The notes beneath the pieces were generated by a model that was not told the origin of the DNA, made no database searches, and worked only from the letters and a program-made list of their open reading frames with translations. The translations under genes were made by a program, and so were the position numbers. A stretch of 64,000 nucleotides of DNA from Spirochaetota bacterium. Its GTDB lineage: Bacteria > Spirochaetota > GWE2-31-10 > JAFGQB01. Location of the stretch: assembly GCA_016935915.1 (NCBI GenBank), contig JAFGQB010000009.1, forward strand, positions 99 to 64,098, in the 5' to 3' direction. Of this stretch, positions 1-64,000 are shown piece after piece; the stretch's first letter is position 1; every line of letters starts with the position of its first letter.

Positions 1-125
1 TGATTGTTAATAATTCTTCCCTCTCTTTCCTCCGTGTTTATCTGTGATCTCCGCGTTCAATAAATTTAATCAATTGTGTTATCTTAATCTATTTTACATT
101 ATAAAAAACTTATTGAACGATCCAT

Positions 126-166
126 GCTTCCGGTCATCTTTAGTGCGCCAAAAAAAAACAGAAGCT
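126..166. repeat. Dispersed element copy A
   Basis: GCTTCCGGTCATCTTTAGTGCGCCA9CAGAAGCT. Bases 126-143 are the exact reverse complement of 40761-40778. It lies just downstream of the mtnA stop. Confidence 0.8.
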
Positions 167-192
167 CTTTATATCCTTTAGGTAAAAACTTT

Positions 193-1287
193 TTACACCG
201 ACATCTTTCCGAAAAACTTTTCCAGTTCATGAGGTTTGCAAATTCCTTTTTCGGTAATAAGCCCTGTAATAAGACGTGCAGGCGTTACATCAAAACCGTA
301 GTTAAGAGCCTTTGTTTTTTCAGCAAAGAGTCTTACATTTTCAACCTTTTTATTAAGATATCCTTCAATGTACAAGACTTCATCTTCTGTTCTCTCTTCT
401 ATGGGAATCTGTTTTCCTGAAATTAAAGTCCAGTCTATTGTAGGCGAAGGAAGTGCTACATAAAAAGGAATATTGTTGTCTGCCGCTGCAAGTGCTTTTT
501 GATATGTTCCGATTTTATTTGCAACATCACCGTTTGAAGTTGTCCTGTCAGTTCCTACGATTACGATATCCACTTTGCCGGTCTGCATTAAATGTCCGCC
601 GGTATTGTCGCATATTACTGTGTTGGGAACCTGAGCCTGCTGAAGCTCCCATGCAGTGAGTTTGCCCTGATTGCGGGGTCTGGTTTCTTCTACCCAGACA
701 TGAATATCGATTTTTCTATTAAATGCTTCATAAATTGATGCTGTTGCTGTGCCTATGTCAACAGTTGCCAGAGCACCTGCATTGCAGTGTGTTAGTATCT
801 CTACTGTTTTTCCGTTTTTATTTTTTGCGATATTTTCGATTAATTTAACTCCGTTTAATCCGATATTTCTATTAATTTCAACATCCTCATCAGCAATTAT
901 AATAGCCGTTTTTAATGCGGTTTCTATTTTTTCGTCAATTGTTTTTGTTTTTTTTATTTCATTAAGCATTCTGTTTAATCCCCATTTGAGGTTTATTGCA
1001 GTGGGACGTGTTGATTCGAGCAGTTTTGCCATATTAATGATATAATCATCAAAATCTTTTTTATCTTTGCCGTTGATGCATGCAAGATAGATTCCGTATC
1101 CTGCAGCTGCGCCGATCAAAGGAGCGCCTCTTAAATGCATTTCTTTGATTGCAGCAGCCATTTCTTCAACATTATTTATTTTTTCAATCACAAATTCAAA
1201 CGGCAGAAATCTTTGATCTATTATTTCAATGCTTTTTTTATCATCAGCGAGCCATATTGTTCTGTAATTTTTTCCATTTATTATCAT
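193..1287 (-). CDS. mtnA: S-methyl-5-thioribose-1-phosphate isomerase
   Basis: Motifs IIDQRFLP, LRGAPLIG, RPTAINL, LTHCNAG, ETRPRNQG, DVANKIGT, FDVTP. Start moved to ATG 1287, which has an AAGGA RBS upstream. Confidence 0.93.
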   Translation of the reverse strand: MIINGKNYRTIWLADDKKSIEIIDQRFLPFEFVIEKINNVEEMAAAIKEMHLRGAPLIGAAAGYGIYLACINGKDKKDFDDYIINMAKLLESTRPTAINLKWGLNRMLNEIKKTKTIDEKIETALKTAIIIADEDVEINRNIGLNGVKLIENIAKNKNGKTVEILTHCNAGALATVDIGTATASIYEAFNRKIDIHVWVEETRPRNQGKLTAWELQQAQVPNTVICDNTGGHLMQTGKVDIVIVGTDRTTSNGDVANKIGTYQKALAAADNNIPFYVALPSPTIDWTLISGKQIPIEERTEDEVLYIEGYLNKKVENVRLFAEKTKALNYGFDVTPARLITGLITEKGICKPHELEKFFGKMSV

Positions 1288-1486
1288 ATTTATTCCTTGT
1301 CCATGAATTAATTTAATTGATAAAATCAAACCTGTTAATATAATTAAAAAAAAATTTCATTCAGATATTAAAAAAAAAAAATTAATATATCAAGATTTTT
1401 ATTAAAATTTTTTTGTAAATATTTGTATAATAAATAAATGAGAAATCTTTATTATTGTAAATTATAAAAAAGAAAGGAGATAACTT

Positions 1487-1900
1487 ATGCAAAAAAGCAG
1501 AGTTACATTATTAAATGATATGCATTTTGAAGGTGAACTTGACGGCTTTAAGATCAATCTGGATGCCGATACAGAATTTGGCGGTAAAAACAGTGGTCCC
1601 AGGCCAAAAGGACTTTTACTGACATCTCTAACAGGCTGTACCGCAATGGATGTGATAAGCATATTGAGAAAAATGAGATCAGAACCGGAAGAATTTTATG
1701 TGGAAGCTCAAGCAGAACAGACTGAAACACATCCGAAAATTTTTAAAGCAATAACCGTTATATACTATTTTAAAGGCGGGAATGTAACAGAGGAGAAAGC
1801 AAAAAAAGCAATTGATTTGAGCCTGGAAAATTACTGCGGGGTTTCTGCAATGCTTTCCAAAAGCACTCCTATTGATTATAAAATTGTGATTGATAAATGA
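1487..1900 (+). CDS. OsmC/YhfA family protein
   Basis: GPRPKGLLLTSLTGCTAMDV ... YCGVS two-Cys pattern; AAGGAG RBS. Confidence 0.88.
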   Translation: MQKSRVTLLNDMHFEGELDGFKINLDADTEFGGKNSGPRPKGLLLTSLTGCTAMDVISILRKMRSEPEEFYVEAQAEQTETHPKIFKAITVIYYFKGGNVTEEKAKKAIDLSLENYCGVSAMLSKSTPIDYKIVIDK

Positions 1901-1915
1901 ATTAAAGGAGCTGTT

Positions 1916-2464
1916 ATGGATTTTGACAATGTTGTGAATAAAAGGCGGTCTTTCAGGTCTTTGGAGCAGGTACAAATTTCGGATAATGATATTTTACAGC
2001 TTGCAAAAACCTCATCCCTTGCTCCTTCCTGCTATAACAATCAACCATGGAGATACATATTTGTCAGAGAAAGGAACAAACTCAATGAAATGTTTGATGC
2101 TTTAAGTGAGGGAAATGCCTGGGCTAAATCGTCATCCATGATAATAGTTGTTTACTCAAAAAAAGAGCTTGATTGTGCAATGAAAGACGGCAGGGACTAT
2201 TACAAATTTGACACTGGTATTTCATGCGGATTTTTAATGCTTAAAGCAGCAGAGTTAGGTTTTGTGGCACATCCTATAGCAGGGTATGATCCTGAAAAGG
2301 TAAAACGGATTTTAGATATTGAATCTGGATTTGAGGTTTTGACATTGATAATTGTTGGAAAACATTCTGAAGTCATAAATCCTGTTCTAAAGGATTACCA
2401 GATTGAATTTGAAAAAAAAAGACCGGAGAGAAAAAAAATTGAGGATTTTATAAAAATTATATAG
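1916..2464 (+). CDS. Nitroreductase family protein
   Basis: KRRSFR, LAPSCYNNQPW, FDTG and LGFVAHPIAG motifs; AAGGAG RBS. Confidence 0.9.
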   Translation: MDFDNVVNKRRSFRSLEQVQISDNDILQLAKTSSLAPSCYNNQPWRYIFVRERNKLNEMFDALSEGNAWAKSSSMIIVVYSKKELDCAMKDGRDYYKFDTGISCGFLMLKAAELGFVAHPIAGYDPEKVKRILDIESGFEVLTLIIVGKHSEVINPVLKDYQIEFEKKRPERKKIEDFIKII

Positions 2465-2652
2465 AATAAATATCATATTTTTTTATCTAATTCTTTTGCT
2501 TAGATTATATAAAAACTCCAAATAATATTTAAAAAAAACAGTTGAAAAATTTTTGCAAAATTAATAATATCATTAAAAATATTAAATATGAAATTAGTTA
2601 TTTTGATAAGTGAAAAATAGAATATAATTTTATTTAAAGTTGGAGTGCTTTT

Positions 2653-5412
2653 ATGAGTAAAGGATTTAATTCAATTAAACAATATTTATTATTAAACGAT
2701 AAAAGAAGAAATTTAACCAGTATATTTTTAATGCTTGGCTTGATTTTATTGTTTTTTCTTCCTGGATTACTTCAGTTTGAAAAGGTTATGAGAGTCGATG
2801 GTCCATGGCAGGCTTTCCCGAAAATGCTTTCAATTGCCAGGCACATTAAAAACGGTGAGATTCCCTTATGGAATCCAGAAACGTTCCTGGGCGGAAAACC
2901 ATTTTATTCTATGTATGAAGGACCTTTATATAATGTGTTTCTTTATCCTTTTTATCTGATAGCTGATCCTGATAATTACACTCAATCCTATTATGTTTTA
3001 TATCTGATTCCGTATATGCTGTATGTTTTGTTCGGAGCATTGGGCTTTTATTATTTCGGAAGAAAAATATTAAAAATAAATTATATTGGCTCTATTGTCC
3101 TTGGTTTATCTTATTCTTTGGCTCCTCATATTATGCTTTATATTGATTCATTCCATCCCGCTGTTATTTATGCTCTTATTCCATGGACACTCTACAGTAT
3201 ATGTCAGTATCTGGAAAATAGAAAATTAAAATGGTGGCTTTTAGGTTTATTGTTTTTAGTTATGATGGAATTGGTCTATGACACTAATACAATTATAAGG
3301 GTTTACTTTGTAATTTCAGTAATTTTATTTTTAATCTGGATATTTATTTATTCAAAAAGAGAAAAACCGATATTAACTCTATTCGGTCTTGGCACTATGT
3401 TTGTATTCAGCATCTGTATATTGGCTTTTATGTGGACTTCAATATTTGAAGGTGTTTCATGGTTTAAAGATTCCAATAAGATGACTTATAAGGAAATCGT
3501 AAAATATTTTACTTCTAATGTATGGCCGGGATTTTTGGTAACATTATTTATACCGAACTTAACCGGATTAAATCCGGGTTATCATGCCTGGGGTAAGGCT
3601 ATAGGAGGAGATCATAATATTATTATGACCGGCGGACTTGCTATAGGTTTCTGTGTATTTATATGTATTATATATGTTATTTATTATAATAAAACAAAAA
3701 TGTTTAAAGACATTAAAAATAAAAAGAAGAGAGATGGTCAAGCTGACAAAACAAGAGAAAGTGAATTTGAAAAAAGCCATAATAAAGACAGAATACTTTT
3801 TTCATGGATAATTATCAGCTTGATAATTTATTTTACAACAATACTTGTAATGATGGGCAAAAATACTTTTGTTTATTTTATTTTATGTAAAATACTCCCT
3901 TTTTTATTTGAAGTCCCATATCCGTTTTATTTCAGATTTGCGCAGTGTTTAAGCGCTTCCATCCTTGCAGGGATTGGGATTTCGCTTATATTTGAACATA
4001 AATATATGAAAGAAAAAATAATAAATATAAAATTTATCACAATATATCTTTTTGTAGTTGTTATTTTTACATTGATCCCTTTTTTTGAAATGATGGATGT
4101 TCAGTTAATTAAGGATAATACAAATAATAATTTACCATATATTAAGTCCTTGCTTGATCATTTTAATTCACAGTCTGTTAAACAAATTCCTGCATATAAG
4201 ACCATTAAATATTTTAATGAACTTAAATGGCTGTTATATAATCCGTTTGCTTATGCTGCATTGTTTTTTGTTTTTTTAATTATTTTTTATAAACTGGAAC
4301 CCGAGAGTTTAAAAATTTTCATTTTTATAATAATTTTATTTGATGTGCTTTTCTTCGGTTATATCAGTTTTTATAAAAATGATAACATCGGACGTTTAGG
4401 TGATAGAACTATTCAGCAAAAAATGAACATGCTCAGAGCTGGTGTTCCCAGGGAACACCCGATCTTTAAGTTGGCAGTGAAACTGAAGGAAAAACTTAAA
4501 TCTGATAATTACAGATTTATTTCCCCTGTTTCAGACAGAGACAATGCAGCATGGATTATGGGTGAAAGATCCGCCTGCGGTTATGACGGCAAACCTATTT
4601 TTAAAAATGTTCAAGAAGCTTTAACTGTTTTTATGAATAATTGGCCATATCATATGACCACTATAAATTTTCCTATTCACTTTTTAGATAACATGAACAT
4701 AGGGCATCTTGTTATTCCTGAGGGATTGTTAGATGAAAAAGGTATTGAAGATATTGTTTTTTATACAAATAATCCTGAATATTCAAGACTTAATAATTCA
4801 AGGGTTTACAGAATCAAAAACATGGAAGTCGAAAAAAGCGTCAGAAATGAAATAAAATCTTCAAGGCATCATTTAATAAAATTAAAAGAACCAATGCCTT
4901 ATTTATATACTCTTGATAAACTGATTGTTTTACATGAATTTGATCAGTTAAATGAATTGGTTAATAATGATTTGAGAAAGCATATCTGTATTAATTATGA
5001 TGATGCTGCTGAAATTCCAATTAATATATCCTATTTTTCAACCGATCAACCGGATTATTTGGAGTATTTCAAAAAAGAGCAGGCGATAAATAGAATTTTC
5101 AAGTTCAATCGTTCCCTTGCCAATAAATTATCATTAAATGCTGAAATAAATAAAAGCACAATGCTGGTAAGGTCAGAAGCATACCATAAAGACTGGAAGG
5201 TATTTATTAATGGTAAAAAAACAAAGGTATATAATGTAAATTATCTTCAACAGGGGATTTATCTAGAGCCTGGAGAATATGAAATTGTTTTTGTTTTTTT
5301 TCCTGAGAGTTTAAAAAAAGGATTGATATTATCTTTATATGTTGCCGTAGCTTTGTTATTATTTTCCGCAATATGGTTTATAATTGAGAGGAAAAAAATA
5401 AAAAAGGATTAA
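2653..5412 (+). CDS. YfhO-like GT-C fold membrane glycosyltransferase, paralog 1
   Basis: GEIPLWNPETFLGGKPF near the N-terminus, more than 10 hydrophobic segments, GYD motif, and YfhO-type C-terminus (SEAYHKDWKVFING...VNYLQQGIYLEPGEYEIVFVFFPES plus a TM helix). Confidence 0.8.
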   Translation: MSKGFNSIKQYLLLNDKRRNLTSIFLMLGLILLFFLPGLLQFEKVMRVDGPWQAFPKMLSIARHIKNGEIPLWNPETFLGGKPFYSMYEGPLYNVFLYPFYLIADPDNYTQSYYVLYLIPYMLYVLFGALGFYYFGRKILKINYIGSIVLGLSYSLAPHIMLYIDSFHPAVIYALIPWTLYSICQYLENRKLKWWLLGLLFLVMMELVYDTNTIIRVYFVISVILFLIWIFIYSKREKPILTLFGLGTMFVFSICILAFMWTSIFEGVSWFKDSNKMTYKEIVKYFTSNVWPGFLVTLFIPNLTGLNPGYHAWGKAIGGDHNIIMTGGLAIGFCVFICIIYVIYYNKTKMFKDIKNKKKRDGQADKTRESEFEKSHNKDRILFSWIIISLIIYFTTILVMMGKNTFVYFILCKILPFLFEVPYPFYFRFAQCLSASILAGIGISLIFEHKYMKEKIINIKFITIYLFVVVIFTLIPFFEMMDVQLIKDNTNNNLPYIKSLLDHFNSQSVKQIPAYKTIKYFNELKWLLYNPFAYAALFFVFLIIFYKLEPESLKIFIFIIILFDVLFFGYISFYKNDNIGRLGDRTIQQKMNMLRAGVPREHPIFKLAVKLKEKLKSDNYRFISPVSDRDNAAWIMGERSACGYDGKPIFKNVQEALTVFMNNWPYHMTTINFPIHFLDNMNIGHLVIPEGLLDEKGIEDIVFYTNNPEYSRLNNSRVYRIKNMEVEKSVRNEIKSSRHHLIKLKEPMPYLYTLDKLIVLHEFDQLNELVNNDLRKHICINYDDAAEIPINISYFSTDQPDYLEYFKKEQAINRIFKFNRSLANKLSLNAEINKSTMLVRSEAYHKDWKVFINGKKTKVYNVNYLQQGIYLEPGEYEIVFVFFPESLKKGLILSLYVAVALLLFSAIWFIIERKKIKKD

Positions 5413-5416
5413 TGAA

Positions 5417-8164
5417 ATGAATTTATTTGAATCAGGCTTTTTTAAAAGAATCAATTTAATGTTTACAAAATCAGATGAAAAAAGCGATTTATTTTATATA
5501 ATATTGATCCTGCTTATAATCCTTTGCTTTATGATGCCTGCGATTTTCGGCAGGGAATATTTATTGCGCGTTGACTCCCATAAGCAGGCTCTCCCCCGGC
5601 TTATTGCAGTTTCACGTTTTGTTCAATCGGGAGAGATACCTTTATGGGATCCTAACTGTTTTTTGGGAGCCCGTCCATTTTACGCTATGTATGAAAGTCC
5701 CATTTATAATATATTATTATATCCTTTCTATTTGTTTGCTGACTGCAACAATCAGACTCAAGCTTATTATGTACTTTTTTTAATTCCTTTTATTTTATTT
5801 GTAATGATATCAGCTGTTGGAAGTTATTTATTTTCGCGGCAAATAATCAGGATGAACAAACTCGGGTCGTTGATAACGGGAATTGTATATGCATTAAGCC
5901 CTCATATGGCAATTTCCATGATGTCTCTTCATAATACGGTCGTTTTTGCTTATTTGCCATGGGTTTTATTTGCAGCCTGTAAATTTTTTGAAAAAAGAAA
6001 TATCAGTTGGTGGGTGATAGGTGTCATTTTTTTAGCCATGCTATCTACTGCCTGCAACACCAATTTTACTATAAGAGCATATTTTGTTACAGCGGTAATT
6101 TTATTCTTTGCATGGATTTTTATTTACAGAAAGAAAGATAGATCATTTATGGCATTTGGTTTGATAATAGCAATGTACATTTTCAGCATTATTTTATCTG
6201 CTGTTATGTGGCTTTCTGTTCTGGAAGGAATATCATGGCTTTTAACAGGTACAAAATTTACTTATGAACAGATAGTAGAATATTTTACCTCAAATGTTTG
6301 GCCTGGACATCTAGTCACTCTTTTTATTCCAACTTTTAGCGGTTTAAATCCCGGGAATAATGCATGGGGAAATGCTATCGGGGGAGATCATAATATTATA
6401 TTTACAGGAGGATTGTTCATAGGTCTTGCAATATTTTCCTCTTTGATTTTCTGCATTAATTTTTATAAAAAGCTTGGTAATGATGAAAAAAAGAAAAAAA
6501 AATCAAGAAAGGTTTTTAAAAAAGATGCGGTTGATGAATTGGATAATAATGAAATAATATATCACTGGTTAATTATTGGTTTTATAATTTATTCCATAAC
6601 AATCCTGGTCATGATGGGTAAATATACGCCGGTGTATAGAATTTTATGCACAATGTTACCGTGGTTTTTTCAAGTTCCGTTTCCTTTTTATTATCAATTT
6701 GCGCAATCATGGGCAGCATCTTTACTGGCTGGAGCAGGGATCTATCTGTTGTTTAATAATGAAAATATAATTGATGTTATTTTTATAAGAAAATATATTT
6801 TTTATTATGCTGCAGTTGTTGTATTTTTGGGATTCATAACTCTAATTGAAAAATTTAATGTAAATCTTCTGCATGATGTGTTTTATTTAAGCAAAAGATA
6901 CCCACAAATTGTTGAAATTATCAAACAGTTTAATTCTGATTATATATATTCTTGGCAGTCTTTATTTTTTTTAAATAAGTTCAATTGGTTTATTACAAAT
7001 CCTGTTCTTTATTTTTTTATATTTTTGATTTTGTCGATTTTATCCGTATTTTTTATGAAAAATGAAGTTATAAAGAAGATAATGTTGATAGGATTATTAT
7101 TTGATTCTTTATTTTTCGGTTATATTACATATTTTAAAAATGATAATATAACATATCTTAATGAAAGAAATTTACATGATTATTGGACGCAGATGAGGTC
7201 GTTTACGCTGGAAGATTATCCGTACTATAAAGTTGCCGAAACAGTAAAAAAGATATCGGAAGAAAATAAATACAGGTGGATGTCTGCAATATCAGACAGG
7301 GACAACATGGCATGGATTACCAACGGGAGGTCAGCATTCGGTTATGATTCCAAGCCTTTAATAACGGAAATGAATAATGTTATAAATTCATTTATGCAGG
7401 GATGGCCTTATGAGCTGTATTCCAACTATTTTCCAATAAATTATTTAAGAAATATTAATGTAAAATACCTTGTTGTACCGGAAGGTCTTTTGGATGATGA
7501 CGGAATGAAAATAAAAGTAATAAATGGCATGAAGGTATATGAAATATATAACAATGATAAAATAAAAGAAAAAGAGGAGAGGGGATTTAATTTTTTTACT
7601 TTATTAAAAAATGAAAATATTAATCTTTTAGATCTTCAAGAACCGCTTCCTTATATTTATACCCAGGACAAATTAATTAAGATTGATCATGATAAACAGC
7701 TAGACTATCTTATTAATGAAAATCTTAAAAAATATGCAGTTTTAGATAATGATAATAATAAAATTGTAATACAAAATGATTTAATTTCAAAATCAATAGA
7801 TGATTATGAAGAAAATTTTAATGATCTCCAGAAAGCAAATAATATAGTTGTCATTAAAAGAACCGCAAATACTCTTGAACTTAAAGCTGATATAACAAAA
7901 CCCTCATTGCTTATAAGATCAGATATGTACCATAAAGGATGGAGTGTCAGAGTGGACGGAATCAAAAAAGAATTGATTAAGACCAATTATATGCTGCAGG
8001 GTGTCTGGCTTGAAAAAGGGGAACATACAGTGAAATTTTCATTTTTCCCCGATAGCATTAAAAACGGATTAATTATAACTTCAACTGCAGTAGTTATTTT
8101 AATTATTTTATTATTAGTTGAATTGTATTTAAAAAGAGATAAAATCAGACAAAAAATAAGATAA
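5417..8164 (+). CDS. YfhO-like GT-C fold membrane glycosyltransferase, paralog 2
   Basis: Colinear paralog of the previous gene (GEIPLWDP, YFTSNVWPG, AIGGDHNII, SDRDN, GYD, YHKGWSVRVDG, GEHTVKFSFFP). Confidence 0.8.
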   Translation: MNLFESGFFKRINLMFTKSDEKSDLFYIILILLIILCFMMPAIFGREYLLRVDSHKQALPRLIAVSRFVQSGEIPLWDPNCFLGARPFYAMYESPIYNILLYPFYLFADCNNQTQAYYVLFLIPFILFVMISAVGSYLFSRQIIRMNKLGSLITGIVYALSPHMAISMMSLHNTVVFAYLPWVLFAACKFFEKRNISWWVIGVIFLAMLSTACNTNFTIRAYFVTAVILFFAWIFIYRKKDRSFMAFGLIIAMYIFSIILSAVMWLSVLEGISWLLTGTKFTYEQIVEYFTSNVWPGHLVTLFIPTFSGLNPGNNAWGNAIGGDHNIIFTGGLFIGLAIFSSLIFCINFYKKLGNDEKKKKKSRKVFKKDAVDELDNNEIIYHWLIIGFIIYSITILVMMGKYTPVYRILCTMLPWFFQVPFPFYYQFAQSWAASLLAGAGIYLLFNNENIIDVIFIRKYIFYYAAVVVFLGFITLIEKFNVNLLHDVFYLSKRYPQIVEIIKQFNSDYIYSWQSLFFLNKFNWFITNPVLYFFIFLILSILSVFFMKNEVIKKIMLIGLLFDSLFFGYITYFKNDNITYLNERNLHDYWTQMRSFTLEDYPYYKVAETVKKISEENKYRWMSAISDRDNMAWITNGRSAFGYDSKPLITEMNNVINSFMQGWPYELYSNYFPINYLRNINVKYLVVPEGLLDDDGMKIKVINGMKVYEIYNNDKIKEKEERGFNFFTLLKNENINLLDLQEPLPYIYTQDKLIKIDHDKQLDYLINENLKKYAVLDNDNNKIVIQNDLISKSIDDYEENFNDLQKANNIVVIKRTANTLELKADITKPSLLIRSDMYHKGWSVRVDGIKKELIKTNYMLQGVWLEKGEHTVKFSFFPDSIKNGLIITSTAVVILIILLLVELYLKRDKIRQKIR

Positions 8165-8205
8165 TTTTTTAAAATAGCTTAGTAGACTGTATAAACTTTA
8201 AAATA

Positions 8206-9282
8206 TTATTCTTCTATAAAATCACTGTTAGGTCTTACGAATATGGATTTATTTATGACCAGGGATATTGTAGGTATATCAAGATTAAATATCAGATTGA
8301 ACATATTGGCACCTAACTGTTTGCACGTTATGCATGCGGGCATAGGCATTTCTTTCCATGCTTTTTTAAATCCTATTTTATAAGTATTTAAAGGTTTATA
8401 TTCTTTCCCGACCCTGCAGCAAGGTAAAAGATAGCCGTCTGTATCAATAATTATTGAAAAAATACCAGCCTGACATTTAATAACCTTAAAATCCTTTGGG
8501 ATTTTTTCACCTTTAAAAATCCTGTATTTATTAAAATCAGGCCATTTTAAGATGTATTCCATGACCTTTTTGCCTATAACAAGTCTTTGATTATAATTTT
8601 CAATCTGGTAATTTAAAAGCTTTTTTAAGTTTTCTTCAGTAATATCTTCTTTTCTCTGATTAAAACCGGTACCTTCAGTGTATTCTGGAGCAATGATTTC
8701 CATATTAACTATACAGTCATATTTGTCGGCGATCTTAAAAAGATTTTCTAGTTTATAATCTGTAGCATTTGTTATGGTGCATTGTATCTGTACCTTCGAC
8801 CCTTTGCTTTTTGCAAAAGCGATTGCGTCCATTACCTTGTCCCAGACTCCTTTGCCTCTGTGTAATTCGTGCACTTCTTTACTGTCGTCAACACTTATTG
8901 TAAGCTGATCAAGAAGAGGCAGTATATCCTCATGTTTTTTTAACAGCAAACCGTTTGTAGTCAATGATACCATCAAGCCCAGATCGTGTGCATATTTTAC
9001 TATTTCTCTTATATCTTTTCTAATTAATGGCTCACCACCTGTTAATGTTATTCGTCTTGTACCTGATTGCTTCAGTTCTTTTATTAATGTTTTTAACTGT
9101 TCGCTTGTTGGGTCATTATAGCCTCTCTCCGGATAATTGGCAAAACAATATGAGCAGTGAAGATTGCAGTTGTCAGTTACTCTTATATGTGCCTGTATAG
9201 GCACTCTTTTGCCTCTGATGATTTTTAATAATAATAAAAAGCCGCTAATAAAAAAATTGATTAAATCCATTCTATTCCTCAT
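8206..9282 (-). CDS. Radical SAM protein with C-terminal SPASM/twitch-like Cys cluster
   Basis: CNLHCSYC (CxxxCxxC), TGGEPL, LTTNG, ISVD; C-terminal CQAG...DTDGYLLPCC...CITC. Confidence 0.9.
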   Translation of the reverse strand: MRNRMDLINFFISGFLLLLKIIRGKRVPIQAHIRVTDNCNLHCSYCFANYPERGYNDPTSEQLKTLIKELKQSGTRRITLTGGEPLIRKDIREIVKYAHDLGLMVSLTTNGLLLKKHEDILPLLDQLTISVDDSKEVHELHRGKGVWDKVMDAIAFAKSKGSKVQIQCTITNATDYKLENLFKIADKYDCIVNMEIIAPEYTEGTGFNQRKEDITEENLKKLLNYQIENYNQRLVIGKKVMEYILKWPDFNKYRIFKGEKIPKDFKVIKCQAGIFSIIIDTDGYLLPCCRVGKEYKPLNTYKIGFKKAWKEMPMPACITCKQLGANMFNLIFNLDIPTISLVINKSIFVRPNSDFIEE

Positions 9283-9320
9283 TAAATAATATATTTTTTT
9301 ACATATAAGTAATATTTTAC

Positions 9321-9496
9321 TTAATTAGTTCTAGGTGAATAATTCAATAAATTCATTTCCTTGTCATTTCGACCAAAGGGAGAAATCTTTTAAACATTTA
9401 ACGATTTAAGATTTCTCGGGCTTTTAAGCCCTCGAAATGACAAAAAAATTTTTAATAATTCTTACTTAAAATAATTATTCACCATGAACTAATTAA
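9321..9496. mobile_element. Putative MITE-like element (24-bp terminal inverted repeats) enclosing a REP-like cruciform
   Basis: 9321-9344 TTAATTAGTTCTAGGTGAATAATT against 9473-9496 AATTATTCACCATGAACTAATTAA (22/24 complementary). Inner stems are TTGTCATTTCGA/TCGAAATGACAA, GAGAAATCTT/AAGATTTCTC and GGGCTT/AAGCCC. Confidence 0.6.
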
Positions 9497-9573
9497 TTTT
9501 ATCTTTACATTAATTTTTATAATATTGTCAACATTTTTATAATTTTTATAATATTTTATTTATTTTTATTAAG

Positions 9574-9602
9574 TTGACAATTTTTGTATTTTTTTTTATT
9601 AT
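9574..9602 (+). promoter_or_regulatory. Putative sigma70 promoter of gtrA-like/methyltransferase pair
   Basis: TTGACA-N17-TATTAT about 26 bp upstream of the ATG. Confidence 0.5.
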
Positions 9603-9628
9603 CACCAATATTTTAAACGGAGATTTTT

Positions 9629-10150
9629 ATGAATGAAAAGATTGCTGACCGCCCCAAAACTTTTATTGAAAAGATACTTAAGACAAAGTTCATGAACTGG
9701 TCAATAAATTTATTGGAAAAAATGTTTAAAACAAAAATTACCACACTTATTGCAGAACTTTTTAAAACTGCCGCTGTAGGCGGTCTCGGTGTGGTGGTTA
9801 ATATGTCATTGTTTTTTTTATTTACTGTTTTAAATGCTAAAATTTTTAATCTGACAGGCGCTGAAGAAAAAATATATTTAATTACATGTCAGGTGTTTAT
9901 TCATATAATTTTAATAACTATGAGCTTTTTTATGCAAAAATATTTTACCTTTAAAAAAGTGGACAATACAAAAGAACAACTGGTAAAATTTATTCTTCAG
10001 TCTATCTCATATTTTTTATTTGATACATTATTTACAATAGGGTTTAATGAATGGTTGAAAATCCCGAAAATGATTTCAAAGCTTATTTCTGTATTTATAT
10101 TGTTTTTTTACAGCTTTTTAACTCAAAAGTTATGGATATTCAAAAGATAG
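9629..10150 (+). CDS. GtrA family protein (lipid-linked sugar flippase-like)
   Basis: FKTAAVGGLGVVVN, SFFMQKYFTF, KFIL, SKLIS, YSFLTQKLWIF; four TM segments. Confidence 0.85.
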   Translation: MNEKIADRPKTFIEKILKTKFMNWSINLLEKMFKTKITTLIAELFKTAAVGGLGVVVNMSLFFLFTVLNAKIFNLTGAEEKIYLITCQVFIHIILITMSFFMQKYFTFKKVDNTKEQLVKFILQSISYFLFDTLFTIGFNEWLKIPKMISKLISVFILFFYSFLTQKLWIFKR

Positions 10151-10176
10151 TTATATTATCAAATTAAGAGGAATAT

Positions 10177-10866
10177 ATGCAGAATAAGATCAGCCCTTCC
10201 ATCTGGACCATGTTGAAAACGCAATTTTCCAGACTGAAATACTGGAATATATTTATATTTATTAAAATGTCTATCTGGGAAATTTATTATTGGCTGATAA
10301 GCAGGCGCTCTCAAATAAAATATCTTTTTGCAATTGATGACTTGAACAATGAAGTAAAATCCGAAGATGAGACTTTATTCTACAGTCCGGCACCTTTTTT
10401 ATTTTTAAGGCAGTCATTTAATTTTATAAAAAAGGAAATAAAAGGTAAAATTTTTATTGACGCTGGCTGCGGTGCAGGGCGTGTGCTCTTACATGCAATG
10501 GATTATCCTTTCAGTAAAATATACGGTGTTGATATGTCAAAATATTTAACCGATATAGCACAAGATAATGTAAACAAATACAGGAAGTGCAGAAAAAAAC
10601 AGATGCCTGAAGTTGAAGTCATACAAAGTGATATTTTGAAATTTAAAATCCCGGATGAACCTCTTGTCCTGTTTTTATTTGACCCTTTTAATGACGAAAT
10701 AACCGAAAAATTCATTGATAAACTTGTTAAAGAGAACAAAAAGGAAATTCATGTGATATATCTTTCGCCTCATAAAAAGGAAATGTTTAAAAGCAAAGGG
10801 TTTAAAACAATATGCAGCAAGGCAAATAAATACGGACGCGGATTTGTTGTAATGAATAAAAAGTAA
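10177..10866 (+). CDS. Class I SAM-dependent methyltransferase
   Basis: FIDAGCGAGR motif I, GVD, and FLFDPF. Confidence 0.85.
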   Translation: MQNKISPSIWTMLKTQFSRLKYWNIFIFIKMSIWEIYYWLISRRSQIKYLFAIDDLNNEVKSEDETLFYSPAPFLFLRQSFNFIKKEIKGKIFIDAGCGAGRVLLHAMDYPFSKIYGVDMSKYLTDIAQDNVNKYRKCRKKQMPEVEVIQSDILKFKIPDEPLVLFLFDPFNDEITEKFIDKLVKENKKEIHVIYLSPHKKEMFKSKGFKTICSKANKYGRGFVVMNKK

Positions 10867-10927
10867 TTTAAAAATGGTGAACAAAAGCTTAATTTCTAAT
10901 GAGTAATATCTTATAATGAACTAAAGT

Positions 10928-11521
10928 TTAAAACTTAATTGACAGACCTATTGCATCGGACAAAGGTTCAATCTTATAGCTTATTTCCATTTCATACATT
11001 TTTTTCTGTTTTTCTTTTTTAAGCTGTATAAGAGCGTAAACCATAAATACGATACCCGGTATTAAGATTGAACCTATTCCGCATAGGACATTACCGAATA
11101 TCATTAATAGTGCTGCCTGAGTTGAATAGTCATATCCGTATGTAAAGAATATTATTTTCCATAATACCACCCAGTTAATTACTACAAAGTTTGTGTCGTT
11201 AAGAAGATCAACTATGAAATACCATGCAAATAAATGTGATACACCAATGAGAGTACCGCCCAATAACAACGATGTTGTACCTGCTGATAATAGTCCTATA
11301 CCTATTCTTAATAATATTGTATTTGGTCCGGGTTTTATCCTTGTTTTATCTTTAAGAGCAAATAAATTAATGTTTAAGTTATTATTATTAGATGAATAAG
11401 CTGAAATGCTGAAATTAATCTTGGTGCCATTGTCTGTAGGTTCATTTTTTTTTGGAATTTCATTTGAAAATAAAAAAAAAGAAATATTCAATAATACAAA
11501 AACGTTAAGAATTTTAAGCAT
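10928..11521 (-). CDS. Hypothetical exported/membrane protein (signal peptide, Gly-rich helical hairpin, C-terminal Phe)
   Basis: N-terminal hydrophobic signal, GIGLLSAG...GNVLCGIG helices, ends IGLSIKF. Confidence 0.65.
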   Translation of the reverse strand: MLKILNVFVLLNISFFLFSNEIPKKNEPTDNGTKINFSISAYSSNNNNLNINLFALKDKTRIKPGPNTILLRIGIGLLSAGTTSLLLGGTLIGVSHLFAWYFIVDLLNDTNFVVINWVVLWKIIFFTYGYDYSTQAALLMIFGNVLCGIGSILIPGIVFMVYALIQLKKEKQKKMYEMEISYKIEPLSDAIGLSIKF

Positions 11522-11543
11522 CTGCCATCCTTGTTAATTGATT

Positions 11544-12812
11544 TTACGGTATATCAAGCCAGTCTATGAAACCTGCCCAGTTTGTGTCATTATTGAAAGC
11601 ATTATTTGGGTATTCAGTATCAATATTAGAAAGTAAAATTGATATGCCTTTTGCTTTTTCTATAAGAAATGGTCCGTGATATTCTTTAATTATTATTCCG
11701 CCATTATCTATAAAATTTATGATATTATCTGCATGAGTTATTGCAGGATGTGTAGGATTACCCGCATCTATTAGTTTTTGTTTAACGTTTTTCATATAAT
11801 AATAAAGATCTGTATATCCAAAGGGATATCCTGTGGGATTAATTGATGATGGGAAGAACTCAATATCATCCCCTATATGGTCCGGCGTGGTATAATAAAA
11901 ACATTCTTTATTTGTATTTTCTGTTAAAGTAAATAAGACAAATGAAGTTATATAAGATGAAAGTTCTGTCATTTTTGAAAGGTTAATTGCAGAAAGCGTT
12001 ATCTGAGATGATGATGAGTACTCTGATGCATAAGTAGTTACTATTTTTTTTGCAACTTTACTGATGCTTATAGAAGGGTCGTTATAAATTTCACTTATAA
12101 AATCATATACTAAGCCAAAACCCGGCACATTATCCTCAGAGCCTACGAAATAATTGGCATAGTTTTTTGCCTGATGCATGATTTCTGCCATTCCCATTAA
12201 GCATGCATCATATACTAATAAATCAAGCTTTCTGCCTATTTTAGCATTAAGATGCTGCAATATATCTACCTGTTCGCTGTCGCTTAATTCACTAGATCCA
12301 TCAGATTCATCTCGCCCGACGGATTTTTGAATATAGGTATCGGAAGATATAATAGATTTATCAACTCCGGTTCCGTGATCCCAGAACACAAATATATAAT
12401 GATCAGCTCTATATCTATCAAGTGTGAAATCAATAAAGTCTTTTACAACTTGAGCATCTCCCATATCAATTTCTCCTGTGTCATATAGGAGTTTAGCTCC
12501 ACTGTATTTTATTAAATAATAACCGTGTCTGTTTCCTCCAACTATTGTAGGGATCTGATCCCATAAAACAACAATATTTATGTTTTCATCATTACACCAG
12601 ATTGGTATTTCGATTTCTATCATTTCATTTATATCATAAACAGAGTAGGGATTTAAATCATTATCTGAGCACATATAAATCATTATTGTCCATTTATCAT
12701 CTGAAAAGCCTTTATAGTCAATAGCCTGTACCAATAATTCGTTTAAAGTTTCATCCAGGGAGCATGAAAAGAAAAGAGTTAAAAGTAAAATAAAAAAAAT
12801 AATTCGTTTCAT
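11544..12812 (-). CDS. Clostripain-related cysteine peptidase (C11) lipoprotein
   Basis: Lipobox-like LFFSC; KWTIMIYMCSDNDL, WDHGTG (His), YDACLMG (Cys), GSED. Confidence 0.88.
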   Translation of the reverse strand: MKRIIFFILLLTLFFSCSLDETLNELLVQAIDYKGFSDDKWTIMIYMCSDNDLNPYSVYDINEMIEIEIPIWCNDENINIVVLWDQIPTIVGGNRHGYYLIKYSGAKLLYDTGEIDMGDAQVVKDFIDFTLDRYRADHYIFVFWDHGTGVDKSIISSDTYIQKSVGRDESDGSSELSDSEQVDILQHLNAKIGRKLDLLVYDACLMGMAEIMHQAKNYANYFVGSEDNVPGFGLVYDFISEIYNDPSISISKVAKKIVTTYASEYSSSSQITLSAINLSKMTELSSYITSFVLFTLTENTNKECFYYTTPDHIGDDIEFFPSSINPTGYPFGYTDLYYYMKNVKQKLIDAGNPTHPAITHADNIINFIDNGGIIIKEYHGPFLIEKAKGISILLSNIDTEYPNNAFNNDTNWAGFIDWLDIP

Positions 12813-13044
12813 AATAAGACTCTCTTAAAAATTTATTAATTTTTGCACTTTTTTTATAGTTATTATACATTATTAATTAATATAATACATTTTTGAAAAA
12901 ATTACTAGAAATTTTATAATTTTTTTATTACAATATAATTAAATTATAAAATTGTTTACAAAAACATAATAAATAATTAAAATATATTAAGACAATATGG
13001 ATAATTGTCATTATTAAAACATTATAAAATTGGACGGATCAATT

Positions 13045-13437
13045 ATGAGCAATAAATTAGGTATTGAAAGTATAACAGGTGATGAAATCAATATTTCAAT
13101 AACTGAAGCGGGAAGCGATGTTATTTTAAAATTTTTCGGCAGAATCGACCTTCAAAATCCTCATATTCTATTAACTCCTTTTTTTAATAATGTCCATGAA
13201 AAAGTAATAGAAAATAATATAAAAAATGTAAAATGCGATATCAGGGAACTTCATTTTATCAATTCCAGCGGAATTAAATGCCTGATATTATGGATATTAA
13301 AGATACCTGCATTGTCAGTTAAAAACCAGTACAATATAACTTTTATAATAGATAATAATATAACCTGGCAGAAAAACAGTATTTCATTTTTAACGGCTTT
13401 AATTCCTGATAAAATTTATATAAACGATAAAGCTTAA
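13045..13437 (+). CDS. STAS/anti-sigma-antagonist-like protein (SiaC-like)
   Basis: DIRELHFINSSGI with the conserved Ser, and WQ near the C-terminus. ATG 13045 is preferred over TTG 13030. Confidence 0.7.
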   Translation: MSNKLGIESITGDEINISITEAGSDVILKFFGRIDLQNPHILLTPFFNNVHEKVIENNIKNVKCDIRELHFINSSGIKCLILWILKIPALSVKNQYNITFIIDNNITWQKNSISFLTALIPDKIYINDKA

Positions 13438-13487
13438 ATAAAAATAAAATATATTATTTTTATATTTATCAATAACAGAAGGTATTT

Positions 13488-15422
13488 ATGCATATTAAAT
13501 TGCCTGAAAATTTAAAAACATTGATTGAAGTTTTAAAAAATACTGTTAAGGGATATCCTGATAAAATTTTTTTAAAGCATAAAATCGATAATATTTATTA
13601 TTCAATAACATATCAGGAATTTTATAATAAGGTTGAAGCATTTACTGCTTCATTAATGCAGTTTGATGTAAAGAAAAATGAAAATATAGCGATAGTTTCT
13701 GAAAATATGCACAAATGGCTTATAGCGGATTATTCTGTGATGTCCCTGGGTGCAAAAGATGTGCCCAGGGGATCTGATTCCACAGCTCAGGAATTATTAT
13801 ATATTTTACGGCATGCCGATATCAGAATAAGCTTTGTCGAAGGTCCTGAACAGGCTGATAAATTGCTGTCGATCATAAAAGATCTTCCAAAATTAAAGAT
13901 TTTTATCATGTTCAGCGGTAATATGAAAGATATAAAAACCAGGATTCCTGAAGGATTAAAAATATATTTTTTTGATGATCTTTTAAAAAAAGGTTTTGAG
14001 CTTGTTGAAAAATATAGATCACAGATAGAAAAACTGCAAAATGAGGTAAAAGAAGATGATGTAGTTACAATAATTTATACCTCAGGTACAACAGGTACTC
14101 CAAAAGGAGTAATGCTTACTCATAAGAATATTATGCATAATATCAGGGTATTACCTGAAATAATTCACATATACAGTCAGGAGCGCTGGCTATCTATCCT
14201 GCCGGTATGGCATGTTTTTGAAAGAACCATAGAATATATAATAATTTCAACATTCGGTTTGATGTGCTATTCGAAACCTACAGCAAAGCATCTTTTACCT
14301 GATTTTGCAGAGATAAAACCTACTTTTATGGTAGCTGTACCGAGAGTCTATGAAGCATTATATCAGGGTATTGTAAGTAAGGTAAAAAACGGTCCCAAAA
14401 TCAAACAGATTCTATTTAATTTTTTTATCAAAATTGGTACAATATATAAAAAATGCTTTAAAATTTTAGCTGGTCTGGAACCTCTTTTTGAAAGGGAAAA
14501 TATTTTTAAAATGATATATAAAAAAACCTACTCGTTGTTAGGGGTGATTTTTTTAATGTCTTTATATATGCTTGGGGACATTCTGGTTTATAAAAAGATC
14601 AGAGAAAAAACAGGGGGCTGTTTAAGAGGACCGATATCCGGAGGAGGAGCCCTTCCGGAGTTCGTTGATAAATTTTTTTCTGCGATCAATCTTGAAATAC
14701 TTGAAGGCTGGGGTTTGACAGAAACAGCACCTGTCATTGGTGTAAGAATATTCGAAAGACTCGTTCCTAAAACAGTCGGAGCTGCAGCTCCTGAAGTTCA
14801 GATCAGAATATGTGGTGATAATGGAGTGATGCTACCCAACCAGCATGAAAAAGGGATAGTTTATATAAAGGGTCCGAATGTTATGAAAGGCTATTATAAA
14901 GAACCAGAAAAGACAAAAGCGGTAATATCAGATGACGGATGGTTCAATACCGGGGATCTGGGAAGATTAACATTGAAAGGCGATCTTCAATTGACTGGAA
15001 GGGCAAAAGATACGATTGTTCTAACCGGCGGAGAAAATATAGAGCCCGGACCTATAGAAGATAAGCTTTTGGAACATCCTTTGATACATCAGGTAATGGT
15101 TGTGGGTCAGGATAAAAAGGTCATTGGAGCACTTATAGTCCCTCATGAAGAGAATTTAATTGAATTTGCACAGAAGCATTCTATTAATTTCAATACCCTT
15201 GAGGATATATGTAATGATACGACTGTTCTGGAAGAATATAGAAAGATATGCAAATCAAAAATTAATATGAAGAACGGATTTAAGGATTATGAAAGAATAG
15301 TACCGATAGCATTGCTTAAAGATCCTTTTCAGGTTGGGGTTGAAATCACCCATTCATTAAAGTTAAAAAGAAATTTTATACTTGATAAATATATTTCAAC
15401 GATTGAAAAAATGTTCCGCTGA
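13488..15422 (+). CDS. Long-chain fatty acid--CoA ligase (AMP-binding)
   Basis: YTSGTTGTPKG, GWGLTET, TGDLG, GRAKD, GGENIEP. Confidence 0.92.
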   Translation: MHIKLPENLKTLIEVLKNTVKGYPDKIFLKHKIDNIYYSITYQEFYNKVEAFTASLMQFDVKKNENIAIVSENMHKWLIADYSVMSLGAKDVPRGSDSTAQELLYILRHADIRISFVEGPEQADKLLSIIKDLPKLKIFIMFSGNMKDIKTRIPEGLKIYFFDDLLKKGFELVEKYRSQIEKLQNEVKEDDVVTIIYTSGTTGTPKGVMLTHKNIMHNIRVLPEIIHIYSQERWLSILPVWHVFERTIEYIIISTFGLMCYSKPTAKHLLPDFAEIKPTFMVAVPRVYEALYQGIVSKVKNGPKIKQILFNFFIKIGTIYKKCFKILAGLEPLFERENIFKMIYKKTYSLLGVIFLMSLYMLGDILVYKKIREKTGGCLRGPISGGGALPEFVDKFFSAINLEILEGWGLTETAPVIGVRIFERLVPKTVGAAAPEVQIRICGDNGVMLPNQHEKGIVYIKGPNVMKGYYKEPEKTKAVISDDGWFNTGDLGRLTLKGDLQLTGRAKDTIVLTGGENIEPGPIEDKLLEHPLIHQVMVVGQDKKVIGALIVPHEENLIEFAQKHSINFNTLEDICNDTTVLEEYRKICKSKINMKNGFKDYERIVPIALLKDPFQVGVEITHSLKLKRNFILDKYISTIEKMFR

Positions 15423-15486
15423 TTTTTATTAATTAATCAATTTTATCATCATCAGAATTAGGTTTATTAAAGGAGGTTAATTATCA

Positions 15487-15921
15487 ATGAGTAAAGAAGA
15501 AATGGCTATTGATTATTTCAAAAATGGTTTTAACTGTGCGCAATCTGTTTTATCGGCATTTATGAAGGATTTTAATCTTGATGAGATTTCTGCATTAAAA
15601 ATAGCAGGCGGTTTTGGTGCAGGTATGGGGAGACTCATGGAAACCTGCGGTGCTGTAAGCGGAGCTTATATGGTTTTGGGATTAAAGTACGGTAAATATA
15701 AAAAAGAGGATAATGAATCAAAAGAAAAAACATATTCCATGGTAATGGAGTTTAATAGGAGTTTCAGGGAGAAATTTAAATCAACAAACTGCGGTGAGTT
15801 GTTGAATTGTGATTTAAAAACCGAAGAAGGCAGGAAATATTTTAATGATAATAACCTTAAGGAAGCTGTTTGTGAGAAATGTGTAGAAATGGCTGTGTCA
15901 ATAATAAAAAAGATGATATAA
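15487..15921 (+). CDS. C_GCAxxG_C_C family putative redox protein
   Basis: GFNCAQSV, GFGAGMG, TCGAVSG, STNC, CEKCV. Confidence 0.88.
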   Translation: MSKEEMAIDYFKNGFNCAQSVLSAFMKDFNLDEISALKIAGGFGAGMGRLMETCGAVSGAYMVLGLKYGKYKKEDNESKEKTYSMVMEFNRSFREKFKSTNCGELLNCDLKTEEGRKYFNDNNLKEAVCEKCVEMAVSIIKKMI

Positions 15922-15925
15922 AAGC

Positions 15926-16936
15926 ATGAACAATAACAGATTTTTTTATGCTGCAAGTTCTGAAGGTAGTATATCATTATATTATTTCAATCCAAAAAAT
16001 GGAGAATTAACATTCAAAGAAAAGATTATCACAGACTCAGAGCCCTCATTTTTATCGGGAACTCATGATGGAAAATATCTTTTTGTATCCTTGAGGGATG
16101 ATAATATCCATGATCTTACATCATATAAAATCGACAAAAAAAACGGCAGACTTGAAGCAGTCAACAGAATAACTTTAAAAGGGGAAAGACCAGTTTACAT
16201 TACTGTTGACAAAAGCGGCAAGTTTCTCTTTTATGCCTGTATTAAAGGCGGCATTTTTTCCGTAATAAGAATTAATAAAAACGGAATTTTGCAGGAAGAA
16301 AGTGAAATCCATAAGATATCAGATTTTGCTCATCAGATCAGGATTGATTTAAATAATAAATATGTTTACATACCATGTTTTAAAAGTGATGTAATAGGCA
16401 TGTATGTTTTTGATGAAAAAAAAGGTACTTTATCCCCCAATAATCCTGAGTGCTTTTTATGTAAAAAAAACACCGGTCCCCGTCATCTTGACTTTCACCC
16501 AAACGGCAAATGGCTATATATTTTAAATGAGTTGAGTAATACTGTTACTTTTTTTATGATTAATGATAACGGTACTTTAAAAGTAATGCAGAACATTTCG
16601 AGTTTACCTGCAGGTTTTAAAAATTTCAGCAAAACATCTGATATTCACATTGATCGATCAGCAAGATTCCTTTATGCTTCGAACAGAGGCCATGACAGCA
16701 TTGCTGTTTATGGGATTGATCGGAAGAACGGTAATTTAGAGCTTATTGATATTAAAAGAACAATGGGGAATGAGCCCATGAATTTTATCATTGATCCTTC
16801 AGGTAATTATCTTATTGTCGGAAACAGATCATCAGATGAGATAAGGGTTTTTAAAATTGATAAAAAGAGCGGATTGTTAGGTAATTGCCTTCATGTTTAC
16901 ACTCATCCTCTGCCTATTTGTCATTATTTTGTATAA
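15926..16936 (+). CDS. 6-phosphogluconolactonase-like (Pgl/YbhE 7-bladed lactonase family)
   Basis: AHQI, GPRHLDFHP, LNELSN, LYASNRGHDSI. Confidence 0.88.
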   Translation: MNNNRFFYAASSEGSISLYYFNPKNGELTFKEKIITDSEPSFLSGTHDGKYLFVSLRDDNIHDLTSYKIDKKNGRLEAVNRITLKGERPVYITVDKSGKFLFYACIKGGIFSVIRINKNGILQEESEIHKISDFAHQIRIDLNNKYVYIPCFKSDVIGMYVFDEKKGTLSPNNPECFLCKKNTGPRHLDFHPNGKWLYILNELSNTVTFFMINDNGTLKVMQNISSLPAGFKNFSKTSDIHIDRSARFLYASNRGHDSIAVYGIDRKNGNLELIDIKRTMGNEPMNFIIDPSGNYLIVGNRSSDEIRVFKIDKKSGLLGNCLHVYTHPLPICHYFV

Positions 16937-17045
16937 GATTTACGTTTATATTTCTTGTAGAAGTTGCTTTCTTTATATGTATGTATTATATAAAACTTGA
17001 TCTATCAATAAGCTGTTAATTTGAGGAATTGATTGCTAACAGTTT

Positions 17046-17200
17046 AAAAACCTGACAACTGTCAGATACAAGACTTGATAGCAGTCAGGCAAAAAACTGA
17101 CAACTGTCAGATATAAGACTTGATAGTTGTCATGTAAAAATCTTACAACTATCAGATGGAGGAGATGATAGCTGTCATGTAAAAACTTGACAATTGTCAT
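17046..17200. repeat. 45-bp tandem repeat (about 3.4 units) containing seven 12-bp palindromic boxes
   Basis: Boxes start at 17053, 17076, 17098, 17121, 17143, 17166 and 17188, with consensus TGAYA-N2-TRTCA. Confidence 0.92.
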
Positions 17201-17359
17201 CAAATTTTACATCGTTGGTAGATGTGTTTACTCATTTTTTGTAAATAATAAATACCTAAATATTGGGAAAAATAATTGAGAATAATTTGAATTTAAAAAT
17301 TATTTAATAGAAATAAAGAATCACGGTCTTCGGACAAATAAAAAGCATTATTAAATTCA

Positions 17360-17914
17360 TCAATCATATCTGTAAAACAACAGCATATTGATACCGTAGA
17401 GTCTCTTGTCATAGCAGGTCAGCCTGCCGATCTTATCTTCTAAAATGTCTTTTTTGTGCAAATGTATTACAATAAAACCATCAGGTGTGAGTAATTCGTT
17501 ATCGCTGATTAAATTTAGAAGCTTTTTCTTTTTATCCCAATTGAATGGAGGATCAAGCATAATAAAGTCATATTTCTTTTTGCAATATGCGCAAAATTTA
17601 AGCGCATCCTGAATAAAGAGGTTTGCATTCTTAAAACCTGCATTTGTCAGGTTTTTTATGATCGTATTTTTTTTATTCCAGTCATATTCTACCATATCCG
17701 CATCTTCAAGTCCTCTTGAATATGCTTCAATAGCAATATTTCCTGAACCTGTAAAAAGGTCAAGCATTTTTAAATCAGAGCAGTCACCTATGATGCTGAA
17801 CAAAGCTTCCTTCACCATTGAAGTCATGGGTCTTATAATGCCCGGGGGACATTCGATAAGTTTGTTTTTTATCCTGCCGGTTATGACTCTTGTTTGAATT
17901 TTTTTTTTCTTCAT
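17360..17914 (-). CDS. rsmD: 16S rRNA m2G966 methyltransferase
   Basis: RVITG, IRPMTSMVKEALF, LDLFTGSG, IEAYSRG, DPPF; overlaps the recG stop (ATGA). Confidence 0.88.
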   Translation of the reverse strand: MKKKKIQTRVITGRIKNKLIECPPGIIRPMTSMVKEALFSIIGDCSDLKMLDLFTGSGNIAIEAYSRGLEDADMVEYDWNKKNTIIKNLTNAGFKNANLFIQDALKFCAYCKKKYDFIMLDPPFNWDKKKKLLNLISDNELLTPDGFIVIHLHKKDILEDKIGRLTCYDKRLYGINMLLFYRYD

Positions 17915-19986
17915 GCTTCGCCTTTATTAGAGAGGTTTTGGAAAGTTTTAAGACGGTTTAAAAAGCTGATTTTTATATTGGCATTTATACTATTTGAAAT
18001 GTTCGGGTCTGTTTTAAAGAGTTCCTCGGCATCCTCACTTGCTTCCTTTAAAATGTCAATATCTTTCCTTATATCTGCAAATTTATATTCAGGCAGTCCT
18101 GACTGCTTTGAACCTAAAAATTCTCCGGGACCTCTAAGCATAAGATCTTCTTCGGCTATCTTAAATCCGTCATTTTCTTTTGTCATTATCTCCATTCTTT
18201 TCCGTCCGGTTTCAGTTAAATTATTAAAGTCAGTGATCAAAACCATATAGCCCTGTTTATTGTTTCTTCCGACCCTGCCTCTCAACTGGTGCAGTGTGCT
18301 CAAGCCGTAATTTTCAGCATTTTCAATAACTATTATATTTGCGTCAGGTACATCAATACCTACTTCCACAACTGTTGTTGCTGCCAGTACTTTGATCTTT
18401 CCGCTATGGAAATCTTTCATGATTTTGTCTTTTTCATTTGTATTTACTTTTGAATGAATGAATCCTGTTCCGAATTCTTTATATGTACTCTCAAGCTTCT
18501 TATATTCACTGAAGAGGTCCTTGTCCTCGATCTTATCAGAGAATTCTATAAGGGAATATACAAAGATCACTCTACCGTTTGATTCGCTGATCTCTTTTTT
18601 TATCCAGTCGTGCATTTTTTTTCTTCTTTCATCATTGTCATTTACCAGCCATGTTTTTACGATTTTTCTTCCCTGTATTGTCCCTTTCATAATAGTTAAA
18701 TCAAGGTCACCGTATAAACCCATTGCCAGGCTTCTTGGTATCGGTGTTGCTGTCATTAATAAAAGATCAACTGCCTCACCCTTATTTAAAAGCTGATATC
18801 TCTGTTCAACTCCGAATCTCTGCTGTTCATCTATTACAACATATCCTAAACTGTTATATATAACATCATCGCTGAACAGTGAATGAGTTCCAATAATGAG
18901 ATTTATTTCATGTTTTTTAATCTTTTCTAAAATATTATTTCGTTCTAATTTTTTAAGACTGCCTATAAGCAGGGCTGTTTTGATCTGTGTATTTTTTAAA
19001 TAACTGCTGATCACTTTGAAATGCTGTCTTGCAAGCACTTCAGTCGGCACCATTAATGCAGTCTGGCAGCCTGATTCTATTACAGAAAGCATTGTTATTA
19101 ATGCGACAATTGTCTTACCACTGCCGACATCTCCTTGAAGAAGTCTTGAAAAAACATTATCTGAAAAAATATCATTTTCAATATCATTAATTGCCTTTAG
19201 TTGATAATCGGTCAGTGTAAACGGCAGACTTTTAATAAAATTATTTTTCAAGCTGAAGTTTATTTTTTTTCTCTTTTTTTTGATTCCTTTGATCAAGGCT
19301 TTTCTTTTTAAAAGAAAAAGCCGCTGATAGAAAAATTCTTCATAAATAAAAGTCCTTTTTGCCTTTTCATAAGTCCTGAAATTATCCGGGAAATGAACAT
19401 TTTTTACTGCATCTCTTTTTTTTAAGAGATTCCTGTTTATAATTAATAATTCTGGCAATTCATCTTCTATGTCAAGTCTGTATTTTTCCAGGGCATCGAC
19501 TATTGCTTTTCTGAATAAGCTTTGATTAAAGCCTTCGGATAACGGATAAATTGGTATGATTTTACCCTTATAATTCACGGTTTCTTCTTCATATTCAAAA
19601 TTTGTTGCCTGTATTTCCTGAAAGTTAAATGCGAACTTACCCGTGATATAATAGCTTTTTCCGATTTTGAAAACATTTTGAAGGAAATTTCTGTTGAAGC
19701 ATATTAGAGCGCCGAATGTGGACCCGTCAAAAATTGTTACTTTAAGAATCTTTTTATATGATTTTCCGATGAATTTATGTTCGATTATTTTTACCTTTAC
19801 GGTTGCACTCTCCAGTCTGCATGCTTCTTTTAAGGATATGGCGGTAGTTCTGTCGGAAAAAGCTCTGGGAAAATACTTTAACAGATCACTGACGGTTTTA
19901 ATATTTATGCACAGAAGAAGTTTTGTGTAATTTCTACCGATCCCGCTTAATGAAGATACAGGGTATTCTAATTTGTCTAAAATCAA
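17911..19986 (-). CDS. recG: ATP-dependent DNA helicase RecG
   Basis: LLQGDVGSGKT, PTEVLARQH, IDEQQRFGV, MTATPIPRSL, LHQLRGRVGR, DGFKIAEEDLMLRGPGE; TTG start. Confidence 0.96.
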   Translation of the reverse strand: MILDKLEYPVSSLSGIGRNYTKLLLCINIKTVSDLLKYFPRAFSDRTTAISLKEACRLESATVKVKIIEHKFIGKSYKKILKVTIFDGSTFGALICFNRNFLQNVFKIGKSYYITGKFAFNFQEIQATNFEYEEETVNYKGKIIPIYPLSEGFNQSLFRKAIVDALEKYRLDIEDELPELLIINRNLLKKRDAVKNVHFPDNFRTYEKAKRTFIYEEFFYQRLFLLKRKALIKGIKKKRKKINFSLKNNFIKSLPFTLTDYQLKAINDIENDIFSDNVFSRLLQGDVGSGKTIVALITMLSVIESGCQTALMVPTEVLARQHFKVISSYLKNTQIKTALLIGSLKKLERNNILEKIKKHEINLIIGTHSLFSDDVIYNSLGYVVIDEQQRFGVEQRYQLLNKGEAVDLLLMTATPIPRSLAMGLYGDLDLTIMKGTIQGRKIVKTWLVNDNDERRKKMHDWIKKEISESNGRVIFVYSLIEFSDKIEDKDLFSEYKKLESTYKEFGTGFIHSKVNTNEKDKIMKDFHSGKIKVLAATTVVEVGIDVPDANIIVIENAENYGLSTLHQLRGRVGRNNKQGYMVLITDFNNLTETGRKRMEIMTKENDGFKIAEEDLMLRGPGEFLGSKQSGLPEYKFADIRKDIDILKEASEDAEELFKTDPNISNSINANIKISFLNRLKTFQNLSNKGEA

Positions 19987-20013
19987 CTTTTTTCCTTGAT
20001 CAAAATGATAAAT

Positions 20014-20622
20014 TTATGTTTTTATATCTACTATTCTCCCGGATACTTTTGCTTCATAAATAAAAATAAAATAATTTAATATCATGTGTCCGAATATCAG
20101 TGTAAAAATAAAAAATATAAGCAATACCGCATAATATCTGTTCTCTGTATTTAAAAACTGAAACTTTATGTTTTTTCTCATAAAGGTCAATATGGGTTGA
20201 AATTTAGTTTTTGCAAAATTAATTAATATGCTGTTAAAAGGGAATACCCTGTTGTTCGAAAGCATAATCAATATAATGAATGTAATTGCAATGAAGTGAA
20301 ATATAATATAAAAAATAAAAATAAAGTATAAACTAAAATAAATTAGATAATTTAAACCTATTGTATATTCATTGCTCATATCTGATAAAAATTTTAATAG
20401 AAAATAAATCAGGATGACTGGCAATATTGATGAAATTTCATAAGGACCGACTTTTAAGGGGAATTTTAATTTAAAATAATTGATTAAAGGATCCGTAATT
20501 TTACATAATAAAATGGTGAAACTGTTCTGTCTGAATTTGAAGATTGAAAGAATTAACCTTGCAATATATGCAAAAAAATAGAAAATCAATATTGTGAATA
20601 ATATCTGAAATAATATCTTCAT
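20014..20622 (-). CDS. YggT family membrane protein
   Basis: KITDPL...PLKVGPYEISSILP repeat-like motif; hydrophobic. Confidence 0.65.
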   Translation of the reverse strand: MKILFQILFTILIFYFFAYIARLILSIFKFRQNSFTILLCKITDPLINYFKLKFPLKVGPYEISSILPVILIYFLLKFLSDMSNEYTIGLNYLIYFSLYFIFIFYIIFHFIAITFIILIMLSNNRVFPFNSILINFAKTKFQPILTFMRKNIKFQFLNTENRYYAVLLIFFIFTLIFGHMILNYFIFIYEAKVSGRIVDIKT

Positions 20623-20710
20623 AATAATCCTTAAAAATTAAGATTCAAAAATTATAACATAATATATAAATGATTTAAATATATAATTTTGTCTATAATT
20701 TATATAAATA

Positions 20711-21379
20711 TTATTTATTTAAATAGTTATTTAAAATATTTTCTGCAATGTTTTTCATATTAGTTTCTATCCGGTTTATTTCCTTTTTTTCAATACCGGC
20801 ACCCAGCAAAACGTTTTCTCTCAAATCAGGTGTAAAATAATCCCCTGGTGCATGACTGTCAGTGTTAATGACCAATTTTGCTCCATGTTTTAAGGCAAGT
20901 TTTGCAACATGTCCGTTTGTTAAAGAGTGTCCTCTTCTTGTGGTTATTTCAAGGCTAATCCCCAGCTCTTCTGCTCTTTTTACATCCTCTTCGAGTATCA
21001 GTCCTGGGTGTGCAATGATGTCAGCTTTTGCTTCAATACCTGCTCTGTTAGTTCCCTTTTCTACAGGTTCAACAATGGTTTCTCCGTGAACAACTATAAG
21101 AGGAATTTTCAACTCTCTTGCTTTGAACACAAGACTTTCTATTTTTTTTACAGGTACATGAGTGATCTCTATTCCCGATATGATTTTAATGTCCCAGCCG
21201 CAATTATGCATGTCTTGAATAAATTTATCAATAGATTCAAAGATGAATTCATAATTGGAAAAGTCGGCATGGTCAGTTATACCGATAATAGTATAGCCGT
21301 TTATTAAAGCGCGCCTTACGTGTTCAGCGGGAGATAACACGCCATCTGAAAAAAAAGTATGCGTATGCAAGTCTATCAT
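20711..21379 (-). CDS. PHP domain phosphoesterase (histidinol-phosphatase-like)
   Basis: DLHTHTFFSDG, ITDH, GIEITHV, HGET, AHPG, NTDSH. Confidence 0.9.
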   Translation of the reverse strand: MIDLHTHTFFSDGVLSPAEHVRRALINGYTIIGITDHADFSNYEFIFESIDKFIQDMHNCGWDIKIISGIEITHVPVKKIESLVFKARELKIPLIVVHGETIVEPVEKGTNRAGIEAKADIIAHPGLILEEDVKRAEELGISLEITTRRGHSLTNGHVAKLALKHGAKLVINTDSHAPGDYFTPDLRENVLLGAGIEKKEINRIETNMKNIAENILNNYLNK

Positions 21380-21539
21380 TTTATGCCTCTTTAATAAAAA
21401 AGAAGATATTTTTATTTATATAATATTATTTTGAAAATTTGAATTATAAATTTCAATATTTTCTGCATTTATAGCTCGTTTGACATGTAAGAGCATAAGA
21501 ATTAATGTTATTTTATAAAGTGATGAAATATTTTAATAT

Positions 21540-23237
21540 TTAAAATAATTCAGCACTGTCAATTGAAGCAAGTCCGTGTTTTGTTGCAATCCAGAATCTG
21601 TTTCTTGCTGCATTTCCATCCCATAAAATGAACCTTACAGGTGATGGTCCATGGTTATAAAAGTCTATAGTATTAAAGTCCGGTCTATAAACTAATTTTC
21701 TGGTAGGTATAAAAGGCAATCCGTCCCATACAGTCAGCTCTCTTTCCCTTCCTGTTACAACATTTTTGAAAAAAACCGATTTTGTAGCTGTAACTGCCAG
21801 TATATTTCCGTCAACTCCCCCTGTTTCAAGAGCTATTATTGGATTGTTCCTAAAGCTTTTCACTCTTTCAATTGTATTGATATCTAAAGTTACAAACGGA
21901 CCATTCCAGAGTTTGCTGCTGAAGCTGACCCATGCTTTTGAGAGTTTATTGATTCTGTACAAGCCGTATCTTGAGCCGAGATAAATATAATTGTCCATTA
22001 CCTTGACGCTTGTTATTACAACGCTTTTTCTGGTGTCATAAGGATCGGGAATCCTAATGAGCCTTTTTAAGCCGTTCATTGCGTCATCGTATCTGTCTTC
22101 GGCAAAAGCGTCCAATGTTTGATAGTTAACGTAAAAAAGTCCGATTTTTGAAGCAAAAAAAGTATCCCTTCCGTCATACTCCGGGTCTCTCTCAATATCA
22201 AGTAAAAAAGGCAGATCCGGATGAATTGACTCAAATTTTCTAAAATCTACATTGGTAACAGATGTCCATGTAGGTGCTGCCAGTCCGGTATCTATACTTC
22301 TTAATGTCAGCATTCCGTATTTGTAAATAAAAAAGTAATAATAAAACTCGGAAGTTGAAACATATTTTATGCTTTCAAGCATATGTACATCCTTTAAAAA
22401 TATCTGACTGCTGTTTTTATAGGGTAAACTTCTGTTGTCAATAAAGTTAATGCTGTCCAATCCGGCTATAACATTAATATTTCCGTAATCATATAAGAAA
22501 TCTGAATTTAATTTATCTATGTACCAGTATGCCTGACCATTATAACCATCGGGATCATCGACCTTAAAAACACTGCCATAAGCTTCACTACCTATAGATG
22601 TGTTGAAAGGATTAAAGGTATTAAAAGTTAATATATTAAAATAACCGTCTGTCAATCTTTTTGCGGTGAATATGGGATCATTTACTGGTGCATGGTTGTA
22701 AATTACGGCTCCTGTTATATCAGCCATACCCGGTGCATTAGGATATGGGACATTAGGGAAATTTCTATAGTAATAATCAACTATAGTGGGTCTGTTAAAA
22801 TCAAGAATGAAATCAATGTAAATTGTCTGATTTGGTATAGCTACAATATTTTTTTTTAAGTCTGTTACAAGGTAGGCATTGATCAATTCGTCATTGGTGC
22901 CGTTTGCAGCAAGAAATATTCCTAAACCAATATCCAGATTTATACCTGCCGGAATCGATATTTCTGCACTGTCATCACTTTTTAATATAACTGAATTTAT
23001 TCTGTTACCATTGTTTTCAACAATCACTTCATATCTTACACTGCCGTTAAGTTTTAATGCTTCTTCTGTTGTCATGCCTGCTATTAATTTATTTAAAGGT
23101 ACTGATTTTGGCGTTATAATAAATGCATTGCCGTATTCTTCTTTTTCATCTTCGGCTATCATGCAATTTATTGATAAAAATATTATTAGTATAAATAAAA
23201 TTGAAATATTTGAAATTTTTTTTATTCTGCCTTTCAT
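21540..23237 (-). CDS. Hypothetical probable lipoprotein, beta-rich C-terminal half
   Basis: Basic N-terminus, hydrophobic stretch and SINC; propeller-like xLYLGSRYGLY and FWIATKHGL blades. Confidence 0.6.
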   Translation of the reverse strand: MKGRIKKISNISILFILIIFLSINCMIAEDEKEEYGNAFIITPKSVPLNKLIAGMTTEEALKLNGSVRYEVIVENNGNRINSVILKSDDSAEISIPAGINLDIGLGIFLAANGTNDELINAYLVTDLKKNIVAIPNQTIYIDFILDFNRPTIVDYYYRNFPNVPYPNAPGMADITGAVIYNHAPVNDPIFTAKRLTDGYFNILTFNTFNPFNTSIGSEAYGSVFKVDDPDGYNGQAYWYIDKLNSDFLYDYGNINVIAGLDSINFIDNRSLPYKNSSQIFLKDVHMLESIKYVSTSEFYYYFFIYKYGMLTLRSIDTGLAAPTWTSVTNVDFRKFESIHPDLPFLLDIERDPEYDGRDTFFASKIGLFYVNYQTLDAFAEDRYDDAMNGLKRLIRIPDPYDTRKSVVITSVKVMDNYIYLGSRYGLYRINKLSKAWVSFSSKLWNGPFVTLDINTIERVKSFRNNPIIALETGGVDGNILAVTATKSVFFKNVVTGRERELTVWDGLPFIPTRKLVYRPDFNTIDFYNHGPSPVRFILWDGNAARNRFWIATKHGLASIDSAELF

Positions 23238-23246
23238 ATTATCCTC

Positions 23247-23918
23247 CTATTTTTTTACGTAGATCCTGATTATTATTTTAGCTTCAGATTTTATCGAGTT
23301 TATACCCAATACATCAGAGAAATCGCCTTCTCCCTGTGATGTTCCCAGAGGGTTTGTATTTACAGCTGCAGAAACTACTTTATTATCTGCAGGTGAAGTA
23401 ATATCACCGAAAGTGCTTATTACTGCAGTTTCATTTTTTTCTACCAGAGCGCTGAAGTTTGAGTCTGATAAAAGATAAACCGTTCCTTCATCAACCAGCA
23501 GCTCTTTATCTCCGAATTCAAAAATTGTACCCCTTACAGACGCTGTTGAGTTTGCGGATCTTACCTTAAAAAGAGTCTGGGTTTGTTTATTTACATTTAC
23601 CTCAGCCCGGACTTTTCCGTATTTCAAATAAATGTCTGTAGAGATTTTATCTTGAGATACCAAAAGTGAAGAAATCGTTATTTGTGACAATGGTTTAACT
23701 TCAATAACCGCATTAGGAGTCTGTATAACTGCGGTACTTTTAAATCCGGTATAGATAATATAGCCGGGCTGAAGCTTATCGCCGACCTTTGGTATTATCC
23801 ATTCAGAATTTATATCCTTTTTAAACTGTACAAAACCTATTATTGATTTTATCGTTATTTGAGCATTTAGTGTGTATGTTATAAATATAATTAATAAAAT
23901 AATGATTATTTTTTTCAT
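23247..23918 (-). CDS. Exported FecR-domain protein
   Basis: Signal peptide; IYTGFKS, LKYGKV, TASVRGTIF, VDEGTV FecR motifs. Confidence 0.8.
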   Translation of the reverse strand: MKKIIIILLIIFITYTLNAQITIKSIIGFVQFKKDINSEWIIPKVGDKLQPGYIIYTGFKSTAVIQTPNAVIEVKPLSQITISSLLVSQDKISTDIYLKYGKVRAEVNVNKQTQTLFKVRSANSTASVRGTIFEFGDKELLVDEGTVYLLSDSNFSALVEKNETAVISTFGDITSPADNKVVSAAVNTNPLGTSQGEGDFSDVLGINSIKSEAKIIIRIYVKK

Positions 23919-23927
23919 AGCTGCCTC

Positions 23928-25604
23928 CTAAAAAGACATACTCATTATCAATCCGATCCGCCAGTAAGGAGTATAATTATCTAAATCAGGGTAGTTGGCA
24001 TCACTGCTGTAGTGGATCTTTCCGTTCGGAATAAATACAGCATTTTTTAACTCAATATTCAGATCGCTGAATACCTGCCATTTTAAAATAATATCAATCT
24101 CTGTACCAAGGTAGGCTTTAATGGGACTGTTTTTTTCTTCACCATCCTTTTGGTATATCGGCTTTTCAGGGAGAAATGAGTCTCCCTTTATAATTGGACG
24201 CATAAATATTAATAGCGCAGTTTCTATTAAAAATCTAGAAAATACTTCATTTTTTACAAATCCGAATGGTTTTACACTATTTGTCAAAATAATTACAGCA
24301 AGATTTGATAATTTCGGTTCTAATGCATATCCAAGTTTCGGTGAAGTAGGAGATCTGAAATTATGATCAAATTTATATTTCGGATTTTTTTGTTCCCAGA
24401 TTACCACTGCATCATCTATAAAATCTACATTTTCATCTCCATGACCGTATGCAAATTCAATATGTATGGAAGGAGTAGTAGCATGGTTGAAAAAATATGA
24501 TAGTTTGGCATTCAATGAAAAGCTCTGGATTATTTTATCATCAACTATCAATTCGCTCCCTGTATTAAAGCATGAAGCATTTGTTCCAGTCTGATAAACC
24601 GCTTCGAAATTATAATAGAAATTCCCTGCTATCCTTCCATTTGCATTAAAGCTTATATAAAATGAATTGTACTTTCCGCCGAATGTAAATGGTACGTTTG
24701 AAATGTGAGAGGGATAAACAAGAACGAATTCGTTGGGTATCAAATCTATATTTGCCAGAAATCCAAGCGAAAAATTCTGGAAATAAAACTGAAATAGATC
24801 AATACTGAAACCTGTAAATATCCTGCCTGCTAAAACTGATGCATATCTTAAATTGTTAAGTCTTTCTTTTTCTTCTATAGAATAATCAGTGTATAATTTA
24901 TTTTTAAAGAAAAAGTTATAATCAGGAGTTTTTATATCGCTTATAAAACCGTCATGGTCATTATCCAAAAGTCTATTGCTTAAAGGCGGATATCTTTTTT
25001 TATCCCATCTGGTAAAAACAGGGACAGAGCTTGGGTCTTCAAAATTAAAAAAAGGCAGGTATTCAAAACTGTTTGTAAATCCGAAGAGCCTTAATTTAAA
25101 GTTCTGTATGGTAAAAAAAGTATCAAGTCCGTCGCCGCGCATTCTTAATAAAAAACCTGATGAATGATTTACATATATCCTTCCGATTTTTAAAAGGAAA
25201 AGATCGTAATTTACGATTTTTTTGATATTATCGTTCTCATCTAAGATCAATGCTCTGTCTATTTTTTTTGATCTGAATTCAAAGAACAAAAGATCTATGC
25301 TTGGTATAAAATAAAAGTTTTCAAGGTCAATGCTGTATGCTTCCATGTCTTCAGTTCTTAATATGTCAGTATAAAATTTAAAGCCTCCGGTAAATCTTGA
25401 ATAAAAGTATACTTTGTCATTTATTTTCTGACTTAAAAAAAAGGATAGTGTATCTACAGTGTTGAACTTGTCATTTTCAAAATAATTATAAGTATAGAAT
25501 ATACCCCCGAGAAAAGGTTGTGAATTTATATTAAAAACCGTAATAAGAATAAAAATTAAAACCAGTATGTAATTATTGAATATTTTTTTTACTTGCATAA
25601 TCAT
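23928..25604 (-). CDS. Putative outer-membrane beta-barrel protein
   Basis: Signal peptide, amphipathic aromatic strands, LGTEID...WQVFSDL, C-terminal IMSMSF. The start may be ATG 25598. Confidence 0.65.
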   Translation of the reverse strand: MIMQVKKIFNNYILVLIFILITVFNINSQPFLGGIFYTYNYFENDKFNTVDTLSFFLSQKINDKVYFYSRFTGGFKFYTDILRTEDMEAYSIDLENFYFIPSIDLLFFEFRSKKIDRALILDENDNIKKIVNYDLFLLKIGRIYVNHSSGFLLRMRGDGLDTFFTIQNFKLRLFGFTNSFEYLPFFNFEDPSSVPVFTRWDKKRYPPLSNRLLDNDHDGFISDIKTPDYNFFFKNKLYTDYSIEEKERLNNLRYASVLAGRIFTGFSIDLFQFYFQNFSLGFLANIDLIPNEFVLVYPSHISNVPFTFGGKYNSFYISFNANGRIAGNFYYNFEAVYQTGTNASCFNTGSELIVDDKIIQSFSLNAKLSYFFNHATTPSIHIEFAYGHGDENVDFIDDAVVIWEQKNPKYKFDHNFRSPTSPKLGYALEPKLSNLAVIILTNSVKPFGFVKNEVFSRFLIETALLIFMRPIIKGDSFLPEKPIYQKDGEEKNSPIKAYLGTEIDIILKWQVFSDLNIELKNAVFIPNGKIHYSSDANYPDLDNYTPYWRIGLIMSMSF

Positions 25605-26028
25605 CCACCTTTTGTAATAATCGTATTAAATTCAGACCTGAAATTTTTTCATGCTCTGAAGTGTATAATGGGATTATTTTTATAATCATTAGCTCTCTTG
25701 AAGCATATCTTCCGTTTTTGCCTGCAAGATAAAACATGCCGCTTTTCAAATCAAGATATTGTGCTGCAAATAAAGAGAAATCGCCGACAGTTAAAAGCTT
25801 TTTACTATTGTATTTTTTTGGGAAATATTTGATTTTTTGTTTTAAAAGTTCTATATTATCTTTATATTCTTTTTTTACTTCCATTTCATATAAATAGCAG
25901 AAGCTGATTATGCAGTCTTCAAATGTAGCATATTTTTTATCACTCAAGCTGTTCAAGAATTCTCCCTGATTGGCAAAGATAATGTCTGTTATAAATATCA
26001 GCAATATTATTAATGTTGTTTTTTTCAT
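25573..26028 (-). CDS. Small exported hypothetical protein (possibly SLH-like helical)
   Basis: Signal peptide; GMFY...RYASRELM...ISG pattern; overlaps the next gene. Confidence 0.65.
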   Translation of the reverse strand: MKKTTLIILLIFITDIIFANQGEFLNSLSDKKYATFEDCIISFCYLYEMEVKKEYKDNIELLKQKIKYFPKKYNSKKLLTVGDFSLFAAQYLDLKSGMFYLAGKNGRYASRELMIIKIIPLYTSEHEKISGLNLIRLLQKVDDYASKKNIQ

Positions 26029-26050
26029 AGGATGCTCCGTTTTTTTAAAT

Positions 26051-27148
26051 TCAAGTTTTCTTTTTCAATTTTGCAAACTGCCAGTCCTCTACCTGGAACC
26101 TCATGCCCAATGTCAACATGCCGGTTTGCGAAGCTGCTGCAAAACTTGCTTCCACACCGAACCTGAAAATTTTTATAATGAATTCAAAGCCTAAAGATAT
26201 GATAAAATCAGTTACCGGTATAGTTCTGCCTATTTCGTTTAAAGATGCATCATATCCGGATTTGTTTGAAATTATGATTTCTTCCTTATAGGTGGTTTTA
26301 GCTTCAGCTGTGGCATCGCTTAGATCCAGATTAACTGTGAATTTAGTAAGATTGTAAGATATGGTTTGTACAAATTTAAAACCTGCAAAGGGCTGAAAAA
26401 ATAAAATTCTTTTACTAATTGCAAAATCAAAGAATATCGAAGTATTGCTGTTTTGAGAATAGAATCCCATTGTCGCAGGTATTGACGGATTAAACTCGTC
26501 AAGATTAACATTTCCAATAGGAATATCTTTAAGATCAAAAAGAGTATAACTAAATTGAGTCCCCATTCCGACAGACATGGCTGGAAAGTATTTATAATCC
26601 CTCATTATCGTATATTTAAAATTTGCACCGATGCTCCAATGAAGAATGTCATTTATATATTGTTCTGCTGATGTTGAAGCTTTCTTGACTACAGAACCTA
26701 ATGGTCCGATGTTAAATCTGCCTCCGATGGTAAAACCTCGGGGAAGCCCGATATCAAAGCTGTAATATGATATTGGAATAGGTAAAAAATTCTGATCAAA
26801 AAAATTTACCCCGTCAAGTAATCCTGCATCTTGAAGCTTGTCTGTAACATCAGCCCATTTTAGACCGAAAAAATCAATCGGCTTAATGAATCTTAATGGA
26901 TTTTTGAAAAACATGACACCTGCTGTGGCGCCTGCCCTGAAAGCTGGAAAATGACCTACTGAGGCAGAACCTGTTATGTCCCCTCCGGCAGTATAAAGTC
27001 CTGCGATTTTAGAATAATCCAGAGCAAGCATATCTACCATGCCATTGAAATTGTAAAATACATTGTTTATAAAGTGATCCTGGGCAGCATTTGAAAAAAT
27101 CAAGGCAGTTAAGAATATTAATAGAAAAGTAAAAAAGAACTTTTTCAT
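26051..27148 (-). CDS. Putative outer-membrane beta-barrel protein
   Basis: Signal peptide; IGLPRGFTIGGR, PAMSVG, ISKRILFFQPFAG, LGMRFQ strands. Confidence 0.6.
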   Translation of the reverse strand: MKKFFFTFLLIFLTALIFSNAAQDHFINNVFYNFNGMVDMLALDYSKIAGLYTAGGDITGSASVGHFPAFRAGATAGVMFFKNPLRFIKPIDFFGLKWADVTDKLQDAGLLDGVNFFDQNFLPIPISYYSFDIGLPRGFTIGGRFNIGPLGSVVKKASTSAEQYINDILHWSIGANFKYTIMRDYKYFPAMSVGMGTQFSYTLFDLKDIPIGNVNLDEFNPSIPATMGFYSQNSNTSIFFDFAISKRILFFQPFAGFKFVQTISYNLTKFTVNLDLSDATAEAKTTYKEEIIISNKSGYDASLNEIGRTIPVTDFIISLGFEFIIKIFRFGVEASFAAASQTGMLTLGMRFQVEDWQFAKLKKKT

Positions 27149-27361
27149 AATTTATCTCTTTTGTTTAAGTGTTTAAAATTATTTTAACAAAAGCATAATG
27201 AAAAAGAAAGTTATTTTTTTTTAGCTATAAAAAAAATTTTTTAATAATTCTTCATTTTTTAAATATTAAAAAAATAGAAATCTATTAAAAATTAGATAAA
27301 AATTTAAAAAATATTAAATTTTCTTTTAAAAATGACAAAAAAGGTTTAAAATTTACTTAGA

Positions 27362-28387
27362 ATGGAAAAATTTTATATATGGCCTGAGAATACAAGGTTT
27401 GATTTGTTTTTTATATTTTTATTCATTTTGTTGGTTCTTTTTTTGATTGCTCAAATTTTCAAAATCATCAGGAACTACAGAAAAAAGGGAACTCTTGATT
27501 TATTGGTTACCTACTGCAAAAGGAATGGACTGAATGACTATGAAACAGTACTTCTTAAGAGGTTATATAAAAGTTATCCTTTTTTAAATGTCAATTCATT
27601 TTTCAATGTTGAAATTTATTTTGATGAATATGTACAGCAGTATTTAAAAAAAACAAGAAATAAATATTATTCAAGAAATACATACAGAAATCTTGAATCA
27701 GATCTTGTAAAGATCAAATCAAAGATCAATTTTGTAAAAAATGTTCCTTATTCATCGATAGATATTCCTCAAAATCAAAATGTGAAACTGAGATTTGAAA
27801 GGATAGGCTTTATTACAGGAACTGTTATAAATAATGATAAAGAAGGTATTTTGATCAGAACCTATTTCAGTAATATTGTGAAGAAAGTGAAATCTCAGGA
27901 TCGAATATCTATTTATTTCTGGGATGATGTCTATCAATATGAAGTGCATTCTAGTGTAAAAAAAATATCATACGTAAATTTCATACAATATATTATGGTT
28001 TATCATCACAGCATGCTTATTAAAAGCAGGAATACTAGAGGGTTTCAGATTGATACCATGATCCCTGTATATTTTTGTCATATTTTTAATTTAAAGGAAA
28101 GCGATCATGACATTAAACTGAATTTTTTCAGAGGTAATATTAATACTTTTTCTATGATAGGTGCAGAGGTTTTTACCAAATTTAAGGTCAGTCCTATCGG
28201 GCTTTTTCTATTTGAATTCCATCCTCTAAATAACGAAGAAAAAATATTGCATTTTACCGGTAAAATAATCGAGCATAAAAAAGTGAAAAGAGGCACAATA
28301 CTCTTTATCAAATATATTGACATGAATGAAGAGTGTAAAAAATATATAAATGACCTGATCTGTGAAAGGCTTAATGAAATAAAATAG
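27362..28387 (+). CDS. Membrane-anchored PilZ-like/flagellar-brake-like protein (degenerate motifs)
   Basis: N-terminal TM, YcgR-N-like middle, C-terminal TFSMIG...GKI...KYIDM PilZ-like fold pattern. Confidence 0.55.
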   Translation: MEKFYIWPENTRFDLFFIFLFILLVLFLIAQIFKIIRNYRKKGTLDLLVTYCKRNGLNDYETVLLKRLYKSYPFLNVNSFFNVEIYFDEYVQQYLKKTRNKYYSRNTYRNLESDLVKIKSKINFVKNVPYSSIDIPQNQNVKLRFERIGFITGTVINNDKEGILIRTYFSNIVKKVKSQDRISIYFWDDVYQYEVHSSVKKISYVNFIQYIMVYHHSMLIKSRNTRGFQIDTMIPVYFCHIFNLKESDHDIKLNFFRGNINTFSMIGAEVFTKFKVSPIGLFLFEFHPLNNEEKILHFTGKIIEHKKVKRGTILFIKYIDMNEECKKYINDLICERLNEIK

Positions 28388-28426
28388 CTTCGCGTTTTTT
28401 TTGCGCAAAAATAATGACCGGAAGCT
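28386..28426. repeat. Dispersed element copy B
   Basis: AGCTTCGCGT8GCGCAAAAATAATGACCGGAAGCT, overlapping the upstream stop codon; shares ATGACCGGAAGCTTA with copy C. Confidence 0.78.
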
Positions 28427-28534
28427 TATGTTTTTCATTTTGATTTTATACCTTATTTTTAAAAAAATAAAAAAAACAATTGAATTATTTGTTAAATATA
28501 GATATTATATTAAAAATAATATTAAGGAATAAAT

Positions 28535-29017
28535 ATGACTTTAATAGCTTATGGTACAAGATACGGTTCAACCGAAGAGTGTTTTGATATAATGATAAAT
28601 GAGCTTAAGGATAAAAATGTAAAGATAATTAATTTAAAAACCGCAAAGGAAAAAGTTAATATCAATGATTATGATAAAATAATCATCGGCGGTCCGATTA
28701 ATGCAGGCAGACTCAATAAATATGTGAGAAAGTTTGTTGAGAAAAATCTGCAGACTTTATTAAATAAGAAAATAGGATTGTTCATAACACATCTGGAACC
28801 TGTAGAATCGGCTTTTAAATATTTTGAAACCAATTATCCATCAAAGCTTTTGGATAAAGCTTTAGTAAAAAGCTGTTTTGGAGGTGCCTTGTATTTTGAA
28901 AGGCTCTCGGTTTTAGAAAGACCTATATTGAAAATGATAACAAAAAGCAGTGCCAATATAAATCAAATCAACAAAGAAAATATAATAAACTTTGCAAAGA
29001 AAATCAATAATGCATAA
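28535..29017 (+). CDS. Flavodoxin-domain protein (HemG-like family)
   Basis: IAYGTRYGSTEE, YDKIIIGGPI, FGG. Confidence 0.85.
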   Translation: MTLIAYGTRYGSTEECFDIMINELKDKNVKIINLKTAKEKVNINDYDKIIIGGPINAGRLNKYVRKFVEKNLQTLLNKKIGLFITHLEPVESAFKYFETNYPSKLLDKALVKSCFGGALYFERLSVLERPILKMITKSSANINQINKENIINFAKKINNA

Positions 29018-29021
29018 AGGG

Positions 29022-29070
29022 ACGAACTGCCTAAATAAGCTTGCTGTGATTTTCTTTTTAGACAGTTCGT
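29022..29070. terminator. 14-bp inverted repeat downstream of the flavodoxin gene
   Basis: ACGAACTGCCTAAA ... TTTAGACAGTTCGT (13/14 complementary). Confidence 0.5.
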
Positions 29071-29272
29071 ATTAAAAGGAGTTGTATGTATTTAACACAT
29101 ATCTCAATTATAATTTTATTCTCTATTCTTTAATTCTGCATAAAATTTACATTTTTATTTACAATAATAAACATATTTAATATTTTTATTTTTAATTGAT
29201 TAAAATTCTTAATTATTATATGATTTTTTATGGATATTTAAGTTTTTAATATTAATTATCAGGGAAAAATGT

Positions 29273-32071
29273 ATGGCGGAAGTCAAAGAAAGCTTTAAAA
29301 AAAGAGTTAGAAAACTATTATCTAAATATTTCAATGATATTAATTTTCAGAGATTGTTTATAGTTATTTTATCCTTTTTAATTGTCTTAATAATTACAGT
29401 GTCTCCAGTATATTATTTTTTAAATTTAAAATCTTATGATCTTTTTATGACTTTAATCAAAAAACCGATCAAACAGGACGAGTCGCTTGTCTTGATAGAT
29501 ATTGATGACAATACTATGAACTGGTTGAAATCAAGCTGGCCCATAGCAAGGAATTATCACGGTGATGTTATTGAAATACTTGCTGATTTTGATGCAAATC
29601 TTGCTGTATTTGATATTGAATTCCTTGAGGAAAGTGTTGTCGGAGCCGACAGTAAAAGGATCGATATTGTTAAACAGGATCTTGCAGAAAAATTTCAGTT
29701 GATGCTTGATGATTATACAAAAACTACGGAATCATTATCAAAATCACCTGCAGGACATGGAAGGTTGGATCAACTGTGGAACAGCTTCAATGAAAAGATA
29801 TCTAAATATTACCTTGATATTGAAGAAAATATAAACAACATAAGGATTGACAATGATCAATATTTTTCGGACAGACTTTTTTATTACAACAGGGCTTACG
29901 GTACTGTCAATATGCTTATTGATCCAAATCTGTCAAAAACCGATATTAATGAAGCTTCTTACCGGAAACAGATCGAACAATTAAAAAAGTACGGTTATGA
30001 AAAAAAAGAGCTTTTAAATAGTAAAAAAAGTCATCAATCCATTATAAATGTCAATATATCGGAATTTCCGATTGATTCTTTTTTGAATGAATTTAAAGGT
30101 GTTGGCTTTACCTATGTTGAGCGGGATAGGGATGCTACAATAAGAGGTGTAAATCTCTTCATGGAAAGGGATGGTTATGTGATACCACAGCTTGCATTTA
30201 AACCCTTTTTGGATTTTTTTGATATTAAAATGGAACAGATAGATCTTTCAAATAGCAGATATGTAATTTTGAGGGATGTTAATCTCAAAAATATCAAACA
30301 AAATATTAAAATCCCTGTTGACAATGGATTAATGAATATCAACTGGCCCAGTGGAGAATACAGGGATATATTTACCAATAAGACGGTTGATGATAAAAAA
30401 TATCACTTTTCTTATTTTGATCTGTTAAATTATAAATATGTAATTGTCAAACAGTTTCTCGACTCTCTTGGAAAAAACTTCACAAAGTATCATGAATTAA
30501 CAGAGGAAAATTATTTTTATCAATATTTTACTTTAATGCATACAGAAAAAGAAAGAATGCTTAAAGACATGTCCTTCCGTAGTATAAAGGATCAGTTTTT
30601 TACAGATTATAATGAAAATCTTGAGAGTTTAAAAATATTTTTAACTGAGGAGAATATTAAAAAAAAGGAAGAAGAGGTAATAAGCAAGGGACTGGGAGAA
30701 AAAAAAGAAGAGATAAGAAAGTCAATGCTTGAAGTAAAGGAATCTCTGGAAATAATGTTAAAAGCAAGGGATGAATTATCCTTTTTAAAGGACAAGATTT
30801 GTTTTATAGGACACACTGCAACAGGTACCAGTGATATCGGTGCAACTCCCTTTGACAGAACATTTGAAAATGTCGGTGTACATCCTTCCTTCTTTAATAC
30901 GATTTTACAGAAAGACTTTATTTATTCGATAAAAACTTTTTTTATATTTATCATTACTTTGCTTATTTTTGGTATTCTGCTGTGGCATCTTGTGAAATTT
31001 GAATCTGTTTATCTGGCTCCGATAGGATTTATTATTACTTTTTTGACTCTTGCAATTATTATGGTTTTTTACAGATTTACCAATATTTACATTTCGCCGA
31101 TTGTACCGGTTTTATACAGTTTTATATCAATAGTCGTCATGATAGCATTTAAGTTCATAATGGCAGAAAAGGAAAAGGCTTTTATCAGAAATGCTTTAGA
31201 TAAATATCTTTCTCCAGATTATATTGATGAAATATTGAAGGAGAAGACCAAGCTCAATCTCGGCGGTGAAAGAAAGGTATGCACAGCAATGTTCACTGAT
31301 ATTCAAGGATTCAGCACAATATCAGAAAAGTTCATGGATGATCCACCAGGACTTGTATCACTTTTAAAGGATTATCTTTCAAGCATGAGCGACATTATAC
31401 TTGATAATAAAGGGACTATCGATAAATACGAGGGCGATGCAATTATTGCATTTTTCGGGGCGCCAAAAGACATGGCAGATCATGCTTACAGAGCTTGTGT
31501 TTCTTCAATAAGAATGAAGCAGATTGAAGATCAGCTTAATTCTTTGCTATTAAACCAAAAAATTATTGATACTCCTTTGCTTACCAGGATAGGAATTAAT
31601 TCAGGTGATATGTTCGTTGGGAATATGGGCACAACCAATAAATTCAATTATACGATGATGGGGCATGCTGTTAATCTTGCCTCAAGGCTTGAAGGTGTTA
31701 ATAAGCAGTACAAAACTTATCAGATGATCAGCGAATATACTTATGAACAGGTTAAAAATGAGATCATTGGCAGGAGACTTGACAGGGTTAGGGTAGTGAA
31801 CATCAATATTCCAGTAAGGCTCTATGAACTTATAGCTTTAAAAGATGAAATTAAACCTGAAACCATGGAGTTCTTAAAAGTTTTTGAAAGGGGTCTGGAT
31901 GAGTTTGAAAAGAGAAGCTGGAAAGAATCTATGAAGATATTTAACGAAGCATTGAAGATAAAGAAAGACGATCAACCCACATTGATTTACATCGACAGAT
32001 GCAATACCTATCTTACAAAAAAAGCTCCTTCTGCATCATGGGACGGTGTTTATAATCTGGGGACTAAGTAA
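29273..32071 (+). CDS. CHASE2-domain class III adenylate cyclase
   Basis: LVLIDIDD, WPIAR, FDIEF (CHASE2); three TMs; FTDIQGFSTISE, DKYEGDAI, GHAVNLASRLE. Lys/Thr specificity residues indicate ATP. Confidence 0.92.
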   Translation: MAEVKESFKKRVRKLLSKYFNDINFQRLFIVILSFLIVLIITVSPVYYFLNLKSYDLFMTLIKKPIKQDESLVLIDIDDNTMNWLKSSWPIARNYHGDVIEILADFDANLAVFDIEFLEESVVGADSKRIDIVKQDLAEKFQLMLDDYTKTTESLSKSPAGHGRLDQLWNSFNEKISKYYLDIEENINNIRIDNDQYFSDRLFYYNRAYGTVNMLIDPNLSKTDINEASYRKQIEQLKKYGYEKKELLNSKKSHQSIINVNISEFPIDSFLNEFKGVGFTYVERDRDATIRGVNLFMERDGYVIPQLAFKPFLDFFDIKMEQIDLSNSRYVILRDVNLKNIKQNIKIPVDNGLMNINWPSGEYRDIFTNKTVDDKKYHFSYFDLLNYKYVIVKQFLDSLGKNFTKYHELTEENYFYQYFTLMHTEKERMLKDMSFRSIKDQFFTDYNENLESLKIFLTEENIKKKEEEVISKGLGEKKEEIRKSMLEVKESLEIMLKARDELSFLKDKICFIGHTATGTSDIGATPFDRTFENVGVHPSFFNTILQKDFIYSIKTFFIFIITLLIFGILLWHLVKFESVYLAPIGFIITFLTLAIIMVFYRFTNIYISPIVPVLYSFISIVVMIAFKFIMAEKEKAFIRNALDKYLSPDYIDEILKEKTKLNLGGERKVCTAMFTDIQGFSTISEKFMDDPPGLVSLLKDYLSSMSDIILDNKGTIDKYEGDAIIAFFGAPKDMADHAYRACVSSIRMKQIEDQLNSLLLNQKIIDTPLLTRIGINSGDMFVGNMGTTNKFNYTMMGHAVNLASRLEGVNKQYKTYQMISEYTYEQVKNEIIGRRLDRVRVVNINIPVRLYELIALKDEIKPETMEFLKVFERGLDEFEKRSWKESMKIFNEALKIKKDDQPTLIYIDRCNTYLTKKAPSASWDGVYNLGTK

Positions 32072-32089
32072 TAGAGTCGAAGGGGACAG

Positions 32090-33043
32090 TTACCAAATGA
32101 CAAAATAGCAGAGCATCTTGTCCTTTTCTAAAGCAATGTTAAAATCAATATTCATCACTTTTTTGTTCAATGATGTATATTTGTCTGATGCTTTATAATA
32201 GTTCATTACAACTCTCACAAATCCCAAAAGTGAAAAGCATATAATGGTAGGTATCAGACAGAGAGCCATTGCTATAGTACAGCCCAAAGCTGCGAAACCC
32301 ACACTTGTTCTTAGTTTGAGTCTTTCTGCAGGATCAGTTATCTCAGGTATCAATTTATAATATTCTTCAGGATTTAAATAATAGTATCCTAAAACAGTAG
32401 AAGGAACCATCAAAGCCAGTGAAGATAAGCCCCATATGTATAAATTTATAGCAATTGCATTTTTGGCATTTCTGGTATAAAGGGCTTTATTCTGCTTTCT
32501 TTTTTCTTCCTTTAATCGTTCTTCCTCTTTCTTTTTTTCTTCTTCCTGTTTTAATTTCAATTCCGCTTCAACATCGGTCCTGCTTTTTCTGCCTGATATT
32601 AGATCAACGATTTTGGGTACAAGGTCAATCAGCATTTCTTTGGAAGTTGTTTCCAGAGACTGAGCAAATTCCGCTTCGCCTGTCTCAACGTTCACACCCC
32701 TTACATTTATTGAGTATCTTGTACCTATTTTAGTCAAACTGCCCAGTACCACAAGCTGAGCTCCATACAATTTGCCGAGTTGTTTTCTTAAATCTTCATT
32801 GAAATCATCCGAGTTCTGAAGGTTGAGCTCTCTCATCACCTTATTGAGGTCCTGCCGTTCAACAACCCTGAACTGCTGTGTGTTTATCAAAGCAGTCATT
32901 AAATGTTCGACTATTGCATCAGCCAGGTATGCTTCATTAATAGCTTCACCTTTTGCAGTAAATTCCAGAACTGCTACTCTGATCTTGTCACTGTAAACCA
33001 ATACATTTAAAAAAAGCAGTATTCCAATAATGATTTTTTTCAT
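32090..33043 (-). CDS. CsgG/FlgO-like domain exported protein with C-terminal hydrophobic hairpin
   Basis: RVAVLEF, FRVVERQDLNKVMREL, GKLYGAQLVVLGSL, NVETGE. Confidence 0.78.
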   Translation of the reverse strand: MKKIIIGILLFLNVLVYSDKIRVAVLEFTAKGEAINEAYLADAIVEHLMTALINTQQFRVVERQDLNKVMRELNLQNSDDFNEDLRKQLGKLYGAQLVVLGSLTKIGTRYSINVRGVNVETGEAEFAQSLETTSKEMLIDLVPKIVDLISGRKSRTDVEAELKLKQEEEKKKEEERLKEEKRKQNKALYTRNAKNAIAINLYIWGLSSLALMVPSTVLGYYYLNPEEYYKLIPEITDPAERLKLRTSVGFAALGCTIAMALCLIPTIICFSLLGFVRVVMNYYKASDKYTSLNKKVMNIDFNIALEKDKMLCYFVIW

Positions 33044-33432
33044 TATACAATCTCCCTTTAATTGAATGCTGTTTAAGATATATTAAAATAATTAATTTTT
33101 TTGTATATTTTTTTATTATTATAAATAAAAAGTTAATTAAATAAATCAATAATTAATAAAATATCATTTTTTTTGATATATTTCTATTTATTTAAAATAA
33201 ATAGTTTTTAAATAAATGAAATTACAAAATTTAACTTTACTGTTTTTTCCAAATTTAAAGTTCATCCAAAACAGCCTTTTTTCAATAAATTATTATTAAT
33301 GCTCAATTAATAACAAAAAATAAATGATTTTCATTTTTTGTTATAGTCATATATAGAACCTGCTACATTGTGTTCTGAATTTGTATCATAGAAAAGTCCA
33401 GGATAAGTTGAAGATTGGTCCTTCGGCTCATA

Positions 33433-35814
33433 TCATCTCGAAATGAACTTCGGCTTAAAGATATTCAACAATATCGGCAGTATTGTCATAGAAGCCAGTG
33501 ATGAAGTGAACATTGTAAATGCGACAAATGAACCAAAGCTCACCAACGGCAAAAAATTAGAGAAAACAAGTACCAGAAATCCCAGTGCAACTGCAACAGC
33601 GTTGAAAACGATGGCTTTGCCTGAGCTTTCAAGCGATCTTATTGTTACTGTATCGAGGTTGTCTGTTATCTTTCTTTCATGATGATATGCATTCATAAAA
33701 TGAATCGTATAGTCTATGCCTATTCCAATTGCAACTGATGCTATCATTGCTGTGCCGGCATCCAGGCGGATTTTTAACAGTCCCATAAAGCCGAAATTTA
33801 GAAAGATCGGAATGGCAAGTGTGACTATACCGTAAATACCTGCATTTAATGACCTGTAATATATTGACAGGATCAAAAAAACCGCCAATAATGATGATAA
33901 AATATTCATTATCTGGCTTTCTATGATAAAATCTGAAACTACAACCTGTATATTTGCATTTCCTGAAATTCTCATTTCATAATCAGAGGGAAAGTTTTTT
34001 AATGTCCAGCCATGTATTTCCCTTTTCAGCTCTTTGATAAAATTAAAGTCCGGATTTTTGATTATTACTGAAATTTTTGTTTCTGACGGCTCTATCGGAT
34101 CGTCCACATAATCATCTATATTTCCCGAAAATAATAAAAGATATTGGGCAATAAGCTGTTTTAATTTATTTTTATCGCTTAATCTGTATTTTTCAGGATT
34201 ATATGGTATTTCATAGTAATCTCCTTTTTCATCAACGTTCATAACCTGATTCATTTTCTTTACCAGATCGGCAAAAGACATTACAAATACTGCATCAGTA
34301 TATTTATTTTCCAGATAAGATGAAAGATTATCGATTGCATATAATATATCGGGATTCGTCAATGAACCTGCAGCTTTACCTTTTATAATAATATCGATTA
34401 TCGTTGTTCCGTTAAAATTTTCATTGACAAATGCATCTGATTTTCTTATTTCAGTAGATTTCCTGAAATAATTAACCATTGGATTGCCAGTAATGATGTT
34501 CATTGTCCCGTAAATTGATATTAAGAGTATGACTGACAGCAAAGTTACTGTCCTTAATTTGCTTTTTGAAAAAAACCTGTATATATTAATTAAGACTCCT
34601 GATATCAACGCCTTATTAATTCCAGATTTATTTAGATTTGTATTTTTTTGTTTATGATTTAAAGCTTTATGTCTTAAAATAAAAACAGCAGGAATTAAAG
34701 TGATTGCTATAAAAAAAGCAATAAAAACACCTATGGCTGTAAAAAATCCGAATTCCTTTAACGGTTTGATTTTACTTGCTGCAAGGGAGCCGAATCCGCA
34801 TATGGTGGTAATTGCGGCAAGAAATACTGCCCAGCCGATCCTTTTGATCGTTATAAATATGATTTTTTTGTTCCTTTCAATGCTGATTTTTTCAGTAATT
34901 AAAAACTCATTATCAATTTCATCATAATAATGACTTATGACATGTATGCCGTAGGCACTTCCAACGGCGATCATTAAAACCGGCAATGCACTTGCAATCA
35001 TGGTAAGATTTATTTTAAAGAAAGCCATAAGTCCCATTATACATACGGTAGCAATCAATACTGTAACAGTAGGCAGTATTACTCCGATTATCTTCTTGAA
35101 AGATAAAAATAATGTTATCAAAAGTATTATCACGACAAACGGAACAAGTCTTGCAAGATCGTTCCTTAAATTGCCTGCCATGACAACAAGAACCGAAGGA
35201 AGACCTGCTACGTAAAAGTCAAAGCCTGAGCTTTCATATTTATTGATTATTCTTTTTACCTGTCTGTAAGCTTCCTCAGCAATGACATTTTTAGCTCCGA
35301 GTTTAAGCCTTATTGCGATCATTGTTGATTTGTAATCATTTGAGAACAGGTTTCCTTTATAGATCTTCCATGAATTTAACCTTTCAATAATGGCTTTTTC
35401 TTCAGTTTCATTTTCAGGTATTTTATCAATAAGCTTCATTGTTTCTATGCCATCTTCAGTGCCTGCCAGATAGTCTGCATTTATTATGGAAGTAACTTGT
35501 GAAATGTCTTTGATTTTTTCTATTTCATTAGAGATTTGTTCAATAATTAAGAGGTTTTTTCTTGAATATACATATCCGTCCTTTACTTTAATGCATACAG
35601 CCATAACCATACCGCCGCCGTAAACATCTTCTATTCTTCGGTATTCTATCCTTGCAGGATTGTCATCAGGCAAAAAATTTGCAGTATCATTGTCTATTAC
35701 TAGTTTTCTTATTTGTATGCCGAGCACTATGGTTATTACAGTAATGATTACCAATATCAATAACGGGTATTTAAAAATTTTTTCAAGCAAAGGATTATTG
35801 CTCTTTTTCATCAT
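33433..35814 (-). CDS. MMPL/RND superfamily exporter
   Basis: Two repeats with AVGSAYGIH and GIGIDYTIH; about 12 TMs. Confidence 0.9.
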   Translation of the reverse strand: MMKKSNNPLLEKIFKYPLLILVIITVITIVLGIQIRKLVIDNDTANFLPDDNPARIEYRRIEDVYGGGMVMAVCIKVKDGYVYSRKNLLIIEQISNEIEKIKDISQVTSIINADYLAGTEDGIETMKLIDKIPENETEEKAIIERLNSWKIYKGNLFSNDYKSTMIAIRLKLGAKNVIAEEAYRQVKRIINKYESSGFDFYVAGLPSVLVVMAGNLRNDLARLVPFVVIILLITLFLSFKKIIGVILPTVTVLIATVCIMGLMAFFKINLTMIASALPVLMIAVGSAYGIHVISHYYDEIDNEFLITEKISIERNKKIIFITIKRIGWAVFLAAITTICGFGSLAASKIKPLKEFGFFTAIGVFIAFFIAITLIPAVFILRHKALNHKQKNTNLNKSGINKALISGVLINIYRFFSKSKLRTVTLLSVILLISIYGTMNIITGNPMVNYFRKSTEIRKSDAFVNENFNGTTIIDIIIKGKAAGSLTNPDILYAIDNLSSYLENKYTDAVFVMSFADLVKKMNQVMNVDEKGDYYEIPYNPEKYRLSDKNKLKQLIAQYLLLFSGNIDDYVDDPIEPSETKISVIIKNPDFNFIKELKREIHGWTLKNFPSDYEMRISGNANIQVVVSDFIIESQIMNILSSLLAVFLILSIYYRSLNAGIYGIVTLAIPIFLNFGFMGLLKIRLDAGTAMIASVAIGIGIDYTIHFMNAYHHERKITDNLDTVTIRSLESSGKAIVFNAVAVALGFLVLVFSNFLPLVSFGSFVAFTMFTSSLASMTILPILLNIFKPKFISR

Positions 35815-36012
35815 TTCTCCTTTTAATATATAAAATAAATATATGGTACAGCCATTGTCAATAGATAAAAGTTGTATTTAAATATTTCATCGAATGAAAT
35901 GTAATGTTCATTGAAAAAAAGTATACTCATAGTATATCGGATTGTTTTTTAAACTGCAAGCAGCAAAAAAAATTAATTAAAAATATTTTAATTAACATTA
36001 AAGTTTTTTTTA

Positions 36013-36041
36013 TTGACATAGTTGATTTCATTTTTTATACT
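36013..36041 (+). promoter_or_regulatory. Putative sigma70 promoter of MFS gene
   Basis: TTGACA-N17-TATACT. Confidence 0.6.
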
Positions 36042-36175
36042 GATAATTGTTCAAATTGTCAGTATTTGCCTTAAAGTTAAAAAACAAACTGTATATAAAA
36101 AAAATTAGTTATTTATATCAAATATAATGACAAAGGATAAAAAACAATTTTTTTAACATTTAATCAATCAGCCGT

Positions 36176-37387
36176 ATGAATAAAAAAACAGCTTTAATCA
36201 ATTTAGTGTTCTGCTCAATAATGCACGGACTTAATCATTTCCTGTTGATTTTTTTTAAGCCCATGTACATTCAGATGTCGAACTTTTATCATCTGCGTGA
36301 GGTGGCTGATATCACAGTCAAGGCGACCATAATATATGCAGGCTACGGAAGCTCCAACTTCATATCAGGCTTTTTATCAAGAAGATATTCCAGGAAGATG
36401 ATCTTATTTATAGGAATGCTTGTTATGAGTCTGGCGGTGATGTTCATTGCTTTTATTCCTTCGGGTTCGTTCAATTTGACGGTCCTTTTAATATTTATAA
36501 TGGGTTTAAGCGGTGGAGTTTATCACCCGGCTGCAAATACATTTGCAACTGCAATGTATGAAGAAAAAAAGGGACATGCGATCGGTATGCTTTCTATCGG
36601 TTCAGCGATCGGATTTGTGATAGCTCCTTTTATAGGTGAATATCTGGGAAATAAATTGCTGGGTTTTCAATTGCTTTTTTTTATATGCGGTATTGCCGGT
36701 TTTATTTTTGCAGTTTTATTTTTCATATTTGTTGAAGATGACCTGTTAAAAACTGAAAATGTCAGACCTGATAAAGTCTCAACTTCAGGACGTTCAAAAG
36801 TTAAAATCTTTCCGTTCGCATTTTTATTGATCCTGGTCTGCATTCCGGTTACATTAAAGGAAATATCGAACTGGAGTTTTTATGAGATCACGCCGTTCTG
36901 GGTTAATTTCGGTTTTTCCAGAGGCATAACCATATCACTGATCCAGTCTATGCTGTATTTACCTTCTGTTTTTATTCAGCCGTTTGTAGGAAAGTTATGT
37001 GACAGGTTCGGTTCTGTAAAAGTTTCAGTGATAACTTTTATTCTCTGCGGGGTTGGTATTGCCTTGTTCAGCATTTCGAATATTTTTACGCTGTGGCTTG
37101 CGATGATCGTGTTCGGAGCAGGCATGGGAAGTGCCACTGTTGCTGGTGAAACCTATATGGCTGATATGACAACTGTCAAGAACAGGTCTTTGATCTACGG
37201 CATTGTTCTTTCTGCAGGTCTGGGTATAGGAGGTACTGTAAGTGGGATATCAGGCTGGGTAGTGGATATTTTCGGAAAAAAGAACATAACCGGCTACAAT
37301 CTCTGGTACATTTTTTCAGGTGTGTCAGTTGTTTTGTCAGCTTTTATTTTTATATTGATTGAGAAAATCAAAAATAAAAAAACCTGA
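36176..37387 (+). CDS. MFS transporter
   Basis: About 12 TMs; GFLSRRYSRK and GKLCDRFGS motif A; GVYHPAA. Confidence 0.9.
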   Translation: MNKKTALINLVFCSIMHGLNHFLLIFFKPMYIQMSNFYHLREVADITVKATIIYAGYGSSNFISGFLSRRYSRKMILFIGMLVMSLAVMFIAFIPSGSFNLTVLLIFIMGLSGGVYHPAANTFATAMYEEKKGHAIGMLSIGSAIGFVIAPFIGEYLGNKLLGFQLLFFICGIAGFIFAVLFFIFVEDDLLKTENVRPDKVSTSGRSKVKIFPFAFLLILVCIPVTLKEISNWSFYEITPFWVNFGFSRGITISLIQSMLYLPSVFIQPFVGKLCDRFGSVKVSVITFILCGVGIALFSISNIFTLWLAMIVFGAGMGSATVAGETYMADMTTVKNRSLIYGIVLSAGLGIGGTVSGISGWVVDIFGKKNITGYNLWYIFSGVSVVLSAFIFILIEKIKNKKT

Positions 37388-37411
37388 CAGCTTTTTTTAA
37401 AGTCTGTCAGG
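37383..37411. terminator. Hairpin overlapping the MFS stop codon (REP/terminator-like)
   Basis: CCTGACAG-N13-CTGTCAGG perfect 8-bp stem. Confidence 0.5.
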
Positions 37412-37669
37412 ATAAGGAGAACATAAAAGCACCCGCCTGGTATAAAAAGGTTTAATAAAGTATTAAATAAGCCTTAAGTAAGAGGAGAAAACTTACAAGG
37501 CAATTTAATCAATGATTTTAACTGCAATCCAGTATTATACATTTTAAAAGTCAGCATCCTTTCAATTATATTAATCGCTTGAAACAAGAAAATCATTCGA
37601 TTTTTTTTAAAATTATTAAAAATATTTTTCTGAATGGATTTTATATTATTATTAGAACGATTTGATAGG

Positions 37670-39712
37670 TTAGATTTTCTGATTTAAAAATTCGGTATCA
37701 AACAATTTTATGTTTTTAAAGCCAGCCTCTAACAAGCTTAATTTGTCTGAGACTTCCTTAAAATAATTGTAGAAATTTGTAAAATTCATTTCAAGATTAT
37801 TAAAATATTCATACTGTTTCCTGCCAACTGTATTGATGTTACCTGTTGATTCCTCGAGTTTTTTTATTGTTTCTGATAATGTTTGATTGTTTTCATTTTC
37901 TTTTCCGATGTTATCCATGACTGAAGATGTTATGGTTACAAGATTATTTATGACTGTAATGTTTTCTTTAGATGCCGCAAGAAGTTCATCTGAGGATGCA
38001 TTGATTTCTGTCATTATCTGATTTGTCGAATCAATACCTTTGGTAATTTCTTTAATAACTTCCGAGAGATTGAAAGATTTTTGAACAGAATTTTCAATTG
38101 CTTCTTTCATGGATTTTAAAAGTGCAGAAATGTCTTTTGTCTGATCTGCGGTGCTTTCCGCAAGCTTTCTTACCTCTTCCGCTACAACAGCAAAGCCCTT
38201 GCCGCTTTCTCCTGCATGAGCGGCTTCAATTGCCGCATTCATTGCCAAAAGGTCGATCTGATCTGTTATTGAAAAGATCGTTGTTACGATTTCAGATATT
38301 CCGGAACCGATCCTGGAAATTTCCTGTATTGAAGCATTCATCTGATTTAAAGCGTTCATTCCGATCTTTGAACTGTTACCGAGTATATTACTTAAGTCAA
38401 AAGCCTTATTTATGATTATTGTGGTATTTTCAATTGATTTTAAGATTTCATGGAGACTTGAGCTGGTCTGTTCGACCATTGCAGACTGGGATGTAATATT
38501 TTCTTTGTTGTTATCCAACAGATCAACTGTGTTTTTTATTGCTTCGGCTGTTATACCTGTTACTTCGCTCTGATTGGATATTTCTTTGATTATTTGTTCT
38601 GAATTACTGGTTATATCTTTATTGATTTTAATCAGTGATTCGATATCAAGCTGTTCATGCTTTGTTTTATCGATCAATTCTACGGAAACATCATAAATTG
38701 ATTTGAACTGCCTGTTTAAATTTAAGATAAGTTGATTTATATAAACCTGGATTTCACCTATTTCATCATTTGTTGTCTTGGTTAAAAGACGTGTTAAGTC
38801 GCCTTTTATCTCTCCTATAAGCTTTAAATTTTCGGATATTCCATTTATGTGAGAATGCATATAACTTGCAAATAAAAAGGAAAAGCATGCAACCAGAATC
38901 AGCATTAAAAATGAAAACAGTGCCATTTCTATGCTTTTATTTAATGAGTATCTTCCCCAGCTCTCTTTTAATCTTTCGGCTTCTTCTCTGATCTCATTCA
39001 CATTGTCCGATTCTTCAATAATGTCAAGAAGTGGAGTGAAGAACCCATTGGCTTTTTCAAATTTATCCTTTTGCAAACTAAATGCTGTATTGGATATACC
39101 TGCGGTTTGTTCTGCATTTCCTAATCCGGCGAATAAATTAAGGATGGTTGTCAATAATAAAAATGCAATAATTGTTAAGAATATTTTTAATCTCACATTG
39201 AAAAAGGTTTTTTTTATAGAGAATTCAAATAATTTTAATTTCAGCTTAAAGGTTCTGATAACATGGTTAAAATATATGGACTGGATCAATCCTATTGAAG
39301 GTCCAAAGAAGATGGCAACAATGAGAAAACGTATGGTTGACCATCTTATATAACCGATCATAAGCGACCTGGCATAGGTAGAAAGTGATGCAACTACAAC
39401 CCATCCGATCATATTTACTACAATAAAAAAAATCGTAACGTTCTTTTCAATTTTGATTACTTTAAGTTTATATTGTTCAGGATTGGCTGTATCGATCTTA
39501 TTCAATGGTTTAAGCAATTTGTAAAGGATGAATAACACTGCTATATATGCGATGCATGCAAATATTAATGGAATTTTAAACTCCGGTATTAATTCTAAAA
39601 ACTTTCTCCCCATAACAGGATATATATAAAAAAAGACCAGGGGAAGGGAAGGTAATTCTGTTGCAAGGAAAAATATTAAAATTTTTTTTATCGTATTATC
39701 AGATTTGGACAT
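37670..39712 (-). CDS. Methyl-accepting chemotaxis protein
   Basis: [32 protein letters not shown]; HAMP-like DEIG; multi-TM N-terminus. Confidence 0.95.
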
Positions 39713-39859
39713 AATTATTTCCTTTTATGATACTTATTCTTTATATTTTAAGAAAAAATCTCTAAAAATAAAATATTTTTTTAAATTTTTAAAAATTTTA
39801 AATAATTTTTATAGGGTAGAGTCAAGGGACGGTTCTGGTAATCATAATATAACTTTCAT

Positions 39860-39888
39860 TTGACAATTTATAGCAGTTCTATTATAGT
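39860..39888 (+). promoter_or_regulatory. Putative sigma70 promoter of thioesterase gene
   Basis: TTGACA-N17-TATAGT. Confidence 0.55.
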
Positions 39889-39921
39889 TTTATGATAACA
39901 TTTTAAAAAAAGAGCGCAGTC

Positions 39922-40650
39922 ATGTCAACGATCTGGAGAGAAAATTTTAAGGTGAGGACATATGAAGCTGATCTTAACAACAATGTCAAGGTCAGTTCAT
40001 TGTTTGATTATATGCAGGAAGCTGCGGCAAATCATGCTGAAAGCTTAAATTACGGTTACAATGCTTTGACAAAAAAAAATCAGGCATGGATTTTATCTCG
40101 TGCTGTAATAGAACTCTATGGCAGTGCCGGATTTACAGATGAATTAGTAGTTGAAACCTGGGCACAAAGCATTGATAAACTTTTTGCAATAAGAGATTTT
40201 ATTATTTATGACTGCATGAATAAGATTTTGGCTAAAGCATCTACTGCATGGCTTTTAGTTGACACTGTCAATAAAAGACCTTTAAGACTAACAGAGCTGC
40301 ATCATCATACTCCTCCTGAAGAAAAAACTCCTGTATTCAACGAAAATCCCCCAAAGATCGAATATAATGAAGAAAAAAATCTTATCTGTGATAAAATCGC
40401 AGAATATACCGATATTGACTTAAATCAGCATGTCAATAATGTTAAATTCATTGAATACGGGCTGGACTGCTTAGGCAGGGATTTTTTTGAAAAAAACAGA
40501 CTTACCGGAGTAAAACTCAACTTTTTATCCGAATTTAAATTTGGTGAAAAGATCGGTATATACAAAGGGAGCATTAATGGAAGATGCATCTACATAGAAG
40601 GTGCAAGGGGTGATAATAAGATATTCAAGATGATTGTTGATTATAAGTGA
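39922..40650 (+). CDS. Acyl-ACP thioesterase
   Basis: YMQEAAANHA, VETW, RDF, DIDLNQHVNN. Confidence 0.9.
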   Translation: MSTIWRENFKVRTYEADLNNNVKVSSLFDYMQEAAANHAESLNYGYNALTKKNQAWILSRAVIELYGSAGFTDELVVETWAQSIDKLFAIRDFIIYDCMNKILAKASTAWLLVDTVNKRPLRLTELHHHTPPEEKTPVFNENPPKIEYNEEKNLICDKIAEYTDIDLNQHVNNVKFIEYGLDCLGRDFFEKNRLTGVKLNFLSEFKFGEKIGIYKGSINGRCIYIEGARGDNKIFKMIVDYK

Positions 40651-40740
40651 AAGCTTTTACTTAAATTCAGTTTTTTATCAAGGACTTTATAATCAAAAAT
40701 GTAAGATATAAATAATTACAGGGACCATGTTTTAAATGAA

Positions 40741-40779
40741 AGCCTCGTTTTTTTTTCGCTCTAAAGATGACCGGAAGCT
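40741..40779. repeat. Dispersed element copy C
   Basis: AGCCTCGT9CGCTCTAAAGATGACCGGAAGCT, followed by a T-rich tract. Confidence 0.8.
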
Positions 40780-40903
40780 TAAAGTTTTCTTTTTTTGTTT
40801 AAGGCATGTATTTTTTGTTTTTTAAATAAAGTGAAATAATGTTTGAAAATTATTGATTTTATAATGATAAGTTTGTAAAATTATCAAAAAAAGGAGGAAA
40901 TTA

Positions 40904-41089
40904 ATGAAAAATGAAATTGGAAGATGTGCCGCTCCATCAGGTGCTATTTACGGCTTGGGATTCATAGGTGCTTTTGTATATTTTATTATCCATGCAGCGG
41001 GTTTTTGGATGGGAGTTCTGGGCTTTTTAAAGGCAATTGTTTGGCCTGCTTTTCTTGTTTATGGATTGTTTAAGTTTTTGGCAATGTGA
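40904..41089 (+). CDS. Small two-TM hypothetical membrane protein
   Basis: AAGGAGG RBS; GAIYGLGFIGA...GFLKAIVWPA. Confidence 0.8.
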   Translation: MKNEIGRCAAPSGAIYGLGFIGAFVYFIIHAAGFWMGVLGFLKAIVWPAFLVYGLFKFLAM

Positions 41090-41130
41090 TTAAGAAAACT
41101 TATTATAGAAATGCATTTTCTTTTTAAAAT

Positions 41131-43188
41131 CTATGCATTATTGAACTGTATCTTATAGAGCTTATAATAAAATCCTTTTTTTCTCATCAGCTCTTCATGT
41201 TTTCCTGTTTCGATTATTTTCCCGTGATGAAGAACTATTATTTTATCGGCATTCCTGATTGTCGAGAGCCTGTGGGCAATAATTATCGAAGTCTTGTTTT
41301 TAAGCATTTTCTTTAATGCATTTTGAATGAATTCCTCTGTTTCTGTATCAATATTACTTGTTGCTTCATCAAGGAGAAGTATATCGGGATTTTTGACTAC
41401 TGCCCTTGCAAATGCTAAAAGCTGTTTCTGTCCTGTTGAAATTGTTGCACCTCTTTCACTCATCTGGTGATTATATTTATTTTCCAGATTTTCGATAAAG
41501 CTGTCAGCACATACAAAATTCGATGCCTCTCTCACACTTTCATCTGTTATATCATTGTCCTTGACTTTAATATTATCGCTTAGAGAACCTGTGAATATAA
41601 ATACATCCTGCATGACAAGTCCTGTTTTTGATCTTAATTCTTTGATTGAAAGGCTTTTGATGTCATGGTTGTCAATAAGAATGCTGCCTTTCTGGAAATC
41701 ATAGTATCTTGAAAGGATATTTATAATTGATGTTTTACCGGCACCTGTTGTTCCGACAATTGCCATAGTTTCACCCGGATTAATTTCAAATGAGACATTC
41801 TTTAATACCCAGTCTTTATCATTATATGCAAACCATACATTATTGAATTTTATATGACCGTTTATTTTGTTTATCCGCAAGGGAATATCTTTTTCAATTA
41901 ACTCATTTTTTTCATCCAGAAGGTTGAATATCCTTTCAGCCGAAACCATTGCTGACTGGAATATGTTGAATTTCTCTGCAAGCTCCTGGACAGGTTCGAA
42001 AAATCTGCCTATATACTGTATAAAGATGAAAAGAGTTCCTATTGTCAAAAGGTTGTTTATCACATCAAATCCGCCGAAAACCAGCACTGAACAGGTAGCT
42101 ATAATGTATGAGAGGAACATGGTAGGTCTGAATATTCCGAACAGGATTATTTCTGTCAGATGAGCCTTGTATGATCCATTTGTGATTTTTTCATACTTTT
42201 TGAATATTTTTTTTTCTATACCGAAAAGCTGTATGATCTTCAAACCTGAAATATGCTCTGAAAGGAACGCATTGAAATCAGAAAGGATCTTCCTTAATAT
42301 TCTGTAATTTTTCAATGCAAACTTTCTGTAAACCATTATCAGAAGATAGACGAACGGCAGAACACAGAAGCTTAAAAGAGTCAGTTTAATATTTATGATG
42401 AGCATGATCACAACTATACCGATTATGAGAAAGACATTTTTAAAAAAATTAGCCAGTACTTCGGTGTACATTTCATTGACGTTTTCAGTGTCATTGGTAA
42501 CCCTTGTCACAAGTCTGCCAATTGGATTTTTATCAAAGAACCCGAATGACAGGTTAAGTATATGTTTGAATAGATCGAGTCTTATATTAAATATTATTTT
42601 CTGTCCGGTATATTGGTTAATCAGTGATTCCAGATATGTAAAAGTGAATAATAAAATTATTAAAAAAAAGAATAGAAAGGAAAAAAATATTATCCGATTG
42701 AAATCGTTTTTCCTTAAGATTTTTAGATCATTTTTTGAAAGATATATGCCTGTGATCTTTCTGCCGTTTAGATTTATTACCAGATCATTTTGTGACATGA
42801 TGCTTTTTGAAAAATCATAATCTGTCAATGTTGAAAGCTCGTTATCATTGAGATGAGTAAAGAGATAATAACAGTCATTATGATAAATAATTTGTGCTTT
42901 TGGTAAAGAAGGATCATTGACAATAGATTTATCTTTTGTCAAAAAAAGATTATTATACTTAACTGCATCTGTTTTATCTAAAGTAACAACAGCATAGGGC
43001 TTTTTATATCCGTTTATATATCTGTCTATGGATATTCCAATCAATACTGGCTGTAAGAGTTCCAGAGCAGTAATAAAAATAAGCAGAATTATCGATGAAA
43101 TGATTAAGAAAGTATAAGGTTTTGCATATTTGAGTATTTTTTTAAAGATTTTAAAATCTATTTTTTTGTTTTCAATTATTTCCTGCAT
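41131..43188 (-). CDS. ABC exporter, fused permease/ATPase (heterodimer subunit)
   Basis: GTTGAGKT, ISTGQKQ, LDEATS, IAHRLST; enlarged first external loop. Confidence 0.93.
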   Translation of the reverse strand: MQEIIENKKIDFKIFKKILKYAKPYTFLIISSIILLIFITALELLQPVLIGISIDRYINGYKKPYAVVTLDKTDAVKYNNLFLTKDKSIVNDPSLPKAQIIYHNDCYYLFTHLNDNELSTLTDYDFSKSIMSQNDLVINLNGRKITGIYLSKNDLKILRKNDFNRIIFFSFLFFFLIILLFTFTYLESLINQYTGQKIIFNIRLDLFKHILNLSFGFFDKNPIGRLVTRVTNDTENVNEMYTEVLANFFKNVFLIIGIVVIMLIINIKLTLLSFCVLPFVYLLIMVYRKFALKNYRILRKILSDFNAFLSEHISGLKIIQLFGIEKKIFKKYEKITNGSYKAHLTEIILFGIFRPTMFLSYIIATCSVLVFGGFDVINNLLTIGTLFIFIQYIGRFFEPVQELAEKFNIFQSAMVSAERIFNLLDEKNELIEKDIPLRINKINGHIKFNNVWFAYNDKDWVLKNVSFEINPGETMAIVGTTGAGKTSIINILSRYYDFQKGSILIDNHDIKSLSIKELRSKTGLVMQDVFIFTGSLSDNIKVKDNDITDESVREASNFVCADSFIENLENKYNHQMSERGATISTGQKQLLAFARAVVKNPDILLLDEATSNIDTETEEFIQNALKKMLKNKTSIIIAHRLSTIRNADKIIVLHHGKIIETGKHEELMRKKGFYYKLYKIQFNNA

Positions 43189-43208
43189 CAAACTTATTCC
43201 TTTTTAAA

Positions 43209-44948
43209 TCAGTAAGTATCCAGCTCTTTTTCGATGAGCTGTTTTTTGTATAACTTTGTATAAAAACCGTTATTTTTTAAAAGAGCCTTATGACTGCCGT
43301 ATTCCATGATCCTGCCGTTTTCAATTACCGCGATGTTGTCAACAAACTGTATTGTCGATAGGCGGTGTGCAATTATTATTGTTGTCTTGTTTTTTCTGCT
43401 TTTTTTTAAGCCTTTTATTATTGCCTCCTCGGTATTGGTATCAACTGCCGATAATGAGTCGTCAATTATTAAAATATCCGGATCCAAAATCAATGCTCTT
43501 GCAAGGGTAAGTCTCTGCTTCTGACCCCCTGAGATATTGATCCCTCTTTCACCGATTATGGTTTCATATTTATCGTTTAATTCCATTATGTTTTCATGAA
43601 TGCCGCCTGCGATACCTGCATTAATTACATCCTGTTCGATAAAATCATCACCAGCTAAAGTTATGTTGTTCTTGATGCTGTCGGAAAATAAAACCGCATC
43701 CTGGGTTACATAAGAGATCGTCTTTTTAAGTACTGTCAGAGGAATTTTATTTATATCCTGACCTCCGATATAAATTGATTTTTCAGGGGCATTGTAGAGT
43801 CTTGCTATCAAATTGGCAAGGGTTGTTTTACCGCAGCCTATTTTGCCGACAAGGGCTACTGCTTCGCCCTTTTTTATAGATAATGAAATTCCGTTGAGTA
43901 TTATTCTGTCTGTATCAGGATATTTAAAAGTTAATCTGTCTATTGTAATATAAGGATCAACCTTTGTAATACTAAAATCGGCATTTTCATCAGTTATATC
44001 AGGCTTTGTTGTAAAAAGTTCATCAATGCGTTTTTGACTTGCTATACCTTGAGAAAAAATATTTATGCACCAGCCTAAAGCTATCATGGGCCAGATCATT
44101 AGGTCAATGTACTGAATGAAAGCAACGAAGCTGCCTAAAGTAATTGATGAAGTAATGGTGAGCCAGCTTCCGTAAATAAGGGTAATAAGGAGGCTTAAGC
44201 CTACAATTAAGCCTACAATGGGAAAGAGAAGTGAATACGTTTGAATGAGCCTTAAATTTTTATCAAAGTTATCTTTATTTACCTTCTGATAATTTTTAAG
44301 TTCATTGTATTCCTGCACAAAGGCTTTTATTACACGTATCCCGCTTATTGATTCCTGAACAAAATCCGTCATTTTGGCAAAAGCTTCCTGCTTATCCTTA
44401 AACCTTTTTTGTATGACCCTGCTGAAAAGTAATGCTCCCAGGCTTATAAGCGGCAGAGGGGTCAATGCAAGGAGAGTTAAAATTAAATTTATGGTTGTTA
44501 TCGTTTTGAAGATTATAAAGCTTATCATTATGACTGCATCGAATGCCATTATCAAACCAGGACCTATGAGCATTCTCACTGCAGCAAGATCATTGGTAAA
44601 ATAAGCCATAAGATCCCCTGTTTTGTTTTTATGATAAAAACTCTGCGGCAGACTCTCAAGATGAATGAAAAGATCATTCTTAATATGATATTCAATTTTT
44701 CTTGATGTACCGAATATCATCACTCTCCAGAACAGCCTTCCGATGGTAACGATTGCTGTAATCAGGAGTATATAACCGATGTTAGCCAAAAGGTCATTAA
44801 ATAGGGCTTTGTCTTTCTTTAATATGTCTATTGACTCTCCTATTAATTGAGGTATCAATAATTGAAGATAGTCTATTGCCAGCACTATTAAAAAACCTGT
44901 TAAATAGAACAATGAATATTTTTTAATGTATTGAAATAATTTTTTCAT
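43209..44948 (-). CDS. ABC exporter, fused permease/ATPase (degenerate-site subunit)
   Basis: GKIGCGKT, ISGGQKQR, IIDDSLSAVD (Asp replacing the catalytic Glu, as in heterodimeric exporters). Confidence 0.93.
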   Translation of the reverse strand: MKKLFQYIKKYSLFYLTGFLIVLAIDYLQLLIPQLIGESIDILKKDKALFNDLLANIGYILLITAIVTIGRLFWRVMIFGTSRKIEYHIKNDLFIHLESLPQSFYHKNKTGDLMAYFTNDLAAVRMLIGPGLIMAFDAVIMISFIIFKTITTINLILTLLALTPLPLISLGALLFSRVIQKRFKDKQEAFAKMTDFVQESISGIRVIKAFVQEYNELKNYQKVNKDNFDKNLRLIQTYSLLFPIVGLIVGLSLLITLIYGSWLTITSSITLGSFVAFIQYIDLMIWPMIALGWCINIFSQGIASQKRIDELFTTKPDITDENADFSITKVDPYITIDRLTFKYPDTDRIILNGISLSIKKGEAVALVGKIGCGKTTLANLIARLYNAPEKSIYIGGQDINKIPLTVLKKTISYVTQDAVLFSDSIKNNITLAGDDFIEQDVINAGIAGGIHENIMELNDKYETIIGERGINISGGQKQRLTLARALILDPDILIIDDSLSAVDTNTEEAIIKGLKKSRKNKTTIIIAHRLSTIQFVDNIAVIENGRIMEYGSHKALLKNNGFYTKLYKKQLIEKELDTY

Positions 44949-45269
44949 AAGAATTGTTTTTTTTGGTTTAAGTCATATAATTAATTATTATTTAATAAAA
45001 GTCAATCGGAAAAACACTTTATAGAATTTTTCTCTTTACAAATAAAAATCAAATTTGCCAGTACAAAAACATAAAGTTTCTCACAAAATACAATTTATAT
45101 ATTTATTTAACACAAGGGACAGGTACTTGCCTCATTCCTAAGGTAGTCGGGATAGAAGCGTTTTGTTGTTTGGGATGGGAGAAGGATGGTTTAAAGCAAA
45201 AAGAGGGGATTTATTAAGTCTTAATTGACCTGGTTTGATGATTTTTTTTTATAAGCTTTGATTAAAAAT

Positions 45270-45321
45270 GAAATCCGGCTTCCTTTTGGTCATTCTTTTG
45301 CATAGAAAAATAAATGCAGGG
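45270..45321. repeat. Dispersed element copy F (highly degenerate)
   Basis: GAAATCCGGCTTCC...GGTCATTCTTTTGCA...A-tract aligns loosely with copies A and D. Confidence 0.4.
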
Positions 45322-45420
45322 ATTAAAACCTCATATCTCAATACTCTTTTAAAAAGAAAATTAAGAGATCCAAAGCTGGATCTGCTTTTAAAAAATTGCA
45401 TACAGGTTTAAAAGTAAATT

Positions 45421-45488
45421 GAAAACCGGCCGCTTCCGGAAAGCATTTGCGCCAAAAAAAACGGAGTACATTGGGTTTTAAAAAAATG
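45421..45488. repeat. Dispersed element copy D
   Basis: GAAAACCGGCCGCTTCCGGAAAGCATTTGCGCCA8CGGAGTA; shares GCTTCCGG and TGCGCCA(8-9)C with copy A. Confidence 0.7.
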
Positions 45489-45532
45489 TCTTGTAAATTA
45501 TTTTGATTTTTATATAATAGTTTTTAAGATAT

Positions 45533-45604
45533 GGTCTCTTCGTCTAGAGGTTAGGACAGGTGGTTCTCAGCCATCAGACAAGGGTTCGATTCCCTTAGGG
45601 ACTA
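45533..45604 (+). tRNA. tRNA-Glu (anticodon CTC)
   Basis: Acceptor GGTCTCT/AGGGACT, D-arm GTC..GAC, anticodon arm GGTGG-TTCTCAG-CCATC, T-arm AAGGG-TTCGATT-CCCTT. CCA is not encoded. TTGTAA-N16-TATAAT lies upstream. Confidence 0.93.
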
Positions 45605-45701
45605 ACTTTGTAAAATTTATTAATGTTTATAATAATAATTTTATATAATTAGTTTGTAAGTACATAGAATATGTTATATAATTTGAAGCAAGGAGCCTTA
45701 A

Positions 45702-45893
45702 ATGAGTTCAATAATAATCGATAATGGAAAGAACCTGAAAGTTCTGCTTGATGATATCAATAAGGGAATTGACCTGCTTTATGAAAAAGCGGATAATATC
45801 AGTGACCAGTTTGATAAAAATGATGTTAAGGATATACTTAATGTTTTAAATGAAATAAATAAAAAAATAAAAAAAATAAAACCGATCGGTTAA
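45702..45893 (+). CDS. Small hypothetical helical protein
   Basis: AAGGAG RBS, 63 aa, no overlap with other genes. Confidence 0.6.
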   Translation: MSSIIIDNGKNLKVLLDDINKGIDLLYEKADNISDQFDKNDVKDILNVLNEINKKIKKIKPIG

Positions 45894-46001
45894 GTCAAAA
45901 CGGATTATCATAGGGCGAATTGAATTTTAAGAAGCGTTCTCAATAATTTTTATCTTATCTTCATTCAAAATCTAATAAGATATCGGATAATTTTAAGACA
46001 A

Positions 46002-47135
46002 TCAATTGCCAGTTAAAATAAGTGTAGGTTGACGGCTGACCGGATCCCATGCTCCCAGAGAATAACCTGCCCAGCTGTAACATTCGGGTTCCCAATAAAA
46101 CAAGCCTACAGCATCAGGCGCCACAGTTTGCGTTAAGACAAGCGCTTCTGTTATTGCATTAAATCCTGGTTTTCCAGAAGTATATTCAACGCCGAATTCA
46201 GTTATTAAACATGGTTTATTAAAAGGCGATGAATTCATTGCTGATATTGTTGTCTTGACCTGATTCAAAAGAGTTGAGAAGTTTGATAGATTGGGATAAC
46301 TTGACCATTTAGGATAGAGAGATCCGAAACAGATGTCATATGAATCAGTGGAAAGCTGACTGTAATTCCATTCCCAGAGGTTGATATCATGAATATTTGC
46401 AACATGTACTCCAACTAATGCAGAAGGGAAAACGTTCTTTGCAGCATCATAACCTGCTTTGACATAAGCGGCATAATTTTCAGGATGACTTCCGTAACCT
46501 GCCGGATAGTTGCAGTTATTCCCTGAAGCCGCTGTTGTTGTCCAGAGCATGCCGCAATTGGTTTCATTTCCGATCTGAATCCATTTGATATAATCAGCGC
46601 TGGTATATCCGACACCGTCTAAAGCCGTTTTTACAGCATTCAAAACTGTTGTGACATGGCTGGTTATTGCATCTTTCATTTGTGTTACATTATAGCCTGA
46701 CCATGCAGCAGGAGGGATCTGCTGTCCTGGATCAGCCCAAGAGTCGCTGAAATGAAAATTTATCATTAGTTTCATGCCTTGAGCCGCAACCCTCAATGCT
46801 TTTGCAACAGTATCAGACTGACCATTCCAGCCGCCTGACGGATTTACCCAAACTCTGAGTCTGCATGAATTAAAGCCTAAATTTTTACAAATATAGAAAA
46901 TATCCTGTGTGTTTCCTTTGGAATTTTTCCATTTGTACCCTGAAGCCTCCATCTGCGTAACCCAGCTTAAGTCACAACCGTAGGGTATAGAATCAGGAAC
47001 AACTCTGCCTGATCCTTTACCGATAATACTGTTTTCTACAGGGCTTTCGCCGCTGTATATCGTACAACCTATTATAAGTAAGAATATCTCGATAATAATA
47101 AGTATGTAGAATTTATTTTTAGAGATGAATTTCAA
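46002..47135 (-). CDS. GH53 arabinogalactan endo-beta-1,4-galactanase, probable lipoprotein
   Basis: GCDLSW, RLRVWVNP, NFHFSDSWADPGQQ, QIGNE (acid/base), ITEFG (nucleophile), FYWEP; LIIGC lipobox-like. The TTG start is uncertain. Confidence 0.9.
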   Translation of the reverse strand: MKFISKNKFYILIIIEIFLLIIGCTIYSGESPVENSIIGKGSGRVVPDSIPYGCDLSWVTQMEASGYKWKNSKGNTQDIFYICKNLGFNSCRLRVWVNPSGGWNGQSDTVAKALRVAAQGMKLMINFHFSDSWADPGQQIPPAAWSGYNVTQMKDAITSHVTTVLNAVKTALDGVGYTSADYIKWIQIGNETNCGMLWTTTAASGNNCNYPAGYGSHPENYAAYVKAGYDAAKNVFPSALVGVHVANIHDINLWEWNYSQLSTDSYDICFGSLYPKWSSYPNLSNFSTLLNQVKTTISAMNSSPFNKPCLITEFGVEYTSGKPGFNAITEALVLTQTVAPDAVGLFYWEPECYSWAGYSLGAWDPVSRQPTLILTGN

Positions 47136-47370
47136 AATTTTTTCGGTAGTTTAAATAATTACCATAAAACTACCATACTCCTGTAAATTAAGTCTTTTTT
47201 TAAGTTTAAACCTTAAAAGTTTTAACTGTCAATTCAAATAATTGCGAAAAAGTATAGAAATTATAACAGGAACATTATTTATTAAACTTTAAATTTATTG
47301 TCTTTTAAAGCACATTCTAAGAGAAATAAAAAAATTTTATATCAAGCCTTATCATATTTAATATTTCAAA

Positions 47371-47446
47371 TGGAGGTGATGGGAGTCGAACTCACTGCCT
47401 TTTGAATGCCATTCAAACACTTGAGCCCAATTGAGTTTGCACCTCC
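47371..47446 (-). pseudogene. Degenerate tRNA-Ala(GGC)-like gene
   Basis: GGAGGTG/CACCTCC-A acceptor, TTTGA-ATGGCAT-TCAAA anticodon arm, GTTCGACTCC T-loop. Deviations are A3:U70, C8, a disturbed D-stem and an A-C mismatch in the T-stem. Confidence 0.75.
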
Positions 47447-47501
47447 GTTAAATAAATAATAAATATATTTTTTTTAAAAATATGTCCAATAATATTATTG
47501 G

Positions 47502-47669
47502 TTAAATTTTTTTATAATTTTTGACTTTTTTATTTTTAAGGCAGAGATTGCACCTTGAGTCGGAACAGAACTGGCATGCAAAGCAGTCTTTGCAGTTTTT
47601 CTTTTTGTTTTGAGTTTTTTCCGGTTGCCATACCAAGCCCTCATCCCCGGGTAATTGCACTAAAGGCAT
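47502..47669 (-). CDS. Small Cys-rich protein (CxxCxxCxxCxxxxCxxC)
   Basis: ATG 47669 with AAGGA upstream; CKDCFACQFCSDSRCNLC. Confidence 0.7.
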   Translation of the reverse strand: MPLVQLPGDEGLVWQPEKTQNKKKNCKDCFACQFCSDSRCNLCLKNKKVKNYKKI

Positions 47670-47742
47670 TTTTTTTCCTTGTGCTAAATTATAATACAAA
47701 ATTTTTTTTTCAATTAAATATTTACAAAAAACAGTAATTGTT

Positions 47743-47868
47743 TCACTGTCCTACTCATTATATCCCTTGACACATCATTAAAACTTTTTATAACAAAAAA
47801 ATAATCTCGAATTGCTTAATAGGCACTCTATAAAGGAGATTAGAATAGAAAATGATAAGGTTTTTTTC
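47743..47868 (+). pseudogene. Degenerate duplicate of trpB promoter, 5' UTR and first ~13 codons
   Basis: Aligns with 52671-52792 (e.g. TTATATCCCTTGACAC, AGGCACTCTAT, TGATAAGG). ATG has become ATA and the AAGAGG RBS has become AATAGG. Confidence 0.88.
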
Positions 47869-47981
47869 TGATAATACTGAGGATTGGACATGAAGACTTT
47901 AGTATAATAAGCAGATTGACCTTGCATAGATTAAACAGTTTTAATTGTCTTCTGCTTAGAAGAACAGATCATGACGTAAAA

Positions 47982-48021
47982 AAAGTTCGCCCGGAGTAAA
48001 GAACTCCGTTCAGCGAACTTT
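47982..48021 (-). terminator. Intrinsic terminator-like hairpin after the beta-propeller gene
   Basis: AAAGTTCGC..CGGAGT/ACTCCG..GCGAACTTT, with a U-run on the minus strand. Confidence 0.65.
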
Positions 48022-48047
48022 ATATATTATATTGATGTTAATAGTTT

Positions 48048-50165
48048 TTATCTTTTATTAAAGGTCAGAAAGTATGCTTCACTGTTTTTAATATCAGCGT
48101 CTGTCGGGCATGCGTCTGAAGGGAACATCTGATATGCTTCGATTTCTTTTTTACCTGTTGGATGTACCAGCACAATACCTTCTTTATATAGTTCTACTCT
48201 CGGGAAGAAGATGAATCTTCTGTAATCAATATAACTTGTATAAAAAGCAAAAGTATACATTTCTTCTGACGCATAATATACTCCGTGCTTTTCATAATAC
48301 CAGTCTTTAAAATCGCCGAGATCAGTATAATAGTGATAACCTATTCTTATCAGATTCAACCTTTTATTTGATTTTAGATCAACAACCGTTAAATACGTTC
48401 TGGAGGGTATTATTCCGCCCTGAATTGATGTAGCCCGTGATATTTGTGTAATCAGGGCATAATTCGCCATTGTTTTTATTTCAGCAAACATCAAAGTATT
48501 TGAAGTTTTTGAAGCAATATCTATAGAAACATCAATTGCTTTTGTGTCCGGATTAAACAGGAAAAAACCTCTTTTGCTGTCAAATATCGCAACTTTTTTC
48601 TGACTCTTCAGATAGCAGATTGCGCTTATTTTACTGCCAAGTTTTAAATCCTGTTTCAGGAAAACTTCTCCTGTTCGTATGTTGATACCGTAAATATTAT
48701 TCCTATCAGCGAAATAAGCTGCATCGCCACTTCTTGTGATATCCACCATATCCCATTCTGTTTCAAGTTTCCAGACTGTTCTTCCTGTGTCAAAGTCAAC
48801 TTCCGCAATTCCTTGGGTTTTATTGTAAAATACAAAAAACTTTCTGTCATCCTCATCATAATCAAAATATACTATATTTTTTAATGAGTCATTAGTCCAA
48901 AGATTTTTGCCTGTCTTTATCTCAATGTTCTGCAGCTTTGTTTTATCAGCAATCACCAGATGTTTTTCTTTTATCAGCCTTGTAATTACATTTTTTTCCG
49001 GACTTTTTGCTTCCCACTTTACCGTACCTGTTTCCAGATCGTATGCTGTATTGGTCATGCCTTTGTCATTCTCAACAAGGAACAGATCTTCAATCATGAT
49101 TGAGTCTGTAATTGATTTACTTTCGACTTTCCATACTTCTCTTCCTGTTTTAAGGTCAATGCAATATACATTGTCCTTATCGGTGATGAAAGCATTATTA
49201 TCCTTTTTAAAAGCAGTCAGACGTCGTGTTGTAGTAAAACTTTTGTCCCAGACTATCTCTGCTGTATTGGTGTTAATGCACAATAATGAACAGCTGTTAG
49301 TTCGATCCCACTGCAGGAACAGATAATAATAACCGCCGTATTTTTCAACAACCACATTGTTTAAACTATCAATATTTGATTTTTTTCTGTATTTAATGTT
49401 TGAAATGACTCTGCCTGTGTCAAGACTTAAGAAAGCAATTTGATAAGGATCAACCGACAAGAAATATATATCATTGTCAATCCGGTAAAAATTATAGAAA
49501 TGAATTTTTTCGCCGAAACCTTCGATTTTATTGATAAGTTTTCCCTCATCCATAGAATATATTGACAAATTTTTTCCTGTTTCCAATATTACGATTCTGT
49601 TCAAGTCAAAATACATTTTAGGTCTGTGGACATCATATAAAAGAACATAATCAATTTTATAAACCTCATCTCCGTTGGCAATTTTATATGCATAAAGAGC
49701 GCTTTTTTTATTTTTGCTGAAAGTATTCACCAGCAGTAAGTCTTTTAGCAGATAGCATTCTTTTAACGAAGATGCGTCTATTGCTTTTGAAAAAATTTCT
49801 TTATTATTTGAATCAAAAACTTTTATGCCGTTTTTCTCTTCATTTTTAACATAATATCCGTTGCTCAAGAAGTAGTATTCATCATCATCAATCGACACCT
49901 TCTGATAATCATATGCATATTCGAATTCCAGAGCTGAACTCCTGGAATTTCCTTTTCCATCAAATTTCAATTTATTTGCATAAGGCACTCCGTTTGTAAT
50001 TCCGGTGTTTAATACTTCTAAATATTCAGGATTATCCTTTTGATCAAGAAAGGAGAAGTGTTGTCCTTCAGCCGCCTTCTTTTTCCATAAAATTTTACCT
50101 TCTTCCTGTGAAAAAAGAAAAAAGGCACAAGACAATAAAATAAAAATATAGTGTTTTTTTTTCAT
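48048..50165 (-). CDS. Exported PQQ-like beta-propeller repeat protein
   Basis: Signal peptide; repeated DLKTGREVW / DLETGTVKW / KTGKNLW / DFDTGRTVW blades. Confidence 0.85.
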   Translation of the reverse strand: MKKKHYIFILLSCAFFLFSQEEGKILWKKKAAEGQHFSFLDQKDNPEYLEVLNTGITNGVPYANKLKFDGKGNSRSSALEFEYAYDYQKVSIDDDEYYFLSNGYYVKNEEKNGIKVFDSNNKEIFSKAIDASSLKECYLLKDLLLVNTFSKNKKSALYAYKIANGDEVYKIDYVLLYDVHRPKMYFDLNRIVILETGKNLSIYSMDEGKLINKIEGFGEKIHFYNFYRIDNDIYFLSVDPYQIAFLSLDTGRVISNIKYRKKSNIDSLNNVVVEKYGGYYYLFLQWDRTNSCSLLCINTNTAEIVWDKSFTTTRRLTAFKKDNNAFITDKDNVYCIDLKTGREVWKVESKSITDSIMIEDLFLVENDKGMTNTAYDLETGTVKWEAKSPEKNVITRLIKEKHLVIADKTKLQNIEIKTGKNLWTNDSLKNIVYFDYDEDDRKFFVFYNKTQGIAEVDFDTGRTVWKLETEWDMVDITRSGDAAYFADRNNIYGINIRTGEVFLKQDLKLGSKISAICYLKSQKKVAIFDSKRGFFLFNPDTKAIDVSIDIASKTSNTLMFAEIKTMANYALITQISRATSIQGGIIPSRTYLTVVDLKSNKRLNLIRIGYHYYTDLGDFKDWYYEKHGVYYASEEMYTFAFYTSYIDYRRFIFFPRVELYKEGIVLVHPTGKKEIEAYQMFPSDACPTDADIKNSEAYFLTFNKR

Positions 50166-50208
50166 ACAATAATCTCCCTTATTATCATTAATTTTTAAAC
50201 CTTAATTA

Positions 50209-50241
50209 TGCTTACTCAGGTAAAATCTGCCTGAGTAAGCA
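50209..50241. terminator. Strong hairpin between the protease and propeller genes
   Basis: TGCTTACTCAGG-N9-CCTGAGTAAGCA perfect 12-bp stem. Confidence 0.65.
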
Positions 50242-50266
50242 ATTTAATAATGTTATTGTTTTGTAA

Positions 50267-52411
50267 TTAAAATAAAATATTGATTTCCATTGCTATTGTG
50301 TTATTGTTTTTAATCTTGATATAACCTGCAGTCTGTATTTGTTTATTATAATATACAAAACATGGTATTGAGCAGAATATCAGAACAAGTCCGGTGCCTA
50401 AAACACATCCTGCTGCAACTCCAAGTCCTATGGTGTTCTTTTCAATCTGGCTTTCGGATATCATCATCCTTGCAAACGGACCTATATAGTAAATAGGTGT
50501 TGCAATTGCTAAAATCAAACCAATACTGCTGGTAATAATACCGCTTACCAGCAGGCCTGTACCTGCATATCTGTAATTCTTGAGCTTTTCGTAAGCTATT
50601 GCATATTTTATTACTATTTCAGTATCCTTATTTTGTTGTAAGCTGAATGTTTTTTTAAAAGTGTCATATCCTGATAAATCTACTTTCAATTCATAACCTG
50701 TACCGACAGGCAATTGAATTTTTTCTTCTTTAACCTTATCCGTATAATCTTTGCCGTTTATGAAAATCTTGGATCCTGTCTTTAAAGATTTTAAGACTAG
50801 AGATGATGTAATGTATTCGAATGTTTCGGTTATTTCATAATCGCTTTCTTTAACTTCAATATTGATTTTTTTACTTATGATCGCAATACTGTTTACCTGA
50901 ACAGACCATTTACCTGATGATATCAGCAAGGTATCACCTTTTTTATATTTCAATGTTTTATCTTTTCCCGATGTCAATATTATTTCGGCATCATTGGGGA
51001 GCTCTTCTTTGAAAGAAAGCTTATAAGCTTTTTCCAGTTTTACTGCAAATGAAGTTTTTTTAAAATTTTCAACTGTAACTGTTTTTTCTATCTGCACATA
51101 ACCGTCAAGTTTAATGATAATTTTTTTCTCACCACCTTCAATTTTATCCGCTTCATAAGGTGTCTTGCCTACAAGAACATTATCTATATAAATATCAGCT
51201 TTTTCCGGAGTTGATTTTATTGACAATGAACCGGTTATTTTTTTCATTAAAGGCACATATAATGCTGCTCTTCCCCCTGTATTTTCAACATAAACTTTCT
51301 CTTCAGAAATTTCTTTTTTTGACACAATTTTAATTATTGAAGATCCTACAGGGATGTTCATGGTTAACGGGGCAGATCCGATTAATCTTCCGTTTAAATA
51401 AACTTTGTGATCGCTGCTTTTTTTTATTATTACCCTGCTTGAAAGTATAAGCTCACCTTTAGATGTATATCTTTTTTTTACTATTGATATTGCGTCTTTT
51501 TCATTATTTTTAAATATGTAGGGAACTTCATATTTTGTTGCGAACTCTCTGATTTTTTTTGTTGGGATTGCAAAAAAGATATTATTAGCCCCCCCAATCA
51601 TAGCTGTATTAATACCTATAACTTCACCTTTTGTACTGAACAGTGGTCCTCCGGAGTTTCCGAAGTTAATGCTTGCTGTGTGCTGAATCCCAAGGTTATC
51701 GCTTCTTAAAGATGATATTACACCTTCTGATAAAGTAGATTTAAAATCTTTTAAGAATCCAAGTTTATCAGGCAGCGGATAGCCAATTGCAATGACTTTC
51801 TGACCGACTTTTAAATTTTCTGTTTCCCCGAAAGGTATTGCCATAAAATTAGCATTTATGCTATCGATCTTTAAAACCGCTATATCCATATCCTTGTCAA
51901 GTTTTATAAGTGTAGCGGTATAATCTTGTGTATTATCGACCTTGACATGATATTTAATCTGATAGTTAAAAGCTAAAGTATAAAGATCGTTTTTTAATTT
52001 ATTGAATTCTGCATCGTTCATAAGTGATAGAGGTATAATTCTGTTAAAATAGGCAACTAATGAATTGTATATTCTGTTTTTAACTATTTCAGGATCAGCC
52101 TTTTCATCTTCCTGACTATCTTCAAAAACATGAGCATTTGTTAAAACAATTCCGTCTTTAGTAACTATAAATCCGCTGCCTGATGATAGAGGTATATAAT
52201 TATCCAGAAATTTTTCCTTAAATTCATTTTCTATCTTCTGGAAAAGATCATGGTTTTTTACCAATTTTGAATCAAAATAGACTGAATGAGACACATAAAC
52301 AACAGCACTACTGTAATAATCAAATACTTCATCAATACCAAAATCCTGGCTTGAAACAAAATTCAGTAAATTTATGATTATTATAATTATTAATACAATT
52401 TTTTTGTTCAT
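50267..52411 (-). CDS. Exported trypsin-like (S1C) serine protease with PEGA domains and C-terminal hydrophobic hairpin
   Basis: SGSGF, LTNAHV, DIAVLK, GNSGGPL triad; PEGA pattern SLSIKSTPEKADIYIDN...GKTP. Confidence 0.9.
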   Translation of the reverse strand: MNKKIVLIIIIIINLLNFVSSQDFGIDEVFDYYSSAVVYVSHSVYFDSKLVKNHDLFQKIENEFKEKFLDNYIPLSSGSGFIVTKDGIVLTNAHVFEDSQEDEKADPEIVKNRIYNSLVAYFNRIIPLSLMNDAEFNKLKNDLYTLAFNYQIKYHVKVDNTQDYTATLIKLDKDMDIAVLKIDSINANFMAIPFGETENLKVGQKVIAIGYPLPDKLGFLKDFKSTLSEGVISSLRSDNLGIQHTASINFGNSGGPLFSTKGEVIGINTAMIGGANNIFFAIPTKKIREFATKYEVPYIFKNNEKDAISIVKKRYTSKGELILSSRVIIKKSSDHKVYLNGRLIGSAPLTMNIPVGSSIIKIVSKKEISEEKVYVENTGGRAALYVPLMKKITGSLSIKSTPEKADIYIDNVLVGKTPYEADKIEGGEKKIIIKLDGYVQIEKTVTVENFKKTSFAVKLEKAYKLSFKEELPNDAEIILTSGKDKTLKYKKGDTLLISSGKWSVQVNSIAIISKKINIEVKESDYEITETFEYITSSLVLKSLKTGSKIFINGKDYTDKVKEEKIQLPVGTGYELKVDLSGYDTFKKTFSLQQNKDTEIVIKYAIAYEKLKNYRYAGTGLLVSGIITSSIGLILAIATPIYYIGPFARMMISESQIEKNTIGLGVAAGCVLGTGLVLIFCSIPCFVYYNKQIQTAGYIKIKNNNTIAMEINILF

Positions 52412-52661
52412 TCATATTCTCCTTGTTTGATATTTAAAATTAATATTAACAAAATTATTTTTATATGTAAATGTTAATAAAATTTAACACAAATTAAATA
52501 AATTTCTATTTTTTTTTTGAATTTTTTTTTTTTTATTAACTTCAAATCATGTTGATCTCATGTATTAAAGCAGTCTTACCGAAAATTTTTTACAAACTAA
52601 TCGGCTGTTATAATAAAATTAAATCATTTGTAATTAAAACTATTTATTGAAAAACTGATAT

Positions 52662-52720
52662 ACAGTGATGTCACTGTTCTTCTTATATCCCTTGACACTT
52701 CAGTAAAACTTTTATATAAC
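52662..52720 (+). promoter_or_regulatory. trpBA promoter with upstream palindrome
   Basis: ACAGTGA-TG-TCACTGT (52662-52677); TTGACA (52692)-N17-TATAAC (52715-52720). Confidence 0.65.
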
Positions 52721-52753
52721 AAAAATCATCTCAAATTACTTAAGAGGCACTCT

Positions 52754-54007
52754 ATGAAGGACATAAGAATTGAAAGTGATAAGGGTTTTTTCGGGCAGTT
52801 TGGCGGTAGATATTCGGCAGAGATATTAAGACCGGTTCTTCTGGAGCTTGAAGAGGCTTTTTGTAAATATATAAAAGACAAGAACTTCTTAAATGAGTTC
52901 AATGATACATTGAAGAATTTTGTAGGAAGACCGACTCCTCTTCTTTTTGCGGAAAATGCAACCAGAGAGCTTGGTGGTGCAAATATCTATTTGAAGCTTG
53001 AAGGTCTTGCCAATACAGGCGCTCATAAGATCAATAATGCAATAGGACAGGCACTTTTGGCAAAAAAAATGGGTAAGACCAGGATCATTGCGGAAACAGG
53101 GGCAGGTCAGCATGGTCTTGCAACGGCATGTGCTTGTGCAAGACTGGGACTGGAGTGTGAAGTTTTTATGGGCGAAGTGGATATCGCAAGGCAGCGCCCC
53201 AATGTATTCTGGATGGAGCTTTTCGGAGCAAAAGTGACTCCTGTTACAAGCGGAACAAAAACATTGAAAGATGCTGTAAATGCCGCTTTAAGAGAATGGT
53301 CTGAAAGAAAAATGGACACTCATTATCTCTTGGGAAGTGCACTGGGACCCTATCCGTTCCCGGACATGGTGAGGGAGTTTCAGTCTGTTATCGGAAGGGA
53401 AACAAGAGAGCAGTTCAATGAGCAAAAAGGAGGACTTCCTGAAGTTTTGATCGCATGTGTAGGAGGAGGTTCAAATTCCATAGGTTTTTTTTCTGAATTC
53501 TTAAATGAAAATAGCGTAAGAATGATAGGTGCCGAAGCAGGTGGAAAAGGAGATAAACCCGGTGAAAATGCATCAAGAATCGCAGGACCCGGTACATTAG
53601 GCATAGTACAGGGATATAAGTCTCTTTTTCTTCAGGATGATGAAGGGCAGCTTCTTCCTACCCATTCGATCAGTGCAGGTCTTGATTATGCAGGGATCGG
53701 ACCACAGCTTGCCTATCTTGCACAGATCGGCAGAGTTGAGTTCACAAGCGAAAAAGACAGCGAGGTTATAGAGGCTTTTAAGTTTTTTGCAAAAACCGAA
53801 GGGATAATTGCAGCATTGGAATCAAGCCATGCATTAAGCTCCTGCATTAAGATAGCAAAAAAGATCGGTAAAGGTAAAAATATTATTGTGAATATATCTG
53901 GAAGGGGAGACAAGGATATTTTTATAACGGCTTCAGCAATGAATGACAATAAATGGTTTCAATTCTTAAAAGACGAGGTTAAGAGGCATGAACAAAAAAA
54001 CAAATGA
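52754..54007 (+). CDS. trpB: Tryptophan synthase beta chain
   Basis: GRPTPL, GAHKINN (PLP Lys), AETGAGQHG, GGGSN, SISAGLDY, ALESSHA, SGRGDKD. Confidence 0.97.
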   Translation: MKDIRIESDKGFFGQFGGRYSAEILRPVLLELEEAFCKYIKDKNFLNEFNDTLKNFVGRPTPLLFAENATRELGGANIYLKLEGLANTGAHKINNAIGQALLAKKMGKTRIIAETGAGQHGLATACACARLGLECEVFMGEVDIARQRPNVFWMELFGAKVTPVTSGTKTLKDAVNAALREWSERKMDTHYLLGSALGPYPFPDMVREFQSVIGRETREQFNEQKGGLPEVLIACVGGGSNSIGFFSEFLNENSVRMIGAEAGGKGDKPGENASRIAGPGTLGIVQGYKSLFLQDDEGQLLPTHSISAGLDYAGIGPQLAYLAQIGRVEFTSEKDSEVIEAFKFFAKTEGIIAALESSHALSSCIKIAKKIGKGKNIIVNISGRGDKDIFITASAMNDNKWFQFLKDEVKRHEQKNK

Positions 54008-54779
54008 TAAAATTAAAGAAATAAAAAACAGTGGCAGAATTGGATTCATGGGGCATGTTATTGCAGGATTTCCCGATTTTTCAAGTTCACTGCAGGCAGC
54101 TATGGGCATTTGTGAGGGTGGATCCGATTTTCTTGAAATACAGTTTCCTTTTTCCGACCCAACCGCAGACGGCCCTACCATTGAAGGAGCCTGTTATAAA
54201 GCATTGGAGAATGGATTTAAAATTAAAGACGGCTTTAAACTCATAGAAGAACTTAATAAAAAAAGTGATACGATTATATTAATAATGACTTATGCCAATA
54301 TAATTTTTAAGTATGGCATAGAGAATTTTGTTGAAAAATCTGTAGACGCAGGAGCATCCGGTTTGATTATTCCTGATGTACCTATTGAAAGGGATGAGGG
54401 ATTGAATGAAATAGCTTCAAAAAATCGGATCGATAATATTTTAATTGCAACTCCAGGGGACAGTGCTGAAAGGATAAGAGAGCTTTCAAAGGCAGGCAGC
54501 GGATTTCTCTACACTGTTGCCCGAAGAGGAATAACAGGTAAAAAATCCGAGTTCAATAAAGAAGCCAAAGAATGGTTTGAACTTGTGAAAAATAATTCTA
54601 CTCTGCCTATAGCTGTAGGATTCGGCATAAGAACAAAAGAACAGATCAGACAGTTAAAGGATTATTGTGATATTGCCATAATGGGCAGCCACCTGGTCAA
54701 TATCATTAATGATGCCTGTCAGAATAAAAAAGATATTAAAAATGAATTGAAACTTACTGTGGAAAATTTATTGAATTAA
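53988..54779 (+). CDS. trpA: Tryptophan synthase alpha chain
   Basis: LEIQFPFSDPTADGPTI, MTYAN, IPDVP, GITG, VGFGI. Confidence 0.95.
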   Translation: MNKKTNDKIKEIKNSGRIGFMGHVIAGFPDFSSSLQAAMGICEGGSDFLEIQFPFSDPTADGPTIEGACYKALENGFKIKDGFKLIEELNKKSDTIILIMTYANIIFKYGIENFVEKSVDAGASGLIIPDVPIERDEGLNEIASKNRIDNILIATPGDSAERIRELSKAGSGFLYTVARRGITGKKSEFNKEAKEWFELVKNNSTLPIAVGFGIRTKEQIRQLKDYCDIAIMGSHLVNIINDACQNKKDIKNELKLTVENLLN

Positions 54780-54915
54780 TTTTTTAAATATTTTTAAAGT
54801 ATTGAAAATATAATTTAAAAGGTATATATTTATTAAAAATAGCAAAAATTATTATCCCAATAGAATGATAAAAAATCTTTTTTTATTTTTATGAAAGGAA
54901 AGGATTTTTATACCT

Positions 54916-55758
54916 ATGAAGATTATATTTTGGGGTACAAGAGGATCTATCCCTACTCCAGGTAAATGGACCAATATATTCGGCGGCAATACTACCTGTG
55001 TTCAGATAATTTTGAAAAACGGAAAAACCTTGATAATTGATGCCGGCACGGGAATAAGACTTCTGGGCAATTACCTTGCAAAAAGGGAATTCCAAAAAGA
55101 CATTGTTGTTTTATTGACACATTCACACTGGGACCATATTCAGGGTTTTCCTTTTTTCGGACCTGCTTATGATCCTAAACAAAATATAATTATAAAAGGT
55201 TTTTCTTCATCATTTTCCATCTTAAAGGATATTTTTACCAATCAGATGCTGACCGCTTATTTCCCCATAAATTTTTCGGATTTAAAGGCACATTTTAAGT
55301 TTGAAGAATTATCTTTTGGAGTTGATCATACTTTCGGTTTGACAATCGAAGTGATCCAGAATGTCCACCCTGGGGGGAGCATAGGTTTAAAAATCATTGA
55401 GGATGATAAGATTTTTACTTTTTTGACCGACTGTGAACTTGAACCTGTTATCAAGAACCAGACTATGTGGAACGATCTATTAAAATTCTGTAAGGATTCT
55501 GATATATTGGTTGTCGATGGACAGTATCTTCCCGAAGAATTGGGTAAATTTGACGGATGGGGACATTCGACTTATGAACAGGACTGCAAGCTTGCCATTG
55601 AATCCGGTTCAAAAAAACTATTAATGACCCATCATGATCCTAGAAGAAATGATGTTGGTATTTTTCAGCTTGAAGAAAGAGCAAAAGCATTCATGAAAAG
55701 TCAAAACAGCAGTATTAAAGTCCGTGCTGCCAAAGAACAGGTTGTTTATAATGTATGA
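54916..55758 (+). CDS. MBL-fold metallo-hydrolase (phosphodiesterase-like)
   Basis: WGTRGSIPTPG, DAGTG, THSHWDHIQG, HPGG, WGHS, HHDP. Confidence 0.9.
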   Translation: MKIIFWGTRGSIPTPGKWTNIFGGNTTCVQIILKNGKTLIIDAGTGIRLLGNYLAKREFQKDIVVLLTHSHWDHIQGFPFFGPAYDPKQNIIIKGFSSSFSILKDIFTNQMLTAYFPINFSDLKAHFKFEELSFGVDHTFGLTIEVIQNVHPGGSIGLKIIEDDKIFTFLTDCELEPVIKNQTMWNDLLKFCKDSDILVVDGQYLPEELGKFDGWGHSTYEQDCKLAIESGSKKLLMTHHDPRRNDVGIFQLEERAKAFMKSQNSSIKVRAAKEQVVYNV

Positions 55759-56002
55759 TTTAAAATTTTTGCAATTAAAGAGAGAGTATAGAAATTTTAT
55801 TTCATATCAACGTCATTATTTATTGTTGAAAAAGATTTCTCATTTTTTTTGAAATAACATAAGTAAAAATGAAATGATAAAAAAATCAAGGTTAGGTAGA
55901 TATAATTTAGTTATATCAAATAAAAAATAGCATAATAAATTGAATTAAGTAATATCAGATAATGGAATAATGTGATAATAAAATACAGTATAAAATAAGT
56001 TA

Positions 56003-56071
56003 GAAAATCGGATTTTTCCGGTTTTGCCTTTGCACCAAAAAAAAGTGGAGTAAAGAACGGTTTAAAAAAAT
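56003..56071. repeat. Dispersed element copy E
   Basis: GAAAATCGGATTTTTCCGGTTTTGCCTTTGCACCA8GTGGAGTA...GGTTTAAAAAAAT; colinear with copy D. Confidence 0.62.
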
Positions 56072-56094
56072 CATTTTTTTTAGTCTGGGTTTGT

Positions 56095-58629
56095 TCAAAT
56101 CTTTTTTGATATATCAATAGAAGATAAATTATTCAGCATTTTGAAATGTTTGAAGAAACTTCGTTTTTCTTCTTCTGTGTCAATATTAAAAAGATCGGAG
56201 ATCAGTATTAGATTCCTGAACTGCATTAGATAGTGCATTTTTGTTTGTTCGTTTTGTTCAGTTTCTAATTTTTCTATCAGTTTGGGTGCCTGGATTTTTA
56301 AAAGTTTGAATATTTTATTTTCGGACCTTGATTTTTCGATTTTCATTTTTACTTTATAGGAGAACTCAATAAGTATCAAGGCTTTTTTATATATATCCGC
56401 TTCGAAATCATTATTTTCAGTTTGCAATAATTTATCATTAAGTATCAAACTAAACAGATTTGATAATTCTTTTGTATTGACTGTTATACCGAAATGATTG
56501 ATGAAATCAAAGATTTCAATCAATGTTTTATAAGTTTGTTTTTCAGGAAAATCTACTGTTGTATTACATATATCATAAAAATAGGACTCGGCTATAAAAC
56601 TAACTTGAGTTTTATAAATGTCTGGAAGATTTAAATTGTTTTTCAGATAAAAATCAAGAATGTTTTTAATATCATTGAAAAGTTTTTGAGTATATGAAAT
56701 GATTTCAGAAAATTTATCCTTGAAATTAAGTTTTACAATATAATTTTTTATCTCTTCGATAAGATCTTTTTCCGTATAAATTTCAGCATTTTTTTCTTTA
56801 TAATAATTATCATCTGTTCTGTTTTCAATAATATCATTTTTGATTTTATTCAATAATTCAAAATCATCCTTGTTTACCAAATAACTAGTAAAATTAAAGC
56901 ATCCGTTTTTTATGAAAATAAATAAGTATTCTCTGTTAACATAGCCCTGTTTATTAAACACTTTGATTGTTCCTTCATAAATGTTTTTATTATTGTCAAT
57001 GCTATGTTGTATATTGAGGTTTTCAAAGCCGTATGCTTCGAATATTTCAAAATTTTTGATATTTATATCTTTATTTAAAATAAATAAAGTGATTATATTA
57101 TTGGCAATGTGCGGCAGATTCTGGACATTGGGATATACCCAGTTATATAGTATCCATTTACCGTTATTTATTTCTTTTATATTTGACTCTGCTTTTTCAA
57201 GCATGTTTTCAAAGTTTGTTTTTATCCAGTCAATGTTGTTTTTCAAAAGATATATAGCTTTATATGCATATTTAATGTTCTGTACAGTTTCAATTCCTGA
57301 AAGTTCGGTAAAAAACCAACCGCATGAAGTGTACATAAACATTGCATTTTTCTGGCTTTCCAGAAGGGAAAGTATTCTGATAATTTCTTCCTTATTCAAA
57401 GTTTTATTTATATGTTTGCGTAAGAAATCCATATCCGACAGTTTATAATTGCTCAATATCAGCTCTATGTAATCATTTCGAAGAGCCCACGGATCATCGA
57501 CATAATTTGATATTTCGTTTTCATAAATAACATCTATTTCTTTTTTCAGATAATCAAAAGCATCTCTTAAAGGCTTTCTCCATTCCTGATTCCAGCTTTC
57601 TTTACCCCCTGTCTGACAGCCGCAGTTTTTGTACCATCTGCCTACACCGTGATAACAACTCCATGATGAACCCAGATCATCATCGCCGAGATTCAATTTT
57701 GTTTCATATTCTGCAGGATGCATTTCAAGATATTCTGCAAAATTTAGCAGCCTGATTTTTTTCTGATTCAAATGATATTCTTTAATAAGATGTGCCAGAC
57801 ACATATCTGCAAAGGGTTCATGATGACCATATATTTCACCGTCTGCAGCAATAACTATAATGTCCTTGTCATGTGATGCAGTATGCATAATAGACCTTGC
57901 GAAATTATCCGAGCTTTGCAGAAGGTGCTCAAAACTAACTGCTGTTGAGAGTCTTTTATCAAAATAAAAAGCCGTGATTTCTCCATGTTCAGTATATATT
58001 TTATAGGGACGCTTTGCCGGCAGATGATGGTGAGCCGTAACATCGTTCCATTTGTCTTCATGTATCTTTTTAAATGATTTTGCCTGATCAGGTGACAGTA
58101 TCACAAACTTTATGCCCTGATCTATCAATAGATTGACCGTTTCATAATCTATTGCGGTCTCACTCAACCATATACCTTCGCTATCTCTTCCGAATCTATA
58201 TTTGAAATCTTTTAATCCCCAGATTATCTGTGTGATTTTATCCTTTGTACTCTGCAGGGGCATTATAACATGATTATATATTTGAGCTATTGCATTGCCA
58301 TGACCGTTGTGTTCGGGAATAGATAATTTGTCGGCTTCGATTATAAGATCATAAATTTCCTTGTCTTTTTTTTCAAGCCAGTTTAAAAGTGTAGGTCCGA
58401 AATTGAAGCTTATGTATCTGTAATTGTTGATGATGTCAATAATCTTTCCTTTACTGTTAAGTACCCGTGAAAAACAGTTAGGAGCATAACATTCACTCGT
58501 GATCCTTATGTTCCAGTTTTTAAAAGGATATGCTGAAGACTGAGTACCGATCTGATCCGTCCATGGATCTTCTCTTGGGGGCTGATAAAAATGACCGTGT
58601 ATTATTGTATTTACCTGAAAATTATGCAA
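56095..58629 (-). CDS. GH57 family glycoside hydrolase with DUF3536
   Basis: HGHFYQPPREDPW, SFNFGPTLL, GIWLSETA, DGEIYGHH, SWSCYHGVGRW, MYTSCGWFF; TTG start with AGGAG RBS. Confidence 0.9.
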   Translation of the reverse strand: MHNFQVNTIIHGHFYQPPREDPWTDQIGTQSSAYPFKNWNIRITSECYAPNCFSRVLNSKGKIIDIINNYRYISFNFGPTLLNWLEKKDKEIYDLIIEADKLSIPEHNGHGNAIAQIYNHVIMPLQSTKDKITQIIWGLKDFKYRFGRDSEGIWLSETAIDYETVNLLIDQGIKFVILSPDQAKSFKKIHEDKWNDVTAHHHLPAKRPYKIYTEHGEITAFYFDKRLSTAVSFEHLLQSSDNFARSIMHTASHDKDIIVIAADGEIYGHHEPFADMCLAHLIKEYHLNQKKIRLLNFAEYLEMHPAEYETKLNLGDDDLGSSWSCYHGVGRWYKNCGCQTGGKESWNQEWRKPLRDAFDYLKKEIDVIYENEISNYVDDPWALRNDYIELILSNYKLSDMDFLRKHINKTLNKEEIIRILSLLESQKNAMFMYTSCGWFFTELSGIETVQNIKYAYKAIYLLKNNIDWIKTNFENMLEKAESNIKEINNGKWILYNWVYPNVQNLPHIANNIITLFILNKDINIKNFEIFEAYGFENLNIQHSIDNNKNIYEGTIKVFNKQGYVNREYLFIFIKNGCFNFTSYLVNKDDFELLNKIKNDIIENRTDDNYYKEKNAEIYTEKDLIEEIKNYIVKLNFKDKFSEIISYTQKLFNDIKNILDFYLKNNLNLPDIYKTQVSFIAESYFYDICNTTVDFPEKQTYKTLIEIFDFINHFGITVNTKELSNLFSLILNDKLLQTENNDFEADIYKKALILIEFSYKVKMKIEKSRSENKIFKLLKIQAPKLIEKLETEQNEQTKMHYLMQFRNLILISDLFNIDTEEEKRSFFKHFKMLNNLSSIDISKKI

Positions 58630-58800
58630 GGCTAAATCTCCTCTTTTAAGAAATTTCTAAAAAAAGGTCACTCTGTTAAAAAAAAGAATTATATTTTTAT
58701 ACTGTTTAATGTTCATGGCAATGAAAATTTTTGTGATTTTTAAGATATATTTAATTAAAAAGGTAGATATCTTATAGATCATTAAGTTCCCTTGTCCGAT

Positions 58801-60555
58801 TTAGATTTTTCTTTGAAAAATTTTTTCCAGATATTCATTTGTGATTTCAAAATGAATAGGACGTCCATGCGGACAGTTATATACCTTATTTTCAAAATAT
58901 TCATTCACGATCTCATTTAATTCAATTAATGATAATTTGTCCCCTTTTTTTACCGCTTCTTTACATGAAAGCTCTATTAATATTTCATCAAGCAAATTTA
59001 TCTTGTTATAATTATTTACATTTTCCAAAAAATTTTTAATGATTTCAACGATTATATCATAATTTTTTCTTTCCAGAAGTATTGATGGTGCTTCTTTTAT
59101 AACAATGGTCAGACCTTCCTGAAGCTCTATAAGAAAACCATTTTTATTTAAAGAGATGATTCTCTCTTCAAGGTCATCCCCGGGATTGTCCAGATCAAAA
59201 AGTATTGGAATAATCAACTTTTCTATATCAGGATTTTTCTGGTATTTATTTTTTTTTCTATTAAATATTACTGATTCACAGGCTGCATGCTGATCTATGA
59301 AAATAACTTTATCCTCTTTTTGTACTATTATATAAGTGTCAAATACCGTAGCGAGTATATTAAATTTATTTAATCTTTCATTATCATTTTTTATATATTC
59401 ATTGACAATGTCTTCAACCGGATTTTTTATGTAACCTGTATTTAACACTTCATTGAAATATTTTGAGTTTTTGTCATTTTCATTAATTCCGAATGAAAAT
59501 TTAAGCTGGTTGTTTTGTTCTGTAATTTCATAATTTTCATTTATCAGTTCCCTATTTAATTTTTTATTTAAAAGATGTTTAAGCGAATCATGAATAATTT
59601 TAAATATCTCATTTTGATCAAAGAATTTGATCTCTCTTTTTGCAGGATGTATATTTATATCTATTAATCTGGGATCAATATCAAGGTTTAAATAAACAAG
59701 AGGATATCTTCCGGGTGACAAAAAGCTGCGGTAAGCGCTGTCCACTGCGGCATAAAAAAAGTTAACCCAGACAGGTCTTTTATTGACAAATATTTCCATG
59801 TATTTTCTGTTTTGAAAAAAGACGTCAGGATCGGTATAGTATGCATGTATTTTTATGTCATCATTTATTTCAATTTTTTCTTCATTTATTAAAAAAGGAT
59901 TTTCATTGCCATATATATTGAAAAAAGCATTTGTGAAGTTTCCGTCCCCCATAGTTGCGAATATCCTCTGGTTGTTATGATATAGATTAAAAGAAATGTT
60001 TAGATTTGAGAGTGCTTTAGCCGCAACAGTTTTTTTTATGAAATTCCATTCTGAAACCGGGGATTTAAGAAATTTTTTTCTTGCAGGGAGATTGTAGAAC
60101 AAATCAGAAATTTCAACCTTTGTGCCTTTTTTAAAAGGTACGTTTTCAATAACATCAAGCTTTCCTTTTAAATTGGATATCCTGCTGCCTGCGAGTTTTC
60201 CTGATGCATCTGTATTGGTTGTTAAAGTTATTTTTGAAACAGTCTTTATGGAATGAAGCGCCTCTCCTCTAAATCCCATTGAATTTATTTTAAAAAGATC
60301 GTCAATATTTTTTATCTTGCTTGTTGCATGCATCGAAAAGGCGAGTTCAATATCATCTTTGTCAATACCTGATCCGTTATCCGCAATGATGATCTTATCG
60401 ATGCCGCCTTTTTCAATCATTATACTTATCTCATCTGCAAGGGCATCAATGGAATTATCGATAAGTTCTCTGACAACTGAGGCAGGCCTGTCTATTACTT
60501 CGCCCGCTGCTATTTTTGAGTAAACTTCTTTTGGTAAAAGTTTGATCTTATTCAT
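58801..60555 (-). CDS. mutL: DNA mismatch repair endonuclease MutL
   Basis: KIAAGEVIDRPASVVRELIDNSIDA, GFRGEAL, LFYNLPAR, DINIHPAKRE, DQHA, CPHGRP. Confidence 0.96.
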   Translation of the reverse strand: MNKIKLLPKEVYSKIAAGEVIDRPASVVRELIDNSIDALADEISIMIEKGGIDKIIIADNGSGIDKDDIELAFSMHATSKIKNIDDLFKINSMGFRGEALHSIKTVSKITLTTNTDASGKLAGSRISNLKGKLDVIENVPFKKGTKVEISDLFYNLPARKKFLKSPVSEWNFIKKTVAAKALSNLNISFNLYHNNQRIFATMGDGNFTNAFFNIYGNENPFLINEEKIEINDDIKIHAYYTDPDVFFQNRKYMEIFVNKRPVWVNFFYAAVDSAYRSFLSPGRYPLVYLNLDIDPRLIDINIHPAKREIKFFDQNEIFKIIHDSLKHLLNKKLNRELINENYEITEQNNQLKFSFGINENDKNSKYFNEVLNTGYIKNPVEDIVNEYIKNDNERLNKFNILATVFDTYIIVQKEDKVIFIDQHAACESVIFNRKKNKYQKNPDIEKLIIPILFDLDNPGDDLEERIISLNKNGFLIELQEGLTIVIKEAPSILLERKNYDIIVEIIKNFLENVNNYNKINLLDEILIELSCKEAVKKGDKLSLIELNEIVNEYFENKVYNCPHGRPIHFEITNEYLEKIFQRKI

Positions 60556-62743
60556 TTTTGTTCTTTATTTTTTGATACATTACAAGTGGTTTTATCTTTA
60601 CGCCGCAGTCAAACATGAAACCGGTATGCCAAGGATTTGAAAGTACAAAGATTTCAGGGAAAATGCTTGCCCGTAAATCGATGTCCAGTCCTGTTAACGG
60701 AGAAATTGTCAAGCCCATATGTAATATGCTGTTTTTTCTTAAATTAGAAAGCCCCTGAAATGATACTCCGATATATTCAAGTTCGAATAGTGTGAAAAAT
60801 GCAAATCTGACCTTCCATTCATCATTTGAATCCAGAAGAAGTTTAAAATAAATTTTATCGTAATATTCAAGGAATGTCATCTGATATGAGAGGTCGATAA
60901 ATATGAATTTTGTGATTTCAAAATTGAAAAGCACTCTGAATCCGTAATGCTGATCTGTGTGAACTATTCCTCTTTTCAGCATTAATCTCATCCAGTCTTC
61001 AATATAATCAGGGTTTAATTCTCTTTTTATCATGTATAAATTATCAAAAATTCCAACTTTATTTAATCCGGAATCATATACAAACTCACTTTGTATCGCA
61101 AATCTTAATACTCTGAAAACAAATCCTGTGGATGCAGAAAAGTTGTTTAACATTGCAGGTGGCATTTCATCCAGTAAAGTTTTGAAAAGCGAGGTTTTAG
61201 TATAATTGTTATATGAGAAAGGCATATATGCCCCGAATGATGAAAAAAGAGAAAATCTCATGAAATTGACATTAAATGCATCATAGTCGACTGTTGCATT
61301 GAATTGCCCCGGGAAGAACGACTCTTCTGTTTCAAACTTCATGAAATTATAGAAGTCAAAAAATGATGAGAGCCTGAATCTCAAACGATTGCTTGTAAAA
61401 GGGGTCATGAACATCAGTTCCAATCCGTACAAACCTTTAGGCAGTACATCTTCGGCATAAATCGTTCCTTCAAACCACCTGAAATTTATTTTAAAAGACA
61501 TGGATGATTTTCTATATTCGGGATGGAAAATGAACGAGTTGTAACTTACGAGAGAATAAGTTAAGAAGTCTGAAATATCGTAAATATCACCGTAATTAAT
61601 TATAAAAAGTTTATCCGGATGGGTATATTTTATTTTATTTATTTTTAAAAGAAGGTCTGAAAATATATCAAAAACCATTCTGTCCGCTGCTCCACCCTGA
61701 TCTGAACCGAAAGACCATTCATTATTGACTCCGTTGACTTTCATGAAACGGTTTTCATTCATTGTATTGTATGGGGCGTAATAAACAGGCAGATACAGTC
61801 CAAGTTCAAACCTGTCATTAAAATTGATCGACGGGTCCAATGCAAATTTGATTCCGATATCATTGTTAAATCCTATTGCCGAAATTTGAATAGACAATAG
61901 ATCTGCAAGAAGTTTAGCTTTATCGATTTTCCTGATGTCTGATGTTTCATCTTTTGTTTCGCTGATAAGGGGTTCTTCTCTTTTTAAATCTATATCCTTA
62001 TTTACAGCAATCATTTTATCAAGATCGCTGAAATTCATTTTTTCCAGATATACATTTTTATCTTCTATAATTGAGTTCACTGAAAAGATCATCCTGCTTT
62101 TCCACAGACTGAATATTTCCCTGCTGATTTTTTTCGGTTTTAAAACATTGAATCCCGTAAACTGGCACATGTAATATTTTTGGACGATTTCTTTGTTTGA
62201 AGCATTTCTCAATGAAGTAACTTCAAGACTGCCGTTGAATACGATGAAATATCCTTCTCTGATATTTGAGTTGATATCGACCTTGCTAATTACACCAAAT
62301 TCGGCATTTGTGGAAATTGATCTGACTGTTTCGGAATTATAATTTATCTCTCGTTTTTCCCTTAAGGATACCCTGATACCGCCGTATTTTACATTCAGGC
62401 TGATCAGTGATTTAACCTGATCAATATTGAATGTTAAATCTGTATTTTCAGCAATGAATATATAGGAATGTATCTCTTCTCCCTGATATAAAATCAGTTC
62501 TATTTTTTGATTGTCTTTAGTGATTATTACGACATTGGAAGATATAATGTCGTTGTCCATTATCTGTGCGCTTTCATTTTCAATATAAACTGCCGGCATA
62601 TCATTGTTTGATGATGTTATCCTGGTAACTATTGCATAAATTTCTTTTTTTTCCTGCTGTGTTTGAGCATTTACAAAAGAAGTTGAAATTAACAAAATAA
62701 TAATAAATATATATATAATTATTTTATTATATGACAAATGCAA
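60548..62743 (-). CDS. Exported protein with FecR-like N-terminal domain and probable beta-barrel C-terminal region
   Basis: Signal peptide; FIAENT..VKYGG..VFNGSLEV FecR-like pattern; aromatic amphipathic strands in the C-terminal two-thirds. Confidence 0.55.
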   Translation of the reverse strand: MHLSYNKIIIYIFIIILLISTSFVNAQTQQEKKEIYAIVTRITSSNNDMPAVYIENESAQIMDNDIISSNVVIITKDNQKIELILYQGEEIHSYIFIAENTDLTFNIDQVKSLISLNVKYGGIRVSLREKREINYNSETVRSISTNAEFGVISKVDINSNIREGYFIVFNGSLEVTSLRNASNKEIVQKYYMCQFTGFNVLKPKKISREIFSLWKSRMIFSVNSIIEDKNVYLEKMNFSDLDKMIAVNKDIDLKREEPLISETKDETSDIRKIDKAKLLADLLSIQISAIGFNNDIGIKFALDPSINFNDRFELGLYLPVYYAPYNTMNENRFMKVNGVNNEWSFGSDQGGAADRMVFDIFSDLLLKINKIKYTHPDKLFIINYGDIYDISDFLTYSLVSYNSFIFHPEYRKSSMSFKINFRWFEGTIYAEDVLPKGLYGLELMFMTPFTSNRLRFRLSSFFDFYNFMKFETEESFFPGQFNATVDYDAFNVNFMRFSLFSSFGAYMPFSYNNYTKTSLFKTLLDEMPPAMLNNFSASTGFVFRVLRFAIQSEFVYDSGLNKVGIFDNLYMIKRELNPDYIEDWMRLMLKRGIVHTDQHYGFRVLFNFEITKFIFIDLSYQMTFLEYYDKIYFKLLLDSNDEWKVRFAFFTLFELEYIGVSFQGLSNLRKNSILHMGLTISPLTGLDIDLRASIFPEIFVLSNPWHTGFMFDCGVKIKPLVMYQKIKNKNE

Positions 62744-64000
62744 TCTCCAGTCTTATAAATTTTTGAATTTCATTTTTAAATTGATCCATGTTCATTTCCC
62801 ACAGATATTTATTATTTCCGTCTGGCAATATCTCTTTTGTATTAGTTATTATACCGCCGTTTGCCAGATATTCATAGGCATTTTTTTGTGCAGGATTATT
62901 AATTTCATCAGTGACCTGAGGAATGCACCATGCAGGCCTTTGTATGCCGATCTGAAGGCTGAAGCGCGCACTGTAAAATTTCAGGCTTGCTTCAGTATAA
63001 AATCTGAAATCCCTTGTCAATGAATCTATTGTCCCTCCTCCCCCTGATTCTATATAGATTAAATTTACACCTGTTTCATAAAACATACTTATCGACAATC
63101 CCTTAATAACTGTGTCATCCAGTGTAAATTTCATGGAAAATCTTGATGCAAAAACATCCTGAATTGGCATTTTTAGTACTGTTATAAATTTTATTTTTTC
63201 ATTCAGCGCATAAATCCCGAAACCAGCCATGATAAAAGGTGTAAAATCAGTATTGTCTTCCAATCTGGTATATTGTTTGACCCTTAAAATTTCATAATTT
63301 GATGAGAAATAATCAATAAAAAAATGAGGCGACTCAAGTATAAAGCCGGCAATAATCCCCAGAAGAAATCCTGAATTTTTTAAGTTTATTACTTTTATTT
63401 CACTTCCTATATTAAAGGAACCGCCGATACCGAAATTTTGTTTGTTGTCCAGCAGTAATACGTTTTCATTAAAAACATTCAGTTTAAAATGATCATAGGG
63501 CCATGTAAATATTTCATATATTGACCAGAATAAAGGAAATGAAGTGACATAATTATAAGGCGATCTTGTAAAATTCCTGTGATTTGTTAATTTTTCATTA
63601 TCGCTTAATTTTTCAACATTTCCGTAAGTAAAAACACTTAAATCTTTTTTTAAACCGCTTACCCTGTTTGATTCCGTTGCATTTATGTCAGCAGCAACAG
63701 ATGTACCGGTTTTTAGGGAAAAAACATCCCTGAAAGGGGTAAAATGAAATATGTCAATATTGGCATCCAATGCAAATATGTCGGGGTCCAAAAGATCGTT
63801 TATTATAAAAACCGCTTCAATAGGAAGAGCTGGAAGTTTAAACTTATCAAGATTATTTGCGTTGAATTTTAAAAACAAACCCTGTTCTTTATCAATAGGC
63901 TCAAATGCATAATTGTGAAAATCTTTTAATAATAGACCTGTTCCGAAGGTTGTTACCGGGTTTCTGCCAATGGTTCCGAATACAGGGCTGTCCTTGGTGC
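62727..64000 (-). CDS. Hypothetical probable outer-membrane protein, 5' end beyond window
   Basis: The frame stays open from TTG 63878 to the window edge (…FGTIGRNPVTTFGTGLLLKDFHNYAFEP…); beta-strand-rich. Confidence 0.65.
   Translation of the reverse strand, partial: TKDSPVFGTIGRNPVTTFGTGLLLKDFHNYAFEPIDKEQGLFLKFNANNLDKFKLPALPIEAVFIINDLLDPDIFALDANIDIFHFTPFRDVFSLKTGTSVAADINATESNRVSGLKKDLSVFTYGNVEKLSDNEKLTNHRNFTRSPYNYVTSFPLFWSIYEIFTWPYDHFKLNVFNENVLLLDNKQNFGIGGSFNIGSEIKVINLKNSGFLLGIIAGFILESPHFFIDYFSSNYEILRVKQYTRLEDNTDFTPFIMAGFGIYALNEKIKFITVLKMPIQDVFASRFSMKFTLDDTVIKGLSISMFYETGVNLIYIESGGGGTIDSLTRDFRFYTEASLKFYSARFSLQIGIQRPAWCIPQVTDEINNPAQKNAYEYLANGGIITNTKEILPDGNNKYLWEMNMDQFKNEIQKFIRLEIAFVI

Follow-up and report, generated by a model that had tools for sequence, protein, structure and literature searches.

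The stretch of DNA analysed here, hereafter the window, comprises 64 kb of a Spirochaetota MAG and contains, between a lactonase gene and an rsmD-like methyltransferase gene, an array of short dyad-symmetric boxes. The lactonase is encoded on the plus strand and RsmD on the minus strand and, therefore, the array lies between convergent 3' ends; the earlier note had placed it there, and the Pfam matches and strands of both genes agree. The features of the locus are as follows:

15926 to 16936, plus strand: lactonase gene (PF10282, E=6.9e-80), with its 3' end toward the array.
17018 to 17027: edge motif AATTTGAGGA, with an inverted copy at 17197-17206.
17030 to 17041: box 0, TGATTGCTAACA, degenerate, retrieved by a relaxed box scan 23 bp before box 1.
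17045 to 17199: array of 3.4 units of 45 bp, the unit comprising two 12-bp boxes and two linkers (Tandem Repeats Finder).
17050 to 17090, minus strand: hairpin of boxes 2 and 1 (-14.6 kcal/mol, ViennaRNA) followed by T5, terminator-like and facing rsmD.
17053 to 17064: box 1, TGACAACTGTCA.
17076 to 17087: box 2, TGATAGCAGTCA.
17095 to 17135, minus strand: hairpin of boxes 4 and 3 (-11.3 kcal/mol, by folding) followed by T6, whose inner part is the sole terminator-like site found by scanning.
17098 to 17109: box 3, TGACAACTGTCA.
17121 to 17132: box 4, TGATAGTTGTCA.
17140 to 17180, minus strand: hairpin of boxes 6 and 5 (-10.7 kcal/mol, by folding) followed by T5.
17143 to 17154: box 5, TTACAACTATCA, the weakest, with three of six symmetric pairs.
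17166 to 17177: box 6, TGATAGCTGTCA.
17188 to 17199: box 7, TGACAATTGTCA, a perfect 12-bp palindrome.
17209 to 17311, plus strand: 'tail' flank, homologous to C202 125-226, which lies 3' of an array of the 21-bp class (blastn, 72.8% over 103 bp, E ~1e-12).
17360 to 17914, minus strand: rsmD-like methyltransferase gene (PF03602, E=4.7e-37), with its 3' end toward the array.
17911 to 19986, minus strand: recG (RecG domains), overlapped by rsmD.

The array is the top-scoring tandem repeat of the window (period 45, 80% matches, 0% indels, score 198). Seven boxes had been described in the earlier note, and their sequences, coordinates and spacings (23, 22, 23, 22, 23 and 22 bp) all proved exact; the unit of 45 bp repeated about 3.4 times without indels was matched by Tandem Repeats Finder, and both the A5-6 tract ahead of each odd box and the variability of the other linker between units were seen as claimed. 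With the degenerate box at 17030 the count extends to eight 12-bp boxes at 22/23 bp, far above chance. The TGAYANNTRTCA pattern occurs seven times in the window, five of them in the array, against an expectation of 0.50 +/- 0.75, and none of 100 shuffles reached a count of seven. The 12-bp boxes are the cores of 18-bp palindromes of the form ACYTGA-N6-TCARGT, and the gaps between neighbouring palindromes are therefore just 4-5 bp. The boxes are dyad-symmetric and their mean spacing, 22.5 bp, amounts to 2.1 helical turns, i.e. a near-integral helical phase.

The array had been regarded as an orphan, which is true of the window locus only, because related arrays lie elsewhere in the genome as a dispersed family. 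A genome similarity search, a relaxed box scan and a genome-wide run of Tandem Repeats Finder on this MAG (3.7 Mb, 29.8% G+C, 78% complete, 310 contigs) were combined to find its members. The similarity search located a second array on C195 (E=3e-10), and at least seven homologous TGA-N6-TCA arrays are present in all, on C57 (that of the window), C195, C131, C26, C110, C284 and C169. The first six of these hold 41 boxes, spaced by 22 or 23 bp almost throughout; box positions 1-3 and 10-12 are nearly invariant, the inner positions vary symmetrically, and mixed half-sites (TGAAC..GATCA) are tolerated. Since linkers are recognisably akin between arrays and the C110 array has a 68-bp unit in which three box types are interleaved, the TGA-type arrays constitute one family by descent. 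About 20 further arrays have other boxes, among them TCATATATATGA, CCATATAATGG, GTAACGTTAC, GTAAAAAGT, TCAGCTGA and CTATATAG, at a period of 22/23 bp or 21 bp, and periods of 21-24 and 42-46 dominate the non-low-complexity tandem repeats of the genome. Arrays contain 4-8 sites, elsewhere up to 15. They are intergenic and stand beside ordinary unrelated genes, none falling within a long ORF that matches Pfam; convergent gaps are not preferred (one of the ten arrays with both flanks known), and 7 of 19 arrays reach contig ends. The G/C-containing boxes TGATCTAGATCA, TGAACTAGTTCA and TGACAATTGTCA occur together 11 times as perfect copies, always within arrays. The tail motif ACATCGTTGGTAGATGTGTTTAC of the window copy, at 17211-17233 (TCGTT..AGATGTGTTTAC), recurs in a motif scan beside 21-bp arrays on C131 and C155; the tail being common to the window copy and another array class, the classes thus have flanking modules in common. 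The 253-aa family behind 21-bp arrays had no match in the protein atlas or in NCBIfam.

The closest copy of the window array is that on C195, whose box is TGACAGCTGTCA. Both align in register over ~170 bp with no indel and 74% column identity (26% divergence), box 0 of the window pairing with the edge box TGATATATATCA of the C195 array. Between these diverged copies boxes are better conserved than linkers, with 70 of 96 box positions identical (73%) vs 34 of 74 linker positions (46%; Fisher p=0.0005). Inside the window array alone the variable columns number 4 of 24 in boxes vs 8 of 21 in linkers, which is not significant (p=0.18). The earlier proposal that boxes and spacing are kept while linkers drift is thus borne out by the comparison with C195 but not by the window array on its own.

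Comparison of array flanks with the genome revealed a conserved 80-bp sequence, the 'head', before seven arrays of four box families (C195, C284, C264, C20, C21 and, twice, C253; nhmmer E<=2e-14). No array was seen with head and tail together, and the window copy, with no head upstream at nhmmer E<=1, has no gene behind it either. C195 and C284 both show the head first, then the array and then an HU-HIG gene; the head would be promoter-like, judging by its position only, and by eye no canonical fit to a sigma-70, sigma-54 or sigma-28 promoter was found in it. The C195 gene encodes a product of 242 aa with matches to PF14848 (E=1.6e-13) and PF18291 (E=2.8e-6). A PDB sequence search with this protein returned no match and a fold search was therefore needed; with its AlphaFold model (pLDDT 87.9) the best PDB fold match was 4FMR, over the full length and at E=3e-13, followed by HU/IHF chains and then by Ig domains. 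Pfam, the model and the fold matches concur in an HU-like N-terminal domain and a C-terminal Ig-like domain. In the viral collection no relative of the protein was found, either by single sequence or by alignment.

The HU-HIG family is represented in the genome by six pieces (tblastn), with paralogs down to 32% identity. By inspection, each of the four whose 5' end is assembled has an upstream array with a palindrome of its own; besides the C195 gene, these are:

C284 HU-HIG gene: upstream array with boxes TGAACTAGTTCA / TGATCTAGATCA.
C192 HU-HIG gene: array with box TCAGCTGA, ~730 bp upstream and beyond a GIY-YIG element inserted in between.
C222 HU-HIG gene: array with box CTATATAG at 23, 22, 23 and 23 bp, found by motif and not by Tandem Repeats Finder.

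Strict automatic criteria retain two of the four (C195 and C284), and the background is 21 of 2652 ORFs (0.8%) with such an array within 500 bp upstream. Arrays and HU-HIG genes are associated in this genome.

Arrays upstream of HU-HIG genes were checked in six genomes. G013, the sole other genome among 400 of the phylum with a close HU-HIG homolog (43% identity), contains, 100 bp before that homolog, an array of 9.9 units of 22 bp, which lies ahead of what by eye is a good sigma-70-like promoter, and two more arrays of that 22-bp unit, 83-86% identical and with 13-15 units, at unrelated loci. This independent replicate offers the same picture as the window genome, a master array plus orphans. 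Two Bacteroidales genomes have 21/22-bp arrays within 800 bp upstream of three of their seven weak PF14848 (HU-like) genes. No upstream array was found at the 13 HU-HIG genes of a Parabacteroides genome or at seven distant spirochaete HU-HIG homologs, and neither the HU-HIG subfamily nor the array pattern was found in three same-family relatives. The earlier note had attached weight to a second occurrence in relatives. Homologous arrays do exist within the genome itself, as listed above; the triple-box pattern has 14 matches per strand in the window genome (none for the reversed control) but is missing from the 400 other genomes searched in the phylum, and the double-box pattern has no match in 40 relatives.

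The comparison of rsmD 3' regions that the earlier note had suggested speaks against conservation of the array at this place. In three same-family genomes (RsmD ~60% identical) recG-rsmD is kept with another gene directly downstream, the rsmD loci of nine relatives contain no tandem repeat of the array's period, and a metagenomic contig whose RsmD is 86% identical carries other ORFs downstream and likewise lacks the array. Given this absence from the relatives' rsmD loci, we take the array, on the sequences compared, to have been inserted here within its own lineage and not to mark a place conserved in the chromosome; as the relatives are not syntenic, they offer no empty site. Contigs of three other DNA runs, which are short and of about 3x depth, do not span 16963-17195. 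Elsewhere, at least 119 stretches in other genomes match the array pattern, partly by chance or as coding repeats, which indicates merely that similar arrays exist; around 80 loci with TGA-N6-TCA arrays in other phyla, tblastn gave a single weak match and no HU-HIG gene within 1.5 kb. In a Bacteroidales MAG similar arrays are found between convergent genes at five of seven loci; that they are ends of a large IS was considered and rejected, inter-locus homology being confined to 90-160 bp.

The window array is best read as an orphan copy of a dispersed, lineage-specific family of 22/23-bp phased palindromes, organised in minisatellite-like cassettes of the BrickBuilt type known from Porphyromonas gingivalis (Klein et al. 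2015, PMC4596501). As to its role, our leading reading, like that of the earlier note, is a cooperative platform for a dimeric protein, and we lean tentatively, somewhat short of an even chance, to a multi-site double-stranded DNA platform whose candidate binder is the C195 HU-HIG paralog. In this genome the master copies are flanked by the promoter-like head on one side and by a gene of the expanded HU-HIG family on the other, each paralog having its own palindrome, and the window copy has the box type of the C195 paralog. Dimers of a sequence-specific protein, most likely this paralog, could then sit side by side on the 18-bp palindromes about two helical turns apart; gene-linked arrays might serve autoregulation of HU-HIG genes, and the orphan array might offer a landing platform in trans, placed where two transcription units converge. 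HU-HIG proteins would be the likeliest binders, since sister arrays stand in front of their genes; binding, the identity of the binder and effects on the neighbouring genes are what we infer here, beyond the observed anatomy, the family, the better conservation of boxes than of linkers and the association of genes with arrays.

Several observations argue for the platform: boxes have invariant TGA/TCA ends and change symmetrically in their inner positions, yet mixed half-sites are tolerated; arrays whose linkers are unrelated still have one fixed period; the box architecture persists where the genes have diverged to 32% identity and the array sequence to nothing; and the pattern of master array and orphans is replicated in G013. 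Packed operators are familiar in other systems. ARG boxes bound by ArgR are 18-bp palindromes 2-3 bp apart, and the lambdoid OR and OL regions are tandem operators, with cooperative binding by dimeric or hexameric repressors. The window array resembles them in its 18-bp dyad sites packed at 4-5 bp, their centres being so about two helical turns apart; it differs in that those operators comprise two or three sites at promoters, whereas the arrays described here have 4-8 (up to 15), are often away from promoters and have only a candidate binder. Other observations argue against the platform. Gene and array may share boxes merely through joint duplication, and most arrays of this genome (~20) have no adjoining HU-HIG gene, although 7 of 19 abut the end of a contig. 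HU-HIG proteins are, moreover, regarded as unlikely to be sequence-specific factors, the Ig domain of 4FMR narrowing the DNA cleft, by Burroughs et al. 2017 (PMC5499826). The window copy itself, given the lack of a head, its 3'-end position and its absence from the relatives' rsmD loci, may therefore be without function at this locus, and it is also possible that it is an operator array left after gene loss.

It is tempting to extend the platform reading to the whole clade. HU-HIG proteins would be sequence-specific nucleic-acid binders, each paralog with private 21-23-bp phased arrays at its own gene and as orphans. Proteins and arrays together would make up a chromatin-like or insulator system, complete in itself and moved by horizontal transfer, in spirochaetes, Bacteroidota and beyond, of which the BrickBuilt 'MITE' would be the DNA half. 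We consider this general scheme a possibility of about one chance in three.

The boxes can also be read at the RNA level, as transcribed hairpins acting as tandem intrinsic terminators or 3'-end stabilisers for recG-rsmD, or as serial hairpins in the lactonase 3' UTR. The three minus-strand hairpins each directly precede a run of T5-6, as intrinsic terminators do; a strict scan of 16800-17500 found a single terminator-like site, inside the array, where shuffles expect 0.1, and no other terminator lies between the rsmD stop and the array. RNA folding is favourable on both strands (-81.8 kcal/mol and z=-6.2 on the plus strand, z=-3.4 on the minus strand), and on C253 a strong hairpin with a T-run follows two head-linked arrays, as though arrays were transcribed. 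However, the hairpins of the closest copy, on C195, lack T-runs, hairpin loops of 9-11 nt exceed those usual in intrinsic terminators, and hairpins leave the TGA/TCA ends, the mixed half-sites and the fixed 22/23-bp spacing with unrelated linkers unexplained. Rfam 15 yielded only two microRNA models, far below gathering scores, and nothing near gathering score at the C195 locus and five other array loci. As the whole explanation hairpins are rather unlikely, about one chance in five in our judgement; the putative end of the recG-rsmD transcript, as predicted from folding, may well lie in the array alongside a role as DNA platform.

Equally unlikely in our estimate is a selfish or neutral minisatellite, i.e. 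a BrickBuilt-like MITE copy that landed or was duplicated here with no local role, its regularity reflecting recent tandem duplication and common descent. The absence of the array at rsmD of the three same-family genomes and of the 86%-identical metagenomic relative, together with the null result for the triple-box pattern in the 400 other genomes of the phylum, agrees with such an origin, as do the tail in common with another array class, the short inverted motifs at the array edges and the non-significant box/linker contrast within the array. The modular build of leader, array and tail is also as in BrickBuilt (PMC4596501). Against it, recent duplication leaves the want of any indel at 26% divergence from C195, and the preference for boxes over linkers between both copies, to be accounted for; period and dyad symmetry are kept in fully diverged arrays beside HU-HIG paralogs (to 32% identity), and no array-linked transposase was found.

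Enterobacterial REP/BIME elements and RAYT-linked REPs are extragenic palindromes with alternating orientation and linkers, situated between convergent genes and classically linked to IHF; REP clusters have side effects such as gyrase or IHF binding and mRNA stabilisation. An element of this type, recognised as hairpin and spread by a RAYT (Y1) transposase, would fit the alternating orientation of the palindromes, the two linker types and the extragenic position between convergent genes, the latter also seen at five of seven loci in the Bacteroidales MAG, and the genome does contain a Y1_Tnp fragment (C276, 26.6 bits). Yet that sole Y1_Tnp ORF is truncated at a contig end of an incomplete assembly, with no boxes in the adjoining 240 bp; no GTAG/CGTC tag is present next to boxes, just one of the ten arrays with both flanks known is convergent in this genome, and the 11 perfect G/C-containing boxes are all inside arrays. 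The units are half-size, neither singletons nor doublets exist, copies do not run into the hundreds, and both the tag tetranucleotide and a RAYT flanked by the palindromes are missing, which makes this origin very unlikely.

TGA-N6-TCA is the core common to CRP and FNR sites, a site spanning 22 bp. A run of CRP/FNR-family sites would thus be suggested by the retention of this core in all six TGA-type arrays compared, by the C26 box TGATCTAGATCA, which we take to be the core of the CRP consensus, and by two CRP/FNR-type genes in the genome; it is nonetheless highly improbable, the least probable of the explanations that we weighed, as the family is not expanded (2 genes vs 0-11 in 20 array-less relatives), other array families of the same period have quite different boxes, and no CRP-type gene adjoins any array. 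Two further suggestions of the earlier note found no support, a transposon end, there being no transposase nearby and, at the array edges, only a 10-nt inverted motif that may be due to chance, and a centromere, there being no par genes nearby. CRISPR (no cas genes near any array, units too short) and an iteron origin or par centromere (no rep or par genes near any array) were likewise dropped.

What is new here is that phased palindromes of a BrickBuilt-like kind are found in another phylum and are tied to HU-HIG genes. We know of no function or mobilising protein for minisatellites of the BrickBuilt type, and no paper joining HU-HIG (PF14848/PF18291) to 22-bp palindromic tandem repeats in spirochaetes was found; a functional paper that names PF14848 mentions such a gene only among those with differential expression. 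The HU-HIG clade is typified by 4FMR, an HU-plus-Ig protein of Bacteroides, and is described as expanding within lineages, diverging fast and having been transferred to spirochaetes (Burroughs et al. 2017, PMC5499826). The C195 gene, with both Pfam matches and the 4FMR fold, and the expansion and divergence of its family in a spirochaete conform to that description. The same source calls the proteins enigmatic, reports no conserved gene neighbours and does not contain the word 'repeats' (PMC5499826), whereas in the genome studied here every paralog with an assembled start is preceded by an array of its own palindrome. For the large HU-HIG family, which is functionally uncharacterised and reaches dozens of copies in Bacteroidota of the gut and mouth, the arrays are thus the first concrete set of candidate targets, and a reproducible pairing of paralog and array would give HU-HIG and BrickBuilt one testable hypothesis, that protein X binds array X. 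The window locus itself, a non-conserved orphan, is a smaller practical point.

BrickBuilt consists of 23-nt head-to-tail units without spacers, in ~19 dispersed, non-identical and strictly intergenic copies, with dyad symmetry and predicted stem-loops, no Rfam match and no BLASTn matches outside P. gingivalis (PMC4596501). Compared by description, not by sequence, the family of the window is alike in its ~23-nt units without spacer, dispersed intergenic copies, dyad symmetry, predicted stem-loops, lack of an Rfam match and confinement to a single lineage; it differs in phylum, in having several box families with one period and in its 45-bp inverted doublets. One BrickBuilt copy adjoins an HU-type DNA-binding gene (Table 1 of that paper), and the link to HU-HIG that we draw for the window family is not drawn in its accessible text (PMC4596501). 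The conserved leader and tail of BrickBuilt are absent on one or both sides in some copies, and tail-only copies occur (PMC4596501); here the window copy has the tail only and seven other arrays have the head. BrickBuilt possesses terminal inverted repeats and target-site duplications, whereas the window array has just short inverted edge motifs: that at 17018/17197 (10 nt, 90% complementary, consensus AATTTGAKGA) brackets the array and a second one of 14 nt lies further out, both in AT-rich DNA where chance is possible. The 10-nt motif is a possible short terminal inverted repeat, and the TTTGAKGA motif is also present at the left edge of the C195 array.

The genome that holds the window (G000) carries a second class of arrays, with a period of 21 bp, in which GAAATG or GCAATG recurs every 21 bp over 10-16 units. 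The class includes the following three.

Contig C131, 22482-22800 (locus L007): 21-bp-class array
Contig C166, 1280-1600 (locus L026): 21-bp-class array
Contig C25, 3860-4071 (locus L027): 21-bp-class array

Three paralogous genes, one downstream of each array, encode products of 253-264 aa that are 73% identical and match no Pfam or NCBIfam family; these paralogs are a second gene family owning its arrays.

Arrays similar to the one in the window are found in other bacteria. The Bacteroidales metagenome-assembled genome OY781105.1 has at least seven loci (L040, L041, L053, L065, L088, L107 and L114) with 4-8 TGATGCGCATCA palindromes each, spaced at 22/23 bp, and convergent housekeeping genes lie on both sides at five of the seven. 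The same TGATGCGCATCA box is also arrayed in a Firmicute, Gemmiger (L081), and the box arrayed in Clostridium CAG:217 (L049), TGACAATTGTCA, matches box 7 of the window's array exactly.

Two variants were noted at loci of the genes encoding HU-HIG proteins (HU-like plus Ig-like domains) in G000. On contig C192 (650-1450, locus L028) a GIY-YIG ORF flanked by long inverted repeats is placed between a TCAGCTGA array and the HU-HIG gene of that array, and together the ORF and its repeats look like a small mobile insertion. The product of a gene on contig C292 (2108-2600, locus L204) corresponds to just the C-terminal Ig-like half of HU-HIG. A head-like element, resembling the conserved 80-bp promoter-like "head" that precedes seven arrays of the genome, lies 35 bp ahead of this gene, and the locus has no array.

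At the rsmD locus of a near relative, the metagenome contig L176 (RsmD 86% identical), the region downstream of rsmD (900-2300) contains neither a lactonase gene nor an array; a 74-aa opposite-strand ORF and a 355-aa ORF, which looked transposase-like by eye, were seen there.

Within the window itself, a weak copy of the head (nhmmer E=0.00098) was observed on the minus strand in the 37380-37630 region, directly past the stop of a 680-aa gene, and is followed on that strand by about 180 nt of unique sequence and then by a hairpin.

Window 37380-37413: bidirectional hairpin with T-run

The 37380-37630 sequence is single-copy within G000 and has no Rfam match; on the minus strand it looks like a small RNA gene. 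An isolated TGACAACTGTCA at 37167-37178, inside a 403-aa ORF (36176-37387), is probably a chance match.

Finally, a sequence of about 86 bp was observed, at 90-100% identity, at the ends of more than 30 G000 contigs, including the following examples.

Contig C58, 2668-2753: contig-end repeat
Contig C57, 2-87: contig-end repeat, immediately ahead of the window

The G000 assembly breaks at this high-copy repeat.
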